From an uncultured Chloroflexia bacterium (GTDB taxonomy: Bacteria; Chloroflexota; Limnocylindria; Limnocylindrales; CSP1-4): a stretch of DNA of 64,000 nt. The DNA is taken from contig CAVVNQ010000008.1 in the NCBI GenBank assembly GCA_963749705.1, positions 64,001 to 128,000 on the forward strand, read 5' to 3'. Positions within the stretch are counted from its first letter, which is position 1. Each line of letters opens with the position of its first letter. The position numbers and the translations under genes are program-made. Shown one piece after another: positions 1 to 64,000 of this stretch. Under the pieces are notes generated by a model. It searched no databases. It saw only the letters and a program-made list of their open reading frames with translations, and had not been told where the DNA came from.

Positions 1-2
1 CG

Positions 3-695
3 ATGCCCCGCTATCGATGGCTCCTGTTCGACGCCGACAACACGTTGTTCGACTTCGATCGCGCCGAGGTCGAGGCGCTGCGACGGACGTTCGAGCAGCT
101 TGGCATCGCGTTCGGCCCCGACCACCTGCCCGTGTATCGACGCGTCAACCGCGAGACCTGGCGCGCGCTCGAGCACGGCGAGATCTCGGCGGAGGAGCTG
201 CGGACGCGGCGGTTCGAGCTGCTGTTCGAGGCGCTGGGCATCGATGCCGATGCGGAGCGGTTCAGCGCCGCGTACCTGCCCAACCTTGCGCTCCAGGGGC
301 ACCTGGTGCCCGACGCGCTGGCGGTCGTCCGCGAGCTCCACGCCTCGTACCGGCTGGCGATCATCACCAATGGCCTGGGTGACGTCCAGCGTCCCCGGCT
401 CGCCCGATCGGCCATCCGCGACTGCATCGCCGAGCTCGTCATCTCGGAGGAGGTCGGCGCGGCCAAGCCGGACCCGGCGATCTTCGATGCGGCGTTCGCG
501 CGGATGGGCCGGCCCGGTCGCGACGAGGTGCTGCTCATCGGCGACAACCTGGCATCCGACATCGCGGGCGGGATCGCCTACGGGATCGACACCTGCTGGT
601 ACAACCCCGGTGGGGCGACTCGGGTCGACGGGGTGGTGCCCACGTACGAGGTCCGCGGCCTGGCCGAGCTGCCGGCGCTGCTCACCCTCGCCTGA
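3..695 (+). CDS. HAD-superfamily hydrolase, YjjG-like noncanonical pyrimidine nucleotidase
   Basis: HAD motif I FDADNTLFDF, ITNG, KPDP and IGDNLASDI motifs. Confidence 0.85.
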   Translation: MPRYRWLLFDADNTLFDFDRAEVEALRRTFEQLGIAFGPDHLPVYRRVNRETWRALEHGEISAEELRTRRFELLFEALGIDADAERFSAAYLPNLALQGHLVPDALAVVRELHASYRLAIITNGLGDVQRPRLARSAIRDCIAELVISEEVGAAKPDPAIFDAAFARMGRPGRDEVLLIGDNLASDIAGGIAYGIDTCWYNPGGATRVDGVVPTYEVRGLAELPALLTLA

Positions 696-723
696 CCCGG
701 GTCGACCGACCGGACGGGCGCCG

Positions 724-1575
724 TCAGCGAGCGGTGGCGGCCCTCAGGCGTTGGACGAGGGCCGACAGCGCGGGCACGTCGCGGCCATCTGGGCCCAGCG
801 CGTCAACCAGCGCCGAGGCGACGATCACGCCGTCGGCACCGGCTCGGGCGATCGCGCGGACATGCGCGGGCTTCGACACCCCGAACCCGACGCCCACGGG
901 GATCGGCGATGCCCCGGTCACCGCACGGACGAGTCGGGCGACCGACGGCGACAGCGACGTCCGGGCGCCGGTCACGCCCACCAGCGAGACGCAGTACAGG
1001 AAGCCGCCGCTCCGGGCGGCGATGCGCGCGACCCGCTCCGGCGCCGTGGTCGGCGCGACCAGGTAGACGACGGCGATGCCGGCCTCCGCGGCGACCGCCT
1101 CGAACGGCCCGCCCTCGTCGGGGGTGAGGTCGGCCACGATGACCCCGGCGGCGCCGGCGCTCGCGAGCGTGCGGGCGCGACCGCTGCCATCGCCACCGCC
1201 GATGAGCTGGTTCGCGTAGCCCATCGCGATGACCGGCGTCGCGGGCCGGGCTGCCGCGATCCTGGCCACCAGCGCGAGCGATCGGTCGAACGTTGCGCCG
1301 GCGGCCAGCGCCCCCTGCGAGGCACGCTGCAACGTGGCGCCGTCGGCGAGCGGATCGGAGTACGGGAGCCCGACCTCGAGCAGGTCCGCGCCGGCGTCGA
1401 TCGCCGCGCACGCGTTGGCGAAGCTGGCGTCGGCGTCCGGATAGCCGGCAACCACGTACGGGATCAGGGCCGCGCGATTGTCGGCGCGCGCGCTCGCGAA
1501 CACCGCGGCGATCCGGCGCGCGCCGGGGGTGTCGTTGGTGCCGCCGGCGTGGGCTGGTGATGCGGCGACGGTCAT
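724..1575 (-). CDS. trpA: Tryptophan synthase alpha subunit
   Basis: LIPYVVAGYP, LEVGLPYSDPLADG, GVTGAR, VGFGVS motifs; start taken at ATG 1575 (MTVAAS) inside the longer ORF. Confidence 0.95.
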   Translation of the reverse strand: MTVAASPAHAGGTNDTPGARRIAAVFASARADNRAALIPYVVAGYPDADASFANACAAIDAGADLLEVGLPYSDPLADGATLQRASQGALAAGATFDRSLALVARIAAARPATPVIAMGYANQLIGGGDGSGRARTLASAGAAGVIVADLTPDEGGPFEAVAAEAGIAVVYLVAPTTAPERVARIAARSGGFLYCVSLVGVTGARTSLSPSVARLVRAVTGASPIPVGVGFGVSKPAHVRAIARAGADGVIVASALVDALGPDGRDVPALSALVQRLRAATAR

Positions 1576-1627
1576 CGCGTGACCCCCTCGATGTTCGCCA
1601 TCCCCGTCCCCGCCGATGCGCGGGGAT

Positions 1628-4528
1628 TCATCGCGTACCCTCCCACGGCTCGACGTCGGTGAACCGTTCGAGCGCCGAGAGGTCCTTGTCACCCCGCCCG
1701 GAGAACCCCAGCAGCACCAGCGCGTCGTCGGGCAGCGGGACGCCGGACCCCTCCACCCCGGCCAGCAGCTTGGGCAGCGCGGCAACCGCGTGCGCGGTCT
1801 CGAGCGCCGGCAGGATGCCCTCGGTCCGGGTCACCGTGCGCATCGCCGCAACGGCCTCGCGATCGGTTGCCGTGCCGACCTCGAGTCGCCCGCCCTCGGC
1901 GAGCGCGGCCAGCTGCGGCCCCACCCCCGGGTAGTCGAGGCCGGCCGACGCGCTGTGCGCCTCGACCACCTGCCCGTCGCGGTCCTGGAGCATCAGCGAC
2001 CGCGAGCCGTGGAGGATCCCGGGCGTGCCGCCGACGATCGCCGCCGCGTGGCGCCCCGTCTCCACCCCGTCGCCCGCCGCCTCGGCGACCGCAAGCCGCA
2101 CGGAACGCTCGCCGATGAACCGCGACAGCAGCCCGATCGCGTTCGATCCGCCACCCACGCATGCGATCGCGAGATCCGGAAGCCGGCCCTCGACCGCCCA
2201 CAGCTGCGCGGCCGCCTCATCACCGATCCGGCGCTGGAGGTCGCGGACGATGGTGGGATACGGGTGCGGGCCCATCGCCGACCCGAGCACGTAATGCGTG
2301 GTCTCGACGTTGGTGACCCAGTCGCGCATCGCCTCGTTGACCGCGTCCTTGAGCGTCGCGGTCCCCGACGTGACGCTCCGGACCTCGGCCCCAAGCGCGC
2401 GCATCCGGAGCACGTTCGGCGCCTGGCGACGGATGTCCTCCTCGCCCATGAACACGACGCACGGGAGGCCGAGCAGCGCGCACGCGGTGGCCGTCGCGAC
2501 GCCGTGCTGCCCGGCACCGGTCTCGGCGATCACCCGCGACTTGCCCAGCCGCCGGGTGAGCAGCGCCTGGCCCAGCGCGTTGTTGATCTTGTGGGCGCCG
2601 GTGTGCGCGAGGTCCTCGCGCTTGAGGTACAGCCGGAAGGCCGGGATCGCACTGGCCCCCGGGCGCCCCGCGGCGATGCGGCGACGCTCATCGCGGACCG
2701 GGGTGCGTGCGCCCGCGCGGCCCCCCGCATCGATGCGCCGAGCCTCATCGGCAACCGCCGAAGCGAGGCGGTCTGCCCGGTACAGCGCGGTCGGCCGGCC
2801 GGCATAGGTCGACAGCAGGTCGTCGAGCTCGGCCCAGAACCTCGGGTCGTGGCGCAGGCTGTCGTAGGCATCCTCGAGCTGCCGGAGCGCCGCAAACAGC
2901 GTCTCGGGGACGTAGCGTCCCCCGAAGTCGCGCTCCTTGCCCCATCGGCCGGCCGCGTCCACCTCGAGCAGGCCCGGGTGGACGGGCGTCGGCGCGAACG
3001 CGACGTTGGGCCGGTGACGACGAGCGTCCCGGGCGCGCTTGACGAACAGGGCCACCCGGACCGGGTCCTTGCGCGGGCGCTCGCCGGGCACCCTGGGCAG
3101 GTCGGTCCCCGATGCCGTGTCGACGCCGACCGCGGGAACGGCCAGCACGGCATCAGAGACGTTGCCCGGGTTGAGCCCGCCGGCGAGCACCACCGGCACC
3201 TCGCGGGCGACGGCGGCCGCCAGGCCGACCGGGATCCGGATCCCCGTGCCGCCCGGGTACGGCCCGCCCGCGGAATCGAGCAGGATCCGCGCGGCCCCGG
3301 CGGCGAGGTATGCCTGCGCCCGCTCGACCACCCGGGCCGCCACGTCATCGGATCGCAGCCGGAGCGCCTTCCAGACCGGCCGCCCGACCGCGGCGACGTA
3401 CCCGGTGGTCTCGTCGCCGCTGAGCTGGACCACGTCGGGATCGACGGCCGCGACAGCGCCCACAAGCGCATCGGCCGGCAGGTCGGCGGTGACCAGGACG
3501 ATGAGCGGATGCCCCTGACCCCCGATCCGGCGGGCGGCCCGGGCGAGGTCGGCCCCCTCGCCAGCCGCCAGCTCACGTGGCGTTCCCGGCGCGAAGTTGA
3601 GGCCGATCGCCTCGGCACCGGCGCGCACGGCCGCCGCCACGCCGGCCTCGTCCGTGACGCCGCAGATCTTGACGATCGGCGCCCGGGCGACCGCCGTCGC
3701 GTCATCGGGGTTGCGCCCCGCGGCGACGAATGCGCGAGCCGCCGCGGACGGATCTGCCGAGCGCATCAGCGCCTCGCCGACGAGCGCGGCATCGAAGCCC
3801 GTGGCGCGCCAGCGGCGGATCGTCGCCGGGTCGCGGACGCCGGACTCGGCGACGACCAAACGGTCCGCTGGGACCAGCTCGTGCAGCCGCACGGCGCGCT
3901 CCGGGTCGACCTCGAGCGTGCGCAGGTCGCGGTTGTTGATCCCGATCAGGCGGGCGTCGGTCGCAAGCGCGAGACTCAGCTCGCGGGCATCGTGCGCCTC
4001 GACCAGCGGCTCCATGCCCAGGTCGCGCGCACGCGCAACGAGGCGTGCCAGGCGGCGGGCCGGGTGGAGGACGGCGAGCAGGAGCACGATGTCGGCGCCC
4101 GCGCCGCGGAGCAGGTCCAGCTGCCGGGCGTCGACCACGAACTCCTTGGCCAGGACCGGCACCGAGACCGCGGCTCGCACCTCCCGAAGGTCGTCCACGG
4201 AGCCGCCGAACCAATGGGGCTCGCACAGCACCGAGATGGCCGCGGCTTCGCCGGCCGCGTACGCACGGGCGCGCGCGACGGCATCGTCGCCCGCCGCGAT
4301 CGCCCCCGCCGACGGGGATCGTCGCTTGACCTCGGCGATCAGGTGGAGGCCGGGTCCGGCGAGCAGCTCGGCGATCGGGCGCGGCGCCGGCGCTGCCGAT
4401 ACCGCGCGAGCCAGCCCGGCACGACCGAGCGCGTCCAGCCCGGGCCGGACGTCGGCCAGGCGGCGCGCGGCAATCTCGCGGACCACGTTCCCGCGGCGCG
4501 TGGCCGATTCCCGCTCCGCGACCGTCAT
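1628..4528 (-). CDS. trpB: Fused indole-3-glycerol-phosphate synthase / PRA isomerase / tryptophan synthase beta (TrpC-TrpF-TrpB)
   Basis: Single 966-aa ORF: IAEVKRRSPS, KEFVVD, GINNRDL (TrpC); VKICG, LAGGLNP, GVDTASG (TrpF); FGGRYVPE, HTGAHKINN, ETGAGQHG, GLDYPGVGP, SGRGDKD (TrpB). Confidence 0.93.
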   Translation of the reverse strand: MTVAERESATRRGNVVREIAARRLADVRPGLDALGRAGLARAVSAAPAPRPIAELLAGPGLHLIAEVKRRSPSAGAIAAGDDAVARARAYAAGEAAAISVLCEPHWFGGSVDDLREVRAAVSVPVLAKEFVVDARQLDLLRGAGADIVLLLAVLHPARRLARLVARARDLGMEPLVEAHDARELSLALATDARLIGINNRDLRTLEVDPERAVRLHELVPADRLVVAESGVRDPATIRRWRATGFDAALVGEALMRSADPSAAARAFVAAGRNPDDATAVARAPIVKICGVTDEAGVAAAVRAGAEAIGLNFAPGTPRELAAGEGADLARAARRIGGQGHPLIVLVTADLPADALVGAVAAVDPDVVQLSGDETTGYVAAVGRPVWKALRLRSDDVAARVVERAQAYLAAGAARILLDSAGGPYPGGTGIRIPVGLAAAVAREVPVVLAGGLNPGNVSDAVLAVPAVGVDTASGTDLPRVPGERPRKDPVRVALFVKRARDARRHRPNVAFAPTPVHPGLLEVDAAGRWGKERDFGGRYVPETLFAALRQLEDAYDSLRHDPRFWAELDDLLSTYAGRPTALYRADRLASAVADEARRIDAGGRAGARTPVRDERRRIAAGRPGASAIPAFRLYLKREDLAHTGAHKINNALGQALLTRRLGKSRVIAETGAGQHGVATATACALLGLPCVVFMGEEDIRRQAPNVLRMRALGAEVRSVTSGTATLKDAVNEAMRDWVTNVETTHYVLGSAMGPHPYPTIVRDLQRRIGDEAAAQLWAVEGRLPDLAIACVGGGSNAIGLLSRFIGERSVRLAVAEAAGDGVETGRHAAAIVGGTPGILHGSRSLMLQDRDGQVVEAHSASAGLDYPGVGPQLAALAEGGRLEVGTATDREAVAAMRTVTRTEGILPALETAHAVAALPKLLAGVEGSGVPLPDDALVLLGFSGRGDKDLSALERFTDVEPWEGTR

Positions 4529-5565
4529 GCCGGCGCACCCGCGGCCACATCGGCGGCCCGTCGCTCGGCCCGCAGCCGGCCCAGCAGCTCCGACGTGAGA
4601 CCGGCGTCGATGGTGAGCGCGGCACGGTCGATGCCGGCCTCGATCGTGGACACCACGCCGGCCGCGACCAGCGCCGCGCCGGCGTTGAGCAGCACGACAT
4701 CACGCCGCGCCCCGGGCTCCCCACGCAGCACACCCTCGACCAGGGCTGCGTTGGCCGCCGGGTCGCTGCCGCCGAGGGCCGTCGTCTTCGCCTTCCGGAG
4801 ACCCAGCGCTTCCGGGTCGACGTCGCGTCGCTCGATCCCCTCGGGCGTCACGTCGTAGATCACCCCGGACCCGTCGAGCGGCAGCTCGTCGACGCCGGCG
4901 CCGTGCACGACCAGCGTGCGCTCGGTCCCCAGCAGGCGGAGGACCTCTGCGATCCTCGGCGCGGCCGCCGCATCGCCGACCCCGATCAGTGCCCGCCTCG
5001 CCCCGGCCGGGTTGGTCATCGGGCCGAGCAGGTTGAACACGGTTCGGACGCCGATCTCCCTGCGGGTAGGCCCCGCATGGCGCATGGCAGGGTGATACGA
5101 CGGAGCAAACAGGAACGCGAACCCGAGCTCGACGATCGAGCGGGCGGCCGACGTCGCGTCGTGGTCGATCCGGATCCCCAGCGCGTCCAGCACGTCGGCC
5201 GAGCCCGACTTCGAGGTGATCGCGCGGTTGCCGTGCTTGGCCACCGGCACGCCGCACGCCGCCACGACGAGCGCCGCCGTGGTCGAGATGTTGAACGTGC
5301 CCGAGCCGTCCCCGCCGGTGCCCACAACGTCGATCGTGCCCTCGGGCGCCTCGACCCGGATGACGCGCTCGCGCATCGCGGACGCGAAGCCCGCCAGCTC
5401 CTCGACCGTCTCGCCGCGCATCCGCAGGCCCATCAGCAGGGCGGCCAGCTGCGACGGGGTCGCCTCACCGTCCATCACGGCGCCCATCGCCAGGCGGGCC
5501 TCGTCCATCGTGAGCGTGCCGCCCTCGACGATCGACGCCAGCGCGGCGCGCACCTGGTCGCTCAT
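4525..5565 (-). CDS. trpD: Anthranilate phosphoribosyltransferase
   Basis: DVVGTGGDGSGTFNIST, KHGNR, SGSADVL motifs; start MSDQVR overlaps the trpG stop. Confidence 0.95.
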   Translation of the reverse strand: MSDQVRAALASIVEGGTLTMDEARLAMGAVMDGEATPSQLAALLMGLRMRGETVEELAGFASAMRERVIRVEAPEGTIDVVGTGGDGSGTFNISTTAALVVAACGVPVAKHGNRAITSKSGSADVLDALGIRIDHDATSAARSIVELGFAFLFAPSYHPAMRHAGPTRREIGVRTVFNLLGPMTNPAGARRALIGVGDAAAAPRIAEVLRLLGTERTLVVHGAGVDELPLDGSGVIYDVTPEGIERRDVDPEALGLRKAKTTALGGSDPAANAALVEGVLRGEPGARRDVVLLNAGAALVAAGVVSTIEAGIDRAALTIDAGLTSELLGRLRAERRAADVAAGAPA

Positions 5566-6278
5566 CGGGCGGCTCCCGCGACCGGTCCTGCCGGCGTCGC
5601 CGGGCCGAGGCCCTCGCCGTCGCGCTCGGCCATCCCGCGCGTCGCGAACGAGCCCGACGCCGCATCGAGCCGCGACGCCTCGCCCTCGCCGGCCAGCCGC
5701 AGGAAGTTGGCAAGCAGGTGCGGGCCGTCTGGGGTGAGCACGGACTCCGGGTGGAACTGGACGCCCTCCATCGGCAGGCTCCGATGGCGGAGGCCCATCA
5801 CCACGCCGTCGACGGGGCTGGTCGCGGTCAGGATCAGCTCGCCCGGGATCCGGGCGGGGTCGACGCACAGCGAGTGGTAGCGCGCGGCCGGGAAGTCCGC
5901 GGGCATCCCGTCCAGCAGGCCCAGCCCGTCGTGGGACACCGCGGACGCCTCGCCGTGCACGAGGGTTGGCGCTCGGACGATCTCGCCGCCGAAGGCCACC
6001 GCCATCGACTGCATGCCGAGGCACACGCCGAGCAGCGGGATCCCGCGCTCCGCGGCGACCTGGACGGTCGCGACGGACACGCCCGCGGTGTCGGGGTCTC
6101 CGGGACCGGGCGAGACGACGATGCCGCGCAGGTCCTGACCGGGATCGGCGGCCATGGCCTCGAGCTCCTCGCGGGTCACGGCATCGTTGCGCATCACCGT
6201 GACCACGGCGCCGGCAGCCTGAAGCGCCTGGACCAGGTTGAACGTGAACGAGTCGTAGTTGTCGATCATCAGGATCAT
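5562..6278 (-). CDS. trpG: Anthranilate synthase component II (glutamine amidotransferase)
   Basis: IDNYDSFT, SPGPG, GVCLG, RYHSL, QFHPES. Confidence 0.95.
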   Translation of the reverse strand: MILMIDNYDSFTFNLVQALQAAGAVVTVMRNDAVTREELEAMAADPGQDLRGIVVSPGPGDPDTAGVSVATVQVAAERGIPLLGVCLGMQSMAVAFGGEIVRAPTLVHGEASAVSHDGLGLLDGMPADFPAARYHSLCVDPARIPGELILTATSPVDGVVMGLRHRSLPMEGVQFHPESVLTPDGPHLLANFLRLAGEGEASRLDAASGSFATRGMAERDGEGLGPATPAGPVAGAAR

Positions 6279-7903
6279 CGGGCGGTCGCCTGTTCCGCCG
6301 ACCCGGTTGCCGCGGCACCCTCCGCCGCCACCCGCGAGGCTGGCGCGGTCGCCGCGAGCTCGATCGCCCGCTGGAGCGCGGCGGCCTTGTGCTCGGTCTC
6401 CTCGAACTCGAGCTCGGGCACGCTGCGGGCGACGATCCCGGCGCCGGTGTGCACGTGAGCCATGCCGTCCCTGAGGACCGCGCTCCGGATCGTGATCGCG
6501 GTGTCGAGGTTGCCGTCATACCCGAGATAGCCGACGGCGCCGCCATACAGCCCGCGCCGCTCGCCCTCGGCGGCGGCGATCAGCTGCATCGCCCGGATCT
6601 TGGGCGCGCCGGTCAGCGTGCCGGCGGGGAACACCGAGCGCAGCGCATCGAGCGCGTCGAGGTCGGATCGAAGCTTCGCCTCGACGTGGCTCACGAGGTG
6701 GAGGACGTGGCTGTACCGCTCGACCTCCATGTACTGGCTGGTGGTCACGGTCCCCGGCCGGGCCACGCGCCCGAGGTCGTTGCGGCCGAGGTCGACGAGC
6801 ATCACGTGCTCGGCGCGCTCCTTGGGGTCGCGGCGCAGCTCGTCGGCCAGGCGCTCGTCGTCCGCGGGCGTCGCGCCGCGCGGCCGCGTGCCCGCGATCG
6901 GGTGGGTCGTCATCCGGTCGCCCACCACCTGGAGCAGCAGCTCCGGGCTCGCCCCCACGACCTCGAACGAGGGCGTGCGCGTGAAGAACAGGTACGGCGA
7001 CGGGTTGACGCGCCGCAGTGCGCGGTACAGGCCGACGCCGTCGATCGGGGCGCCGTCCGGTCCGGCCGGCAGCTCGAACGACTGGCGCCGGGCGAGCACG
7101 ACCTGGATCGCCTCACCGGCCGCGATCGCATCCTTGGCACGGACGACGGCGTCGATGTACGCCTCGCGCCCGAGCGAGGTCTCGACCTCGCTCACGCTCG
7201 CGGGACCTGCGGTCCGGCCGGATCCGTTCGAGGTTCCGCGGCCGCCGGCCAGCTCCGCGGCGCTGGGCCGGGCGGTGCGCTCGAGCGCCTCGAAGATCGC
7301 CCGCTCGGCGATCCGGTAGCGGCCCTCGAAGTCCGGGGCCTCGGTGTGGAGCGATGCGATGGCCGACAGCTGGTGGGTCAGGTGGTCGAACACGAGCACG
7401 AGGTCGGTCTCGATGAACGCGGCCAGCGGCACGCCGACGGGGTCGCGGTCCGGTCGCGGAACCGACGGCTCGAACGCGCCGATCGCGTCGTATGACAGCG
7501 CGCCGACGGCACCACCGGTGAACCTGGGCATGCCATCCGAGGGCGCCACGCGACGCCTGGGCACGAACGCTCGCAGCGCCGCGAGCGGATCCGGCGTGTC
7601 GGTCTCGGTCACGGGCAGGTCCGGGGCGTAGCTGTCGACCGATACCGGACGCGTGGTCGTGCGGGCGACGCCGTCCGTGACCTCGAGCAGGCGCCTCGGG
7701 CCGATGCCCAGGAAGCTGTACCGGCCCAGGCGCTCGCCACCCTCGACGGACTCGAGCAGGTACGCGGGCGTCGTCCCGTCGTCGAGGCGCAGGAAGGCGC
7801 CGATCGGCGTCTCCAGGTCCGCGGTGCGGGTGGCGCGGATGAGCACGGTGTCGGCGGTGCCCGACAGGCGCTTGGCTTCGGTCAGGCTCAGCGGGTCGGT
7901 CAT
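6275..7903 (-). CDS. trpE: Anthranilate synthase component I
   Basis: LLESVEGG, NPSPY, PIAGTR, EHVMLVDLGRND, TLTGAPK. Confidence 0.95.
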   Translation of the reverse strand: MTDPLSLTEAKRLSGTADTVLIRATRTADLETPIGAFLRLDDGTTPAYLLESVEGGERLGRYSFLGIGPRRLLEVTDGVARTTTRPVSVDSYAPDLPVTETDTPDPLAALRAFVPRRRVAPSDGMPRFTGGAVGALSYDAIGAFEPSVPRPDRDPVGVPLAAFIETDLVLVFDHLTHQLSAIASLHTEAPDFEGRYRIAERAIFEALERTARPSAAELAGGRGTSNGSGRTAGPASVSEVETSLGREAYIDAVVRAKDAIAAGEAIQVVLARRQSFELPAGPDGAPIDGVGLYRALRRVNPSPYLFFTRTPSFEVVGASPELLLQVVGDRMTTHPIAGTRPRGATPADDERLADELRRDPKERAEHVMLVDLGRNDLGRVARPGTVTTSQYMEVERYSHVLHLVSHVEAKLRSDLDALDALRSVFPAGTLTGAPKIRAMQLIAAAEGERRGLYGGAVGYLGYDGNLDTAITIRSAVLRDGMAHVHTGAGIVARSVPELEFEETEHKAAALQRAIELAATAPASRVAAEGAAATGSAEQATAR

Positions 7904-7954
7904 TGCGGTGGGTCCCTTCGGCGGTGCGACGGCTCGGGGGCGGTCGGCGCCCGA

Positions 7955-7995
7955 GAATCAGAAACGACCTTCGTCATCCCGGGACGAAAGGTCGT
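7955..7995 (-). terminator. T-box-associated intrinsic terminator
   Basis: ACGACCTTTCGTC-loop-GACGAAGGTCGT followed by TTCTGATTCT on the minus strand. Confidence 0.8.
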
Positions 7996-8266
7996 GCCTT
8001 CCGCGGTGCCACCCTCATTCGGCGTGTGCCGCACTCGTTGACCGGCGGATCACCCGGACCTTCGCCCGGCCGATCGATCGGCGCTGCCCTGTATCGCTGG
8101 CGCTCTGCGCCGGAGCCTACTTGTCGCTGCGTCCGCTGTCGCGTCCGCGGTCACGCGTTCGGTCCGGAGGCTCCCGGGTCCATTCCCCGCCGCCGCCATC
8201 CCGGCTCACACCAGCCGCCGGGTCTCTGGATTGGCGATCGACGAGTACTCGTCCCGATCAACGCCC
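7955..8266 (-). ncRNA. T-box riboswitch (Trp specifier UGG) leader of the trp operon
   Basis: Minus strand: T-box GAATGAGGGTGGCACCGCGG (8001-8020); Stem I AGTA, AGAGA and GGTG elements; specifier loop GAA-TGG-A (TGG at 8180-8182); downstream terminator hairpin. Confidence 0.93.
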
Positions 8267-8286
8267 ATGTTCGTGATGGTGCGCGG

Positions 8287-8316
8287 AGTCTAGGGAAGGG
8301 GTCCCACCTGCGTCAA
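8287..8316 (-). promoter_or_regulatory. Sigma70-type promoter of the trp leader
   Basis: TTGACG-N18-TAGACT on the minus strand just upstream of the T-box. Confidence 0.7.
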
Positions 8317-8359
8317 GCGTGATGCCCGGACCGGCGCCACTCGCTGGATTGCCGATCCG

Positions 8360-8848
8360 CTACCAGCGCCAGCCCGGGAGCGCCTCGATCGCCGCGGCGT
8401 CACGCGGGTCGAGGTCGCCCGATCCGTGCAGATCGCGCACGTAGCCGGACCACTGCCCCAGCGGGAAGCCCCGCTCGGTCTCGAACTCCTCGTCAAGGTC
8501 GGGCGAGCCGCCGCCCCGGACGTGACCGCCGAACACGTGGATCCCGGCCTCGAGGAAGCCGTCGTAGGTCTCCCAGCCGTGGTCGGTCTGGCGGACGAGC
8601 GCGTCGTCGGCGAAACACCAGATCCAGTCCTCGCCGGGCTCGACGGTCCGCATGAGTGGATGCTGCACCGCCCGGGCGTGGGCGGACATGTGCCGGTTCG
8701 GGCTGTCATCGCAGCACAGCGTCTGGTGGCAGATCATGCACTGGCGGAGGTGGACCCAGGTCGAGCCATCCTTGACACACACCTCGCACACGTTGAGCGG
8801 CGGGGGCGGCGGCGTGAGGCCGGCGGCGTGGGGACATTCGTGGCGCAT
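8360..8848 (-). CDS. UBP-type zinc finger domain protein
   Basis: CPH...CEVC...WVHLRQCMICHQTLCCDDSPNRHMSAH...WIWCFAD pattern. Confidence 0.85.
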   Translation of the reverse strand: MRHECPHAAGLTPPPPPLNVCEVCVKDGSTWVHLRQCMICHQTLCCDDSPNRHMSAHARAVQHPLMRTVEPGEDWIWCFADDALVRQTDHGWETYDGFLEAGIHVFGGHVRGGGSPDLDEEFETERGFPLGQWSGYVRDLHGSGDLDPRDAAAIEALPGWRW

Positions 8849-8928
8849 GCGGTCTCCTGGGTCCGGGTCGTGCCGGCGGTCGAGGCGGCGTGGCTCACAG
8901 GGGCGCCGCCCGGTTCACGGGTCATGTC

Positions 8929-9016
8929 TGGCGGAGCGGGTGAGATTCGAACTCACGAGAGCTTGCGCCCCAACGGTTTTCAAGACCGCCGCCTTCAACC
9001 ACTCGGCCACCGCTCC
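8929..9016 (-). tRNA. tRNA-Ser (anticodon UGA)
   Basis: GGAGCGG acceptor stem, anticodon arm GCGGT-CTTGAAA-ACCGT, long variable arm, GTTCGAATC T-loop, encoded CCA; TGC-TATCCT -10 upstream. Confidence 0.96.
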
Positions 9017-9123
9017 GCCGCCGAGGATAGCAGCGCGGCCAGGACGCGCCGCCGGCCACTTCCGGCATGTGCCGTCCCCGGCGGTCGCCCCGCCAACGAT
9101 GACGGCTCGACGAGCGCCGGAGC

Positions 9124-9639
9124 TCAGGGCTGCTCGATGACCACCGTGCCCGCGATCAGGTCGTGCCAGCCGCGGCGCCGCTTGTCGACGAAGATCCAGA
9201 TGAACCCGATGTAGAACACGAGGCTGTTGATCCAGAAGCCCACCAGCCGGAGGACCGCGGACATGCCCGAGATCGGGCCGCCGTCAGCATCGCGCACCAC
9301 GCGCAGGTGGAACGGCTTCATGCCCGGCGTCTGGCCGCCCTTCCACCAGAAGTACGGGAAGTAGGCAAGGCTCAGCGCCAGGATCAGCACCACGTACAGC
9401 AGCGTGCCGCCGATCGCCGCTCCCGCCGAGTTGCTCGCGACGGCGCCGAAGAACACGAGCCCGAGAACCACGCTGGCGATGATCATGATGATCCCGAGCA
9501 CGAACCCGTCGATGATGTAGGCGACCAGTCGGGCGCCATGGCTCGCGAAACGCACGCCGGGTGCCGGGCCGGCCTCGGGCTCGGGGGCCTGCCAGCTCAT
9601 CGGCGGCGGCGCAGGCGCGGGCGGCTGCTGGGGATCCAT
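9124..9639 (-). CDS. RDD family membrane protein
   Basis: RLVAYIID, GQTPGMK, RRRGWHDLIAGTVV. Confidence 0.9.
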   Translation of the reverse strand: MDPQQPPAPAPPPMSWQAPEPEAGPAPGVRFASHGARLVAYIIDGFVLGIIMIIASVVLGLVFFGAVASNSAGAAIGGTLLYVVLILALSLAYFPYFWWKGGQTPGMKPFHLRVVRDADGGPISGMSAVLRLVGFWINSLVFYIGFIWIFVDKRRRGWHDLIAGTVVIEQP

Positions 9640-9687
9640 CGAAACCCTCCCGGGGTCAAGGTCCGCCGGCCGACCCGTGGCGCTCCC

Positions 9688-11017
9688 TCAGGTCCCGGCC
9701 GACGCTGCGCCTATCGTATCGATACCCAGGTAGGGCCGAAGGACCTCCGGCACGGTGACCGTCCCGTCCGCGTTCTGGTAGACCTCGAGGATCGTGGCCA
9801 CGATCCTGGCCAGCGCCAGCCCGGAACCGTTGAGGGTGTGCACGAGCTCGGGCTTGGCGCCGGGCGTGGGGCGGTAGCGGATCGCCATCCGGCGCGCCTG
9901 GTAGTCACCGAAGTTCGAGCACGAGCTGACCTCGAGCCAGCGCTCCACCCCTGGCGCCCAGACCTCGAGGTCGTACTTCTTGCGCTGGACGAACCCCATG
10001 TCACCGGTGCTCATCAGGAGCACCCGGTATGCGAGGCCGAGCCGCTGGAGCAGGTCCTCCGCCCGGCCGGTCATCCATTCCAGGGCCGCGGGGCTGTCGT
10101 CGGGCTTCTCGAACAGCACCATCTCGACCTTGTCGAACTGGTGGACGCGCAGGATGCCGCGCGTGTCCTTGCCCGCGGCGCCGGCCTCGCGCCGGAAGCA
10201 GGGCGAGTAGGCCGCGTAGCGGATGGGCAGGTCAGACGCCTCGAGGATCTCGTCGCGATGGAGGTTGGTGACCGGGACCTCGGCGGTCGGGACCAGGTAC
10301 AGGTCGTCCCGCGTGACGACGTACATCTGGTCTTCCTTGTCCGGGATCTGGCCGGTCCCGCGCGCGGACGCCGTGTTGACGACCGCGGGCGGCCAGACCT
10401 CGGTGAACCCGTTCTCGGTCGTGTGGACGTCGAGGAACCAGCTGATCAGCGACCGCTGGAGCCTCGAGCCCGCGCCCTTGTAGACGGGAAAGCCGGAGCC
10501 CGCGACCTTGGCGCCGCGGACGTTGTCGATGATGTCGAGCGACTCGCCGAGCTCCCAGTGCGGCCGCAGCTCCCATTCGCTGCCGTCCGCCGCCGTCGCC
10601 CGGCGCGCGACCCGGCTCGCCCCACGTCCGGACGGTGACGTTCGCCTCCTCGCCGCCCACCGGGACCTCGGGGTCGGCGGGGTTGGGGATCCGGAGCAGC
10701 AGGTCCTCGAGCTCCAGCTCCGCGGCCGCGAGCTCGGCGTCGATCTGCTCGATCCTCGTTCCGGCGCGCGTGGATGCGGCACGCAGGTCCGCGACCTCGG
10801 GGCCGTCCGGCCGGGCACCGTTGCGGATCGCCTCGCCGATCTGCTTCGACGCCGTGTTCCGCTCCGCCTTGAGCGTGTCGGACTCTGCCTGGAGGCGGCG
10901 CCGCGTCGCGTCGACGACCAGCGCCTGGTCGACGATCGAGGGGTCCTCGCGCTTGTCGATCGCGCCCTGACGGATCCGTTCGGGCTCCTCGCGGAGCCGC
11001 TGGACGCCGACGCTCAT
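9688..11017 (-). CDS. serS: Serine--tRNA ligase, interrupted by an apparent +1 frameshift near 10613
   Basis: N-terminal coiled coil and [12 protein letters not shown] in one frame; [42 protein letters not shown] in another; removing one G from GAG-CCG-G-GTC joins them. Confidence 0.92.
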
Positions 11018-12618
11018 GCGAGTACCTCCCCGGTCGTGCCCGCCTCGCGCAGCCGGCCGACGACGAAGTCGCGCTCGAGGCTTGCCAGCAGCCATCCGGC
11101 ACGCGGTCCGTTGGGCCGGCCGAGGAACGCGAGGTACAGGGCGTTGAACGCGGCCCGGGCGTCGAGGCCATGGTCGGCGGCGACGGCGAACACCGCGGCC
11201 TGCCACTGCTCGCCGGAGGCGGGCGCATCGGCCATGGCGGCGGTCGCGAGGGCGCGCAGGAACCCACGCTGCTCGGGCCGAAGCTGGTCGACCTCGACCG
11301 GGACGGCGTCGCGGCGGATCTCGATCCGGGCACGCTCCGGGGCGTAGGCGTCGAGCCACGCCCGAACGGCGGCGAGCCGCTGCTCGAGCTCGACGGCCTC
11401 GGTCGTCGTCAGTGGACTCCCCTTCTCCGCCGCGACCCGTTCGGCGACGTCGACGCCCGGCACCTGGACGAGGAGCGCGAGATGCCCGAACGCAGGCCGG
11501 TACGCGTCGGCTGCGGCCGCGACGTCCGTCGCCGGGTCGAGCAGCGAGTAGCGGAAGATCGATTCGAACCCCGAAGGAAGCTCGCCCTTGACCTCGCGGC
11601 CCGCGGTCGCGCCGGCCAGGCGGTCGAACTCGTCGAACAGGCGCGGGATGGCGTCGCTGCCCTCGGGATCGAACTCGATCGCCGTCTCCGGGCGATTGCG
11701 GACGAACAGGAAGCGCAGCTGCTCGGGCGGCAGGACCGACCCGATCGTGTGCGCCGCGGCGCCACGGCCCTTGGACGTCGACATCTTGCGGCCACCGATG
11801 TTGAGGAACTCGTACGCGAAGTTGATCGGCGGCTCGCGCTCGAACACCTCGCGCGCGATCGCGTCCGAGCGGTCCCGCGAGCCTCCCGCGGTGGCGAGGT
11901 CCTTGCCGTTGGGCTCGATGGTGACGCCGAACAGGCTCCACTGCGCGGCCCATTCGAGGTTCCAGGGCAGCTTGGCCGCGCCGCCGAACGGCGCGATCCG
12001 GCCGGTCCAGCCGCAGCCCGTGGCCCACTCCACGAGGTCTGCCAGGCAGGCAACCGCGACCGTCTCACCGTCCCATTCGGACGCGATCGTCGTCCCGATC
12101 TTGCCGCAGCTGGGACACACCACGCCCAGCGGCAGCCAGTGCTCGGGATGCTGGACGTTGGCGACGCGACGGTAGATGTCGCGGACCACCGCGGCCCGGT
12201 CCAGCGCGGTCCGGATGAACGGGTCCATCTGACCGGTGGGATAGATGTCACTCATCCAGTAGTAGCGATCCGGGTGGATCCCGAGACCTGAGAAGGTGTC
12301 GATGAAGATCCCCGCGAAGTGGCGCGCATACGAGGCGTGGCAGTCACCGGCGGGATCCGGCACGTGGGCGAGCGGGCGGCCCATCTCGCGCTCGATCGCA
12401 TCCGGCGACAGCAGGGCCTGCGCGTCCATGGGGTCCATGTCGTCGACGCCGTACAGGAGCTGCGCCTCGAGGCCGCGGGTGCGCAGCGCCCGCGTGATCA
12501 CGTCGAGGATCACGGGGCCACGGAGGCTGCCGACATGGACGGTGCCGGACGGGGTCTTCGAGTCGTTGACGACCTGCGGTCCCTCGACGCGTGCCGCCAG
12601 CTCGTCAGCCCAGTCCAC
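11014..12618 (-). CDS. lysS: Class I lysine--tRNA ligase
   Basis: TPSGTVHVGSLR (HIGH-like), DDMDP, CPSCGK, KLPWNLEWAAQW, EPNGKDL, KMSTSKG (KMSKS-like). Confidence 0.92.
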   Translation of the reverse strand: MDWADELAARVEGPQVVNDSKTPSGTVHVGSLRGPVILDVITRALRTRGLEAQLLYGVDDMDPMDAQALLSPDAIEREMGRPLAHVPDPAGDCHASYARHFAGIFIDTFSGLGIHPDRYYWMSDIYPTGQMDPFIRTALDRAAVVRDIYRRVANVQHPEHWLPLGVVCPSCGKIGTTIASEWDGETVAVACLADLVEWATGCGWTGRIAPFGGAAKLPWNLEWAAQWSLFGVTIEPNGKDLATAGGSRDRSDAIAREVFEREPPINFAYEFLNIGGRKMSTSKGRGAAAHTIGSVLPPEQLRFLFVRNRPETAIEFDPEGSDAIPRLFDEFDRLAGATAGREVKGELPSGFESIFRYSLLDPATDVAAAADAYRPAFGHLALLVQVPGVDVAERVAAEKGSPLTTTEAVELEQRLAAVRAWLDAYAPERARIEIRRDAVPVEVDQLRPEQRGFLRALATAAMADAPASGEQWQAAVFAVAADHGLDARAAFNALYLAFLGRPNGPRAGWLLASLERDFVVGRLREAGTTGEVLA

Positions 12619-12731
12619 AGGTTCGCTCTCCCATTCGACGGCGTCGCCTGGACCGCCGGATGGCGGCGTCGGCGCCTGCGCGCCGGTGGCCGAGCCGACG
12701 TTCGCAGGCCCCCTGCGGGGCCGTGCCGTTC

Positions 12732-13196
12732 CTAGCTGATCTCGACGATCGTGTACGAGAAGTCCCCGGCCGGGACCTTCACCACGACCTTCTCGCCCTT
12801 CTTCCTGCCCAGCAGCGCGCGCCCGACCGGTGACTCGTTCGAGATCCTGCCCTCGGCGGGCTTTGCCTCGGCCGACCCCACGATCATGAACGTCTGCGAC
12901 CCGTCCTCGCCGGTGACCTTGACGCTCGATCCGATCTGGACGTGGTCCGTCGACGTGTGCTCGTCGATCAGCTGGGCGTTCTTGATCATCGCCTCGAGGG
13001 TCTGGATCCGGCCCTCGACGAACGCCTGCTCGTTCTTGGCGTCCTCGTACTCGGCGTTCTCGCTGAGGTCCCCGTGCTCCTTGGCGTCGTGGATCCGCTG
13101 CGCGATCTCGGGACGCGTCACCGACAGCATCGAATCCAGCTCGGCGCGGAGCTTCTCGAGTCCGTCCTTGGAGATGTAGGTGGTCTTGGTGTTCAT
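12732..13196 (-). CDS. greA: Transcription elongation factor GreA
   Basis: HGDLSENAEYEDAK, ISNESPVGRALLG; start at MNTKTT. Confidence 0.96.
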   Translation of the reverse strand: MNTKTTYISKDGLEKLRAELDSMLSVTRPEIAQRIHDAKEHGDLSENAEYEDAKNEQAFVEGRIQTLEAMIKNAQLIDEHTSTDHVQIGSSVKVTGEDGSQTFMIVGSAEAKPAEGRISNESPVGRALLGRKKGEKVVVKVPAGDFSYTIVEIS

Positions 13197-13255
13197 GTGG
13201 GCACGACCCCCGAGGTGCGGACCGGCTGTGGCAGCGTCGCCGCTCGGTCGGTTTG

Positions 13256-13297
13256 AATAAAAGAACCCCGGGCGCGCAGCCGGCGCCGCCGAGGTTC
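13256..13297 (-). terminator. Intrinsic terminator within the greA 5' leader
   Basis: GAACCTCGG...CCGGGGTTC stem followed by TTTTATT, between the promoter and the greA start. Confidence 0.7.
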
Positions 13298-13310
13298 GGA
13301 GATCGGCGGA

Positions 13311-13339
13311 ATGGTATCCGTGGTCCCGCGTTTCGTCAA
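13311..13339 (-). promoter_or_regulatory. Sigma70-type promoter of greA
   Basis: TTGACG-N17-TACCAT on the minus strand. Confidence 0.75.
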
Positions 13340-13377
13340 AGCCCATGGCCGCCGCGGCGCCGGCGTGGCGTGATCTT

Positions 13378-13446
13378 CCGCCGGCGCGACCGTCGATCCG
13401 TCGCCGGCGCGTACCGTCGCTCAGTCGCCGGCGCGACCGTCGCTCA
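13378..13446. repeat. Three imperfect ~23-nt tandem repeats starting at the argR stop codon
   Basis: Minus-strand unit TGAGCGACGGTCGCGCCGGCGAC, three copies with variants. Confidence 0.7.
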
Positions 13447-13899
13447 CTGGCCGAGCTCCTCCAGGCGTCGTCGGGCCCGGCCGAGCGAGCCGCGGTCGGC
13501 GAATGCGACGAACACCGTGTCGTCGCCGGCGATCGATCCGATCACCTCCGTCCAGCGCGCGCGATCGAGCGCCGCAGCGAGCGCGTGCGCGGAACCGGGC
13601 AGCGTCTTGAGCACCAGCATCGTCCCCGCCTCGCGCATCTCGACGGGCATGTCCCGCAGCAGCGTGCGGATCCGGTCCTCCCCGCTCGTCTCGGCCTCGC
13701 GCAGGCGGGGCGGGATCGCGTAGGCCTGCGTCCCGACCCGGCCGACCTTGGTCAGGCCCAGCTCCGCGACATCGCGGCTGATCGTGGCCTGGGTCGTCCG
13801 GAACCCGCGCTCGCGGAGCGCCGCCGCCAGCTCCTGCTGGGTGCGGATCGGGCGGAGCTCCACCAGGTCCCGGATCGCCCGCTGGCGGAGCTGCTTCAT
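13444..13899 (-). CDS. argR: Arginine repressor
   Basis: TQQELAAAL, TQATISRD, KTLPGSA, GSIAGDDT. Confidence 0.93.
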   Translation of the reverse strand: MKQLRQRAIRDLVELRPIRTQQELAAALRERGFRTTQATISRDVAELGLTKVGRVGTQAYAIPPRLREAETSGEDRIRTLLRDMPVEMREAGTMLVLKTLPGSAHALAAALDRARWTEVIGSIAGDDTVFVAFADRGSLGRARRRLEELGQ

Positions 13900-13928
13900 G
13901 ACTTCCACGGGTCCGTGCTCCGGTGCCC

Positions 13929-14753
13929 TCAGCGGGCGAGGAAGACCCCCACGACGACGATCGCGAGCCCGATGCGGTACAGGACGAACACGTTGAACGA
14001 GCGGGTCCGGACATAGCGCAGCAGGACCGCGATCGCGAGCATCCCGGATACGAACGCGGCCACAACGCCGACCACGAGCGGCATCACCTCGACCGCGCCG
14101 ACGTCGCCGCGAACCAGCTTGACCAGCTCGTACGCGACGGCGAGCGCCGTGATCGGTGTCGCCATCAGGAAGCTGTAGCGGACCGCGTCGGACCGGTCGA
14201 GCCCGGCGAACAGGGCCGCCGAGATGGAGATCCCTGACCGGCTCACGCCGGGGATCAGCGCCAGCGCCTGGGCCGTGCCGATGCCGATCGCACCCCGGAA
14301 CGTGAGCTGCTCGAGCCGGTGCGATCGCGGCCCCCAGCGGTCGGCGAGCCAGAGCACCGCGGCGGCGATCACGAGCATCAGCGCCACCAGGCCGACCTGG
14401 CGCACGTTCTGCTCGATGATGTCGTTGAGGAACACCGCGATCACGGCCGCCGGGACGGTCGACGCGACGATGAGCCAGGCCATCCGCCGGTCCGGATCGC
14501 CGTTGAACGAGCGATCGCGCATCGTGGCCAGCCCGGCCGGGACCAGCCGCAGCCAATCCTCGCGGAAGTACACCAGCAGCGCCGCCAGGGTGCCCCCGTG
14601 GAGCACGACCGAGAACGCGAGCGAATCGATGAACGGGTCGTCCCACCCGAACAGGTACGGGACGATGATGAGGTGGCCGGACGAGGAGATCGGCAGGAAC
14701 TCGGTCAGCCCCTGCACGAGCCCCATGACGAGCGCCTGGAATACCTGGTCCAT
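13929..14753 (-). CDS. uppP: Undecaprenyl-diphosphate phosphatase (BacA)
   Basis: VQGLTEFLPISSSGH, ALIPGVSRSG, YSFLMATP. Confidence 0.95.
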   Translation of the reverse strand: MDQVFQALVMGLVQGLTEFLPISSSGHLIIVPYLFGWDDPFIDSLAFSVVLHGGTLAALLVYFREDWLRLVPAGLATMRDRSFNGDPDRRMAWLIVASTVPAAVIAVFLNDIIEQNVRQVGLVALMLVIAAAVLWLADRWGPRSHRLEQLTFRGAIGIGTAQALALIPGVSRSGISISAALFAGLDRSDAVRYSFLMATPITALAVAYELVKLVRGDVGAVEVMPLVVGVVAAFVSGMLAIAVLLRYVRTRSFNVFVLYRIGLAIVVVGVFLAR

Positions 14754-14805
14754 GGGTCGCTCCGTGCGGCCGGCAGACGCGCCGGCCGCGGTGGTCTCGC
14801 CTGCC

Positions 14806-17011
14806 CTACCGGATGAACAGCGGGGCGAGGACGAGGGTGATCGTGGCCAGCAGCTTCACCAGGACGTGGAGCGACGGGCCGGCGGTGTCCTTGAACGGAT
14901 CCCCGACGGTGTCGCCGACGACCGCCGCGGCATGGGCGTCGCTGCCCTTGCCCAGCACGTTGCCGCTCGTCGTCCTTGAGATTGCCGGATTCGATGTACT
15001 TCTTGGCGTTGTCCCACGCGCCGCCGCCGTTGTTGAGCACGGTTGCCAGCAGCACGCCGGCGATCGTGCCCACCATGAGCAGGCCGGCGACCGCCTGGTA
15101 GCCGAGCAGCACCCCGACGATGACGGGTGTGGCCACGGCGACCAGCCCCGGGGCGACCATCTCGCGCAGGGCGGCGCGGGTGGTGATGTCGACCACGCGC
15201 GCGTAGTCCGGTCGCTGGGTGTAGTCCATGATCCCGGGCATCTCGCGGAACTGGCGACGGACCTCGACGATGATCGCCTGCGCCGTCGTGCCCACCGCCC
15301 GGATGGCGAGGCTGCTGAAGAAGTAGGCGAGCATCGCGCCGATCAGCGCGGCGACGAACACGCTGACGTCGGCCAGGTTGACCGCGCTCATCAGCGCCTT
15401 GCCCTGGCGGTCGAGGATCAGGTTGACCTTGTCGATGTAGGCCGAGAACAGCAGGAATGCGGCCAGCGACGCCGAGGCGATCGCGTAGCCCTTGGTCAGG
15501 GCCTTGGTCGTGTTGCCGACCGCGTCCAGGTGATCGGTGATCTCGCGGGCGCCCTTCTCGGCGCGGCTGAACTCGGCGATCCCGCCGGCGTTGTCCGTGA
15601 TCGGGCCGAAGGTGTCCATCGCCAGGATGTAGGCGGTGGTCATCAGCATCCCCATCGTCGCGACCGCGGTCCCGAAGATGCCGCCGACGTCGCGCCCGTC
15701 CGCGGTCACCAGGTGCGCCTGCGAGCCGAGCCAGTGGCTGGCCAGGAGCGCGAGGCCGATGGTCACGGCGGTGACGAACGTGGTCTCGAACCCGACCGCG
15801 GTGCCGCTGATGATGTTGGTCGCCGGGCCGGTCTTCGAAGCCTCCGCGATCTCGCGCACGGGGCGGAACGACCCGGCGGTATAGAACTGCGTGATGTACA
15901 CGAAGGCGACGCTGGTCACGAGGCCGACGACGCCGGCACCGAAGAAGTACACCCACACGGGGATGCCATTGGCGCCGTCGACCGGCACCGACATGGTCTG
16001 GCTGGTGACGAACACGAGCCCGATCGCGGACAGGATCGTGGTCGCCCAGTAGCCGCGGTTGAGGATGTTCATGGGGTTCTCATCCTCGCGACCGCGGATG
16101 AAGAACGCGACCGCGACGATCGTCGCCAGGAGCCCGAACCCGCGGATGATGAGCGGGAAGAAGATCCACGACGCCGGGCTGGGCCAGCCGAGGTCGAGCG
16201 CGATCTTGTACACGCCCACACCCAGGATCATCGCGCCGATGTTCTCGGCGGCCGTGGATTCGAACAGGTCCGCACCGCGGCCGGCGCAGTCGCCGACGTT
16301 GTCGCCGACGAGGTCCGCGATCACGCCCGCGTTGCGGGGATCGTCCTCGGGGATGCCCTTCTCGACCTTGCCCACCAGGTCCGAGCCGACGTCGGCGGCC
16401 TTGGTGTAGATCCCGCCGCCGAGCTGCGCGAACAGGGCCACGAAGCTGGCCCCGAACCCGAACCCGACGATGAGGAACGGCGCCTGGTTGATGGTCGCCG
16501 AGTCGAGCCCGCCGAAGGCGGCGAAGATGCCCCACACGCCGAGCAGCGACAGCGCGACGACGAGGAAGCCCGACACCGCCCCGCCACGCATCGCGACCTG
16601 GACGGCCTCGACGAGGCTGCGCCGGGCGGCGGCGGCGGTCCGGACGTTGGACTTGACGCTGATGTACATGCCGATGATCCCGGAGGCCATCGAGCACGCG
16701 GCACCCACCAGGAAGGCGACGGCGGTCCGCCAGCCGAGGTCGACCCCGAACACGTCCGTGTCGGCAACCTGCTTGGTCTCGAACACCGAGATGATCGCGA
16801 AGATGACCACCGCGCCGACCAGGGCGAGCGCGCCGATCGTCGTGTACTGGCGGCGGATGAACGCGACCGCGCCTTCGAGGATGGTGCCGGCGACATCCTC
16901 CATCGCCGGGGTCCCGGTATCGCGCGACAGGACGTCACGCGCCAGGTACAGCGCGAACAGGATCGCGGCAACGCCCGCGAGGGGGATGATCCAGGGAAGC
17001 GCTTCGGCCAT
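14806..17011 (-). CDS. hppA: Membrane-bound H+-translocating pyrophosphatase (predicted K+-independent), apparent +1 frameshift near 14965
   Basis: [52 protein letters not shown]; conserved tail [28 protein letters not shown] continues in another frame to TAG at 14806. Confidence 0.92.
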
Positions 17012-17322
17012 CAGGGTTTGCAGAACCTCCTACGCAGGGTCGGGGCGCCGTGGGTCGGGTGTCGTTCCATCGTCGGTCACGCGGCCGGATCGGGGCGGGC
17101 ATCGCAGCCGGCCCGACAATGTGGGCATTCACGGACAGGGGCTCGGTACACAGGGGAGCCGCTCGTCAGCGATGGTGAGTGTATGCGTGCCCGCTCGCGG
17201 GGGTCAAACCAGATCGCGGAGCGACGGATGCGATGCAGTCCCATGCTCTCGGGATGCATCAGCCGACCGCGACCGACCCCGTTTCCGACAACAACGACCC
17301 GTCCTCCCTATACTCCCCGCTC

Positions 17323-17913
17323 GTGAACCGACGCTCCAGCCTCGGGTGCCTCTTCGAAGTCGTCGAGACGCTCGTCCTCACGCTCGTCATCTTCTTCGTC
17401 ATCCAGACGTTCGTCGCCCAGCCCTACCAGGTCCAGCAGGATTCCATGGAGCACACGCTGGAGCCCGGCCAGTACGTGCTCGTGGACAAGCTGACCCCTC
17501 GCTGGGACTCGTACAGCCGGGGCGACGTCGTGGTGTTCAGCCCGCCCGTCGACTACACGCAGAACCCGACGCCGTTCATCAAGCGCGTGATCGGCCTCCC
17601 CGGCGACACCGTCGAGGTCAAGGATGATGGGCTCGTGTACGTCAACGGCACGCCGCTGCAGGAGCCCTACACCTTCAAGAACGCCGATGGGATCCCCGGG
17701 CCGACGACGTCGACCGACCAGACCCGATGGGTGGTGCCCGAGGGCGAGCTGTTCGTGATGGGCGACCACCGGGAGGCGTCCGCCGACTCTCGCGTGTTCG
17801 GCTCCATTCCGATCTCGCACGTGATCGGGCGCGCGTTCCTCCGCTACTGGCCGATCTCGGCGCTCCAGATCATCGCGACGCCGGTCTATCCCGCCATCCC
17901 GTCGACCCCCTGA
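17323..17913 (+). CDS. lepB: Signal peptidase I
   Basis: SMEHTL (catalytic Ser), FIKRVIGLPGD (Lys), MGDHR..SADSR; GTG start chosen 8 nt after TATACT; ATG 17254 is an alternative. Confidence 0.92.
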   Translation: MNRRSSLGCLFEVVETLVLTLVIFFVIQTFVAQPYQVQQDSMEHTLEPGQYVLVDKLTPRWDSYSRGDVVVFSPPVDYTQNPTPFIKRVIGLPGDTVEVKDDGLVYVNGTPLQEPYTFKNADGIPGPTTSTDQTRWVVPEGELFVMGDHREASADSRVFGSIPISHVIGRAFLRYWPISALQIIATPVYPAIPSTP

Positions 17914-17926
17914 CGGGCTCCTGGTC

Positions 17927-18655
17927 GTGACGCCCGTCCTGGTCGCTGCCGCGCTGCTCGCGTGCGCTGGGGCGGTCGTGGCGTGCGCGGCGCGCGAGCC
18001 CCGGTTCATCGCCCTGGGGATGCTCGCGGCCATGCTCGCCGCGGCGTTCGTCGCCGATCCGCTGCCCGACGGGATCGCGCTCGCCGCCCGGCTCACCGGC
18101 GCGATCCTGGGCAGCTACCTGGTCTGGGTATCGCTGCGGGGCGTGCCGTTGCCCGCATCCGGCTGGCAGCTGGGCTGGGCCGGCGCGGCAGCCGTCGCCC
18201 TCGTCGCGTTCGTCGCCGGCTGGCTCGGCGCGGTCGCGATCGGGGAGGCGCTGCGCGGGGCGTCGGCGGAGGGCCCGACGATCGGCGTCGCCGCACCGGG
18301 GCTGGTCGCCGGGTCGGACGTCTCGCGCGCGGCGATGGGCGCGGCGTTCGCGCTGGCGGCGACGGGCGCAAGCTCGGTGATCCTGGGTCGCGACGTCCTG
18401 CGCACGGGCATCGGCCTCCTGCTCGTGGTCGCGGCGACCGAGCGGCTGCAGGCCGCGCTGGGCGGCACACCCGAGGACCTGGCGGTGCTCGCCTTCGGCC
18501 TGCTCATCGCGGCCGGCGGCGCAACAGTGGGATTGCTGGTCTCCCGCGCGATCAAGCTGCAGGGGGACCTGGAGCTCCGCGCGCCATCGACCCGCGAGGT
18601 CGCCGTCCGGACCCGCGGTGCCGACGAGGCACATCCGCTGGCGCACCGGCGATGA
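17927..18655 (+). CDS. Hypothetical multi-pass membrane protein
   Basis: 242-aa hydrophobic ORF; its stop overlaps the next start codon. Confidence 0.65.
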   Translation: MTPVLVAAALLACAGAVVACAAREPRFIALGMLAAMLAAAFVADPLPDGIALAARLTGAILGSYLVWVSLRGVPLPASGWQLGWAGAAAVALVAFVAGWLGAVAIGEALRGASAEGPTIGVAAPGLVAGSDVSRAAMGAAFALAATGASSVILGRDVLRTGIGLLLVVAATERLQAALGGTPEDLAVLAFGLLIAAGGATVGLLVSRAIKLQGDLELRAPSTREVAVRTRGADEAHPLAHRR

Positions 18656-20325
18656 TGATCTCGCTGCTCCTGGGGATCTCCGCGATCGGCGCGCTCGCCG
18701 CGGCGTGGGGGCTCTCGCGCGGCGGCCGGGGCGCCATCGCGGGCGTCGCGCTCGGCGTCACCGCGCTGATCGTGGTGCTCGGCATCGCACTCGGCACGGA
18801 CGCCCCGCGCGTCATCGACAGCAACGCGTCCCCCGTGCCGGGCCTGGTGTTCGCGGGACGGATCGTGCGAACCGACTACCTGCGCCTGGTGATCGCGCTG
18901 TGGGCCCTGGACGCGATCATCGTGATCGCCATCGCGGGGCTGATGGGCGGGCTCTCGGCCCTGCGCGGGCTGCTCGCCGGAACGCTCCTGGCGATCGCCG
19001 GCGGGATCGTCGCGCTCGGTGCGACCAACCTGTCGCTGGGCCTCATCGCCGCAGCGGGAACCGGGCTCGCGGCCATGGTCCCGGTGCTCGCCACGACGCG
19101 GGGCGCATCGATCGGGGCCGCCGCCCGGGAGCTCCGCGTCACCCTTGCCGTCGGCTCGCTGCTGCTCGCATCGGTGGCCATCGCGCCCATCGCGGCCGCG
19201 CTCGTCCTGACCGGCACGTCGGGCGGATCGGCGGGGCCGAGCGGAGGCCAGGCGGGTGCGGTCGTCGGACTCGTCTCGCTTGCCGTCGCGCTCGCCGTGG
19301 CGATCCGGCTGGGGGCGATCCCGTTCCACCTGCGCGTGCCCAGGCTGACCGACGCCGTCGCGCCGGCGGCCATGCCGCTGCTCATCGCGTGGGTCCCGCT
19401 GCCGCTCGCGGTCACCGGGTTCGCGATCGTCGACCACCTCGTGGCGCCGCTCGCGCTGTCGCTCGAGACCGAGCGCTGGCTGGTCATCGCGCTTGCCCTC
19501 GTCACCCTCGCCGCGGCGGCGCTGGCGGCGTTCATCCAGGAGGACCTGCGGCACGCGGTGGGCTATCTGGTGATCGCCGACGGCGGCCTGGTGCTGCTGG
19601 GATTTGCGGCGCTCGACCCCGCGGCGTGGGGCCCGACACGGATCTGGCTGGTGGCGTTGGCCGCATCCAAGACGGCACTGACCGCCTGGGCGGCTGTCGC
19701 GGAGTCGCGGTTCGAGACGCGCAGCCTGCCCGACCTTCGCGGCTGGATGCGGCGGTCACCGATGCTCGCCGCCGCGCTGCTCCTGACGGTCGTGGCGACG
19801 TTCGGCCTGCCGGGCTGGATCGTGTTCGGGGCACGCGGCGACCTCGCGCGCCTGGCCGCCGGCGGGACGCTCGAGGTGGTGCTCATCGTCGCCGGGTTCC
19901 TCTCGCTGCCGGCATACCTGCGGATCCTGATGATCGGGGTCGGACCGGCCTCGAGCCACGTCGCGCGAGCCGCGCCCGAGCGCTTCGTGCGGGCGGTGCG
20001 GCGCCGGCCGAGCCTTGAGTTCGAGCAGGAGCGCAGCCTCGAGACCGATCCGGACGCCGCGACCGGCGTCGCCGGGGACGGCGCAGCCGCCGATCAGGGG
20101 GCCGTGGCCCCCGGCGCCCTCGGACGGCGCGGCCGGATGGTCGCCGGCAGCGGCTCGCTGGCACGCGGGCTTGCCGGCGCGATGCGCCGGGATCGGACGG
20201 AGCTGATCTCAGCCGCCGTGCTCTCGCTCGCGATCCTTGCCGCGCTCACGTCGTGGGGCGCGCTCGACCTCGGCGGTGCGGCCAGCGAGCCGGCGCCGAT
20301 CGTGTCCGGGCCGTCGGCGGACTGA
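18652..20325 (+). CDS. Proton-conducting transporter-like membrane subunit (NuoN/MrpD/HyfF family, divergent)
   Basis: RLGAIPFHLRVP resembles KxGxxPFHxWxP; DLRHAVGYLVIADGG resembles DLKRxxAYSSIxxxG; LRGWMRRSP and FGLPG motifs. Confidence 0.7.
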   Translation: MMISLLLGISAIGALAAAWGLSRGGRGAIAGVALGVTALIVVLGIALGTDAPRVIDSNASPVPGLVFAGRIVRTDYLRLVIALWALDAIIVIAIAGLMGGLSALRGLLAGTLLAIAGGIVALGATNLSLGLIAAAGTGLAAMVPVLATTRGASIGAAARELRVTLAVGSLLLASVAIAPIAAALVLTGTSGGSAGPSGGQAGAVVGLVSLAVALAVAIRLGAIPFHLRVPRLTDAVAPAAMPLLIAWVPLPLAVTGFAIVDHLVAPLALSLETERWLVIALALVTLAAAALAAFIQEDLRHAVGYLVIADGGLVLLGFAALDPAAWGPTRIWLVALAASKTALTAWAAVAESRFETRSLPDLRGWMRRSPMLAAALLLTVVATFGLPGWIVFGARGDLARLAAGGTLEVVLIVAGFLSLPAYLRILMIGVGPASSHVARAAPERFVRAVRRRPSLEFEQERSLETDPDAATGVAGDGAAADQGAVAPGALGRRGRMVAGSGSLARGLAGAMRRDRTELISAAVLSLAILAALTSWGALDLGGAASEPAPIVSGPSAD

Positions 20326-20364
20326 TCGTGTCCGGGCCGTCGGACTGAGGGTGTCCGAGCCGCC
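20298..20364. repeat. Tandem duplication of the gene 3' end
   Basis: GATCGTGTCCGGGCCGTCGG(CGG)ACT twice plus a degenerate third copy. Confidence 0.7.
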
Positions 20365-20421
20365 AGGGTCGCGCCCGATGGACCCCGGGGCCGGGGTGGC
20401 CGGCGGGCGATCTGACCCGGT

Positions 20422-20889
20422 TCAGTCGGCCGGGGCGAGCACCCAGCGATCGATCTCGCGCTCGTAGCTGAGCAGCTCCTCGGGGCGGAACCACAGCGCG
20501 AGCTCGGCGGCTGCGGTCTCCGGACCATCCGACGCGTGGACCAGGTTCTGTGCCGTCTCGACGGCCAGGTCGCCACGGATCGATCCCGGCGCCGCCTCGT
20601 GCGGGCGGGTCGCGCCGTTCATCGCGCGCACGATGGCGATGGCATTGGGGCCCTCGAGCGCGGCCGCGACGAGCGGGCCCGAGGTGATGAAGTCGACCAG
20701 GCCGGCAAAGAACGGTCGCTCGCGATGGACCGCGTAGTGCTGCTCGGCGAGCGCCCGATCGACGTGGACGAGCTTGAGGCCGATCAGCTTGAGGCCCCGC
20801 TCCTCGAACCGGGTGAGGACGCGGCCGACCAGCAGGCGCTGGACGCCGTCGGGCTTGACCAGGAGAAGCGTTCGCTCGAGCTCGGGCAT
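20422..20889 (-). CDS. ndk: Nucleoside-diphosphate kinase
   Basis: ERTLLLVKPDGVQR, PGSIRGD, NLVHASD. Confidence 0.96.
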   Translation of the reverse strand: MPELERTLLLVKPDGVQRLLVGRVLTRFEERGLKLIGLKLVHVDRALAEQHYAVHRERPFFAGLVDFITSGPLVAAALEGPNAIAIVRAMNGATRPHEAAPGSIRGDLAVETAQNLVHASDGPETAAAELALWFRPEELLSYEREIDRWVLAPAD

Positions 20890-21083
20890 CGGGGCAGTCG
20901 ACCTCATGTCGGTGGCGGCGGGCATGGCGGCGTCGCCGGTGTGGTGCAGGTCACGCTGCAGGGCCGACCGAGACCGTGGGGTTCGGGGCGCAGGCAGCGC
21001 GGACTGACAGGGTAGCGCGGCGGACGACCGCGCGAGCGGGCGATGTCCCTGCGCGCGAGCGGGCGACTGCGGCTCGGCGCGGG

Positions 21084-22064
21084 CTACCCCTCGGCGTCGG
21101 ATGCGTCCCGGTCGACCCGGTCGTCCTCGTGTCCGCGCGCACGGTCGAATGCCGCGAGCGCCTCGCTCTCCCGGCCCAGCAGCCGGTACGCGTCGCCGAC
21201 CACGAGGGCGAGCTGGGGATCGGTTGCGCGTTCGCCGATGGCGTCGATCACCGCATCGGCGAAGTCCGCCTCGAGCCGGAGGGCGACGCCCAGCCGGAGG
21301 GCGGCACGGGTGATGTCGCCGCTGCCGAGCGCCGCCAGCCCGCCGGCGAGCGCCTCGGCGGCCGCGGGCGAGGCCGGCGCGGAGGCCGCGCTGCCCTGGG
21401 CCGGCGCTGCCGCGACGTGCGGCCGGGCGGGACGAGACGTCGACGGCCGCTCGGCCATGACATCGGGTGGTGCGTCGTCGCCCGCGATGTTCTCCGGCCA
21501 GATCGGGCTGCGCGGCATGCCCGCGAACAGCGCCTCGATCGATCGGCCGCCCGCGGCGGCAACCGCGCGACCGGCCAGCCGGCGAGCCTCGCCGGGACGT
21601 CCCAGCGCCGCGGTCGCCTCGGCCGCGATCGCGAGGGCAAGGACATCCTCGCGGCCGATCTCGATCAGGGCGTTCGCCGCCTCCCCGGCGCCGGCGAGGT
21701 CCCCCGTGCGCCAGCGCACCTCGGCGAGATCCAGCAGCGCGGCCTCGTCGAGCGCTCCCCGCCCGGCGAACGACTCCAGCTCGGCGCGTGCGAGCGAGGT
21801 CGACCCCATCCGCAGGTGGAGCCGTGCCATGCGCAGGGCCGTCGGCCGTTCGTCGGCCGCGGTCGCGCCGGTCAGGTTCGCGTCGACGATGGCGGGCGCG
21901 ATCGACGACGAGCCCCGGCCCGTCGCGCCGCCCGGTGGGGCTGGCCGCGAGCGATCGCGCAGGCGCGGCGTCGGCCCCCGTCCCCGTGCCGCAGCGGCCG
22001 GGTCGGAACGACGGGCGCGTCCCGGCTGCTCGCCCGGTGTCGGGTTGTCGGCCGTGTCGCTCAT
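21084..22064 (-). CDS. Hypothetical protein with TPR-like helical repeats
   Basis: Start overlaps the peptidase stop; LAEVRWRTGD and VGDAYRLLGRESEALAAFDRA segments are TPR-like. Confidence 0.6.
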   Translation of the reverse strand: MSDTADNPTPGEQPGRARRSDPAAAARGRGPTPRLRDRSRPAPPGGATGRGSSSIAPAIVDANLTGATAADERPTALRMARLHLRMGSTSLARAELESFAGRGALDEAALLDLAEVRWRTGDLAGAGEAANALIEIGREDVLALAIAAEATAALGRPGEARRLAGRAVAAAGGRSIEALFAGMPRSPIWPENIAGDDAPPDVMAERPSTSRPARPHVAAAPAQGSAASAPASPAAAEALAGGLAALGSGDITRAALRLGVALRLEADFADAVIDAIGERATDPQLALVVGDAYRLLGRESEALAAFDRARGHEDDRVDRDASDAEG

Positions 22065-23329
22065 GGGCGCAGCCGCAGGTGCCGGTCGAGGCCGCGGAGG
22101 TGCCGTGCCGGCGCGACCACCGCCATGCGCAGCGCATCGTCCGTGAACAGCTCGGCCGCCAGGCGTCGCACGTCCTCGGCGCGAACGGCCGCGACCGCCT
22201 CCAGCGCCTCGTCCAGCGTGAGCACGCGATCGTGCATCGCCTCCTGGCCACCGACCCACGACGCGAGGTGGCGGGTGTCGTCCATCCGCAGCTCCAGCCC
22301 GCCCGAGAGGTAGGCCTTCGCCTTCGCGAGCTCCTCGTCCGGCACCACCGCATCCACGAGCGTGGCGAGCTCGGCGAGGATCGCCTCGATCGCCGCGGGA
22401 AGCTGTGCGGGATCCACCCCGGCCGACACCTCGAGCGCACCCGTATCGGCGTACTCCACGATGCCCGAGCTGACGTCGTAGGCAAGCCCCTTCTGTTCGC
22501 GAACTCCGAGGAACAGGCGGCTCGACATGCCGTCGCCCAGCACCGCGTTGAGCACCGACAGGTTCCATGCGTCCGGGTGGTCGCGACGCAGCGCCGGCAC
22601 CGCGATCGCGAGCTGCGCCTGCGTCGTGTCGCGGCGTCCGGTGAGCACGCGCGGGCCGGCGGGCAGCGGAGGGGCCGGATCGAAGCCCGGCACGTGCCCG
22701 TTGCCGGTTCCGAACGCCGTGGCCGCGAGGCCGAGCGCCTCCTCGTGGTCGAGATCCCCCGCGACCGCAACCACCGTGTTGGCGGGCCGGTACATCGTGT
22801 GCCAGAACGACCGGATCGCCTCCGACGGCAGGCCGCGGATCCCGTCCTCGTCGCCGCAGATCTCGCGGCCCAGCGCGCCATCGCCGAACAGGGCCTGCTG
22901 GATGAGCATCCCGACGTACTCGGACGGGTCGTCGAGGTAGGAGCGGATCTCCTCGACGATCACCGTCCGCTCCTGCTCGATGTCGGCGTCGGCGAGCCGG
23001 GGCCGGACGATCAGCTCACCGAGCACCGTCATCGCGCGCTCGGCCTCGCGCCTCGGGACGCGCGTCCAGTACACGGTCAATTCGCGGTCGGTCGCGGCGT
23101 TGGCGGATCCGCCGACGCCTTCGACGGCTTCGGAGATCGACCGGCTCGACGGGTATCCGGCCGTGCCCTTGAACGTGAGGTGCTCCATGAAGTGGGCAAC
23201 ACCGGCCTCGGCCGGCGACTCCACCCGGGACCCCGCCAGCACGTACGCAGCCATCGACACCGAGCGTGACCCGGGCAGCCGGGCGGAGATCACGCGCGGC
23301 CCGTCGGGCAGGGCGGTTCGGTCGAACAT
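22061..23329 (-). CDS. M16 family zinc peptidase
   Basis: HFMEH inverted zinc motif, ERTVIVEE, SSRLF..VREQKGLAY. Confidence 0.93.
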   Translation of the reverse strand: MFDRTALPDGPRVISARLPGSRSVSMAAYVLAGSRVESPAEAGVAHFMEHLTFKGTAGYPSSRSISEAVEGVGGSANAATDRELTVYWTRVPRREAERAMTVLGELIVRPRLADADIEQERTVIVEEIRSYLDDPSEYVGMLIQQALFGDGALGREICGDEDGIRGLPSEAIRSFWHTMYRPANTVVAVAGDLDHEEALGLAATAFGTGNGHVPGFDPAPPLPAGPRVLTGRRDTTQAQLAIAVPALRRDHPDAWNLSVLNAVLGDGMSSRLFLGVREQKGLAYDVSSGIVEYADTGALEVSAGVDPAQLPAAIEAILAELATLVDAVVPDEELAKAKAYLSGGLELRMDDTRHLASWVGGQEAMHDRVLTLDEALEAVAAVRAEDVRRLAAELFTDDALRMAVVAPARHLRGLDRHLRLRP

Positions 23330-23408
23330 CGGGTCGATGGTAGCCGGGAACGGAAGGACCGGCGGCCGTTCGGCCGCCGGTCCGGTACGACGCGTGGAGG
23401 ACCCGGGA

Positions 23409-24809
23409 TCAGCTCGGGACGAACGCGAGCAGCCAGTCCTGGAGGAAGTACACGACGAACGCGGCGGTGACCAGCCACATCAGCGGGTGCACCTCCGATG
23501 CCCGACCGCGGACGACCCTGATCAGGACCCACGAGATGAAGCCCGCCCCGATCCCGACCGTGATGTCGTAGGTCAGCGGCATCAGGATCATGGTCAGCAA
23601 CGCCGGGACACCTTCCTCGACCTCGGCCACCGGGATGTCGCGCACGATCGTGAACATCAGGTAGCCGACGAGCACCAGGGCCGGCGCCGTGGCGACGCCG
23701 GGGACGATGCCCGCGATCGGGGACAGGAACACGGCGAGCAGGAACAGGACGCCGGTGACGACCGACGCAAAGCCCGTCTTGCCGCCCTCCGCGACGCCGG
23801 CCGCGGACTCGATGTACGTCGTGTTGGACGAGGTGCCGGCCAGGCCACCGACGATCGCGGCGACCGAGTCGACGGCGAGGACGCGCCCGACACCCGGGAC
23901 CGAGCCGTCCTCCTCGGCAAGGCCTGCCTCGGCGGCCACACCGGTGACCGTGCCCATCGTGTCGAAGAAGTCGGTCAGCATGATCGCGAAGATCGTGAGG
24001 ATCGCGGTCAGCAGCCCAAGGTTGAACACGTCGCCGAGGTCGAATTGCCCGAGCGTGGAGAAGCTGGGCGCGAAGCTGAACGAGTCCGCCGTCGGCAGGG
24101 TCGTCACCTTGTCCAGGCCGAACACGGGTGGCACGAGCGCGACCAGCGTGGTCAGCAGGATGCTGAGGATCAGCGCGGCCCGGATCTTCATCACGTACAG
24201 GGCGACCGTGATGACCAGGCCGATCAGGAACACGAACTGCGACGACGTGGTCGGGAACGCGACCGTCACGAGCGTGCCGCTGCCGGCCTTGATCAGCCCG
24301 CCATTGGCGAAGCCGATGAACAGGATGAACAGGCCGATGCCGACGCCGATGGACCGCTTCAGCGCGACCGGAACGGCGTTCATGATCGCCTCCCGGAGGC
24401 CGATCGCCACGAGGACCGTGACGACGATGCCCTCGAGCACGATCACGCCCATCGCGCCGGCGGGGGTGAGGCCCTTGCCGATCAGGGTGAACGCGACGAT
24501 CCCGTTGATGCCCAGCCCCGCGGCCAGCGCGAACGGGTAGTTCCCGATCACGCCCATCGCGATCGTCATGATCCCGGCGATCAGCGCGGTCGCGGCCGCG
24601 AGCGCCGGGAACGTGAAGTTCGGGTCGGCGTCACCGAACCCGGCGGTCAGGATCCCCGGGTTCACGAAGATGATGTAGGCCATGACCATGAACGTGGTCA
24701 GGCCCGCCCGCGTCTCGGTGGCGAAGTTCGTGCCCCGCTCGGCGAACTTGAAGTAGGCGGCGATGGCATTCAGGCCACCGCTCGGCGCAGCAACGGATGC
24801 AGCGCTCAT
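23409..24809 (-). CDS. NCS2/AzgA-family purine permease
   Basis: AGLTTFMVMAYIIFVNP, DFFDTMGT, YIESAAG..EGGKTG. Confidence 0.93.
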   Translation of the reverse strand: MSAASVAAPSGGLNAIAAYFKFAERGTNFATETRAGLTTFMVMAYIIFVNPGILTAGFGDADPNFTFPALAAATALIAGIMTIAMGVIGNYPFALAAGLGINGIVAFTLIGKGLTPAGAMGVIVLEGIVVTVLVAIGLREAIMNAVPVALKRSIGVGIGLFILFIGFANGGLIKAGSGTLVTVAFPTTSSQFVFLIGLVITVALYVMKIRAALILSILLTTLVALVPPVFGLDKVTTLPTADSFSFAPSFSTLGQFDLGDVFNLGLLTAILTIFAIMLTDFFDTMGTVTGVAAEAGLAEEDGSVPGVGRVLAVDSVAAIVGGLAGTSSNTTYIESAAGVAEGGKTGFASVVTGVLFLLAVFLSPIAGIVPGVATAPALVLVGYLMFTIVRDIPVAEVEEGVPALLTMILMPLTYDITVGIGAGFISWVLIRVVRGRASEVHPLMWLVTAAFVVYFLQDWLLAFVPS

Positions 24810-24891
24810 GGGCTCGTGGAACCTCCCTCGTCTCGTGCTCGACTCCCGCGTGCCCGCGGGGATCTCCCACGGGCGATGCGCTCCGTGTCCC

Positions 24892-25338
24892 CTACTCCTC
24901 GGGTCCCTCCAGACCGAGCAGCTCCATCTGGACGAACCCGCTCGTGTCGAACTCGAGCTGCCGCGGCGCCGACGGTCCCTCGTCCTCGTCGGTGACGCCT
25001 GGCACGAACTCGATGACCACCCGCTCGTCGCCCTGTACGAGGGTGTAGACGAGCAGCTGGTCGGGGCGGGTCTCGAACTCGAGGTGCTCGAACGAGTCCA
25101 CGTTCAAGGTGATCGAGATCGGCGTGAAGAACGTCGACACGTCGGGCTCGTCGGCGACGATTCGCTCGACCCACCCGGTCCCATGGGCAACCACGTCCCG
25201 GCCCCGGAGATACCGGTACGAGACGGTCTGCTTGAGGATCGGGCGCAGGACGTGCTGGAGGTCAGTCCGGCTCGTCACGAGGCCCTGGTTGACGAAGAAC
25301 TTCGCGGGCGGATCGCTCGACACGTGGGCTCCCACCAT
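24892..25338 (-). CDS. Hypothetical protein
   Basis: 148-aa ORF with globular composition; no family recognised. Confidence 0.65.
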   Translation of the reverse strand: MVGAHVSSDPPAKFFVNQGLVTSRTDLQHVLRPILKQTVSYRYLRGRDVVAHGTGWVERIVADEPDVSTFFTPISITLNVDSFEHLEFETRPDQLLVYTLVQGDERVVIEFVPGVTDEDEGPSAPRQLEFDTSGFVQMELLGLEGPEE

Positions 25339-25498
25339 CTGGCTCGAGGGTTGCGGAGCGGCGCGCCGTGCCGCCTTCCCGGGAGCGGCCCGACACCACG
25401 GATCCTAACGGACCGGGACGGTTGCGGGTCGGTGAAGTTCGCAGGGATCCGGGCGCCGGGCGCGTGCCGCAGGCGCCTTGCGGGATCGCCTCGTGCGC

Positions 25499-25644
25499 GG
25501 GTTCGGGTAGCCTCGTGCTCGGGCAGCCGCGTGCTCGCCTCACGCCGGCTCGCCCCGCAGGGGTTCGGGCAGCCTCGTGCTCGGGCAGCCGCGTGCTCGC
25601 CTCACGCCGGCTCGCCTCGCGCGCGGGCTCGGGCAGCCTCGTGC
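25499..25644. repeat. ~62-nt tandem repeat (two full copies plus one partial)
   Basis: GGGTTCGGG(T/C)AGCCTCGTGCTCGGGCAGCCGCGTGCTCGCCTCACGCCGGCTCGCC at 25499 and 25561, partial copy at 25625. Confidence 0.85.
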
Positions 25645-25863
25645 CCACCTCATGTGCATTCCTCGGGCTGGCGATGCCGCTGCAGGCGAATCGCGACGCA
25701 CGGAGCGGCGCAGGAGGTCGCGTTGGACCCACCTCGCGTCCAAGTCGTGCGTGGGCGTGCTGCCGAGCCTCGGCTGGCCGCGTCCCGCACGAGGCAATCG
25801 ACCTTCAAGTCCACAGGATGCACACCACGTGATCTTGCGGAGCGCCAGCGCTCGCGCGGGGGG

Positions 25864-25944
25864 GCCAGGTCGCTGGCCAAGGCGCTCGCGCGGGGGCGCC
25901 AAGTCGCTGGCCAAGTCGCTGGCCAGGGCGATGGCCAAGGCGCC
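25864..25944. repeat. Degenerate 12-nt tandem repeats
   Basis: GCCAAGTCGCTG-like units repeated about 6 times. Confidence 0.65.
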
Positions 25945-26012
25945 GGCTATCGCGACGCCGGTCTTCGACGTGATCGGTGATCGCGGCCAAGGCGCCAACG
26001 TATGATCGACGC

Positions 26013-26825
26013 ATGCTGCTCGCGGTCGACATCGGCAACACGAACGTGACGCTCGGGCTCGTCGACGGCGGCGCGCTCGTCGCCACGCGGCGCGCCGGGA
26101 CGCACCGGGCCGGCACGCCGGACGAGCTCGAGGTGGTCCTCGCCGGGCTGCTTGCGCTCGATGGGCGGTCGCTCGATCGTGTCGACGCGATCGCGGTCGC
26201 GTCGGTGGTCCCGCCGTTGGCCGCCGCGCTCGAATCCGTGGCGTCCCGCCGGGGCATCCCGATCCTCATCGCGGGCGCGGGCAGCGTGCCACTGGCGATC
26301 CGGGTCGATCGGCCGGGCGAGGTCGGTGCGGACCGGCTGGTCAACTCACTGGCGGCGGCGCGCCTGTATGGCACGCCTGCGGTCGTCGTGGACTTCGGCA
26401 CGGCCACCACGCTCGACTGCGTCGGGCTCGACGGCGCCTACGTCGGCGGCGCGATCGCGCCCGGGCTCGAGCTCGGCCTCGAGGCGCTTGCTTCGAGGAC
26501 CGCGAAGCTGCCGCGGATCGAGCTGCGGACGCCCGACCGGGCGATCGGCCGCGACACGGTGAGCGCGATGCAGTCGGGCACGATCTTCGGCTACCAGGCC
26601 CTTGCCTCGGGCCTGCTCGCGCGGGTCCGCGGGGAGCTCGCCGAGTCGGCCGGCGTCACCCCGGATTCCGTACGCGCGATCCTGACCGGCGGTCTGTCGG
26701 CGGCCCCGTGGGCACGCGGCGTCGAGGGCGTGGACGTCATCGATCCCGACCTCACGCTCAAGGGGCTGGCGATCCTGTACGCGGAGGTCACCGGAGGCGA
26801 GCCCCTGGCGGGGTCGGTGCGATGA
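26013..26825 (+). CDS. coaX: Type III pantothenate kinase
   Basis: AVDIGNTN, VGADRL, VVDFGTATT, GGAIAPG, LTGG. Confidence 0.95.
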   Translation: MLLAVDIGNTNVTLGLVDGGALVATRRAGTHRAGTPDELEVVLAGLLALDGRSLDRVDAIAVASVVPPLAAALESVASRRGIPILIAGAGSVPLAIRVDRPGEVGADRLVNSLAAARLYGTPAVVVDFGTATTLDCVGLDGAYVGGAIAPGLELGLEALASRTAKLPRIELRTPDRAIGRDTVSAMQSGTIFGYQALASGLLARVRGELAESAGVTPDSVRAILTGGLSAAPWARGVEGVDVIDPDLTLKGLAILYAEVTGGEPLAGSVR

Positions 26826-28168
26826 GCGGACCTCCGATGACGACGCCCGGACGCCTCGAGGGGCGCCTCATCGGGCTCGGCGTGTGTGGCTCGATCGCGG
26901 CGTACAAGGCCGTCGAGCTGCTGCGGCTGCTCGGGGCGGAAGGCGCCGACGTCGTGGTCATGCTCACGCCGGCTGCCGCGCAGTTCGTCGGTCCGCTGAC
27001 CTTCGGCGCCCTGTCGCGACACCCCGTCGAGACGGATGTCCTGGGGCTGCTCCCGGACCGGCGCATCGGCCACATCGTGGTTGCCGATGCTGCAGATGCG
27101 ATCGTCGTCGCACCCGCGACCGCACGCTGGCTGGGCGCGATGGCCAACGGCATCGCGAGCGATGCGGTGACCGCGGCCTGCCTGGCGACCTCGGCACCCG
27201 TGCTGTTCGCGCCGGCGATGGACGGCGACATGTGGACCCACCCGGCGACCCGCGACAACGTGCGCCGCCTCGAGACTGACTTCGGATACCGGATGGTGCC
27301 GCCCGAGGTCGGCTCGCTGGCGTCCGGCCAGAGTGGCATCGGCCGCCTCGCGGAGCTATCCGCGATCGTCGACGCCGTGGTCGAGCTTGTCGCCGGCCGC
27401 CAGATCCGGCAGCCGGACGCGGACGTGCGCCCGCCGCTGACGGCGCCGTCGCACGAGCTCGACCTCGAGGGCCGGCACCTGGTCGTGAGCGCCGGGGGGA
27501 CGGCCGAGGCGATCGACCCGGTGCGGTTCATCGGCAATCGCAGCTCCGGACGGATGGGCGCCGCCATCGCCGAAGCCGCGCTCGCCCGCGGCGCGCGGGT
27601 CACGATCGTCGCCGGCCGCGTCGAGGTCGCCCTCCCGGTTGCGGCCAGGATCGTCGCCGCCGAGTCGACCGCCGAGATGCGCACCGCCGTCCTCGCCGCG
27701 CTGGCGGACGGGCCCGCGGACGCCCTCGTGATGGCCGCAGCGGTCGCCGACTTCCGGCCACGCAGCCCCGTATCGACCAAGCTCGCCCGCGCCGGCTCGC
27801 TCACCCTCGAGCTCGAGCCGACCGAGGACATCCTCGCCGAGGCTGCCGCGATCGCCCGCGACCTCGTCCCCCGCCCGGTCATCGTCGGGTTTGCGGCCGA
27901 GACGGGATCCCTCGAGCGGGCGCCGGACAAGCTCCGCCGCAAGGGCGCCGACCTGCTCGTGGCCAACGACGTCGCCGAGCCCGGCTCCGGGTTCGGCAGC
28001 GAGACCAACCGGGTCACGATCCTCGGCGCCGATGGGTCGCACGAGGACCTTCCGCTGCTGGCCAAGCGCGAGGTCGCGGACCGGCTGCTGGATCGGGTCG
28101 CCGTCCTGTTGGACGAACGCGACACCCCGGCGCACACTTCGGGAACCCGCACGGAGGCTGCCCGATGA
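26822..28168 (+). CDS. coaBC: Bifunctional phosphopantothenoylcysteine decarboxylase/synthetase
   Basis: GSIAAYK, APATA, PAMD, IDPVRFIGNRSSGRMG, MAAAVADF, GFAAET, VANDV. Confidence 0.95.
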   Translation: MSGPPMTTPGRLEGRLIGLGVCGSIAAYKAVELLRLLGAEGADVVVMLTPAAAQFVGPLTFGALSRHPVETDVLGLLPDRRIGHIVVADAADAIVVAPATARWLGAMANGIASDAVTAACLATSAPVLFAPAMDGDMWTHPATRDNVRRLETDFGYRMVPPEVGSLASGQSGIGRLAELSAIVDAVVELVAGRQIRQPDADVRPPLTAPSHELDLEGRHLVVSAGGTAEAIDPVRFIGNRSSGRMGAAIAEAALARGARVTIVAGRVEVALPVAARIVAAESTAEMRTAVLAALADGPADALVMAAAVADFRPRSPVSTKLARAGSLTLELEPTEDILAEAAAIARDLVPRPVIVGFAAETGSLERAPDKLRRKGADLLVANDVAEPGSGFGSETNRVTILGADGSHEDLPLLAKREVADRLLDRVAVLLDERDTPAHTSGTRTEAAR

Positions 28169-29079
28169 GCGCCCAGTCCGACACCCCCCGCCGAATCTCC
28201 GTCGTCGACATCGCCAGGATGCACGCGGACGGCGTGCGCATCGCGACGATCACGGCCTACGACTTCCCGACCGCCGCGATCGTGGACGAGGCGGGGATCC
28301 CGCTGATCCTCGTCGGCGACTCGCTGGCCCAGGTGATGCTGGGCTACGACACCACGGTCCGGGTGTCGGTCGACGAGATGCTTCACCACACCAAGGCGGT
28401 GGTGCGGGGCACGAAGCGGGCGATGGTCGTCGGAGACATGCCGTTCCTGTCGTACTCGTCGCCGGAGGCGGCCATCGCCAACGCCGGGCGCTTCCTGCGG
28501 GAGGCGGGGGCGCACGCGGTCAAGGTTGAGGGCGGGGTCCGCAGCGCGCGGATCATCGAGGCGCTGGTCAAGGCCGGCATCCCGGTGATGGCGCACATCG
28601 GGCTGACCCCGCAGGCGATCAACGCGATCGGACGCGTCCGCGTCCAGGGCAAGTCCCGGGACCAGGCGCGCCAGCTGATGGCGGATGCGCTTGCGGTGCA
28701 GGAGGCGGGGGCGTTCGCGGTCGTCCTCGAGCTCGTGCCCGGCCAGCTGGCCGCGGCGATCACCGAGCGGCTCCGGATCCCGACGATCGGCATCGGTGCC
28801 GGGGCGGGCTGCTCCGGGCAGATCCAGGTGATCACCGACACGCTCGGGCTCGGCGACTGGGTCCCCAGGCACGCCCGCCGCTATGCGGACCTGCGGGGCA
28901 CGATCCTGGGCGCCATCACGCAGTACCGCGCGGACGTCGAGGCGGGCACGTTCCCGGGCGAGGCCGAGACGGCGCTCATGGACCCGGCGGTGCTGGACGA
29001 GGTGCTCGGCAGGTCGACGGCGGATCGCGCCGACGGCATCGCGGACCTGGCGGGGATCCCGCTCGACCGCGACCTCTAG
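28165..29079 (+). CDS. panB: 3-methyl-2-oxobutanoate hydroxymethyltransferase
   Basis: TAYD, LVGDSL, DMPFLSY, VKVEGG, HIGLTPQ, IGIGAG. Confidence 0.96.
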   Translation: MSAQSDTPRRISVVDIARMHADGVRIATITAYDFPTAAIVDEAGIPLILVGDSLAQVMLGYDTTVRVSVDEMLHHTKAVVRGTKRAMVVGDMPFLSYSSPEAAIANAGRFLREAGAHAVKVEGGVRSARIIEALVKAGIPVMAHIGLTPQAINAIGRVRVQGKSRDQARQLMADALAVQEAGAFAVVLELVPGQLAAAITERLRIPTIGIGAGAGCSGQIQVITDTLGLGDWVPRHARRYADLRGTILGAITQYRADVEAGTFPGEAETALMDPAVLDEVLGRSTADRADGIADLAGIPLDRDL

Positions 29080-29104
29080 CTCGCACGACGGACTGCGGCC
29101 GCCG

Positions 29105-29938
29105 ATGGAGATCGCCAGGACGCGCGCCGAGCTCCGCGACATCCTGGCCCGGATGCCCCGGCCGGTCGGGCTGGTGCCCACCATGGGCTGGCTCCACGCG
29201 GGGCACACCACGCTGATCGAGCAGGCACGTGCCGAGAACGTCACGGTGGTCGTGTCCATCTTCGTCAACCCGCGCCAGTTCGGCGAGGCATCCGACTTCA
29301 CGCAGTACCCGCGCAACGAGACGCGTGACCTGGAGGCGTGTGCGGCCGCGGGCGTCGATCTCGTGTTCGCGCCCGATGTGAGCGAGATCTACCCGCCCGG
29401 GTTCGACACGCTGGTGTCGGTCGGCGACATCGCACAGCCGCTCGAGGGATCGGCACGGCCGGGTCACTTCGACGGCGTCGCGACGGTCGTCGCGATCCTG
29501 TTCTCGCTGGTCCGCGCGGACCGCGCCTACTTCGGGCTCAAGGACTACCAGCAGGTCGCCGTCATCCGGCGGATGGCGCTGGACCTCGCGCTGTCCACCG
29601 AGGTCGTCCCGTGCCCCACGGTGCGCGAGCCCGACGGGCTCGCGCTGTCGTCGCGCAACGCGCGGCTGTCGCCGGCCGGCCGGAACGCCGCACCCGTGCT
29701 GCGACGTGCGCTGCTCGCCGGCGCGGCCCGGATCCGGGAGGGCGAACGGGACGCGGAGGCCGTCCGCACCGAGATGCGCGGCGTCCTCGGCGGCGAGCCG
29801 CTTGCCAGTCCGGAGTACGTGTCGGTCGCCGATCCGGAGACGCTGCGCGAGCTCGACAGCGTCGACGACGGCGCGCTGCTGTCGATGGCCGTCCGGATCG
29901 ACGGCGTCCGGCTGATCGACAACGAGCCAGCGGGCTGA
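29105..29938 (+). CDS. panC: Pantoate--beta-alanine ligase
   Basis: VPTMGWLHAGH, SIFVNPRQF, RPGHFDGV, GLKDYQQ, GLALSSRN, RLIDN. Confidence 0.96.
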   Translation: MEIARTRAELRDILARMPRPVGLVPTMGWLHAGHTTLIEQARAENVTVVVSIFVNPRQFGEASDFTQYPRNETRDLEACAAAGVDLVFAPDVSEIYPPGFDTLVSVGDIAQPLEGSARPGHFDGVATVVAILFSLVRADRAYFGLKDYQQVAVIRRMALDLALSTEVVPCPTVREPDGLALSSRNARLSPAGRNAAPVLRRALLAGAARIREGERDAEAVRTEMRGVLGGEPLASPEYVSVADPETLRELDSVDDGALLSMAVRIDGVRLIDNEPAG

Positions 29939-29982
29939 GCCCGTGGGCTGATCTCGTGGGCTGAGCCCGTGGGCTGAACCCG
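29932..29982. repeat. Four 13-nt palindromic tandem repeats at the panC stop
   Basis: GGGCTGAGCCCGT-like unit repeated four times. Confidence 0.7.
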
Positions 29983-30055
29983 GCCGATCCTGGGCGACGC
30001 GGGCGCTGAGCGGGCCACCAAGGGTCCCCGCGCGAGGCGGCCGGAGCGCTCGTCG

Positions 30056-31069
30056 TCAGCCGACGACCGACGCCTGGAGCGCCTGCATCGTGAGCGCAGC
30101 TCGCGCACGGACCTGGGCTTCCCGGTCACCCGGCGCGATCTGGTCGAGCGCCAGCAGCGCAGCCCCCAGGACGGGCGGAGCGTGCAGCACGGACACGACC
30201 GCCGCCGGCGCCACCCGGTGGACGCGCTCGGCGATCAGCGCGGTCAGCAGCGGATCGCCACCCCGCGCGACCCCGCCCGCCAGAACGACGGGTACTGCCG
30301 CGCGGGCAAGCCCGGTCCGACGGATCGCCGCGATGGCAAAGCTCGCGGCCTCGTCGGCAAGCGCAGCGACCACGTCCAGCGCCGCCCGGTCGCCGTCCAT
30401 CGCCGCGCCGACGACGATCGGCGCCAGCTCCTGGACCCGGTCCATGGGGATCCGGCCCCGGTACAGGGCGATGGTGACGTCGATCGGACGGCGCAACCCG
30501 AACACCGCGGGCACGAGCCGTTCCAGCGAGGTGCGCGGGCCACGCCCGTCCCCGGCCCGGACGGCCGCGCCCAGCGCGTCCATCCCCAGCGTCCCTCCCC
30601 CGCCACGGTCGCCGCTGATCGGCCCCAGACCGGCGAACCGGGCCTGGCGGCCGGAGGGGGCGATGCCGACCGCGTTGAGACCCGAGCCCAGGATCACCGC
30701 GACTCCCCAGGGCTCGGGCGATCCCGCCCGAAGCGCCGCGTCGGTGTCGTTGCGCAGGACGACATCGGCGGCGAGCCCGGACGACCCGTGCGCCGCCTGC
30801 AGTGCTCGCCGATCGGACGGCAGGTCCATGCCGGCCAGGCACAGCACGGCCAGCGACCCGACGGTCGCGCCGGCGGGCGCCGCGACGCCCGCGCGGTCGG
30901 CCGCGAGCCTCGCCAGCGCAACCAGGCGCCGCCCGGCCTCGTCGATGCCGACCTGCTGCTGCGACACCGTGGGTCCGCGCAACGTCGCCACCACCGAGCC
31001 GTCGACGTCCATCAGCGCGATGTCCGTCTTGGAGTTGCCGCCGTCGACCGCGATGATCGGGACGGTCAT
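30056..31069 (-). CDS. BadF/BadG/BcrA/BcrD-family sugar kinase (N-acetylglucosamine kinase-like)
   Basis: AVDGGNSKT, LRNDT, ILGSG, ISGDRGGG, VLAGG. Confidence 0.85.
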   Translation of the reverse strand: MTVPIIAVDGGNSKTDIALMDVDGSVVATLRGPTVSQQQVGIDEAGRRLVALARLAADRAGVAAPAGATVGSLAVLCLAGMDLPSDRRALQAAHGSSGLAADVVLRNDTDAALRAGSPEPWGVAVILGSGLNAVGIAPSGRQARFAGLGPISGDRGGGGTLGMDALGAAVRAGDGRGPRTSLERLVPAVFGLRRPIDVTIALYRGRIPMDRVQELAPIVVGAAMDGDRAALDVVAALADEAASFAIAAIRRTGLARAAVPVVLAGGVARGGDPLLTALIAERVHRVAPAAVVSVLHAPPVLGAALLALDQIAPGDREAQVRARAALTMQALQASVVG

Positions 31070-31710
31070 CCGGGCGCCGTCCCCGACGCGACGCGTCCCG
31101 GGACCGCGTCCAGCGCATCGACGCGCACGAGCACGGCTCCTGCCCCGCGCAGCGCGCGGACGATCGCCGGCAACGCGCGGGCCGTGATCGTCGGCCAGCC
31201 GTGGAGCAGCACCACCGCGCCGTCCCCGTGCGCCAGCGTGGCCCGCACGACCCGCCGCTCCAGCGCGGGCGCGCTGCCGCCCGCCCAGTCGCGCCCGTCG
31301 ACGTTCCAGCCGACATCGCGATACCCGAGCGCGGCGAGCGCGTCGATCACGCGCGCGCTGTCCGCCCCGGCTCCGAACGGACAGCGGAACCACGGCCGCG
31401 GATCGACGCCGGTGATGTCCCGGATCACGGCCTCGGCCGCTCGTACGTCGCGCCGCAGGCCGGTGCGGGTGAGCATCGTCATCCGTGCATGGTGATGCGA
31501 ATGGCTGCCGATGAGGTGACCGTCGCGCGCGATGCGTGCCGCGATCGCCGGCTCCGCCTCGACCCACCGGCCCTGGACGAAGAACGTGGCCGGGACGGCC
31601 AGCTCCGCGAGGTGATCGAGGATCGCCGCCGTGGTGCCCGGATCGGTTGGGCGGTCGGGGTGCTCCGCGTCGAACGTGAGCGCGACCCGGAACGACGAGA
31701 CGTCGCTCAC
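31066..31710 (-). CDS. Polysaccharide deacetylase (CE4/NodB-like)
   Basis: ALTFD, ATFFV, GSHSHHH, FRCPFG, DW, LLH motifs; GTG start overlaps the upstream stop. Confidence 0.85.
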   Translation of the reverse strand: MSDVSSFRVALTFDAEHPDRPTDPGTTAAILDHLAELAVPATFFVQGRWVEAEPAIAARIARDGHLIGSHSHHHARMTMLTRTGLRRDVRAAEAVIRDITGVDPRPWFRCPFGAGADSARVIDALAALGYRDVGWNVDGRDWAGGSAPALERRVVRATLAHGDGAVVLLHGWPTITARALPAIVRALRGAGAVLVRVDALDAVPGRVASGTAPG

Positions 31711-32813
31711 TTCTCCACCCCGGTGATGACCACCCCGCGGATGAACACCCGCTGGAAGATCAGGAACAGGATGATCGGGATCAGCATCGTCATCAGCGTG
31801 CCCGCCTGCACGTAGGCCGGGTTCCGGTAGTGGATCCCGTTGAACCGCTGGAGGCCGACGGCGAGTGGCTGGAGCTCCGGCTTGGTCGACAGGTAGATCA
31901 GCGGGTTGAAGAAGTCGTTCCAGGAGTACACGAGGTGGAAGATGGCGACTGCCACGATCACCGGCCACGCCTGCGGCAGGATCACCGACACCAGCGTCCG
32001 GAACGGGCCGGCGCCGTCGATCGCGGCGGCCTCGTCCATCTCGCGCGGAATGGTCAGCATGTACTGGCGCAACAGGAACACGTCGTAGGCGTTGGCAAAG
32101 AAGGTCGGGATCAGCAGCGGGAGCCACGTCCCCACCCAGCCGATCTTGGCGAACATCGTGTACGTGGGCACGATCGTGACCGCCGCCGGCAGGAAGACCG
32201 TGGCGATCAGGACGGTGAACAGGAGCGAACGGCCGGGGAACCGGAAACGTGCGAACCCATAGGCGACCAGGGTGCACGACACGACGGTGCCCACCATCCC
32301 GATCAGCGAGATCACGACGGTGTTGAACAGCAGCCGCGGGAAGTCGATCAGGTCCCACACGTCCGCGTAGTTCTGCCACGCGGGCGACAGCGTCCATGCC
32401 CGCTCCAGCGTCCGCCACGATCCGTCCCACGTGATCAGCCCGGCATCGGGGCTGGCGGGATCGATGAACTGGCTCTGCTGGCGGCCCGGCATGACCAGCG
32501 CCAGCGTCCGGTCCACGCCGTCGACCGGGACCAGGTAGACGTCGTAATCCTTGCCCTCCCAGGTGAACGTCTGGGGCACCGACGGGAGGAACGGCGAGCT
32601 CGTCTCCGACAGCTGCGCCGGGGTCTTGAGCGACACCATGACCGAACGCAGGATCGGCGACAGGAAGGCGGCCAGGACCACCACGATCACGAACGTGAAC
32701 ACGAACGAGCGTCCGACCTCTCTCGGTCGACCCGGCCGAAGCCGGGCCAGGAGCGGCCGCTGCGGCGCCCCTGCCAGCTGGAGGTCCCTGGATCGTCCGA
32801 TCGGGGTTGCCAC
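31707..32813 (-). CDS. Carbohydrate ABC transporter permease
   Basis: AYGFARFRFPG, EAA loop IPREMDEAAAIDGA, SWNDFFNP; start uncertain. Confidence 0.9.
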   Translation of the reverse strand: MATPIGRSRDLQLAGAPQRPLLARLRPGRPREVGRSFVFTFVIVVVLAAFLSPILRSVMVSLKTPAQLSETSSPFLPSVPQTFTWEGKDYDVYLVPVDGVDRTLALVMPGRQQSQFIDPASPDAGLITWDGSWRTLERAWTLSPAWQNYADVWDLIDFPRLLFNTVVISLIGMVGTVVSCTLVAYGFARFRFPGRSLLFTVLIATVFLPAAVTIVPTYTMFAKIGWVGTWLPLLIPTFFANAYDVFLLRQYMLTIPREMDEAAAIDGAGPFRTLVSVILPQAWPVIVAVAIFHLVYSWNDFFNPLIYLSTKPELQPLAVGLQRFNGIHYRNPAYVQAGTLMTMLIPIILFLIFQRVFIRGVVITGVEK

Positions 32814-32821
32814 CGCGCGCC

Positions 32822-33724
32822 CTACCGCTCGCCCGCGTAGTAGACCCAGCGCCGTGACGTCCGGAACACGACCAGCGCCGTGATCAACGTGACCACGAAC
32901 AGGAGCCACGCGAGGGTCGCCCCGTAGGCCATGTTCTGGTACGTGAAGAAGTTCTTGTACAGGTACAGGTTGAAGAAGAACGTGGTTCCCCCGGGCTCAC
33001 CGGTGCCGTTGTTGAGCACCAATGGGACGAGGAAGTACTGGAGCACCTCCACGATGCCGAGCACGAGCGTGTAGAAGATGACCGGCGACATCATCGGCAA
33101 CGTCACGTGTCGCAACGACGCCCACCAGCCTGCGCCGTCGATCCGCGCGGCGTCGTACAGCTCCGACGGGATCCCCCGCAGCCCGGCCAGGTTGACGATG
33201 ATCCCGGCCCCGACCCCCCAGATGCCGATGAACACGAGGGCCGGGTAGATGACCGCGGTGTCGTTAAGCCAGTTGGGCGGGTTCTCGATTCCGGTGAACC
33301 GCAGGAATTCGTTGACCCAGCCGGTCTCCAGGTTGAGCATGCCCTGCCAGATCAGGACCCCCGAGACGAACGGGATCACGTAGGGCATGAAGAACAGGAC
33401 CCGGAAGATCCCGGGGCCCTTGAGGTACCTGCTGTTGAGCGCGAGCGCCAGCATCAACGGCAGCACGATGGCGACCGGCAGCTGGAGCAGCGCGAAGCGG
33501 ATGGTGACGCCCAGCGAATCCCAGGTCTGGTGGTCGGCCAGCAGCGTCTGCCAGTTGCGGAGCCCGATGAACGCGAGCGGCTCCTCCTGGGCGAGGTTGA
33601 TGTTGGTGAACGTGAACAACAGGGACGCCACCATCGGCGCCAGCGTGAACACGACGAATCCGATGATCCACGGCGCCAGGAACAGGTAGCCCCAGCGCGC
33701 CTCACGCCAGGCGAGGCGCGACAT
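32822..33724 (-). CDS. Carbohydrate ABC transporter permease
   Basis: YLFLAPWIIGF, LYDAARIDGA, HVTLPMMSP; start may lie slightly upstream. Confidence 0.9.
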   Translation of the reverse strand: MSRLAWREARWGYLFLAPWIIGFVVFTLAPMVASLLFTFTNINLAQEEPLAFIGLRNWQTLLADHQTWDSLGVTIRFALLQLPVAIVLPLMLALALNSRYLKGPGIFRVLFFMPYVIPFVSGVLIWQGMLNLETGWVNEFLRFTGIENPPNWLNDTAVIYPALVFIGIWGVGAGIIVNLAGLRGIPSELYDAARIDGAGWWASLRHVTLPMMSPVIFYTLVLGIVEVLQYFLVPLVLNNGTGEPGGTTFFFNLYLYKNFFTYQNMAYGATLAWLLFVVTLITALVVFRTSRRWVYYAGER

Positions 33725-33835
33725 GCGGAACACCTCCGGACGCCGCGGGCGACGGCGCAGGGGGCGGGCGGGCTGCGTGACGGCCGTCACGAGGTGGGCC
33801 GGCTGGCGATCATCGGTCCCTCGGATGGTGTGCCT

Positions 33836-33871
33836 GTGTCCCCGTCCGACGGTGAGTGCGGACGGGGACAC
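33836..33871. other. 13-bp stem-loop after the solute-binding protein gene (possible mRNA stabiliser or attenuator)
   Basis: GTGTCCCCGTCCG / CGGACGGGGACAC perfect inverted repeat. Confidence 0.6.
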
Positions 33872-33909
33872 GATGAGGCCGGCGGGTCCGGCCGTGCCAG
33901 GTCAGGACG

Positions 33910-35355
33910 CTACTGCTGCTTGTCCCAGATTGCCTGGATCTCGGCGCGCAGCGCCTCGAACTCCTGGCTCATGTTGAGGCCCTGGTCCGTCTGCCACTTG
34001 GTCGTGTACTTGCCGCCCGAGCCCACGAGGCCGAGGGTCTCGTTGTAGGCGGGCATGTACGACTCGAAGTTCGGGTTGTCGGCAAACTGGATGCTGTCGA
34101 TGGCGACCTGCCAGTCGGGCTTCTGGGTGAACGTCTCGTCCTGGCCTGCGAAGAAGGAATCCTGGTTGGCGGTCAGGGCGGGCATGCCGCCGTACGTCGC
34201 CAGCAGCTCCGGGGCGCCGGTGCCCAGGAGGTAGCTCAGCACCTCGAACGCCTGGTCCGGGTGCTTTGTGCCCTTGAGGATTCGGAAGGTGTCAGCGTTG
34301 AACGCGGACGTGACCTGGCCGTTGTAGCTGGGGATGATCCCCATGTCCCAGTCACCATCGAGGCCCTCGAGGCCGTAGGTCGACCACAGGAAGTTCTCGC
34401 TCATCGCGATCTTGCCGGTGAAGAACGGGTAGTCCTCGGGGTTGATGTCCGGGCTGCTGAACACGGGCCCGGTCATCGAGAAGTGGTCGGTCCACATGCC
34501 GTCGTACCAGAACTGCCAGGCGGCCTTCCAGGCGTCCGGGATCTGGGCGGTCTTGCCGTCCGCTCCGCCGGCGAGCGTCCCCGCACCGAAATAGGCGCCC
34601 ATGCCTCGCAGGTCGTCGCGCTGCGGCTCGAAGCCCCACTGGACGATGTTCTTGGGATCGAAGCCGGCCTGGCTCGCGTCCTTGCCGCTCTTGTCCACGG
34701 TCAGGATCTTTGCGACTTGCCTGATCGTGTCGTAGGTCCAGTCCACCTGCGACCCGTCGGGCATCGTGTACTTGTCGCCGTACTTGTGCGGCGGCTCGTT
34801 GAGGCCCGCCTCCGCGAACAGGCTCTTGGAGTAGAACAGGACGGACGGGTAGATCGCGAACGGGATCCCGACCTGGCCCTCGTCGAGCTTGTAGATATTG
34901 ACCGCGTCGGACGGGAATCCGCTCAGGTCGTAGCTCGTCTTCTGGATCAGGGGCGCGAGGTCGAGCCACTGCCCGTGGAAGGCGTTGGCGCCGCCGATGC
35001 CCACCGGGCCCACGATGTCGGGCCCGTTGCCCGAGGCGATCTCGGTGGCCAGGGCATCGTTCGCGCCGGCGTAGGGCACCGCCTCGAACGTCAGCTTGAT
35101 GTTCGGGTGGCTGGCGTTGAACTCGTCGACGACCTGCTTCTCGACCGCGACCTGCTCGGGGGCGTCGCCACCGCCGAGGCAGCAATACCAGCGGATCTCC
35201 ACCTGGCCGGCGGCCGCCGACTCGGCGGGCGCGGATCCGGTGGCACCCGGCTCGGGGGTCGCGCCGCCGGGCGCGGTCGTCGGGGTGCTGCTCCCGCATG
35301 CACCGGCCACGAGCGCCAGCACACCGGCTGCCGCGAAGGCCTTGATCGCTCGCAT
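33910..35355 (-). CDS. Sugar ABC transporter extracellular solute-binding lipoprotein
   Basis: Lipobox VAGAC after a signal peptide, P/T/A linker, FNASHPNIK, PDIVG; GGAGGAGG RBS. Confidence 0.9.
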   Translation of the reverse strand: MRAIKAFAAAGVLALVAGACGSSTPTTAPGGATPEPGATGSAPAESAAAGQVEIRWYCCLGGGDAPEQVAVEKQVVDEFNASHPNIKLTFEAVPYAGANDALATEIASGNGPDIVGPVGIGGANAFHGQWLDLAPLIQKTSYDLSGFPSDAVNIYKLDEGQVGIPFAIYPSVLFYSKSLFAEAGLNEPPHKYGDKYTMPDGSQVDWTYDTIRQVAKILTVDKSGKDASQAGFDPKNIVQWGFEPQRDDLRGMGAYFGAGTLAGGADGKTAQIPDAWKAAWQFWYDGMWTDHFSMTGPVFSSPDINPEDYPFFTGKIAMSENFLWSTYGLEGLDGDWDMGIIPSYNGQVTSAFNADTFRILKGTKHPDQAFEVLSYLLGTGAPELLATYGGMPALTANQDSFFAGQDETFTQKPDWQVAIDSIQFADNPNFESYMPAYNETLGLVGSGGKYTTKWQTDQGLNMSQEFEALRAEIQAIWDKQQ

Positions 35356-35399
35356 CTGCTCCTCCTCCTGTCGTGGCCTGCCGCCGACGATCGGCGGCA

Positions 35400-36224
35400 C
35401 TAGGTCTGTCGGTGGGCCTGGCGTGCGCCGATCCCGAACCCGGCACTGACCCGGTCCGGGTTGGTGCCCCCGGACCGGGACCCGGATCGGACGACGACCC
35501 GTTCCACGTAGTAGCGCGTCCGGTCACCCCGGACGAATGAGCGGGCGAACTCGACTGGCCGGCCGCCACGGTCGTACGCGAGCCCTTCGATCAGGAGCGC
35601 CGGCCGGTGCGGCTCGACCCCCAGCAGGCGTGCCTCGCGCGCGGGCAAGGCGATCGGCTCGAGCGCTTCGCGCGCACGGACGACGGGGGTGTCGTAGCGC
35701 TCCGTGAGGAGCTCGTACAGCGAGCCGCCCTCGAGATCCCCGGCAAGGAGCCCGGGGAACCGCGCTTCCGGCAGGAACACCTGCTCGAGGAGCAGGGGCT
35801 CACCGTCGGCCATCCGCAGGCGCTCGAGATGGACGACGGATGCGCCGGCCGCGATCTCGAGGGCATCGGCGACGCCAAGCTCGGCGGGCAGCGTCCGGGC
35901 CGTGACCACGCGGGTCGCGGGGTCGTGCCCCAGGTGCTGGATCTCCTCGCTGAACGACATCGTCCCGTCGAGGTCGAGGTCGATGGGCGGGCTGGTGACG
36001 AACGTGCCGCGACCCCGCGCCCGCTCCAGGCGTCGCTCGCGGGCCAGGTCCCCGAGCGCGCGTCGGACGGTGATCAGGCTGCAGCCGTAGCGCGAGGCCA
36101 GCTCCCGCTCGGGTGGCAGCCGGTCGCCCGGTCGCCACTCACCCGCGTCGATGGCGGCGCGCAGGTCGAGGTACACCTGGTGGTGCAGCGGAACCGGGCC
36201 TGCGAGGAGTCGAAACCGTGCCAT
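35400..36224 (-). CDS. GntR/HutC-family transcriptional regulator (UTRA domain)
   Basis: GDRLPPERELA, SLITVRRAL, GRGTFV, C-terminal UTRA (SLYELL, VRGDR). Confidence 0.92.
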   Translation of the reverse strand: MARFRLLAGPVPLHHQVYLDLRAAIDAGEWRPGDRLPPERELASRYGCSLITVRRALGDLARERRLERARGRGTFVTSPPIDLDLDGTMSFSEEIQHLGHDPATRVVTARTLPAELGVADALEIAAGASVVHLERLRMADGEPLLLEQVFLPEARFPGLLAGDLEGGSLYELLTERYDTPVVRAREALEPIALPAREARLLGVEPHRPALLIEGLAYDRGGRPVEFARSFVRGDRTRYYVERVVVRSGSRSGGTNPDRVSAGFGIGARQAHRQT

Positions 36225-36244
36225 GTGAGCGCGCCGGCGACCTC

Positions 36245-36289
36245 TTGCCGATGGGAGACTTGCTGATAAGGTTATAAGCAATCTGTCAA
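36245..36289. promoter_or_regulatory. Divergent promoter region with a near-palindromic operator
   Basis: AT-rich TTGCTGATAAGGTTATAAGCAA (36260-36281); plus strand TTGCCG-N16-TAAGGT with TG extension; minus strand TTGACA at 36284-36289. Confidence 0.6.
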
Positions 36290-36326
36290 GGGTTGGCCAT
36301 GCGTGGCCGACAACGAGGTGCCGTCG

Positions 36327-37604
36327 ATGAGCCTCAAGATCGCGGTGGTGGGCGGGGGAAGCACGTACACTCCCGAGCTCGTCGAGGGCTTCGCGCACCG
36401 CGCCGCCGTGCTCCCGATCAGCGAATTGGTGCTCCAGGACCCGGACGCCGAGCGGCTGGAGATCGTCGGCGGTCTCGCGGGACGGATCCTCCACGCCGCG
36501 GGATGGCCCGGGCGGCTCGTCCTGACCGGCGACCGGAGCGCGGCGCTCGACGGCGCCACCTACACCCTGATCCAGCTGCGGGTGGGCGGCCAGGCGGCCA
36601 GGCTCGTGGACGAGACCCTGCCCCATCGCTTCGGCATGATCGGCCAGGAGACGACCGGGCCAGGTGGCTTCGCGAAGGCGCTCCGAACGGTCCCGCTCGT
36701 GCTCGAGATCGCGGAGGAGGCGACCCGACGAGGCGCCCCGGGCGGCTGGATCCTGGACTTCACCAATCCGGTCGGGATCGTGACGCAGGCGCTGCTCGAC
36801 GCCGGGTACCGAGCCCTCGGACTGTGCAACGTGGCGATCGGCTTCCAGCGGGCGTTCGCGCGACGGCTCTCGGTGGCGCCGGAGCGGGTGACGCTGGACC
36901 ACGTCGGGCTCAATCACCTCACCTGGATCCGCGAGGTGCGCGTCGACGGCAAGGACCGCCTCCCCTCCCTGATCGAGGCGGGCGATCCGATCGTGACCGC
37001 GGACGATCACTTTCCGCTGGCGCTGGTCCGGGCACTGGGCGCCGTGCCGTCCTACTACCTGCGCTACTACTACGCCACCGGTGACGTGCTGCGGGAGCAG
37101 CTCGACGGCGCCAGCCGCGCGACCGACGTGATCAACATCGAGCGCGAGCTGCTCGAGCTGTATCGCGATCCCACGCTGGCCCGCAAGCCGGCGCTGCTCG
37201 AGCAGCGCGGAGGGGCCTACTACAGCGAGGCGGCGGCCGCCCTGATCGAGTCGCTGCACACTGGCGATGGCGCCATCCACGTGGTCGACGTGCGCAACGA
37301 CGGGGCGATCCCCAACCTGCCGCCCGATGCCGTGGTCGAGGTGGCTTCGAGGATCGATCGCGCCGGCGCCCATCCGCTGCCGACCGCGCCGCTCGCGCCG
37401 GAGCTGCTGGGCCTCGTGCAGCACGTCAAGGCGTACGAGACGCAGGCGATCCGTGCGGCGTTGAGCGGCGACGACCGCGACGCCATCCGGGCGCTGATCG
37501 CGAATCCCCTGGTGCCCGCGGGCGTGGCTCCGCCGCTGCTCGACGCGCTCATCGAGGCGAACCTCCCGTACCTGCCCCGGTTCGCCCGGGCGGCGCCCGG
37601 GTAG
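36327..37604 (+). CDS. Family 4 glycoside hydrolase (6-phospho-beta-glucosidase-like)
   Basis: KIAVVGGGSTYTP, GQETTGPGG, FTNP, GLCN, GLNHL, RGGAYYS. Confidence 0.93.
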   Translation: MSLKIAVVGGGSTYTPELVEGFAHRAAVLPISELVLQDPDAERLEIVGGLAGRILHAAGWPGRLVLTGDRSAALDGATYTLIQLRVGGQAARLVDETLPHRFGMIGQETTGPGGFAKALRTVPLVLEIAEEATRRGAPGGWILDFTNPVGIVTQALLDAGYRALGLCNVAIGFQRAFARRLSVAPERVTLDHVGLNHLTWIREVRVDGKDRLPSLIEAGDPIVTADDHFPLALVRALGAVPSYYLRYYYATGDVLREQLDGASRATDVINIERELLELYRDPTLARKPALLEQRGGAYYSEAAAALIESLHTGDGAIHVVDVRNDGAIPNLPPDAVVEVASRIDRAGAHPLPTAPLAPELLGLVQHVKAYETQAIRAALSGDDRDAIRALIANPLVPAGVAPPLLDALIEANLPYLPRFARAAPG

Positions 37605-37637
37605 CGGACCGGCACCGCAGCCGCCGCGGCGATCCGG

Positions 37638-38798
37638 TCAGCCGAGCCGGGCCTCGGTGGCGGTCTCGAGCAGCCGGTCGATCTCGAGGTGCTCCCACAC
37701 CAGCTCCTTGATCATCGAGATCTTGTCCGCATCGGCGGCATGCGTCTTGACCAGCAGGTCGTGCACCTCGGACGCGACGGCATAGGTGTCCTCCGCGACC
37801 AGGGCGGCGAACAGGCCGGCCTCGTGGATCGCGGCCAGGACCTCGCGGCGCGGCTGGTAGCCCCCGGTGAGGAGCAGCCCGATGGCCGCGCCCTCGGGTC
37901 CGGCCTCGACCGCGCCCGGCGTGGCCCCGACGAGGCGGTCGAGCGCGGCGGCACGCGCGCGGCCGGTGAGGTGCGCGGTGGTGATGGTCAGGATCACGTC
38001 CTCGCGGTCACCGGGAACGATGACCAGCGTCCCCTGCCGGACGCGCTCCAGCATGTGGCGCGGCTCCATCGCTCCGATTGCGACGTCGTCGATCACGCGG
38101 TCCAGGCTGCGACCGGGATGGATGACCCGGCCGGCCACGCCCTCGAGGATCATGCCCAGCGTCGGGTTGGACAGGATCGGACGGTACGGGAGCACGCCCA
38201 GCAGCGGGATCCCGTGGCGCGCCAGGCCCCGCTCCAGCGTGTGCTGGATGCCCGGCTGCTCCGCGATCCGCACCTTGTTGACGATCGCCCCCGCAACCGG
38301 CACCCCGTGCGCGGCGAAGTGCGAGGCGTTGAGCACGATCTCGTCGATCGGCCGGCCCACGCCGCCCTCGGACACGATCACCGCGGGGGCGCCGAGCAGC
38401 CGCGCGACGACCGCGTTCGAGAGGCCGATCACCGCGCCGACCCCGGCATGGCCGGTACCCTCGATCAGCAGCACGTCGTGGTCGGCGAACCGGCGATGCG
38501 CGGCGCGGATCCGCGCGCCGAGATCCTCCACGACGTCGCCGGCGATATACCGCTTGGTGAACCCGCGGGGAATGTGCACGGGGCTCATGGCCGAGTACGG
38601 CTCGGCGAGGTCGAAGATCGTGCGCATCAGCACCGCGTCCTCGTCGGCGGGCTGGCCGTCGTCGATCACCGTCCGCTGCCCGACGGGCTTCATGAACCCG
38701 GTGCGCATGCCGCGTCGCACGAACCCGTCCAGGAGTCCCAGCGAGGCGGTGGTCTTGCCGCGGTTCTGGCCGGTGGCGGCGAGGTACAGGTGACGCAT
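37638..38798 (-). CDS. Phosphotransacetylase N-terminal-like (BioD-like P-loop + DRTGG) protein
   Basis: GQNRGKTT, FMKPVG, IEGTGH, VNKV, PGDREDV, LTGG. Confidence 0.82.
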   Translation of the reverse strand: MRHLYLAATGQNRGKTTASLGLLDGFVRRGMRTGFMKPVGQRTVIDDGQPADEDAVLMRTIFDLAEPYSAMSPVHIPRGFTKRYIAGDVVEDLGARIRAAHRRFADHDVLLIEGTGHAGVGAVIGLSNAVVARLLGAPAVIVSEGGVGRPIDEIVLNASHFAAHGVPVAGAIVNKVRIAEQPGIQHTLERGLARHGIPLLGVLPYRPILSNPTLGMILEGVAGRVIHPGRSLDRVIDDVAIGAMEPRHMLERVRQGTLVIVPGDREDVILTITTAHLTGRARAAALDRLVGATPGAVEAGPEGAAIGLLLTGGYQPRREVLAAIHEAGLFAALVAEDTYAVASEVHDLLVKTHAADADKISMIKELVWEHLEIDRLLETATEARLG

Positions 38799-38829
38799 CG
38801 TGGGCCCGGCTGGTCGCCTTGCCGGGACT

Positions 38830-39435
38830 TCAGCCGCGCGGGGCGGTCTTGCGCTCGATCAGCTGGACGGCTTCGCGCAGCCGGGTGAGCGACTCCTCGT
38901 CCACGCTGTCCGGTTCAAGGTACGGGCCGAGGCGCTCCATGATGTCGGTCACCAGGCCCAGGAACACGGCCGCATCGGCGACGAAGAACTGGGGCTCGTT
39001 GTTGTAGCGGACCATCGTCAGGCGGCCCTGGAGGACGCGTCGCTCCTCGACGTGGGCGATCTGGGTCGCGAAGTTGTGGCCCTGGATCCCGTCCGGGTTG
39101 TTGAGGTAGTTGAGCGCGTTGTCGATGGCCAGGCCGAACCGGGCGCGCCAGGCCACGAGCCGCTCGTGGACCTCGGGCGGGATGCGGACCTCGGCGACCT
39201 CCTCGAACACCTCCGGGGCGACCGTCACCAGGCCCACCAGGGTGGTGCCGGCCCGTGCACCGAGCATCACCTGGAGGCTCCGCTCGAGGGTGAACACCTC
39301 GGAGTCGAACCGGGGGCTGGTGATCACATCGGTGAGGAGGTCCTCGACGTTGTCCAGGCTGCCCGGATCGGCCAGCGCGTTCGCGAGGTGGAGGATCTCC
39401 TCCTTGAACAGGAACTTCTCCTCGTGGTCGAGCAT
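38830..39435 (-). CDS. Hypothetical protein
   Basis: 201-aa ORF; TGC-TACCAT 6 nt before the ATG. Confidence 0.65.
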   Translation of the reverse strand: MLDHEEKFLFKEEILHLANALADPGSLDNVEDLLTDVITSPRFDSEVFTLERSLQVMLGARAGTTLVGLVTVAPEVFEEVAEVRIPPEVHERLVAWRARFGLAIDNALNYLNNPDGIQGHNFATQIAHVEERRVLQGRLTMVRYNNEPQFFVADAAVFLGLVTDIMERLGPYLEPDSVDEESLTRLREAVQLIERKTAPRG

Positions 39436-39571
39436 GGCGGGATGGTAGCAGGGCACCGGACCGTCGCCTGAGGGCACCGAGACGCTCGAAATCGGCGCTG
39501 CGGCGCCTGGCCGCGCTCGGCGCTCGGCTCCGGCCGGGCCGGGCTCGGAACGACAGGCAGGGCCGGAATCA

Positions 39572-39599
39572 GAACGGCCCGGCGCGGGCCGGGCCGTTC
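39572..39599 (-). terminator. Putative terminator hairpin downstream of the dehydrogenase gene
   Basis: Perfect 12-bp stem GAACGGCCCGGC/GCCGGGCCGTTC with a weak U tail. Confidence 0.55.
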
Positions 39600-39619
39600 G
39601 AATGCTTGCGAGGTGCGAT

Positions 39620-40885
39620 CTACGGGTACAGGCCCCGCAGCGCGGTGGCGTCGGCGACGCGCTGGACCGCGTTGAGGTATGCGCCGGTGCGCATGTTGAC
39701 CTGCTCACGCTCGGAGATGGCGAGGACCTCCTCGAACGCCTTGACCATGATGATCTTGAGCTTGGCGTTGACGTCGGCCTCGGTCCAGTGGTCCCGGTTG
39801 AGGTCCTGGACCCACTCGAAGTAGCTGACGGTGACGCCGCCGGCGTTGCACAGGATGTCCGGGATCAGGAAGATCCCGCGGTCGTACAGGATCGCGTCGG
39901 CTTCCGGGGTCGTGGGGCCGTTCGCGGCCTCGGCCACGATCTTGGCCTTGATCCTGGCCGCGTTGGCGGTCGTGATCTGGTTCTCGAGGGCGGCCGGGAT
40001 CAGGACGTCGCACTCGGTCTCGAGGACCTCGGCGTTGGTGATGTTCTCGGCACCCGGGAAGCCCTTGACGGTCCCGTGCTCGGCCTTCCAGTTGATGACG
40101 CGAGCGATATCGAGGCCGGCCATGTTGCGGATGCCACCGGTCGAATCGGACACGGCCACGACGGTCGAGCCCTCCTCGACCATCAGCGTGGCTGCGATGG
40201 CGCCGGCATTGCCGAAGCCCTGGACGGCGGTCTTCGACGTCTTGAGGTCGATGCCCAGATGGCGGGCCGCCTCGACGACCGTGTACACGCAGCCGCGCGC
40301 CGTCGCCTCGTTGCGCCCTTCGGAGCCGCCCAGGCTGATGGGCTTGCCGGTGACGACGCCGGGAACCGTGTACCCGACGTGCATGGAATAGGTGTCCATG
40401 AACCAGGACATGATCTGGGGCGTCGTGTTGACGTCCGGCGCGGGGATGTCGCGCTCGGGCCCGACCAGGACCTCGATCTCGGTGAAGAAGCGGCGGCTGA
40501 GGCCTTCCAGCTCCTTCTGCGACAGCTTCTTGGGGTCGACGATCACGCCACCCTTGCCACCGCCGTACGGGATGCCCACGACCGCGCACTTCCAGGTCAT
40601 CCACATCGCGAGGGCCTTGACCTCGTCGATCGAGACGTCCTGGTGGAAGCGGATGCCACCCTTGGCCGGGCCGCGACCGAGGTTGTGCTGGACACGGAAG
40701 CCGGTGAACACCTTGACGCTGCCGTCATCCATGTGGACCGGGAAATGCACGGTGAGCTCGCGACGTGGCTCGCGGAGCACCCGGCGAAGTCCCGGATCCA
40801 GGTTCAGCCGGTCGGCCGCCAGATCGAACTGCTGCTGCGCGACGTGCCATGCATTGATGGGCGCCGTGACTTGTTCCGTCGTCAT
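39620..40885 (-). CDS. gdhA: Glu/Leu/Phe/Val dehydrogenase (glutamate dehydrogenase)
   Basis: GPAKGGIRF, MTWKCA, GGGKGG, PAPD, QGFGNAG, EAANGP, NAGGVTVSYFEWVQ. Confidence 0.92.
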   Translation of the reverse strand: MTTEQVTAPINAWHVAQQQFDLAADRLNLDPGLRRVLREPRRELTVHFPVHMDDGSVKVFTGFRVQHNLGRGPAKGGIRFHQDVSIDEVKALAMWMTWKCAVVGIPYGGGKGGVIVDPKKLSQKELEGLSRRFFTEIEVLVGPERDIPAPDVNTTPQIMSWFMDTYSMHVGYTVPGVVTGKPISLGGSEGRNEATARGCVYTVVEAARHLGIDLKTSKTAVQGFGNAGAIAATLMVEEGSTVVAVSDSTGGIRNMAGLDIARVINWKAEHGTVKGFPGAENITNAEVLETECDVLIPAALENQITTANAARIKAKIVAEAANGPTTPEADAILYDRGIFLIPDILCNAGGVTVSYFEWVQDLNRDHWTEADVNAKLKIIMVKAFEEVLAISEREQVNMRTGAYLNAVQRVADATALRGLYP

Positions 40886-41135
40886 TGGAACGGAGGGTCC
40901 TCTCGTGTCGGGGCAGACCGCACCGCCCCGGTTCGCTGGGCCGTCTGCCGGACGACCCCACGGGGCGCGGATCTGTCCCCAAAACGTGGCATGGCCGGGG
41001 ACGTGGCGCGCCGCCTCTGGAGTTGGAGTATAGCCGTGGTCGCCCGGGGACCATGGGCCGGTCGTCACCCGCCCGCAACCTTTCCGTCACCCATGCGACC
41101 CTGTCCTGTGGCAGGGGTCCCGCGCGCCTGCGACG

Positions 41136-41981
41136 TCAGTGCCGGCGCATCACGACGGCGCCGACGCATCCCGGCCCGAGGTGGGGACCGACCGACGGAC
41201 CGACGGTCATCGTCTGGACCCGCGCGGGATCGAGCCCGGAGCGCTCCAGGAACCGCTCCCGGAACTCCTCAACGTCCGCGTTGGTGGTGTGCAGCAACGA
41301 TGCCCGCTCGAGGGGGCTGGCCGTGAGCAGCTCGAGGGTGCGCTCGCGTGCCTTCTGGCGAGATCGGACGCGATCCGCGTTCTCGACCACGCCGTCGATC
41401 ACGGTGATGATCGGCTTGATCGAGAGCATCGTCCCCACGGCCGCCCGGGCGCCGCTGATCCGGCCACCGCGCTTGAGGTACTCGAGGGTGTCGAGGCCGA
41501 CGAACAGGTCCACGTCCGCCTTGCGGACCTCGAGCACCCGGGCGATCTCGGCGCCCGACACGCCCTCGGCCGCCAGCTCCGCACCGACCTGGGCGAGCAT
41601 GCCCACGCCCATCGACGCGGTCCGCGAGTCGATCACGTGGATCTCCCGATCGGGCAGCATCCCGCGCGCCACCTCGGCGGCCTTGAGGGTGCCCGACAGC
41701 GACCCCGACACGTTGACGCACACGACCGCCTCGGCCCCGCCGTCGAACGCCCGCTGGAACTCGGTCAGGAAGTCCCCGGGCGCCGCGGCGGCGGTCGTCG
41801 GAAATGGGGCGTCGGGGGCGGTCATCCTCGCCCAGAACTGGTCCGTCGTGAGGGTGACGTTGGGCCGGAAGCTCTCGGCCCCGAAGCTGACCACGAGCGG
41901 GACGACGACGATCCCCAGCCGGGCGGCCTCCTCGGGCGGCAGGTCGCTCGCGGAGTCGGTGACGATCGCGACGTGAGACAC
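41136..41981 (-). CDS. DegV family fatty-acid-binding protein
   Basis: IVTDSASDL, SGSLSGT, IDSRTASMG, LKRGGRI, HLGPG. Confidence 0.93.
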   Translation of the reverse strand: MSHVAIVTDSASDLPPEEAARLGIVVVPLVVSFGAESFRPNVTLTTDQFWARMTAPDAPFPTTAAAAPGDFLTEFQRAFDGGAEAVVCVNVSGSLSGTLKAAEVARGMLPDREIHVIDSRTASMGVGMLAQVGAELAAEGVSGAEIARVLEVRKADVDLFVGLDTLEYLKRGGRISGARAAVGTMLSIKPIITVIDGVVENADRVRSRQKARERTLELLTASPLERASLLHTTNADVEEFRERFLERSGLDPARVQTMTVGPSVGPHLGPGCVGAVVMRRH

Positions 41982-42139
41982 GGTTCGCGCTCCTCCATCG
42001 GGCCCACCGCCGCCGGTCGGAACGGACGACGACGCCGCTGACGACGGCGTCGGGGGTGGGCTCCCGTTGGGTAGGCATGATACGGACCGCGCAGCGCACA
42101 GGAAAGAACGGCGTCGTTCGTACCCGGTACGCTGCGATC

Positions 42140-43438
42140 GTGGCGCGCCCCCTGCTCGCGGTGATCCTCGGCACCTTCACCCTCCGCCTGGCAACCGGGC
42201 TGACGGGTGGGATGCTCGTGTTCTACCTCGCGAACCTGACCGACTACGGCGGCACGAGGGTCGATGCCATCGTGGTCGGGGCGCTGGGTGCGCTGTTCTA
42301 CGTGAGCGAGCTGACCGGTTCGCCGCTGTTCGGCATCCTGTCCGACCGGACGGGCCATCGCCGGATCATGCAGCTTGGCCCGGTGTTCGGCGCGATCGCG
42401 GTCGTGGTCACGGCGCTGACGGTCAACCTGCCGCTGATCGGCGGCACCCGGATCCTCGAGGGCATGGCGACCGCCTCATCGGTGCCCTCGATCCTGGGCT
42501 TCATCGCCTTTGCGACCGCGGGCAACGAGCTGCTCCGCGGGCGAGCGGTCGCGAGGTTCGAGGCGGCGACGCTGGCCGGGCTGCTGTGCGGGTTCATCGT
42601 CGCGGGCCCGCTGTTCAAGGTGCTGGGGCCGGAGGCATTCCTGGTCAACGCGGTCGTGTACGGCGTCTCGCTGGCGATCTACCGGTTCGGCGTGCCGGCC
42701 ACGGCGGAGCCGCTCCCGACGGCGACGCTCGTGCGCGGTGAGCGATTGCGCCGGTACCTCCGCATCCTCCGCGGCAGCCACGTATGGCTCCTCGCTCCGA
42801 CCTGGATCGCGGTCAACGCCACGCTCGGACTGTTCACCAGCCAGACCCTGTTCCAGCTCGTCCGCGCACCGGATCCGCGGTTCGCCGCCCAGCAGCTGAT
42901 GGGCGGCTTCGACGAGCTGTCAGTCAGCGCGGGGCTGGCCGTCGGCGCGGTCCTGTTCTTCGCCGGGCTGCTCTACTGGGGCGGGAAGTTCCGGACGCTG
43001 CGCCGGACGACGATCATCAGGTACGGCATCGGCGGCGGCGGCGTGATGATCGTTGCCGGCATCCTGTTCAACCATGCCGCCGGCGCCCCGCTGCCGATCG
43101 ATGCGGTGCTCGCGGTCGCCGGCGCGGGCGGCCTGTTCGTGCTCGCCGGCGCCACGCCCGCGGCGATCGGCCTGCTGGCCGACATCACCGAGGCGTACCC
43201 CGACGACCGCGGCGCGATCATGGGGCTCTATTCGGTGTTTCTCGGGCTCGGCCAGATCATCGGCAGCCTGATCGGCGGCACCGCCGCCGAGTTCGCCGGG
43301 CTCGATGGGATCTTCATGGCATCCCTGCTGCTGCTCGCGATCGCGCTCCTGCCGCTGTCGCATCTCCGACGATACGAGCACCAGGTCAGCGGCCCCGATG
43401 CAGCGGCGGACGAGCCCAGCGTGAGCCTGCATGCCTGA
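42140..43438 (+). CDS. MFS transporter
   Basis: GILSDRTGHR motif A, about 12 hydrophobic segments; GTG start 6 nt after TACGCT. Confidence 0.88.
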   Translation: MARPLLAVILGTFTLRLATGLTGGMLVFYLANLTDYGGTRVDAIVVGALGALFYVSELTGSPLFGILSDRTGHRRIMQLGPVFGAIAVVVTALTVNLPLIGGTRILEGMATASSVPSILGFIAFATAGNELLRGRAVARFEAATLAGLLCGFIVAGPLFKVLGPEAFLVNAVVYGVSLAIYRFGVPATAEPLPTATLVRGERLRRYLRILRGSHVWLLAPTWIAVNATLGLFTSQTLFQLVRAPDPRFAAQQLMGGFDELSVSAGLAVGAVLFFAGLLYWGGKFRTLRRTTIIRYGIGGGGVMIVAGILFNHAAGAPLPIDAVLAVAGAGGLFVLAGATPAAIGLLADITEAYPDDRGAIMGLYSVFLGLGQIIGSLIGGTAAEFAGLDGIFMASLLLLAIALLPLSHLRRYEHQVSGPDAAADEPSVSLHA

Positions 43439-45080
43439 GGCACCGACCGAGGTCGCCCGGGGGACGCACGGCGCGGTCGTCGCCCCGCACCATCTCGCGA
43501 CCCGGGCCGGCCTGTCGGTCCTTGCGGCGGGCGGCCACGCGGTGGATGCGGCGATCGCGACCAACGCGGTGCTGGGCGTCGTGATGCCCAATGGCTGCGG
43601 CCTCGGCGGCGACGCGTTCTGGCTGGTGTGGGACGAGGCCCTCGGCGAGCAGGTCGCGCTCAACGGGTCGGGGCGTGCCCCGGCCGCGGCCGACCCGAGC
43701 GCGCTCCGCGCCCGCGGCATGGACCGGATCCCGCTGCGCGGCCCGCTGACGATCACGGTGCCGGGTGCCGTCCGGTCGTGGGCCGACGCGCACCGTCGGT
43801 GGGGGCGGCGCTCGCGCGACGAGGTCCTGGGCCCCGCGATCGAGCATGCGATGGCCGGATTTCCGGCCTGGGCGGGGCTGATCGAGGCGGTCGACGTGAT
43901 CCTCGAATCGGTGGGCGACGCCCGTTGGGGCGCCGGGCTGCGCCGCGTCTGGGGGGCGAACGGCCGCTCCTGGCGAGCGGGCGAGCAGGTCCGGCTGCCC
44001 GCGCTCGGGTCGACGCTGTCGGCGCTGGCGCGCGACGGGTTCGACGCGTTCTACGACGGTGACCTGGGCGACCGCGTGGCCGCCGGGCTTGCCGGCGCCG
44101 GGGCTTCGTTCACGGTCGACGACCTGCGCCGCCACGCGAGCACGTGGACCGAGCCGATCGCGACGACCTATCGCGGCGTCCGCATCACGACCCACCCGCC
44201 CAACAGCAGCGGAATGCTCGCGCTCGAGATCCTCAACGTGCTCGAGCGGTTCGAACCCGGGGCGCCCGGCGCCTTCGGCGGGCGGGGCTGGAGCGACCCC
44301 GCGTGGCTCCACCTCCAGCTCGAGGCCGCGAAGCTCGTGTTCGCGGACCGCGACGCATACCTGACCGATCCCTCGAGCCGGGCGGTGCCCGTGGATCGCC
44401 TGCTGTCCACCGCGCACGCCGCCGAGCTCGCGGCGCGGATCGATCCGGAGCGGGCGGACCCGGCGCCGCCGGCGGCGCGGACGCTGGTCGGCGACACGGT
44501 GTACCTGGGCGTCGTGGATGCGGACGGCAACGCGGTCAGCCTGATCCAGTCGAATGCGGCGGGGTTCGGCTCGGGTGTCCTGGATCCGGTCACGGGCGTG
44601 CACTTCCAGAACCGGGGAGCATCGTTCTCGCTCGACCCCGACCACCCGAACGTGCTCGCCCCGCGCAAGCGAACCGTGCACACGCTGCTGCCGGGGATGC
44701 TGTTCCGCGCCGGCGAGCGCCAGCCGTGGATCGTCGGGGGGTCGATGGGCGGCGACATCCAGCCGCAGATCCACGTCCAGCTGGTGTCCGCGCTGGTGGA
44801 CGGTGGCGCGGATCTCGCCCCTGCCGTGGCCGCGCCGCGAGTGGTCGTGGAGCCCGATGGCTGGTTCGCACCGCCGGTCGCGGTCCTCGCGGATGGCGAC
44901 CTCGCGCCGGGCGTCGAGGACAGCCTTGTCGCGCGCGGGCATGCGCTGCGGCGAGCGGCGTACGACGGCAGCCTGGGGCACGAGCATGCGATCGAGCTGG
45001 TCGCCGGTGGTCCCGCGCGGGGAGGGTCGCTGGTCGCGGTCACGGATCCGCGGAGCGCGGGCCGGCCGGAGGCCTGGTAG
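43431..45080 (+). CDS. Gamma-glutamyltransferase family protein
   Basis: AVDAAIA, GLGGDAF, VPGA, PPNSSG, DTVYL (Thr nucleophile), SLIQS, NRG, MGG, DPRS. Confidence 0.92.
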   Translation: MPEAPTEVARGTHGAVVAPHHLATRAGLSVLAAGGHAVDAAIATNAVLGVVMPNGCGLGGDAFWLVWDEALGEQVALNGSGRAPAAADPSALRARGMDRIPLRGPLTITVPGAVRSWADAHRRWGRRSRDEVLGPAIEHAMAGFPAWAGLIEAVDVILESVGDARWGAGLRRVWGANGRSWRAGEQVRLPALGSTLSALARDGFDAFYDGDLGDRVAAGLAGAGASFTVDDLRRHASTWTEPIATTYRGVRITTHPPNSSGMLALEILNVLERFEPGAPGAFGGRGWSDPAWLHLQLEAAKLVFADRDAYLTDPSSRAVPVDRLLSTAHAAELAARIDPERADPAPPAARTLVGDTVYLGVVDADGNAVSLIQSNAAGFGSGVLDPVTGVHFQNRGASFSLDPDHPNVLAPRKRTVHTLLPGMLFRAGERQPWIVGGSMGGDIQPQIHVQLVSALVDGGADLAPAVAAPRVVVEPDGWFAPPVAVLADGDLAPGVEDSLVARGHALRRAAYDGSLGHEHAIELVAGGPARGGSLVAVTDPRSAGRPEAW

Positions 45081-45178
45081 ACGGCTGCCGCGGCGGCCGA
45101 TGGTATCCTCCGGCAGCCGGTGGCAGGCTGCGCTCACACGAACTGCCGCCGGCACATCGTGCACACACGGAGGGGTGC

Positions 45179-45451
45179 GTGACCTCGAACGTCGGCCAGA
45201 ACTATCCGTACACCAGCGAGACCGAGGCGGAGCGCGCCGCCCGCATCGCGACCCTGATCGCCGACCGCGAAGGGCTCGCCGGCAAGCTGCAGGCCGAGAC
45301 CACGCCGCTCGACGCGAACGAACGCTGGTGGGTCTGGAAGTGCCCCACGACGGGCTGCCCCGGGCTGCTCCACGCCGCCGGCTACGCGATCGAGAAGCAT
45401 GCCGTGTACGTCGTCTGCGACGGGACCTGCGCGAAGACGTTCCTCCGCTAG
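45179..45451 (+). CDS. Small putative zinc-binding protein (90 aa)
   Basis: GGAGGGG RBS before the GTG; CPTTGC...H...CDGTC; appears in the ORF track only as the tail of a spurious long ORF. Confidence 0.7.
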   Translation: MTSNVGQNYPYTSETEAERAARIATLIADREGLAGKLQAETTPLDANERWWVWKCPTTGCPGLLHAAGYAIEKHAVYVVCDGTCAKTFLR

Positions 45452-45464
45452 CCGGGCGCGCGCC

Positions 45465-46295
45465 GTGACCCCGGCGGTCGCCGCACCCGATCTCCGCGCC
45501 GCGCGACGGCAGCTCGTGCTCGACACCGCCGGGATCGCCGTGTCCGTCATCGGGTTCGGGCTGGTGTTCGGCCTGGCGGCCCGCAACGCGGGGTACTCCC
45601 CGCTCGAGGCGAGCGCGATGAGCGTGTTCGTGTTCGCCGGCGCGGCGCAGTTCACCGCGGTCGGCTACGTCGCCGCCGGCCTGCCGTGGGCACCGATCGT
45701 GGTCCTGACGTTCCTGCTCAACGCGCGCCACCTGCTGTACAGCGCGTCGCTCGCGCCGCGCCTGCGCGACGTGCCGTTTGCCCAGCGGGCGGTCATGTCG
45801 CACGTCCTGACCGACGAGGCGTTCGCGCTCGCCGCGGCGCACTTCCACCGGCTGGGTCGGGTCGACATCGGCGGCTACTGGATCGGTGCGGTCGCCGGGG
45901 TGTTCATCCCGTGGAACCTGGCCACGATCGCCGGCGGGCTGCTGGGCGGTGCGATCCCCGACCCGACGGCGCTCGGTCTCGATGTCGTGTTCCCGGCCGC
46001 GATGGCCGGCCTCGCCGTGGGGCTGGTCACCGGCCGGCGCGAGCTGGTCGCCGCCGGAGCGGGGGCATCGATCGGCGTCGCCCTGTCGCTGGCGTTCGGG
46101 TCCGCCGCCGGCATCCTCGCAGGCGGGCTGATCGGGCCGCTTATCGGCATGGCCGTCCCCGCCGGCGGTTCCGGGACGTCGCCGGACTCCGACGTGACCG
46201 GCCGGGCGGTGGACCTCGAGGGCGCGTTCGCCGACGTGGCCGCGCTGCCGGCCGACGGCGGGACATCGGCCCCCGCCGCCGGAGCCCCGCGTTGA
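45465..46295 (+). CDS. azlC: AzlC family branched-chain amino acid exporter
   Basis: SVFVFAGAAQF, LNARHLLYS, LTDEAFA. Confidence 0.88.
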   Translation: MTPAVAAPDLRAARRQLVLDTAGIAVSVIGFGLVFGLAARNAGYSPLEASAMSVFVFAGAAQFTAVGYVAAGLPWAPIVVLTFLLNARHLLYSASLAPRLRDVPFAQRAVMSHVLTDEAFALAAAHFHRLGRVDIGGYWIGAVAGVFIPWNLATIAGGLLGGAIPDPTALGLDVVFPAAMAGLAVGLVTGRRELVAAGAGASIGVALSLAFGSAAGILAGGLIGPLIGMAVPAGGSGTSPDSDVTGRAVDLEGAFADVAALPADGGTSAPAAGAPR

Positions 46296-46624
46296 GCACC
46301 GAGCTGGTGCTGCTCGCCGTGCTGATGGGCGCGGTCACCTATCCCGTGCGGGCGGTCCCGATCCTCGCGCCCGGGATCGAGCGGCTGCCGCCCCGGGCAC
46401 TGCTGTACCTGCGCCTGGTCGGGCCGGCGGTGCTGGCGTCGCTGGCCGCCGCGAACACCCTGGTGGTGCCGACCGGCACCGGCACCTCCGGGCTGCATGT
46501 CGGGATCGAGGCGGCGGCCGTGGTCGCGTGTCTCGCGCTCGTGGCCTGGCGACGCAACCTCCTGCTCGGGCTCATCGCCGCCATGGCGCTGGTCGCGGTC
46601 GCGCGGTTGACCGGGATCGGGTAG
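46292..46624 (+). CDS. azlD: AzlD domain protein
   Basis: TTG start overlapping the azlC stop; MGAVTYPVR, PAVLASL. Confidence 0.8.
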   Translation: MSTELVLLAVLMGAVTYPVRAVPILAPGIERLPPRALLYLRLVGPAVLASLAAANTLVVPTGTGTSGLHVGIEAAAVVACLALVAWRRNLLLGLIAAMALVAVARLTGIG

Positions 46625-46648
46625 CCGCCGGGTTCGCGCGCCGCTCCC

Positions 46649-47887
46649 CTACCGCCCGCTCGCCGCCACCCGGGCGAGACGCTCCGCGCGCCAGGCGCGG
46701 ACCTCGGGATCCCGGCCGATCGCGGCGATCAGCCCGGCGAGGAGCGTCGTCCGGGGCACGATCGAATCGACCTCGAGGTACTCGCCGGGAGCATGGTCAA
46801 GCCCTCCGATCGGTCCCAGCCCGTCGAGCGTCGGGACGCCCATGCCGGCCGTCGTGTTCGCGTCCGATGCACCGCCGGTCGCGGCATCGTGGACCTCGAA
46901 GCCCAGCGCTCGGGCGAGCGCCGTGACCTGCCCGACCAGGTGCCCGGACCGCTCGAGCTTCTCCATCGGCCAGTGGCGGCCGGTCTCGTCCACGACCACC
47001 GACACGTCGGGGACGACCTTCGGCTCGGCGACCGCCCGGATGGCCGCCTCGGCCTCGACCAGGGCGTCGCGGGTGACGGCCCGCACGTCCACCTCGAGCG
47101 AGCACCGCTCGGGGACGACGTTGGGCCGGGTGCCGCCCGCGATCACGCCGACATTGATCGTCACGCCCGGCCAGCGGCCGTTGAGCGCCTGGAGGTCGGT
47201 GACGATGCGGGCCGCCTCGAGGATGGCGCTGCGCCCTTTCTCCGGCTCGATGCCCGCGTGGGCGGCACGGCCAACGACCGTGATGGCCAACCCCAGATTG
47301 CCCTTGCGCGATGAGACGATGTCGCCGTTGGCCCGCGCGCATTCCAGCACCAGGCAGGCGTCGACGCCCTCGGCCAGCCGCCGGATGTGCGGGGACGACG
47401 CGGGCGAGCCGATCTCCTCGTCCGGGTTGGCGACGAACACGAGCCGCGCCAGCGGGAGCCCGCCCGACGCCTCGCGCAGCGCCGCGATGGCGTACAGGCC
47501 GGCGAGCAGGCCGCTCTTCATGTCGGTGACGCCGGGGCCGGTCGCGATGCCGTCCTCGATCCGGAACGGGCGCGCTGCCACCGTTCCCGGGTCGAACACG
47601 GTATCCAGGTGGCCGATGCACAGCAGCTCGGGACCGTCCGGGTCGTCACCCTCGATGACCGCGATCAGCGTGTCACCCAGGCCGTCGTCGTTGGGGTGCG
47701 CGGCCACCTCGGCGCCGAGCGTCCGGAGTCGCGCCGCCGTCCAGCGCCCGACCTCGTCCACGCCCGCCCTGGTGTAGCTGCCGCAGTCGATGTTGACGAG
47801 CCGCTCGAGATCCTCGAGGTAGGCGGGCAGCGCTGCCGCAACCTCGGAGCGCAGCCGCGAGAGCTCATCCTGCGCGACCGGTGTCAT
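46649..47887 (-). CDS. M20 family metallopeptidase (carboxypeptidase G2/ArgE-like)
   Basis: GHLDTV, GPGVTDMKSG, DEEIG, LE, GGASDA, DH metal/catalytic motifs. Confidence 0.9.
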   Translation of the reverse strand: MTPVAQDELSRLRSEVAAALPAYLEDLERLVNIDCGSYTRAGVDEVGRWTAARLRTLGAEVAAHPNDDGLGDTLIAVIEGDDPDGPELLCIGHLDTVFDPGTVAARPFRIEDGIATGPGVTDMKSGLLAGLYAIAALREASGGLPLARLVFVANPDEEIGSPASSPHIRRLAEGVDACLVLECARANGDIVSSRKGNLGLAITVVGRAAHAGIEPEKGRSAILEAARIVTDLQALNGRWPGVTINVGVIAGGTRPNVVPERCSLEVDVRAVTRDALVEAEAAIRAVAEPKVVPDVSVVVDETGRHWPMEKLERSGHLVGQVTALARALGFEVHDAATGGASDANTTAGMGVPTLDGLGPIGGLDHAPGEYLEVDSIVPRTTLLAGLIAAIGRDPEVRAWRAERLARVAASGR

Positions 47888-48009
47888 CGGAGGGTTTCCA
47901 TTCGGCTGAGTCTACCCAGCCGCAGGTATCGGCCCCGCCATGAGCTTCCGTCCGGCCGTGCGCATCACCCGCCGCGGGGCGGCCCCGCTCGCGTATCCTC
48001 GCCGGACCG

Positions 48010-49770
48010 ATGCGCTTGATCGAGATCCGCCTGCTCGAGGGACCCAACGTCTACCGGCTGGTGCCGGTGGTCAAGGTCGAGGTCGCGATCGGGCGGGGCC
48101 GCGCGTGGCACGGGTCGCGAACCCCCGACGACGCCGCGCTCGTCCACCTCGGGCGAGCCGTGCCGGCGCGCGCCTGGCCGGACCCGATCGCCGATCTCGT
48201 CGCCTGGACACGGCGCCTCCGGACGGAGCACGGCGAGCACCGGGGGCCGGTCCACGTGCACCGGACCTCCGACCTCGATCGATGGATCGTGACCTGGCCA
48301 TGGGACGGCGCGGAGCGCGCCCGGGTCATCGCGGAGGCCGCGTTCGACCTCGCCTCGCGCTCGGTGTCCGCGAGTCGTCACGCCCACCTGACCGGGGCGC
48401 AGGCCCGCAACCTCGCCCGATGGACGGCCCGGATCGCCGGATCGGGCGCGACGCCGCCGGCCTGGATCCGCGACGGGGAGCGGCGGATGCCCGCGATCTC
48501 GGTCACGGGGACCAACGGCAAGTCCACCGTGACCCGCCTGATCACGCACATCCTGCTGCTGGCCGGCCGGCACGTCGGCACGACGACGTCCGATGGGATC
48601 CTGGTCGACGAACGGCTCGTCGACGCCGGCGACTGGACGGGGCCGGGCGGCGCGACCGCGGTCCTCCAGCGCGCCGACATCGACGTAGCGGTGCTCGAGA
48701 CCGCGCGGGGTGGCCTGGTGCTGCGCGGGCTGGGCTACGAGAGCAACGACGCCAGCGTGTTCACCAACGTGTCCTCGGACCACCTCGACCTCCAGGGCAT
48801 CCACACCCTGCCCGAGCTCGCCGAGCTCAAGGCGACCGTGTGCCGGGTGACGCGGACCGACGGTTGGACGGTCCTCAACGCGGACGATCCGATCGTCGCC
48901 GCCGTCGCGCGGCGAGTCCGCGCCCGGGTCGCCTACTTCTCGCTGGACCCGGACGGTTCCCGGGTGATGCGCCGGCATCTGGCGGCCGGCGGGCGCGGGT
49001 ACGGCCTGCGCGCGGGCCGGCTGGTCGAGCGGGAGGGTCCCGAGGAACGCGACATCCTCGAGGTTGCCGACCTCCCGGTCGCGCTCGGCGGCATGGCCCG
49101 CCACAACGTCGCGAACGCCCTCGCGGCCGCCGGCGGCGCGCGCGCGATGGGCGCCACGCTCGCGGAGGTCGGCGAAGGCCTGCGCGACTTCCGCCCGTCC
49201 GCGGAGCTGTCCCCGGGACGGCTCAACCTGTACCAGCTCGGCCAGCGCGTGGTGATCGTGGACTTTGCGCACAACGAGGCCGGCACGGAGGCGATCCTCG
49301 ACGTGGCGGCCGCCATCGCGGGTGGCGCCGCCGGCCGCACCTCGCCGATCACCGCGATCATCGGCACGGCCGGCGACCGGCCCGAGGAGACGTTCCGCGG
49401 GATCGGGCGGCTGGCCGCCGAGCGCGCGCAGCGGGTCGCGATCAAGGAGACCCTGAGCTACCTGCGCGGTCGCGAACGGGAGTCGGTCGTCGCGCTGCTG
49501 CGCGAGGGGATCGCGGCGGGCGGCGGTGATCCGGCGGCCGTTCCCGTGTACGAGACGGAGTCCTGCGCGCTCGAGGCCGAGCTCGCGGGCGCGGGTGCCG
49601 CAGCCGCGGGCGACGGGCGTCCGGGTGCGCCGCGGGTCGTGGTGCTGTTCTGCCACGAGCAGCGCGACGAGGTGTTCGCGCTGCTGAAACGCCTCGGGGC
49701 GCGGCAGGTGGACGCGGCCAGCGGGCTCCACGACATCTCGCCCCGGCTCCACGACTACCGCGCGCGGTGA
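48010..49770 (+). CDS. Cyanophycin-synthetase-like Mur ligase lacking the ATP-grasp domain
   Basis: N-terminus IRLLEGPNVY resembles CphA RVLRGPNYW; then GTNGKST, SDG, GDWTGP, ETARGG, TNVSSDHL, LNADDP, NVANALAA, PGRLN, DFAHN, GDR, IKE, LRGR, all collinear with the CphA M domain. Confidence 0.85.
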   Translation: MRLIEIRLLEGPNVYRLVPVVKVEVAIGRGRAWHGSRTPDDAALVHLGRAVPARAWPDPIADLVAWTRRLRTEHGEHRGPVHVHRTSDLDRWIVTWPWDGAERARVIAEAAFDLASRSVSASRHAHLTGAQARNLARWTARIAGSGATPPAWIRDGERRMPAISVTGTNGKSTVTRLITHILLLAGRHVGTTTSDGILVDERLVDAGDWTGPGGATAVLQRADIDVAVLETARGGLVLRGLGYESNDASVFTNVSSDHLDLQGIHTLPELAELKATVCRVTRTDGWTVLNADDPIVAAVARRVRARVAYFSLDPDGSRVMRRHLAAGGRGYGLRAGRLVEREGPEERDILEVADLPVALGGMARHNVANALAAAGGARAMGATLAEVGEGLRDFRPSAELSPGRLNLYQLGQRVVIVDFAHNEAGTEAILDVAAAIAGGAAGRTSPITAIIGTAGDRPEETFRGIGRLAAERAQRVAIKETLSYLRGRERESVVALLREGIAAGGGDPAAVPVYETESCALEAELAGAGAAAAGDGRPGAPRVVVLFCHEQRDEVFALLKRLGARQVDAASGLHDISPRLHDYRAR

Positions 49771-49822
49771 TCGCCCTGCGGCGCCATCGCCATGACCAGG
49801 TGGCGCGCGACGGCCGCCCGAG

Positions 49823-52741
49823 TCAGCCCAGCGGCGCCTCCAGCTCGCCCGGATCGGCGAACGCGGTCGCGCCGTCCGAGCGACCGGCCAGCGCCATCGC
49901 CTCGCGGTAGACGCCCACCGCGTCGTCCGCACACACGACCACGAGGTCGCCCGGGGCTGCCCGACGGAGCGCGGCACGGACCGCGGCCGCCTCGTCGAGG
50001 ATCTTCTCCACCTTCATCGCCCGGGCCCGACCCTCGCCGCGAACGGCGCGGATCCCGTTGGCGACGTTGGTGGCGCTCACCCCGGGCTCGCGGCCGCGGA
50101 GGTGCTTGTCCTCGCGGATCAGGATCTCGTCGAACGCGGTCGCTGCGAGCGCGCCGTACTCGGCCTGGTCCTCGTCACGGCGATCGCCGGGGATCCCGAT
50201 CACCCCGATCGCGCGCCCCGTGCGCGCCGGCTGCGGGTGCGCCCCCGAGCCGAGGACGCCGGAGCGCGTCTGCGGCTCGATCATCATCCGATTGACGAAG
50301 TCCGCGAGCTGGCGCATCCCGTCGACGTTGTGGCAGTAGTCGATCACGACGTGGGTGCCCGCGACCTCGACCAGGTTGAGCCGGCCGGGCGCCTGGAAGA
50401 ACGACGTCGTGAACGTGCGCAGCCCCTGGCGGATGTCGTGGAGATGCGCGCCCGCGGCCCACGCGCCGGCCGCCGCGGCGAGCGCGTTGGCGACGTTCAT
50501 CCGGGCTCGGCCGCCGAAGGTGGCGGGCATCAGGTGCGTGTACAGCACGGGCATCTTGCGCGGCCCGTGCTTGAGGATCACCAGCTCGCCCTGCGGGGTG
50601 TCCTCGAGGCAGAAGGCCGCGTTGCCGCGTGACGTGTGCCCGTCCACCCGGTCGTACCCGTCCTCGCCCTTGACCTTGGACATCGAGAACAGGACCACCG
50701 CGCCGGCACAGTGACGGGCCATCCGGTAGACAAGCGGGTCATCGGCGTTGAGCACGGCCGATCCGGAGCGCGGGACCGCTTCCACGATCACGCCCTTGAC
50801 GTTGGCGAGCTGGCCGATCGTCTCGATGCCGCCCAGGCCCAGGTGGTCGCCGGTGACGTTGGTCACGACCGCGACATCGTTGCGGTCGTAGCCCAGGCCC
50901 TCGCGCAGGATGCCGCCGCGGGCGACCTCGAACACCGCGGTGTCGACGGTCGGGTTCTGGAGCACCATCTGCGCGGACCGGGGACCCGACATGTCGCCGC
51001 GCTTCATCAGCCGGCCGTCGATGACGATGCCGTCGGTCGAGGTCATCCCCACCCGCCGGCCCATCAGCTTGAGGATGTGGGCGACCATCCGGACGGTCGT
51101 GGTCTTGCCGTTGGTGCCGGTGACGGCGAGGATCGGGATCCGGGCCGGCGTGCCGGGCGGGAACAGCATGTCGATGACCGGCTTGGCGACGTACTGCGGC
51201 TCGCCCTCGGTCGGATGGGTGTGCATCCGGAACCCGGGCGCCGCGTTGACCTCGACGATGCCGCCGCCCGTCTCGCGGACCGGGGTCTCGATGTCGGGGC
51301 AGATGAAGTCGATGCCGGCGATGTCGAGCCCGACCATCCGGGCGGCGGTCTCGGCGATCTCGACGTTGTCCGGGTGCGCCTCCGCGGTGCGATCGATCGA
51401 GGTGCCGCCGGTCGACATGTTGCCGGTCAGCGCGAGCTTGACGAAGGTGCCCGGCCCGGGAACGCTGTCCGGGCTGAGCTCCTGGCTCGCGAGCAGCGCC
51501 TCGGCCGCCTCGTCGAGCCTGATCCGGGTCAGCACCTTCTCGTGGCCGATCCCCCGGCGCGGGTCCGCGTTCGTGGCATCGACCAGCTCCCGGACCGTGC
51601 GCTCGCCATCGCCCGTGACGCTGGCCGGCACCCGCTCCGCGACCGCGGCGAGCCTGCCGTCGATGATCAGGCAGCGGTAGTCGTTGCCGGTGATGTAGCT
51701 CTCGACGATCACGTCCCCCGACCGGCTCTGGGCCAGCGCGACCCGGAACGCGGCCCGAACCGAGTCCTCGTCCCGCAGGTCGAGCACGACGCCCCGGCCG
51801 TGGTTGCCGTCGAGCGGCTTGAGCACGCACGGGTAGCCAAGGCGCCGGGCCGCGGCCGCCGCCGCGTCCTCGGTGTCGACGACCTCCGACCGGGGTACCG
51901 GCAGGCCCGCCGAATCGAGCAGCCGGTTGGTCAGCTTCTTGTCCGAGGCGATGTCCACCGCGATGCCGCCGGTGCGCGAGGTCATCGTCGCCCGGATCCG
52001 CTCCTGGTGGACGCCCTGGCCCAGCTGGACGAGGCTGTACCGGTCAAGCCGGATGTACGGGATGTCGCGGCTGGCGGCCTCGTCGATCAGCGCCTGCGTC
52101 GAGGGCCCGAAGGCGAGCCGCTCGGCAAGCCGGATGAGGTCCTCGAGCCGCGCCTGGAAATCGAACGCGTGCTCCGGGTCGTCCGGCGCGACGAGGTGGT
52201 TGACGAGGTCGACGGCCATCTTGCCGGCCTCGATCCCGACCTGCTCCTCGCGATACTCGAAGATGACGTTGTACCGGCCGTACTCGCCGGTGCCGCGCGT
52301 CTTGCCGTGACGGACGTCAGTGCCGGCCAGGTTCTGGAGCTCGAGCGCGACGTGCTCCGCCACGTGACCGACCCAGGTGCCGTCGCGCAGCCGGGTGATG
52401 AACCCGCCGCGGCGCCCGAGCGAGCACGCGTGGTCCTCGAGCGACGGCAGCAGGCCGACCAGCCCGTCCACGAACCCCGGGATCCGGTTGCTCGGATGCT
52501 CCTCGAGCACGCCCAGGTCCACGACCTGGCGGATGACCGGCTCGCGCGCCCAGTAGTTGGGCCCGCGAAGGACGCGGGTCTCGATCGTGCGCAGGGTCGG
52601 CCGGGGGCCCGTGGCCGTCTTGCCGGTGGCGCGCCGGCGGGCCCTGGAGGGCGCCGCGCCGCGTCCGGGTGCGCCGTCGGCTGCCTTGCCCGTGGAGGCC
52701 CGGCTGGCGCGCTTCCGGGGAGCGGGTTCCGTCTGCGCCAC
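49823..52741 (-). CDS. cphA: Cyanophycin synthetase (CphA1-type)
   Basis: GPNYW, C...HVAEH N-domain motif, GPST, KPLDGNHGRG, DYR, NMSTGG, EVNAAPGFRMH, GTNGKTT, DYCHN; GAGGAGG RBS before GTG 52741. Confidence 0.95.
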   Translation of the reverse strand: MAQTEPAPRKRASRASTGKAADGAPGRGAAPSRARRRATGKTATGPRPTLRTIETRVLRGPNYWAREPVIRQVVDLGVLEEHPSNRIPGFVDGLVGLLPSLEDHACSLGRRGGFITRLRDGTWVGHVAEHVALELQNLAGTDVRHGKTRGTGEYGRYNVIFEYREEQVGIEAGKMAVDLVNHLVAPDDPEHAFDFQARLEDLIRLAERLAFGPSTQALIDEAASRDIPYIRLDRYSLVQLGQGVHQERIRATMTSRTGGIAVDIASDKKLTNRLLDSAGLPVPRSEVVDTEDAAAAAARRLGYPCVLKPLDGNHGRGVVLDLRDEDSVRAAFRVALAQSRSGDVIVESYITGNDYRCLIIDGRLAAVAERVPASVTGDGERTVRELVDATNADPRRGIGHEKVLTRIRLDEAAEALLASQELSPDSVPGPGTFVKLALTGNMSTGGTSIDRTAEAHPDNVEIAETAARMVGLDIAGIDFICPDIETPVRETGGGIVEVNAAPGFRMHTHPTEGEPQYVAKPVIDMLFPPGTPARIPILAVTGTNGKTTTVRMVAHILKLMGRRVGMTSTDGIVIDGRLMKRGDMSGPRSAQMVLQNPTVDTAVFEVARGGILREGLGYDRNDVAVVTNVTGDHLGLGGIETIGQLANVKGVIVEAVPRSGSAVLNADDPLVYRMARHCAGAVVLFSMSKVKGEDGYDRVDGHTSRGNAAFCLEDTPQGELVILKHGPRKMPVLYTHLMPATFGGRARMNVANALAAAAGAWAAGAHLHDIRQGLRTFTTSFFQAPGRLNLVEVAGTHVVIDYCHNVDGMRQLADFVNRMMIEPQTRSGVLGSGAHPQPARTGRAIGVIGIPGDRRDEDQAEYGALAATAFDEILIREDKHLRGREPGVSATNVANGIRAVRGEGRARAMKVEKILDEAAAVRAALRRAAPGDLVVVCADDAVGVYREAMALAGRSDGATAFADPGELEAPLG

Positions 52742-52823
52742 GTGAGCCTCCTCGCTGCCGTTGGGACGCCGAGTGTACGCGCGGCGGTCTGCGTGGCGCA
52801 CGATGCCCCACGCACGGCGCGGA

Positions 52824-53657
52824 TCAGCTGGACGCGACCTCGCCCTGGATCGCGTGCAGGTGCGGCGCCGTGACCCGCATCCGGCGACGGAGGTCGAACC
52901 GGTAGCCGGCGGGCAGCGAGTGGAGCACGACGTTGCTGATCATCAGCGGCCGGTGGCCGCGGATCTCCCAGGCGTCGGTCTCCGAGGCGGCGCCGTCGAC
53001 GACCGTGATCGAGCCGCGGCCGATGACCTCCATCACCTGGTCGGGGCCGACGATGCCCGCGGTGTCCTCGTCCACGCCGAGGCCGAGCAGGCCGGGGTTC
53101 TGGGCGATCAGGCTGAGCAGCCGCCCGAGCCGGTTCCGCTGCTGGAAGTGCTGGTCCACGATCACGCCCGGGAGCAGGCCCAGGCCCGCGGCGATCTGCG
53201 CCATCCGGTGCTTGGGGGTGGCGCCCGACCCGCCGAACGCGATCATGTGGCTGGACACGGCCGAGGCACCGGCGGACGTCCCCGCGACCACCGCCCCCGC
53301 CTCGAACCGGGCGGTGATCGCTTCGGCGAGGCGGGTGCCGCCGATCATCGATGACAGGCGGAGCTGGTTGCCGCCGGTCAGGAACACGCCGGTGGCGTCG
53401 TGGACGATGCCCGCCGCGTGCTCGTCGTTTGCCTGCGCTCGGGTCACCGCGTGGAGCGGTCGGACGGCGGCGGCGCCGAGCTCCATGAACACGTCGCGGT
53501 ACAGCCGGCCGGCCTCGGGCCCCATGGACGATGCGCTGCTGATGACGGTGATCCGGGCATCGGGTCCGCCGGCGAGCGCGATGAACCGGCCGAGGATGAC
53601 CCGGTCCCGGATCTTGTCCTCCGCGCCGCCGATGACGATGACCGTTCCCTGCGCCAT
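52824..53657 (-). CDS. cphB: Cyanophycinase
   Basis: IGGAEDK, TGGNQ, GTSAG (Ser), DQHF..RNR.GRL (His), GVDEDT (Glu). Confidence 0.93.
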   Translation of the reverse strand: MAQGTVIVIGGAEDKIRDRVILGRFIALAGGPDARITVISSASSMGPEAGRLYRDVFMELGAAAVRPLHAVTRAQANDEHAAGIVHDATGVFLTGGNQLRLSSMIGGTRLAEAITARFEAGAVVAGTSAGASAVSSHMIAFGGSGATPKHRMAQIAAGLGLLPGVIVDQHFQQRNRLGRLLSLIAQNPGLLGLGVDEDTAGIVGPDQVMEVIGRGSITVVDGAASETDAWEIRGHRPLMISNVVLHSLPAGYRFDLRRRMRVTAPHLHAIQGEVASS

Positions 53658-53776
53658 GGTGGGCGGAGTATATCGGCGTCGGTGACGACGGAACCGCAGG
53701 CAGCACGACCGGCCATGGGTCGCGGCCGACGCGGGGCATGGTCAAGCGGCGCCCGGGCGCGCGAGAATGGCGCCTG

Positions 53777-54775
53777 ATGGACGCGACCGCCGCCCTCCGA
53801 CGACCCTCCCGCCGCCGCGCGGGCGTGATCCGTCGCGCGCTGCGGCGCGAGGCGACGCGGCTCCGTGACCCGCACCGGATCGCGGCGATGGCGATCCTGA
53901 TCATCGTGTTCGCGCTCGCGATCGCGGGCATGACCGCACGGGGCGATGTCGCGGGCGCCGACGCCCAGGCCTACTGGGCGGCGGTCAGGATCTGGATCGA
54001 GGGTGGCAACCCCTACCACCCGACCGGCCCGTTCCTCCCCTACGTCTATGCGCCGTGGATGCTGCCGCTGTTCACGCCATGGGCGCTGCTCCCGTGGGAG
54101 GTGGCCTGGTTCGCCTGGCGCGGCGCCACGATCCTGCTGCTGCTGTGGTCGATCCGGTGGGCGTATGCGAGGCGGCCGCTGCCGGCGGCGATCCTCGTCG
54201 GGCTGCTGGCGTTCCCGTTCGCCGCGAACCTGGACACCGGCAACATCAACCTGCTGCTCGCGCTCGGCCTGTTCGGCGCGCAGTTCACCGGGCCGCGGCT
54301 GGGCGGGTTCCTGTGGGGCCTTGCGACCTGGATGAAATGGGTCCCGGCGCCGCTGTGGCTGGTGCTGCCGCCACGGTCCCGGGCATGGGGCCTCGTGTTC
54401 CTCGCCCTGTCCGGGCTGCTGTCGCTGGCCATGCTGCCGCTGACGATCATCCAGCTCCAGGCCCTGTTCGGGTTCGGGCAGCGGCCGTTCCGGGCCGACT
54501 ACCTCGTGTTCATCTGGTCGGCGGTGCCGTGGTGGTGGCGGCACGCGGATCCGTTCGCGTTCCTGCGCGCCTCCTCGTGGCGCGACATGACCCGGTACGG
54601 GGCGAGCGTGGCGCGCTCGTGGGCGGGCGAGCTGCGCGCGGACCCGGTCGGATCGCTCGGGCGCGCGCGGGCCTGGCTCCACGACTGGGGCGGCCGGTTC
54701 CTGGGGCTGGAAGCGGCCGGCCAGCGTGCGCAGCGACCGGCGTCCGAGCCCGCGATCGCCGAGATCGGCGACTGA
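53777..54775 (+). CDS. GT-C fold membrane glycosyltransferase (GT87-like)
   Basis: DAQAYW, NPY, YVYAP, GNINLL, WMKWVP motifs; multiple TM segments. Confidence 0.75.
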   Translation: MDATAALRRPSRRRAGVIRRALRREATRLRDPHRIAAMAILIIVFALAIAGMTARGDVAGADAQAYWAAVRIWIEGGNPYHPTGPFLPYVYAPWMLPLFTPWALLPWEVAWFAWRGATILLLLWSIRWAYARRPLPAAILVGLLAFPFAANLDTGNINLLLALGLFGAQFTGPRLGGFLWGLATWMKWVPAPLWLVLPPRSRAWGLVFLALSGLLSLAMLPLTIIQLQALFGFGQRPFRADYLVFIWSAVPWWWRHADPFAFLRASSWRDMTRYGASVARSWAGELRADPVGSLGRARAWLHDWGGRFLGLEAAGQRAQRPASEPAIAEIGD

Positions 54776-54997
54776 GAGCCTGCCGCACCCAACGCGTTGC
54801 TCGACAACTCCCGGGTGCGGGGCGTTGCCGACTCGACGATCGGCACTTCGGCCGCCTGATGCACCGGGTGCATCAATGTCGGCGCCAGCATGGCGGAATG
54901 GGGCCACGAGGCACCGTTCCGGCTCGCCAGCTGCCAGACTGGAGGACGGCCTGATGCGCCGGGTGAGTCGCACGCAGGCGGGGCTGGTGGCCGCGCC

Positions 54998-56347
54998 TCA
55001 GGCGGCCGACGCGGAGTCGGCGCCGGCACGCCCACGCGGCGGCTCGACGACCGGGCGCAGCGTGATCGCCGCAGCGAGGTACAGCACGACACCGAGCGCG
55101 AACACCGCGCGAGGGCTGAGCTCGATATAGCCCGCCCGGGTCACCAGGTCGAGGACGACGCCACCGATCGCGAGCCCCAGCGTGGTCGCCGAGGCGGTCG
55201 CGACGTTGCTCAGGCCCATGTACCGGCCCGCGGATGCGCGCGGGATGATGTCGGTCATCAGCGCCCAATCGACCGCGAGGAACGATCCCGCGGACGCCCC
55301 GAACAGGAAGCCGCCCAGCAGGGCCACCGGCACGTTGGGCGCGACGGCCGCGATCGCGATCCCCACGGCACCGATGGCGCAGGCGGCCCAGATCACGGGC
55401 TTGCGCCCGATTCGATCCGAGATCCTCGACGCCGGGACCACGGCGATGAGGTTCGCGACCACGACCACCGCCAGCACCAGCAGCTGTGTCTGGTTGGCCT
55501 CCTCCTTGAGCATCCCCAGCGCCCGACCGAGGAAGATGAGCACGAAGTTGGCGAGCAGCGCCCCGCCACCGAGGAACAGCAGACGGGAGAGCAGGAGCCA
55601 CACGTACGACCGCTCCTGGAGGATGTCGGTCGCCCACGCCTCGCGCGCGATCGTCGCCCATGACCTGCCGTGGCGCGGCCTCGGCGGCAGGCCCTTGCCC
55701 ACGCGCAGCACGACGCTGGCCATGCTGGCGAGCTCGATCATCGCAACGGCCAGCAGCGCCAGCGGCATCGCCTTGAGGCCGACCGCGAGCGCCACCAGCC
55801 CGTAGCCGGTCACGTTGCCCACGATCTGCATCAGCCCGACCATGCCGCTGGCCATCCCGACCTGGCGCTCCGCGACCATGTCCGGCACATAGCCCTGGAA
55901 CGGACCGCGTGCGGTGTTGGTGCTGAGCTGGAGCAGGATCACCGCCGCCGCCAGCACGTACACGTTGCCGGCCAGGGCGATCGCGGCCAGGAACACGAGG
56001 TCGAGCAGCGAGCCGACCACGATGAACGGCTTGCGCCGGCCCCAGCGGCTCTCCCAGAAGTCGCTGATGTAGCCCACCGTCGGCTGGACGATGATCGACA
56101 CGATCGCAACGCCGAGCCCGATCAGGAACATCGTGGTCCCGACCTCGCCCTGGGTCACGAAATGGTCGAACTCGAGGCGGTTCGTGTTGAACTGGCCGAC
56201 CGCGGAGTCGATCGTCGTCAGGCCCAGCCAGTAGGCCGAGATTCGCAGCAGGTGCGAGATCGGCAGCAGGCTGGTGGGCCGCTCGCCACTGTCCAGGGTG
56301 ACGTCGATCTCGACGCCGATGGTGGCCGTCGTCGCGGTGGCATCCAC
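54998..56347 (-). CDS. MFS transporter
   Basis: GYISD..SRWGRRKPF, ISDRIGRK, AGRYMG; GGAGG RBS before the GTG. Confidence 0.88.
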   Translation of the reverse strand: MDATATTATIGVEIDVTLDSGERPTSLLPISHLLRISAYWLGLTTIDSAVGQFNTNRLEFDHFVTQGEVGTTMFLIGLGVAIVSIIVQPTVGYISDFWESRWGRRKPFIVVGSLLDLVFLAAIALAGNVYVLAAAVILLQLSTNTARGPFQGYVPDMVAERQVGMASGMVGLMQIVGNVTGYGLVALAVGLKAMPLALLAVAMIELASMASVVLRVGKGLPPRPRHGRSWATIAREAWATDILQERSYVWLLLSRLLFLGGGALLANFVLIFLGRALGMLKEEANQTQLLVLAVVVVANLIAVVPASRISDRIGRKPVIWAACAIGAVGIAIAAVAPNVPVALLGGFLFGASAGSFLAVDWALMTDIIPRASAGRYMGLSNVATASATTLGLAIGGVVLDLVTRAGYIELSPRAVFALGVVLYLAAAITLRPVVEPPRGRAGADSASAA

Positions 56348-56638
56348 GCCTGTGCCTCCGATCGCTGTCCGGTCCCGCCGGGTCCGCGTGTGGGTGGTCT
56401 CCCCGTTGGTTCGCGGGCGCCGGCCAGTTCCGGCGTCGATCGGTCGTTCGCGCCCTCGACGCGAATGTAGTGTGGAGACGCGCCGGCACCCGATGTGTGG
56501 CGCCTGAGCTCCGTGCTCGCGGGGAACATAGGTCGTGTCAGGGGCCGTGGCGAGGGTCGAATCGCCCATCGCGCGGGATGGCGGCCCAATCTGCGCAGGA
56601 TCAGGCAGGCCGGAGCCCGCGCAGGCGATACGCTCCGA

Positions 56639-56663
56639 GAACGGTTCCGGCTCCCCGTTCGTC
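56639..56663 (+). promoter_or_regulatory. Putative ECF-type autoregulatory promoter
   Basis: GAAC-N17-CGTC about 40 nt upstream of the sigma start. Confidence 0.55.
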
Positions 56664-56704
56664 ATGTCGGGCGAAGGGAGTCGACGATCTTGCTGGGGAG
56701 TGTC

Positions 56705-57259
56705 GTGGGGGAGCACGTCGGTCGCGGGGCGGCGAAGCCAACGCTGCGCGTCGTCGACGGACGCGCCGATGCGTTCCGCCGGCTGGTCGATCGCGAGCTC
56801 GACGCGGCCTACCGGCTGGCGGCCGTCATCCTCAACGACCGGGTCGAGGCCGAGGACGCCGTCCACGACGCGGCCGAGTCCGCGTGGCGACGGTGGGGCG
56901 ACCTGCGCGATCCGGCCCGGTTCGATGCGTGGTTCCGGCGGATCCTGGTCAACGGCTGTCGGGACCGCCTCCGGGCACGGGCGCGACACCGCGTGGTCGA
57001 CCTGGGCCGCGAGCTGACCGAGGCCGAGCACCCGCGGATCCCGGATGCGGCCGGAGCCGCCGAGGTGAGAGACGTGGTCGACCGAGCGCTCGACGACCTT
57101 GGCGCCGATGAGCGCGTGCTCATTGCGCTGCGGTTCCACCTCGACCTGTCCGTCCCAGCGATCGCTGCTGTCCTCGGGATTCCCGAAGGCACAGTCAAGT
57201 CGCGCCTGCACCACGCGATGAGCCGGATGCGCACGGCAATCGAGGAGGCCGACCGATGA
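56705..57259 (+). CDS. ECF RNA polymerase sigma factor
   Basis: EAEDAVHDA, FDAWFRRILVNGCRD, IAAVLGIPEGTVKSRL; start uncertain. Confidence 0.9.
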   Translation: MGEHVGRGAAKPTLRVVDGRADAFRRLVDRELDAAYRLAAVILNDRVEAEDAVHDAAESAWRRWGDLRDPARFDAWFRRILVNGCRDRLRARARHRVVDLGRELTEAEHPRIPDAAGAAEVRDVVDRALDDLGADERVLIALRFHLDLSVPAIAAVLGIPEGTVKSRLHHAMSRMRTAIEEADR

Positions 57260-58266
57260 GCGAGCAGGACGACCTGCGCCTCGAGCAGGCGATCGGCGCG
57301 GCGATGCGGCGCCGCGACCCAGGCCCCGCGCCGACGGGCCTTCGGGAACGGGTGGCGAACGTCCCGGAGGCGGCGCGGGAGGATCCGTCCACCCTGCGCC
57401 GGATCTCGGAGGCGGCCGTCCCGATCCTGGGACTTGTCGCCGCGGTCGTGCTCCTGCTGCTCGCGGTACCGCTGCTGCTGGCGCCCCAGATCGCGCCCGG
57501 TCCGGCGGCCTCCATCTCGCCGTCGTCCACGTTCGATCCGACCCTGGTCGGACCCGGCATCGTGGCCAGCCCGATCTCGACCGGGAGCGTGGTCGCCGTG
57601 CTGATGGTCGCCGGCGGCGCGCTCGTCGGAACCGGCCTGCGGGTCGGTGGCCGGCGCGGCTTCGCGCTGATCGCAATCGTCATCGTGGCGGGCTTTGGCG
57701 TGGCGCAGACGCTCACCGCGAGCATCGGCCCGGGACCGCTAACCTCGAGCCGTGGCCTGGGCGTGACGTTCGCCTCGCCGCCCGCCGGCTCGACCGCCAA
57801 GGACGTTGCCTACATCACCGCCGCCCCGGGGCAGCCGTTCTGGGTGGTGGTCTCGCTCATGAACGATGGGCCGCTGCCGATCCGCCTCCTGGGGCTGCAC
57901 GACCCGCTGGCGCCGGACCGCAGTGATCCCCCGGGAACGACGGAGGTCATCGCTCCCCGGCTCAGCGCCGTCTGGCGCGATACCGCCGAACATGGCGGCT
58001 CCAAAGGCGAAGCGTCCGCGGTTCCCCTGACACCGATCGACCTCGAGCCAGGCGACATCGTCGTCCTGTACCTCGTCGGCCGGGCGGACGCCTGTGCGTA
58101 CGGTCCGACGTATAGCCCTGGCCTTGGGCGCAGCGTCGGATACCGGGGCCCACCGGAGTTCGACGTCGTGTTCACCGTCTTCGGAATGCCCCGATCGATG
58201 CCCCTCGACCTACCCTACGACCTGCTCGAGCCGACGCCCGATGCGCCGTGCCCGCCTCAACCCTGA
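57256..58266 (+). CDS. Putative membrane-anchored anti-sigma factor
   Basis: ATGA-coupled to the sigma gene; short cytoplasmic helix, about 3 TM segments, C-terminal extracellular domain. Confidence 0.6.
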   Translation: MSEQDDLRLEQAIGAAMRRRDPGPAPTGLRERVANVPEAAREDPSTLRRISEAAVPILGLVAAVVLLLLAVPLLLAPQIAPGPAASISPSSTFDPTLVGPGIVASPISTGSVVAVLMVAGGALVGTGLRVGGRRGFALIAIVIVAGFGVAQTLTASIGPGPLTSSRGLGVTFASPPAGSTAKDVAYITAAPGQPFWVVVSLMNDGPLPIRLLGLHDPLAPDRSDPPGTTEVIAPRLSAVWRDTAEHGGSKGEASAVPLTPIDLEPGDIVVLYLVGRADACAYGPTYSPGLGRSVGYRGPPEFDVVFTVFGMPRSMPLDLPYDLLEPTPDAPCPPQP

Positions 58267-58538
58267 CGGATCGTCCGGTCGTACTCGGGGAAGTAGCGGC
58301 CGATGACCGGCAGCTCGAACCGGGACAGGATCGACTCCTTGGCCTCGCGGGCGAGCAGGAACGCAAACGATCGGCGCACGAGGTCCTCGGGGTCGGTGGC
58401 GCCGGGGGCAAGCCGCGCGACATCGGCTGACGAGACCGCGACCTCGTGGGTCGTCGACGACGCGCCCTCGCGGACCGTCACCCGGCACGTCCAGCCGTCG
58501 CCGGCCGGCGAGCATGCGACGTCGATCGTGGCAGCCAT
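58257..58538 (-). CDS. Small hypothetical protein
   Basis: 93 aa, globular-looking (SFAFLLAREAKESIL...YFPEY); TGC-CATCCT 6 nt before the ATG. Confidence 0.7.
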   Translation of the reverse strand: MAATIDVACSPAGDGWTCRVTVREGASSTTHEVAVSSADVARLAPGATDPEDLVRRSFAFLLAREAKESILSRFELPVIGRYFPEYDRTIRQG

Positions 58539-58626
58539 GCCTCGAGGATGGCAGGAATCAGCGGACGGCGCCGATTGAGGGCGACGCCGTCCGCTGCTGG
58601 CCGTGGGGAGACGGCCGGGTTGACGG

Positions 58627-59265
58627 TCAGGCCGGGTGTGCCTCCGGCTCGACCATCGAGGACTCGCCGTCGGCGGGGAGACCGAGGCGAAGGACGAAAC
58701 GGGTGAACACGGCAGCGCCGGTGATCCCGACCAGCGCCAGCGACAGCCACAGGATGGGTCGGGCCAGGGCGAGGTTGCCGACCGAGATCAGCGAGTTGGG
58801 CAGGTCGCCCAGGTAGGCCTGGTCCGCGGCCTCCATGCCGTAGACCTGCGGGACGATGTACAGGACCGACGCGATCACGAGCAGCGCGCTGAGCAGCCGG
58901 AAGTCGGCGGGGTTGTCGTCCGGGTCACGGAGCAGCTTGACGACGGTCGCCCACAGCAGGACGACGGTGGCCAGCGGTGCCGTGATCGGCAGCCCGACCT
59001 CGAGGTACAGGTTGGGGAACAGGAACACCACCGACAGGCACAGCGTGATCACCAGCAGCGCGTCGCGGGTGAGCACGTAGCTGAGCCACCACACGTCACC
59101 GCCGAACCGGAGGGTGAGGCGCTGGAGGAACCGGAGCACGTACGGTCGTGCGAAGTGGAGCGACAGCGTGAACGCCCAGATGATGGGCAGCACCGCGGCC
59201 ACGGACAGCACCATCCATTCGGAGCCGCCGGAGGTAAAGGCCGCAGCGAGTTCGTCACCAGTCAT
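58627..59265 (-). CDS. Uncharacterised membrane protein (paralog B)
   Basis: About 5 TM segments; LHFARPY, TLRFGGDVWW..YV..RD; GGAGG RBS. Confidence 0.8.
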   Translation of the reverse strand: MTGDELAAAFTSGGSEWMVLSVAAVLPIIWAFTLSLHFARPYVLRFLQRLTLRFGGDVWWLSYVLTRDALLVITLCLSVVFLFPNLYLEVGLPITAPLATVVLLWATVVKLLRDPDDNPADFRLLSALLVIASVLYIVPQVYGMEAADQAYLGDLPNSLISVGNLALARPILWLSLALVGITGAAVFTRFVLRLGLPADGESSMVEPEAHPA

Positions 59266-59274
59266 CGGGTCCTC

Positions 59275-59886
59275 CTATGCGGCCGTCGGCCGGCGGGTCA
59301 TCGAGATCCGGAGGTTGTAGCCGACCGCCGTGAGGCCGAGGATCCCGATCAGGGCGGCCGAGATGTAGCACAGCGGCAGGGCAAGGTCCGGGTTCTGCGA
59401 CGTGACGAGGAGCGGCACGACCTGACCGGTCAGGTTGCCGCTGAGCAGGGTCATCTGGGTGCCGAAGAAGTACGGGATGATGTACAGCGCCGCGCCCAAC
59501 CCGATCAGCGACACCTCGAGCTGCGTCCAGCGCACATTTCCGTCGCTCTTCCCCACGAGCTTGATCATCAGGGCGGCAAACGCGCACACGGCCGCGAGCC
59601 CGCCCGTGATCGGCAGGTCCTGACCGGTGATGACGTCGGGGTACAGGAAGATGAAGCTGCCCAGGAACACCTGGAGCAGGATCAGGTCGCGCAGCGCAAC
59701 GTAGATGATCCACCACAGGTCCGCGCCCAGCCGGAGGGTGAACTTGCCGGTCGTGCGGACCATGTACGGCCGTGCGAGATGCAGGGCCACGGAGAGGATC
59801 CACAGGATCACGAGCGCCGCGGCGATCGTGCCCTCGACGAACCCTTCTCCGGCGTCGAAGAAGCCTGAGACCTGGTCTGCGGTCAC
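59275..59886 (-). CDS. Uncharacterised membrane protein (paralog A)
   Basis: GTG start overlapping the oxidoreductase stop, GGAGG RBS; LHLARPY, TLRLGADLWW..YV..RD. Confidence 0.8.
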   Translation of the reverse strand: MTADQVSGFFDAGEGFVEGTIAAALVILWILSVALHLARPYMVRTTGKFTLRLGADLWWIIYVALRDLILLQVFLGSFIFLYPDVITGQDLPITGGLAAVCAFAALMIKLVGKSDGNVRWTQLEVSLIGLGAALYIIPYFFGTQMTLLSGNLTGQVVPLLVTSQNPDLALPLCYISAALIGILGLTAVGYNLRISMTRRPTAA

Positions 59887-61892
59887 TGAACACCTCCATT
59901 CGAGGGCTGGGCGGCGGCCGCGGCCGCCGGTGTGGCCACCGCCGCGGTGGCCGGGATTGGCTGAGGCCGGCCGTCGGTCGGTCCGCGACCGGTGAGGACG
60001 CTGACCGAGGGGCATCCGTACACGGCGTCGCAGCGGAAGCAGCGGGCCGCCTCGGACCGGGCGTCGGCCTCGGCGAACCCGGCTGCCATGGCCCGGAACG
60101 TCGCCGTGTCCACTACGGGCAGCGGGGCGTGGGCGCGAGCGCGCGACGCCAGGTCGAGCGACAGCGCCGGCTCGCGCGGCGTGCGGTAGCGGACGGTCGC
60201 GAAGATCTCGGCCTCGCCGTCGGTCGCGCCGGCGAGGTACTCGTGGATCGAGGCCGCGGCCCGCCGTCCGGCAGCGACGGCCTCGATGATGGTCTTGGGT
60301 CCGGAGACGACGTCGCCACCGGCGAAGATCCCGGCACGGCCGGTCGCGAGGGTCCGCGGGTCGGCGACGATGCCGGCCCAGCCGCTGACCTCGATCCCGG
60401 CGCCCTCGGGGAGGATCGACGGGTCCGGCTCCTCGCCGATCGCGACCAGGATCGCGGACACGGGCAGCTCGCGGGTCTCGCCCGTGGCGACCCACGTCGT
60501 GCGTCCGGCACCGTCGGCATCGGCGGCCGGCTGCATGATGTCGCAGCGCATGGCGACCACCGCACCGTCGCGGCCGACGACCTCGCTGGGCGCCATGCCC
60601 TCGAGGATCGTGATCCCCTCGCGCTCGGCCTCGACGATCTCCTCCGCCTGGGCCGGCATGTCCCGGCGACCGCGTCGATAGACGACGGTGACGGTCGTTG
60701 CGCCGCTGCGCGTCGCGGAGCGGGCAGCGTCCATCGCGGTGCTGCCACCGCCGACGACGATCACGTCGCCCGCGAGGGTGGGATGCTCGCCGAGGTTGAC
60801 CTCCTTGAGGAAGCGGGTCGCCGGGATCACGCCACGGAGGCTGTCGCCCGGGACGCCGAGGCGGCGGCTCTTGGAGGCCCCGGTGGCGAGGAAGATCGCG
60901 CGGAACCCCTCGCGCTCGAGGTCCGGCAGGCTGAAGTCGCGGCCCATCGCCGTGTCCAGCCGCAGCTCGACGCCGAGGTTGACGATGCGGGCGATCTCCT
61001 CCTGGAGCACCTCCCGGGGCAGCCGGTACTCGGGGATCCCGATCGCCATCATGCCGCCCGGAATGGGCATCGCCTCGAGGACGGTGACCGGGTAGCCGAG
61101 ACGGGCGAGGTAGTAGGCCGCCGACATGCCGGCCGGGCCGCCGCCCACGATCGCGACCTTCTCGGGGCGCTTCAGCGAGGGCTTGGGGACCGTGGGCAGC
61201 CTGCCGTGCTCGGCCGCGAAGCGCTTGATGGTCCGGATCGCGATCGGCTCGTCGAGCACGCCCCGGCGGCAGGCCGCCTCGCACGGCGCGGTGCAGATCC
61301 AGCCGCACACCGACGGGAACGGGTTGACCTCGGCCGCAACGGCGTAGGCGTCGTCGTACCGGCCGGCGGCCACCAGGCCGACGTAGCGACCGGCGTCGGT
61401 CCCTGCGGGGCAGGCTTCCTGGCACGGCGCGATGGGGGTTGCCGGTGGCTCGTCCACCATCGTGGTCCAGGTCTGCCACGGCTTGGGCCGCGAGCGGGTC
61501 GTCCAGGTGAACAGGTCGCCCCATGGCGAGTCGTGCCGGGGCTTGAGGGCTTCGCGCGTGACCTCGGACAGGGGCTGCCAGGCGCCTTCGGCCGCGATCG
61601 GCGAGGGGCGCTCGATGGGGCCCTGGCGGGGCTGGAGCGGGACCTCGCCGGCGAGCGTGACCAGGGACATGACGTTTGGCGGGCACTCGCGGATGCAGAT
61701 GCCGCAGCCGATGCACTCCCCCACCTGGAGCGGGCGCTCCATGGTCCATGGGAGCGGGAAGCCGGGTCCGGGTCCGGTCTCGATCCCGGCCGCCTGCGGG
61801 CGGCTCATGTCCAGCGCCTCGACCGGGCACACATCCATGCACACGCCGCATGTGATGCACCCGCGCTGGTCGATGTCGATGCGATAGCCCAT
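59883..61892 (-). CDS. 2x[4Fe-4S] ferredoxin fused to a GltD/NfnB-like FAD/NAD(P)H oxidoreductase
   Basis: CITCGVCMDVCP, CIGCGICIRECP; PCQEACP, CGWIC..PCEAAC; GGGPAG, GIPEYRLP, GGGSTAMD, YRR, FAGGD, C-terminal RCFRC. Confidence 0.9.
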   Translation of the reverse strand: MGYRIDIDQRGCITCGVCMDVCPVEALDMSRPQAAGIETGPGPGFPLPWTMERPLQVGECIGCGICIRECPPNVMSLVTLAGEVPLQPRQGPIERPSPIAAEGAWQPLSEVTREALKPRHDSPWGDLFTWTTRSRPKPWQTWTTMVDEPPATPIAPCQEACPAGTDAGRYVGLVAAGRYDDAYAVAAEVNPFPSVCGWICTAPCEAACRRGVLDEPIAIRTIKRFAAEHGRLPTVPKPSLKRPEKVAIVGGGPAGMSAAYYLARLGYPVTVLEAMPIPGGMMAIGIPEYRLPREVLQEEIARIVNLGVELRLDTAMGRDFSLPDLEREGFRAIFLATGASKSRRLGVPGDSLRGVIPATRFLKEVNLGEHPTLAGDVIVVGGGSTAMDAARSATRSGATTVTVVYRRGRRDMPAQAEEIVEAEREGITILEGMAPSEVVGRDGAVVAMRCDIMQPAADADGAGRTTWVATGETRELPVSAILVAIGEEPDPSILPEGAGIEVSGWAGIVADPRTLATGRAGIFAGGDVVSGPKTIIEAVAAGRRAAASIHEYLAGATDGEAEIFATVRYRTPREPALSLDLASRARAHAPLPVVDTATFRAMAAGFAEADARSEAARCFRCDAVYGCPSVSVLTGRGPTDGRPQPIPATAAVATPAAAAAAQPSNGGVQ

Positions 61893-62108
61893 ACGGCGCC
61901 TCCTTGTGGCACCACGAGCATCGGCCGATCACGCCGCGCGGACCACGCCCGTCCGAGCGGGTGGGCGACCTACCTGACGGGGTGGGGTCGGGGTGCCGCT
62001 CGGCCCGGGTCCGGTGGCCCTCCCGGTCCGCGGCCGGGTTCGCATCGAACGGGCCGTCCTGCGGTCGACCTCCGGCCGGCGCCCGTGCACCCAGGCCGGG
62101 GGCCCGGG

Positions 62109-62759
62109 TCAGCCGTCGGTGACGAGACCCTCGCGAACGGCCCGCGCCACCATCTCGGTCCGGCTCTGGGCATGCAGCTTGTCCAGGATGTTGCGCAGGT
62201 GGAACTTGACCGTGTTCTCGGAGATGCCGAGCTCCGCGGCGATCTCCTTGTTGCGCAGCCCCGCGACGACCTGGCGGAGCACGTCCATCTCGCGGTCGGT
62301 GAGGTCGTCCGGCCCGTGCGGCTCGGGCTCGGCGACCGGGACCTCGGGGCGGGCGAGCTCGGTGAGGATGCGACCCGCGATCGACGGGGTGATCGCCGCC
62401 TCGCCACGTCCCACGGCCTCGAGCATGCCGCGAAGGTCGGCCGAGTCGAGGTTCTTGAGCAGGTACCCGCGCGCGCCGGCCTTGATGGCCGCGAACAGGT
62501 CGTCGATGTCCTCGCTGGCGGTGAGCATCACGATCGCGACCTGCGGGGCGGCGGCCGCGATCCGGCGGGTGGCCTCCATGCCGCCGCCGCCGGGCATCGA
62601 GACGTCCATCAGGACGAGATCGGGGTGGAGCGCGACGGCCATGTCGACCGCGGACGCGCCGTCGGACGCCTGGCCCACGACCTCGTGGCCCCACGCCCCG
62701 AGCAGCGACGCGACGCCGTCGCGGAACAGTGCGTGATCGTCGGCGAGCAGGATCCGCAT
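62109..62759 (-). CDS. NarL/LuxR-family response regulator
   Basis: [30 protein letters not shown]...TVKFH. Confidence 0.95.
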
Positions 62760-62762
62760 CCC

Positions 62763-64000
62763 CTACCTCGCGCCCTTTCCGGCCCGCGCCGCGGCCGGCG
62801 TTGCGGGCGGTGTCGGCGGCGACGGCGGCAGCGCCCCGCGCTCGTGGCCCGCCAGCGGGAGCGACAGGCTGACCACGACGCCGCCACGCCAGCCGTTGGC
62901 GATGTCGAGGGTCGCCCCGATCGCCTGCGCCCGCTCGTGCATCGAGCGCAGGCCGTAGCGCGGCACGTCGGAGGTGGGTGGATCGGCGCTCAGACCGCGG
63001 CCGTCGTCGTCGATCGAGATCGCGAGCCGGCCGTCGTCGACCGCCATCGTCAGCCGGACGCGCCGGGCCGCCGCGTGCTTGCGCACGTTCGTGAACGCCT
63101 CCTGGACGATCCGGTAGACCTGGGCTTCCGTCTCGCCATCGAGGCGGAGATCGCGCAGCGACGACGGGATGTCCGCGTCCAGCGCGAACCCGGAGTCGGC
63201 CGCCACGCGCCGGGCGTGGGCCTCGACCGCGGCACCCAGCCCGAGGCCCGGCTCGATCGGGCTCCGGAGGCCGAGGATCGCCTCGCGAACGTCGACGTAC
63301 ACGGCGCGTGCAGCCGAGCCGAGCTGCACGACCTGTGCGCGCGCCTCGTCGACGCGGCCACCCGCGAGGTATTCGTCGATCGCCTGGGACTTGGTGTTGA
63401 CGTAGCCCAGGACCTGCGCGATGCCGTCGTGCAGCTCGCGCGCGATCCGCTCGCGCTCCTCGACCACCGCCAGCTCGCGGAGGCGTGCCTCGAGCCGCGC
63501 GTGCTCCAGCGCGATCGTCGCCTGGTTGGCGAGCGACGCGAGCGTCTCGACCTCGTCGGCATCGAACCCGCGCGGGACCCGGGCACCGATCGCGAGCAGC
63601 CCGATGGTCTGGCCGCCGCGCTGGAGCGGCGCCGACAGCCGGACCACGGCCACGCCCGGCGTCACGAACGGGAGGATCGCGTCGGCGGGGTTCGGGTCCG
63701 GGCCGTCACCGGACGGGAGGCGGGCCGCGGTTGCGCCTGGGGTCGCCGTGGTCGCGCCGGGGGTCGCCGTCGCGCGCGGGCCCGCGTGGGCCGCGTCCGC
63801 GAGCGTTCCGTGGGCTCCGTCGGCGGCGCGGAGCTCGAGCCGTCCGTCGGCGCCCTCGAGCAGCAGCACCGCCACGTCTGCGGCGAGGAGCTCGCGGGCG
63901 TGCGCGACGACGGCCTGGAGCACGTCATCCACGTCGGTCAGCGCCGCGATCGCCACGCTCACGCGATGGAGGGCACGAGCGGACGCCCCCCGTGCCTCGA
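62763..64000 (-). CDS. GAF-domain sensor histidine kinase (HisKA_3), 5' end probably outside the window
   Basis: GAF (LANQATIALE), ERERIARELHD, QEAFTNVRKHA, DDGRG, YGLRSM. Confidence 0.9.
   Translation of the reverse strand, partial: EARGASARALHRVSVAIAALTDVDDVLQAVVAHARELLAADVAVLLLEGADGRLELRAADGAHGTLADAAHAGPRATATPGATTATPGATAARLPSGDGPDPNPADAILPFVTPGVAVVRLSAPLQRGGQTIGLLAIGARVPRGFDADEVETLASLANQATIALEHARLEARLRELAVVEERERIARELHDGIAQVLGYVNTKSQAIDEYLAGGRVDEARAQVVQLGSAARAVYVDVREAILGLRSPIEPGLGLGAAVEAHARRVAADSGFALDADIPSSLRDLRLDGETEAQVYRIVQEAFTNVRKHAAARRVRLTMAVDDGRLAISIDDDGRGLSADPPTSDVPRYGLRSMHERAQAIGATLDIANGWRGGVVVSLSLPLAGHERGALPPSPPTPPATPAAARAGKGAR

Follow-up and report, generated by a model that had tools for sequence, protein, structure and literature searches.

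What might a cyanophycin synthetase (CphA) paralog without an ATP-grasp domain do beside a complete CphA1? Cyanophycin is treated as the product of CphA1 alone, or of CphA2 working from recycled dipeptides, and within CphA1 the ATP-grasp G domain adds aspartate to the backbone. The question arises from a 64,000-nucleotide stretch of DNA of an uncultured Chloroflexia bacterium (the window), in which an intact open reading frame on the forward strand (48010-49770) gives a stop-free translation of 586 amino acids, P0001. Its third-position GC content of 0.94, against 0.54 at the second position, follows the pattern of the neighbouring real genes, and its relatives are about 585 amino acids long with identities of 68-97 %, all of the 120 listed falling between 531 and 624 amino acids. 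A scan of 47700-50000 for promoters and terminators found no signal.

P0001 consists of a CphA-type N domain followed by a complete Mur-ligase-type M domain, the chain passing from residue 150 to the start of the M domain near residue 156. Pfam matched only Mur_ligase_M (residues 165-375) and Mur_ligase_C (403-518) and no ATP-grasp family, of which the neighbouring CphA1 matches eight, and a motif scan found neither of the ATP-grasp motifs KPxDGNHGRG and EVNAAPG, which the neighbour carries as KPLDGNHGRG and EVNAAPG. Structure prediction gave a whole-protein model with a pLDDT of 88.7 and a pTM of 0.90. Superposition of its residues 1-563 on CphA1 chain 7wae_A (1-877) aligned 505 residues at an rmsd of 2.6 Å (Z 39.0), so the modelled N and M domains would be placed as they are in CphA1 with the G domain left out. 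The predicted likeness to CphA1 (structures 7LG5, 7LGQ, 7TXV, 7WAE, 7LGM and 7LGN) thus extends to the N fold, the M fold and their relative placement (Z 39-42, about 505 residues aligned). The domain content given in the preliminary description, an N domain and an intact M domain with no ATP-grasp domain, was borne out by Pfam, by motifs and by comparison of the model with CphA1. Because the G domain of some 320 residues is missing, backbone extension by P0001 is not expected. The tripeptide DYR occurs by chance at residue 582, in the C-terminal tail.

The N domain (residues 1-150; 48010-48459, forward strand) has no Pfam match, PF18921 included, and was assigned by BLASTP and by fold. It is 24 % identical to the N domain of the neighbouring CphA1 (BLASTP E 0.001), and a profile of short-family N domains matched CphA1 N termini in three genomes (E 6.9e-6 to 3.3e-4). 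An hhalign comparison of the short-family and CphA1 alignments reported the M domain only, so homology of the N domains at the sequence level rests on these weaker hits. Modelled in isolation, the domain reached a pLDDT of 83.6; among 48,161 chains its top structural matches were CphA2 7ta5_A (Z 9.1, 123 residues aligned) and CphA1 7lgm_A (Z 7.7), the next scoring 6.4, and in the predicted model of P0001 the CphA-type N domain packs against the M core. Within the short family, which falls into two deep clades, A and B, the helices of this domain are poorly conserved in sequence, and the Cx19HxxEH peptidase motif is present in 0/35 clade-A and 0/22 clade-B sequences against 44/51 CphA1 sequences. 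P0001 resembles CphA2 in being a reduced CphA paralog without the N-domain peptidase motif (for CphA2, an excerpt of PMC9262961), and part of PMC10273328 gives the N domain of CphA2 a mainly structural role. The reduction runs in reverse, however: CphA2 (7TA5) keeps its G domain and has a shortened, inactive M domain according to the same part of PMC10273328, whereas P0001 lacks the G domain and has an M domain of full length that, judged by its residues, is apparently active.

The M core (Mur_ligase_M, residues 165-375; 48502-49134, forward strand; PF08245, E 1.9e-21, 77.4 bits against a gathering cut-off of 24) contains the P-loop GTNGKST, E230 and D257-H258, and the lid (Mur_ligase_C, residues 403-518; 49216-49563, forward strand; PF02875, E 5.5e-07, 30.9 bits against 28.4) contains DFAHN, GDR and a tyrosine followed by LRGR. 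All of the motifs that had been quoted for P0001 were found, namely IRLLEGPNVY at residue 6, GTNGKST at 167, DWTGPGGA at 208, ETARGG at 230, LVLRG at 236, TNVSSDHL at 252, DFAHN at 418, GDR at 455 and LRGR at 485, as were those quoted for the neighbour (RVLRGPNYW, DMSGPRSA, ILREG, KPLDGNHGRG, EVNAAPG and Cx19HxxEH). Comparison of 35 clade-A, 22 clade-B and 51 CphA1 sequences showed conservation across M domains of the P-loop, D208, E230, R233, N253, D257-H258, K274, N290, R404, D418, H421-N422, G455-D456-R457, R486 and R488, and the catalytic columns are invariant or nearly so over both clades of the short family. D585-H586 of SuCphA1, the site of the M-inactivating mutation D585A/H586A in an excerpt of PMC9262961, align with D257-H258, and by its sequence P0001 possesses the P-loop lysine, the glutamate and the Asp-His pair of a CphA1-type M domain.

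The M domain is 39 % identical to that of the neighbouring CphA1, and P0001 scores 370.6 bits on the cyanophycin synthetase model TIGR02068, below the cut-off of 850 and over model positions 475-836 only. With MurE and the other Mur ligases (MurC-F, pseudomurein ligases) it shares the three-part order (substrate-binding part at the N terminus, ATPase core with the P-loop, lid at the C terminus), the fold (Z about 23-25) and the acyl-phosphate ligase motifs. Unlike them, its N-terminal domain is of the CphA type and not UDP-binding, and MurE family models give at most 104 bits against cut-offs of 257-1023 (99.0 against 257.3 for TIGR01085 and 104.4 against 373 for NF001126, both below cut-off). 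A separate MurE-like gene lies on another contig of the same genome (L003). In M-domain trees the MurE outgroup split off at 100/100, the sampled CphA1 M domains formed one clade (97/99) and the short-family M domains branched outside it. Assignment of this M domain to the CphA lineage, rather than to MurC-F, thus held on both the profile scores (TIGR02068 at 370.6 bits, the best MurE model at 104.4) and the tree. In the rooted tree clade A diverges before clade B and the monophyletic CphA1, an order from which N plus M could be the older architecture with the ATP-grasp domain inserted later.

The gene was said to face a complete cphB-cphA operon. Both genes are indeed complete, and the arrangement can be made more precise: the short gene is convergent with cphA1 (49823-52801, reverse strand; TIGR02068 1132 bits, cut-off 850), the two meeting tail to tail with their stop codons 52 bp apart, while a gene for an M20 peptidase diverges from the start of the short gene. 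The neighbouring CphA1 has the full N-G-M order, with Pfam matches to Cyanophycin_syn, ATP-grasp families and Mur ligase domains, and carries Cx19HxxEH. Upstream of cphA1 on the same strand lies the cyanophycinase gene cphB (52824-53657, reverse strand; TIGR02069 255 bits, cut-off 126.6; Peptidase_S51). The M20 peptidase (46649-47887, reverse strand; Peptidase_M20, M20_dimer) has carboxypeptidase G2 (CPG2, 1cg2) as its best solved relative (E 8.3e-39). This adjacent, divergent placement recurs in 19/20 loci from the window's family and in none of the 10 from other lineages, and the gene may be part of the module in the window's lineage only. Outside the window's family the short gene is flanked by genes of housekeeping types (fabG/inhA-like reductases, a serB-like phosphatase).

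The short family is conserved in Chloroflexota, Thermomicrobiota and Actinomycetota, and CphA1 was encoded within the examined locus in 9 of 12 loci from these phyla, in none of which a CphA2-type dipeptide polymerase was seen. Among 151 genomes of the window's family, the short gene, recognised by its N domain, is present in 97 and the G domain of CphA1 likewise in 97, with both in 95; among 301 Actinomycetota genomes 32 have the short gene, all of them within the 33 that have CphA1. Genomes with either gene therefore carry both in 95/99 cases in the family and 32/33 in Actinomycetota. The short gene almost always accompanies a normal CphA1 in two phyla, a co-occurrence that is a new result, and the proposed link to cyanophycin genes is strong by both synteny and co-occurrence. 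The partner CphA1s form a clade of their own (SH-aLRT 100 in one tree, 100/99 in another). Six of them, compared with 17 other CphA1s, differ at five conserved positions, all by conservative changes, and no conserved CphA1 residue is lost; we therefore rejected the idea that the short enzyme compensates for a defective CphA1.

Several acidic residues of CphA1 are lost or replaced by Arg or Lys in the short family. For the polymer-contacting residues of the SuCphA1 M domain we considered S603 and E607 only, E607 being a reported cyanophycin contact in an excerpt of PMC9262961. The counterpart of E607 is Glu in 36/51 CphA1 sequences and Arg or Lys in 27/35 of clade A, and position 239 is Arg or Lys in 34/35 of clade A and Arg in 22/22 of clade B against Glu, Ala or Ser in 44/51 CphA1 sequences. 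The LRGR region of P0001 aligns with the DNPR region of MurE; CphA1 D898 (45/51) aligns with the Asp of that motif, and in its column Asp is not among the commonest residues of clade A or B. D878 (41/51 in CphA1) is not kept in clade A and is still the commonest residue in clade B (9/22), R875 (42/51) is kept in neither clade, and a tyrosine is inserted before LRGR in 34/35 clade-A sequences. The roles of D898 and D878 are presumed by us from alignment to MurE and from MurE structures rather than from a CphA1-arginine complex. These family-wide statistics support the earlier suggestion that the substrate side differs from that of CphA1; the charge pattern could alternatively reflect a different oligomeric or regulatory surface.

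The preliminary description had offered three candidate functions for the protein: a side-chain ligase using a different amino acid, a maker of beta-Asp-X dipeptides and a heteromeric partner of CphA. We favour, with a little less than even confidence, the reading that P0001 is an active stand-alone ligase linked to cyanophycin that differs from CphA1 in its acceptor or in the amino acid that it adds. Its N domain would stand where ordinary Mur ligases have substrate-binding domain 1 and, with the M core, would form the groove that holds the polymer in CphA1; from this we infer that the N domain binds polymer, which may be cyanophycin or an Asp-rich derivative. The poor sequence conservation of its helices and the mainly structural role of the N domain in CphA2 weigh against such binding. 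The enzyme would activate a carboxylate by phosphorylation and join an amino acid to it without extending the backbone, working beside the complete CphA1 and CphB next door. Since the groove and pocket have fewer acidic and more basic residues, P0001 is probably not a plain repeat of the chain-end arginine addition of CphA1, and the direction of change in its sequence suggests either a more anionic, arginine-poor acceptor or an added amino acid that is non-basic. A broader two-ligase cyanophycin metabolism in Actinomycetota and this Chloroflexota lineage is a more speculative and somewhat doubtful proposition. Here the short enzyme would add a second kind of side chain or reload arginine-stripped polyaspartate, the M20 peptidase being the stripping partner in the window's family; if true, charging and discharging of the store could leave the backbone in place.

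The strongest competing explanation, which we nevertheless think unlikely, is that P0001 performs the same chemistry as the CphA1 M domain, placing arginine on free Asp beta-carboxylates either as a booster or in repair by re-arginylation; it might, for instance, reload arginine once the neighbouring M20 amidohydrolase has stripped the polymer. The catalytic residues, LRGR and GDR are common to P0001 and CphA1, and polyaspartate free of arginine would fit the more basic groove as an acceptor. CPG2 cuts N-acyl linkages to amino acids whose carboxylate is free, the type of bond found in the cyanophycin side chain, and the CPG2-like gene is the divergent neighbour in nearly all loci of the window's family. 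It is absent, however, from all ten loci outside the family, where the short gene still tracks CphA1, and the loss of the Asp aligned with that of DNPR, and of D878 in clade A, argues against an unchanged arginine pocket.

Less probable again is a ligase for small molecules: P0001 would couple free aspartate to an amino acid, and the resulting beta-Asp-X dipeptide would prime or feed polymerisation. In an excerpt of PMC9262961 the initial formation of beta-Asp-Arg by CphA1 is presumed to be very slow, so a dedicated starter enzyme would be useful, and the additional groove Arg could hold the free alpha-carboxylate of aspartate. The partner CphA1 nevertheless keeps the primer-generating Cx19HxxEH site, so a shortage of primers is not expected; the polymer-anchoring N domain, kept in its CphA1 position, would not obviously be needed, and the loci showed no CphA2-type dipeptide polymerase.

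We regard it as very unlikely that P0001 is a structural or regulatory partner of CphA1 in a hetero-oligomer without essential catalysis. Near-obligate co-occurrence with one CphA1 subfamily, itself a well-supported clade, fits such a role, as does the oligomerisation of CphA1 and CphA2 through their G and M domains described in part of PMC10273328. Catalytic residues that are invariant or nearly so would not, however, be expected of a purely structural subunit, and the inactive M domain of CphA2 is by contrast shortened. A complex prediction that paired residues 1-570 of P0001 with residues 551-965 of CphA1 (its M domain), run on separate alignments and without control runs (score 0.00, mark 0.32), speaks neither for nor against such an assembly.

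We consider it highly improbable that P0001 is a Mur-type ligase whose substrate has nothing to do with cyanophycin (a cell-wall or cofactor carboxylate, for instance) and which lies near cphA by chance or through shared regulation: the immediate neighbours in Actinomycetota are housekeeping genes, yet presence and absence follow CphA1 in nearly every carrier of both groups, the N domain is of the CphA type and the best MurE model stays far below its cut-off. That the gene arose by misassembly, or is a cphA copy in decay after losing its G domain, is refuted by conservation to the point of having practically no probability left, with nothing beyond the unusual architecture in its favour and, against it, the open frame, the similar length of the relatives, the conserved catalytic columns, the presence of the short gene in 21/24 other genomes of the genus and 96/150 others of the family, and a short independent contig from sequencing run X2 that spans the N-M junction (48420-48570). 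The sequencing runs listed as matching comprise 16 of DNA and none of RNA; the DNA runs each had a share of matching words of at most 0.16, and the four assembled at the locus yielded short fragments only.

The DUF4938 profile (PF16292) did not match P0001; among ten scanned proteins the short relative P0194 passed (102 bits) and P0216 fell below the cut-off. In 121 genomes of the order of genome G566 the profile had 0 matches, missing the short protein of G566 itself as well as the control genomes, so that this count carries no information.

The preliminary description knew of no characterised protein with this architecture, in agreement with our search of a limited body of literature on cyanophycin and forms of CphA, in which no paper on an N plus M CphA was found. 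The terms "truncated", "M domain" and "G domain" do not occur in a bioinformatic survey (PMC10206079, Sci Rep 2023), where "Mur" begins a word only twice, both times the cited author Murshudov, and a pangenomic study of pseudomurein (PMC11915815) treats CphA only as a fusion of ATP-grasp and Mur parts. A second ligase with its catalytic residues retained accompanies CphA1 in 32/33 of the CphA1-bearing Actinomycetota and 95/97 of the CphA1-bearing genomes in the window's family. Should this ligase act on the polymer, the cyanophycin of these soil lineages may differ from the textbook polymer in composition or turnover, with a bearing on nitrogen storage in soil bacteria and on the making of tailored cyanophycins, a field in search of enzymes able to place other side chains. 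The short family represents a natural split of the two half-reactions of CphA1, and its cultured hosts, which include Kribbella and Terrabacter aerolatus, make it testable.

The short gene P0001 (48010-49770, + strand), which encodes a cyanophycin synthetase paralog holding the N-terminal (N) and Mur-ligase type side-chain (M) domains of CphA, is an uninterrupted reading frame of 586 codons with a GC content of 0.94 at third and 0.54 at second codon positions, as is typical of genuine genes in this genome of 73 % GC. It is convergent with cphA1 (49823-52801, - strand), in which Pfam identifies Cyanophycin_syn, eight ATP-grasp families and both Mur domains and which NCBIfam assigns as cyanophycin synthetase (1132 bits vs a cut-off of 850); the cyanophycinase gene cphB (NCBIfam) lies at 52824-53657 on the - strand. 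The best 120 database relatives of P0001 are 531-624 amino acids in length with 68-97 % identity and, where the source gives a name, are annotated as 'cyanophycin synthetase' or 'Mur ligase family protein' of Candidatus Limnocylindrales. Of the 24 other genomes in the genus, 21 contain the N domain of the short gene. These conserved relatives of about the same length exclude an artefact, including the misassembly deleting the ATP-grasp (G) domain considered in the preliminary description, and confirm that the gene is real and conserved. Fifteen of 401 genomes in a phylum sample matched at E ≤ 0.001, twelve of them (own genome counted) at E ≤ 3e-27 and all from the GTDB family of the source genome; the remaining three (one in the unpublished genome G212, which supports no claim here) were weak, contained stops and were treated as noise. 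A search of 1.84 billion cluster representatives returned full-length relatives of 527-585 amino acids with 36-44 % identity, the hosts in named genome records being Kribbella, Terrabacter aerolatus, Nocardioides, other Actinomycetota, Thermomicrobiales and Sphaerobacteraceae.

The motifs first reported for the short protein are all found where described; those of ATP-grasp, like the metal motif Cx19HxxEH of the N domain, are absent, as had been noted. Pfam places P0001 in the Mur-ligase superfamily, with matches to Mur_ligase_M (165-375) and Mur_ligase_C (403-518) and nothing else, and TIGR02068 matches residues 156-526 at model positions 475-836 with 370.6 bits vs 104.4 bits for the best MurE model. 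The M part is of the CphA lineage; the closest solved structures by sequence are CphA1 (7lg5, E 6.5e-71) and identity to the M domain of the neighbouring CphA1 is 39 %. Residues 1-150 had no match in Pfam and aligned weakly with the N domain of the neighbour (E 0.001, 24 % identity), and a profile built from 24 family N domains matched CphA1 N termini in three other genomes (E 6.9e-6 to 3.3e-4). Structure was decisive for this part. An AlphaFold model of full-length P0001 (40 family sequences as input; pLDDT 88.7, pTM 0.90) superposed on CphA1 7wae_A over 505 residues at 2.6 Å with Z 39.0, residues 1-563 of the model spanning 1-877 of the chain, vs a Z of about 25 at best for ordinary Mur ligases. 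N and M are therefore arranged in the model as in CphA1, with G omitted. The N domain modelled alone (pLDDT 83.6) and searched against 48,161 chains with no Foldseek prefilter had CphA2 7ta5_A as its top match (Z 9.1, 123 residues) followed by CphA1 7lgm_A (Z 7.7), all others scoring ≤ 6.4.

The nearest known enzymes are CphA1 and CphA2. CphA1 shares N and M with the short protein but also possesses G. As P0001 falls under the CphA1 family cut-off and is without a defining domain, it is not assigned as CphA1. CphA2 shows the opposite reduction, reported as an active G with a truncated M (PMC10273328), whereas the short protein retains M and has no G. No description of an N+M architecture was found in the main texts of the literature searched, nor was there any mention in the searched passages of the two most relevant surveys (PMC10206079, PMC11915815).

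The short gene is tied to cyanophycin metabolism, as its setting beside cphB and cphA had suggested. Among twelve loci (L025-L035 and L039) with a short gene of the subclade containing P0001 (clade A), the fetched flanks contained CphA1 in nine and cphB in six; the three without CphA1 were a 2.5-kb contig, a locus ending 28 bases past the gene and one Sphaerobacteraceae locus. The N domain of the short gene was found in 97 of 151 genomes of the window's family, the CphA1 G domain in 97 and both in 95, with corresponding values of 32, 33 and 32 among 301 Actinomycetota genomes, counts which are descriptive and carry no statistical test since related genomes are not independent. The family overlap was derived from the two listed sets and cross-checked on per-genus tallies. 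The counts include three unpublished genomes, all with both genes (G498 and G551 in the family, G654 in Actinomycetota), minus which the overlaps are 93 and 31. Each gene is present in 32 of the 49 genera of the family. The family exceptions are G005, G519 (81 % complete), G458 and G556 (68 % complete), while the Actinomycetota exception G860 has only CphA1, more distant at 55 % identity to the query. G005, of the window's genus, retains only residues 80-156 of the short gene (contig C24, 181046-181276; locus L024) and no CphA1 G domain, which fits joint loss of the two genes.

In a quick tree of 118 M domains (LG+G4, two MurE sequences as outgroup) 56 short proteins and one read-through frame formed a single clade (SH-aLRT 96) with two subclades. 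Clade A comprises 35 rows, P0001 with members from Chloroflexota, Thermomicrobiota and Actinomycetota, and clade B 22, among them genes that immediately follow cphA1 in Plesiocystis pacifica and Luteimonas lutimaris. The HxxEH motif was found in none of the N regions of either clade (0/35 and 0/22) vs 44 of 51 CphA1s. Eight further short rows sat within CphA1 clades and may be fragments or have lost G independently. Omitting these, the fused frame and many near-duplicates, a careful tree of 68 rows (LG+C20) recovered CphA1 as monophyletic (97/99), clade B (99/90) and clade A (83/45), with clade A as first branch and clade B as sister to CphA1 at weak support (82/63). With the short clades outside a monophyletic CphA1, the tree places the short family as old and beyond the sampled CphA1 crown. 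The N+M form could either be older than the insertion of G or derive from its early deletion, as the root hangs on two long outgroup branches.

Four short N+M-like proteins of 532-599 amino acids (P0216, P0250, P0252 and P0243) nest in the Bacteroidota CphA1 clade and may likewise be independent G-domain losses or fragments; P0216, the one scanned in Pfam, gave weak Cyanophycin_syn and DUF4938 matches. Clade B genes directly downstream of cphA1 also occur in a Steroidobacteraceae MAG and a Rubrivivax MAG, the clade B coordinates being 9413-11191 in locus L078, 9324-11294 in L087, a frame from 6521 in L092 and a frame from 9160 in L102; in L092 cphA1 and the clade B gene are read through as one 1530-codon frame. 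Clade B proteins share a segment of the type LPxLxDDDxVSxGxG within the roughly 40 residues just ahead of the M domain, by eye like IPxxRLxxxSLVQLGxG at the start of the CphA1 G domain, which if real would be what is left of a deleted G domain. In loci of Betaproteobacteria and some other Proteobacteria (L079, L082, L083, L085, L089, L090, L095, L099, L101) cphA1 is accompanied by a second, adjacent cphA-like frame, which precedes it wherever coordinates show the order. The M-domain match of this frame ends at about profile position 241-247 of 365 (130 in Nitrosomonas europaea), making it a paralog with a truncated M domain.

All ligase-machinery residues conserved in CphA1 M domains are also conserved in clades A and B, and D257-H258 of P0001 align with D585-H586 of SuCphA1, mutation of which is reported to inactivate its M domain (PMC9262961). 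P0001 therefore appears catalytically competent. Differences from CphA1 concentrate in the substrate region, extending to the family the earlier observation that substrate-side motifs are unlike those of the neighbour (CphA1 n = 51, clade A n = 35, clade B n = 22). W209, after an invariant Gly-Asp, is aromatic in 34 clade A and 19 clade B proteins vs mostly C, T, M or A in a varied CphA1 position, and G214 (CphA1 S609) is Gly in all 35 of clade A and Gly (15) or Ala (7) in clade B vs Ser in 46 CphA1s. R239 is R/K in 34 of clade A and R in all 22 of clade B vs E/A/S in 44 CphA1s, while a Tyr insertion before LRGR (Y484) is present in 34 of clade A and is Tyr (16), His (4) or Phe (2) in clade B vs a gap in 49 CphA1s. 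R279 is R/K in 27 of clade A and R (7) or H (4) in clade B vs E in 36 CphA1s; in SuCphA1 the counterpart is E607, which together with one other M-domain side chain is reported to touch bound cyanophycin (PMC9262961). CphA1 R875 (R in 42) is most commonly T/P/G/A in clade A and S/T in clade B, D878 (D in 41) V/A/T/I in clade A with D kept in nine of clade B, and D898 (D in 45) T/K/N/L in clade A and L/Q/M/V in clade B. An alignment that includes two MurE sequences places CphA1 D898 at the D of the MurE D-N-P-R motif and R902 at its R. In MurE this Asp is in contact with the distal ammonium group of the diamino acid being added, and if that role carries over, D898 would help to hold the arginine guanidinium. 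From its loss we infer, on the same proviso, that the short family may use a different incoming residue. Six partner CphA1s differed from 17 other CphA1s at five conserved positions, all by conservative changes, and retain Cx19HxxEH; judged by sequence they have lost nothing.

In CphA1 the M core and the N domain hold between them a cyanophycin analogue with an unmodified terminal residue (PMC9427784), and the N domain is described as a loose anchor for the polymer (PMC9262961), so that the short enzyme would be expected to bind a cyanophycin-type polymer. It has the three-part layout of a Mur ligase with domain 1 swapped for the CphA N domain. The bound polymer would be cyanophycin or a form of it rich in Asp, and the enzyme would use ATP to activate a carboxylate and then join an amino acid, with no addition of backbone residues. 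The more basic groove and pocket argue that the acceptor would be more anionic than that of CphA1, or the incoming amino acid non-basic.

An M20 peptidase gene (46649-47887, - strand; Pfam) is divergent from the start of the short gene, its closest solved structure being carboxypeptidase G2 (CPG2; 1cg2, E 8.3e-39). Of 20 loci from the window's family, 19 have an adjacent divergent CPG2-like gene, raising a possible strip-and-reload cycle there. All ten loci from other lineages lack it, the short gene being flanked there by fabG/inhA-like reductases and a serB-like gene, and the M20 gene is thus no general partner of the short enzyme. The M20 protein could be a beta-Asp-Arg dipeptidase or a side-chain-releasing enzyme. 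Should translation indeed start with the GTG at 52801, the neighbouring CphA1 would carry about 70 residues rich in Arg, Ala and Pro ahead of its conserved N domain. In partner CphA1s of Actinomycetota, too, the open frame reaches far upstream of the N domain. Genes for an MFS transporter (42056-43438), an AzlC-family branched-chain amino-acid permease component (45399-46295) and a GT87 glycosyltransferase (53738-54775), all on the + strand, lie near the cluster.
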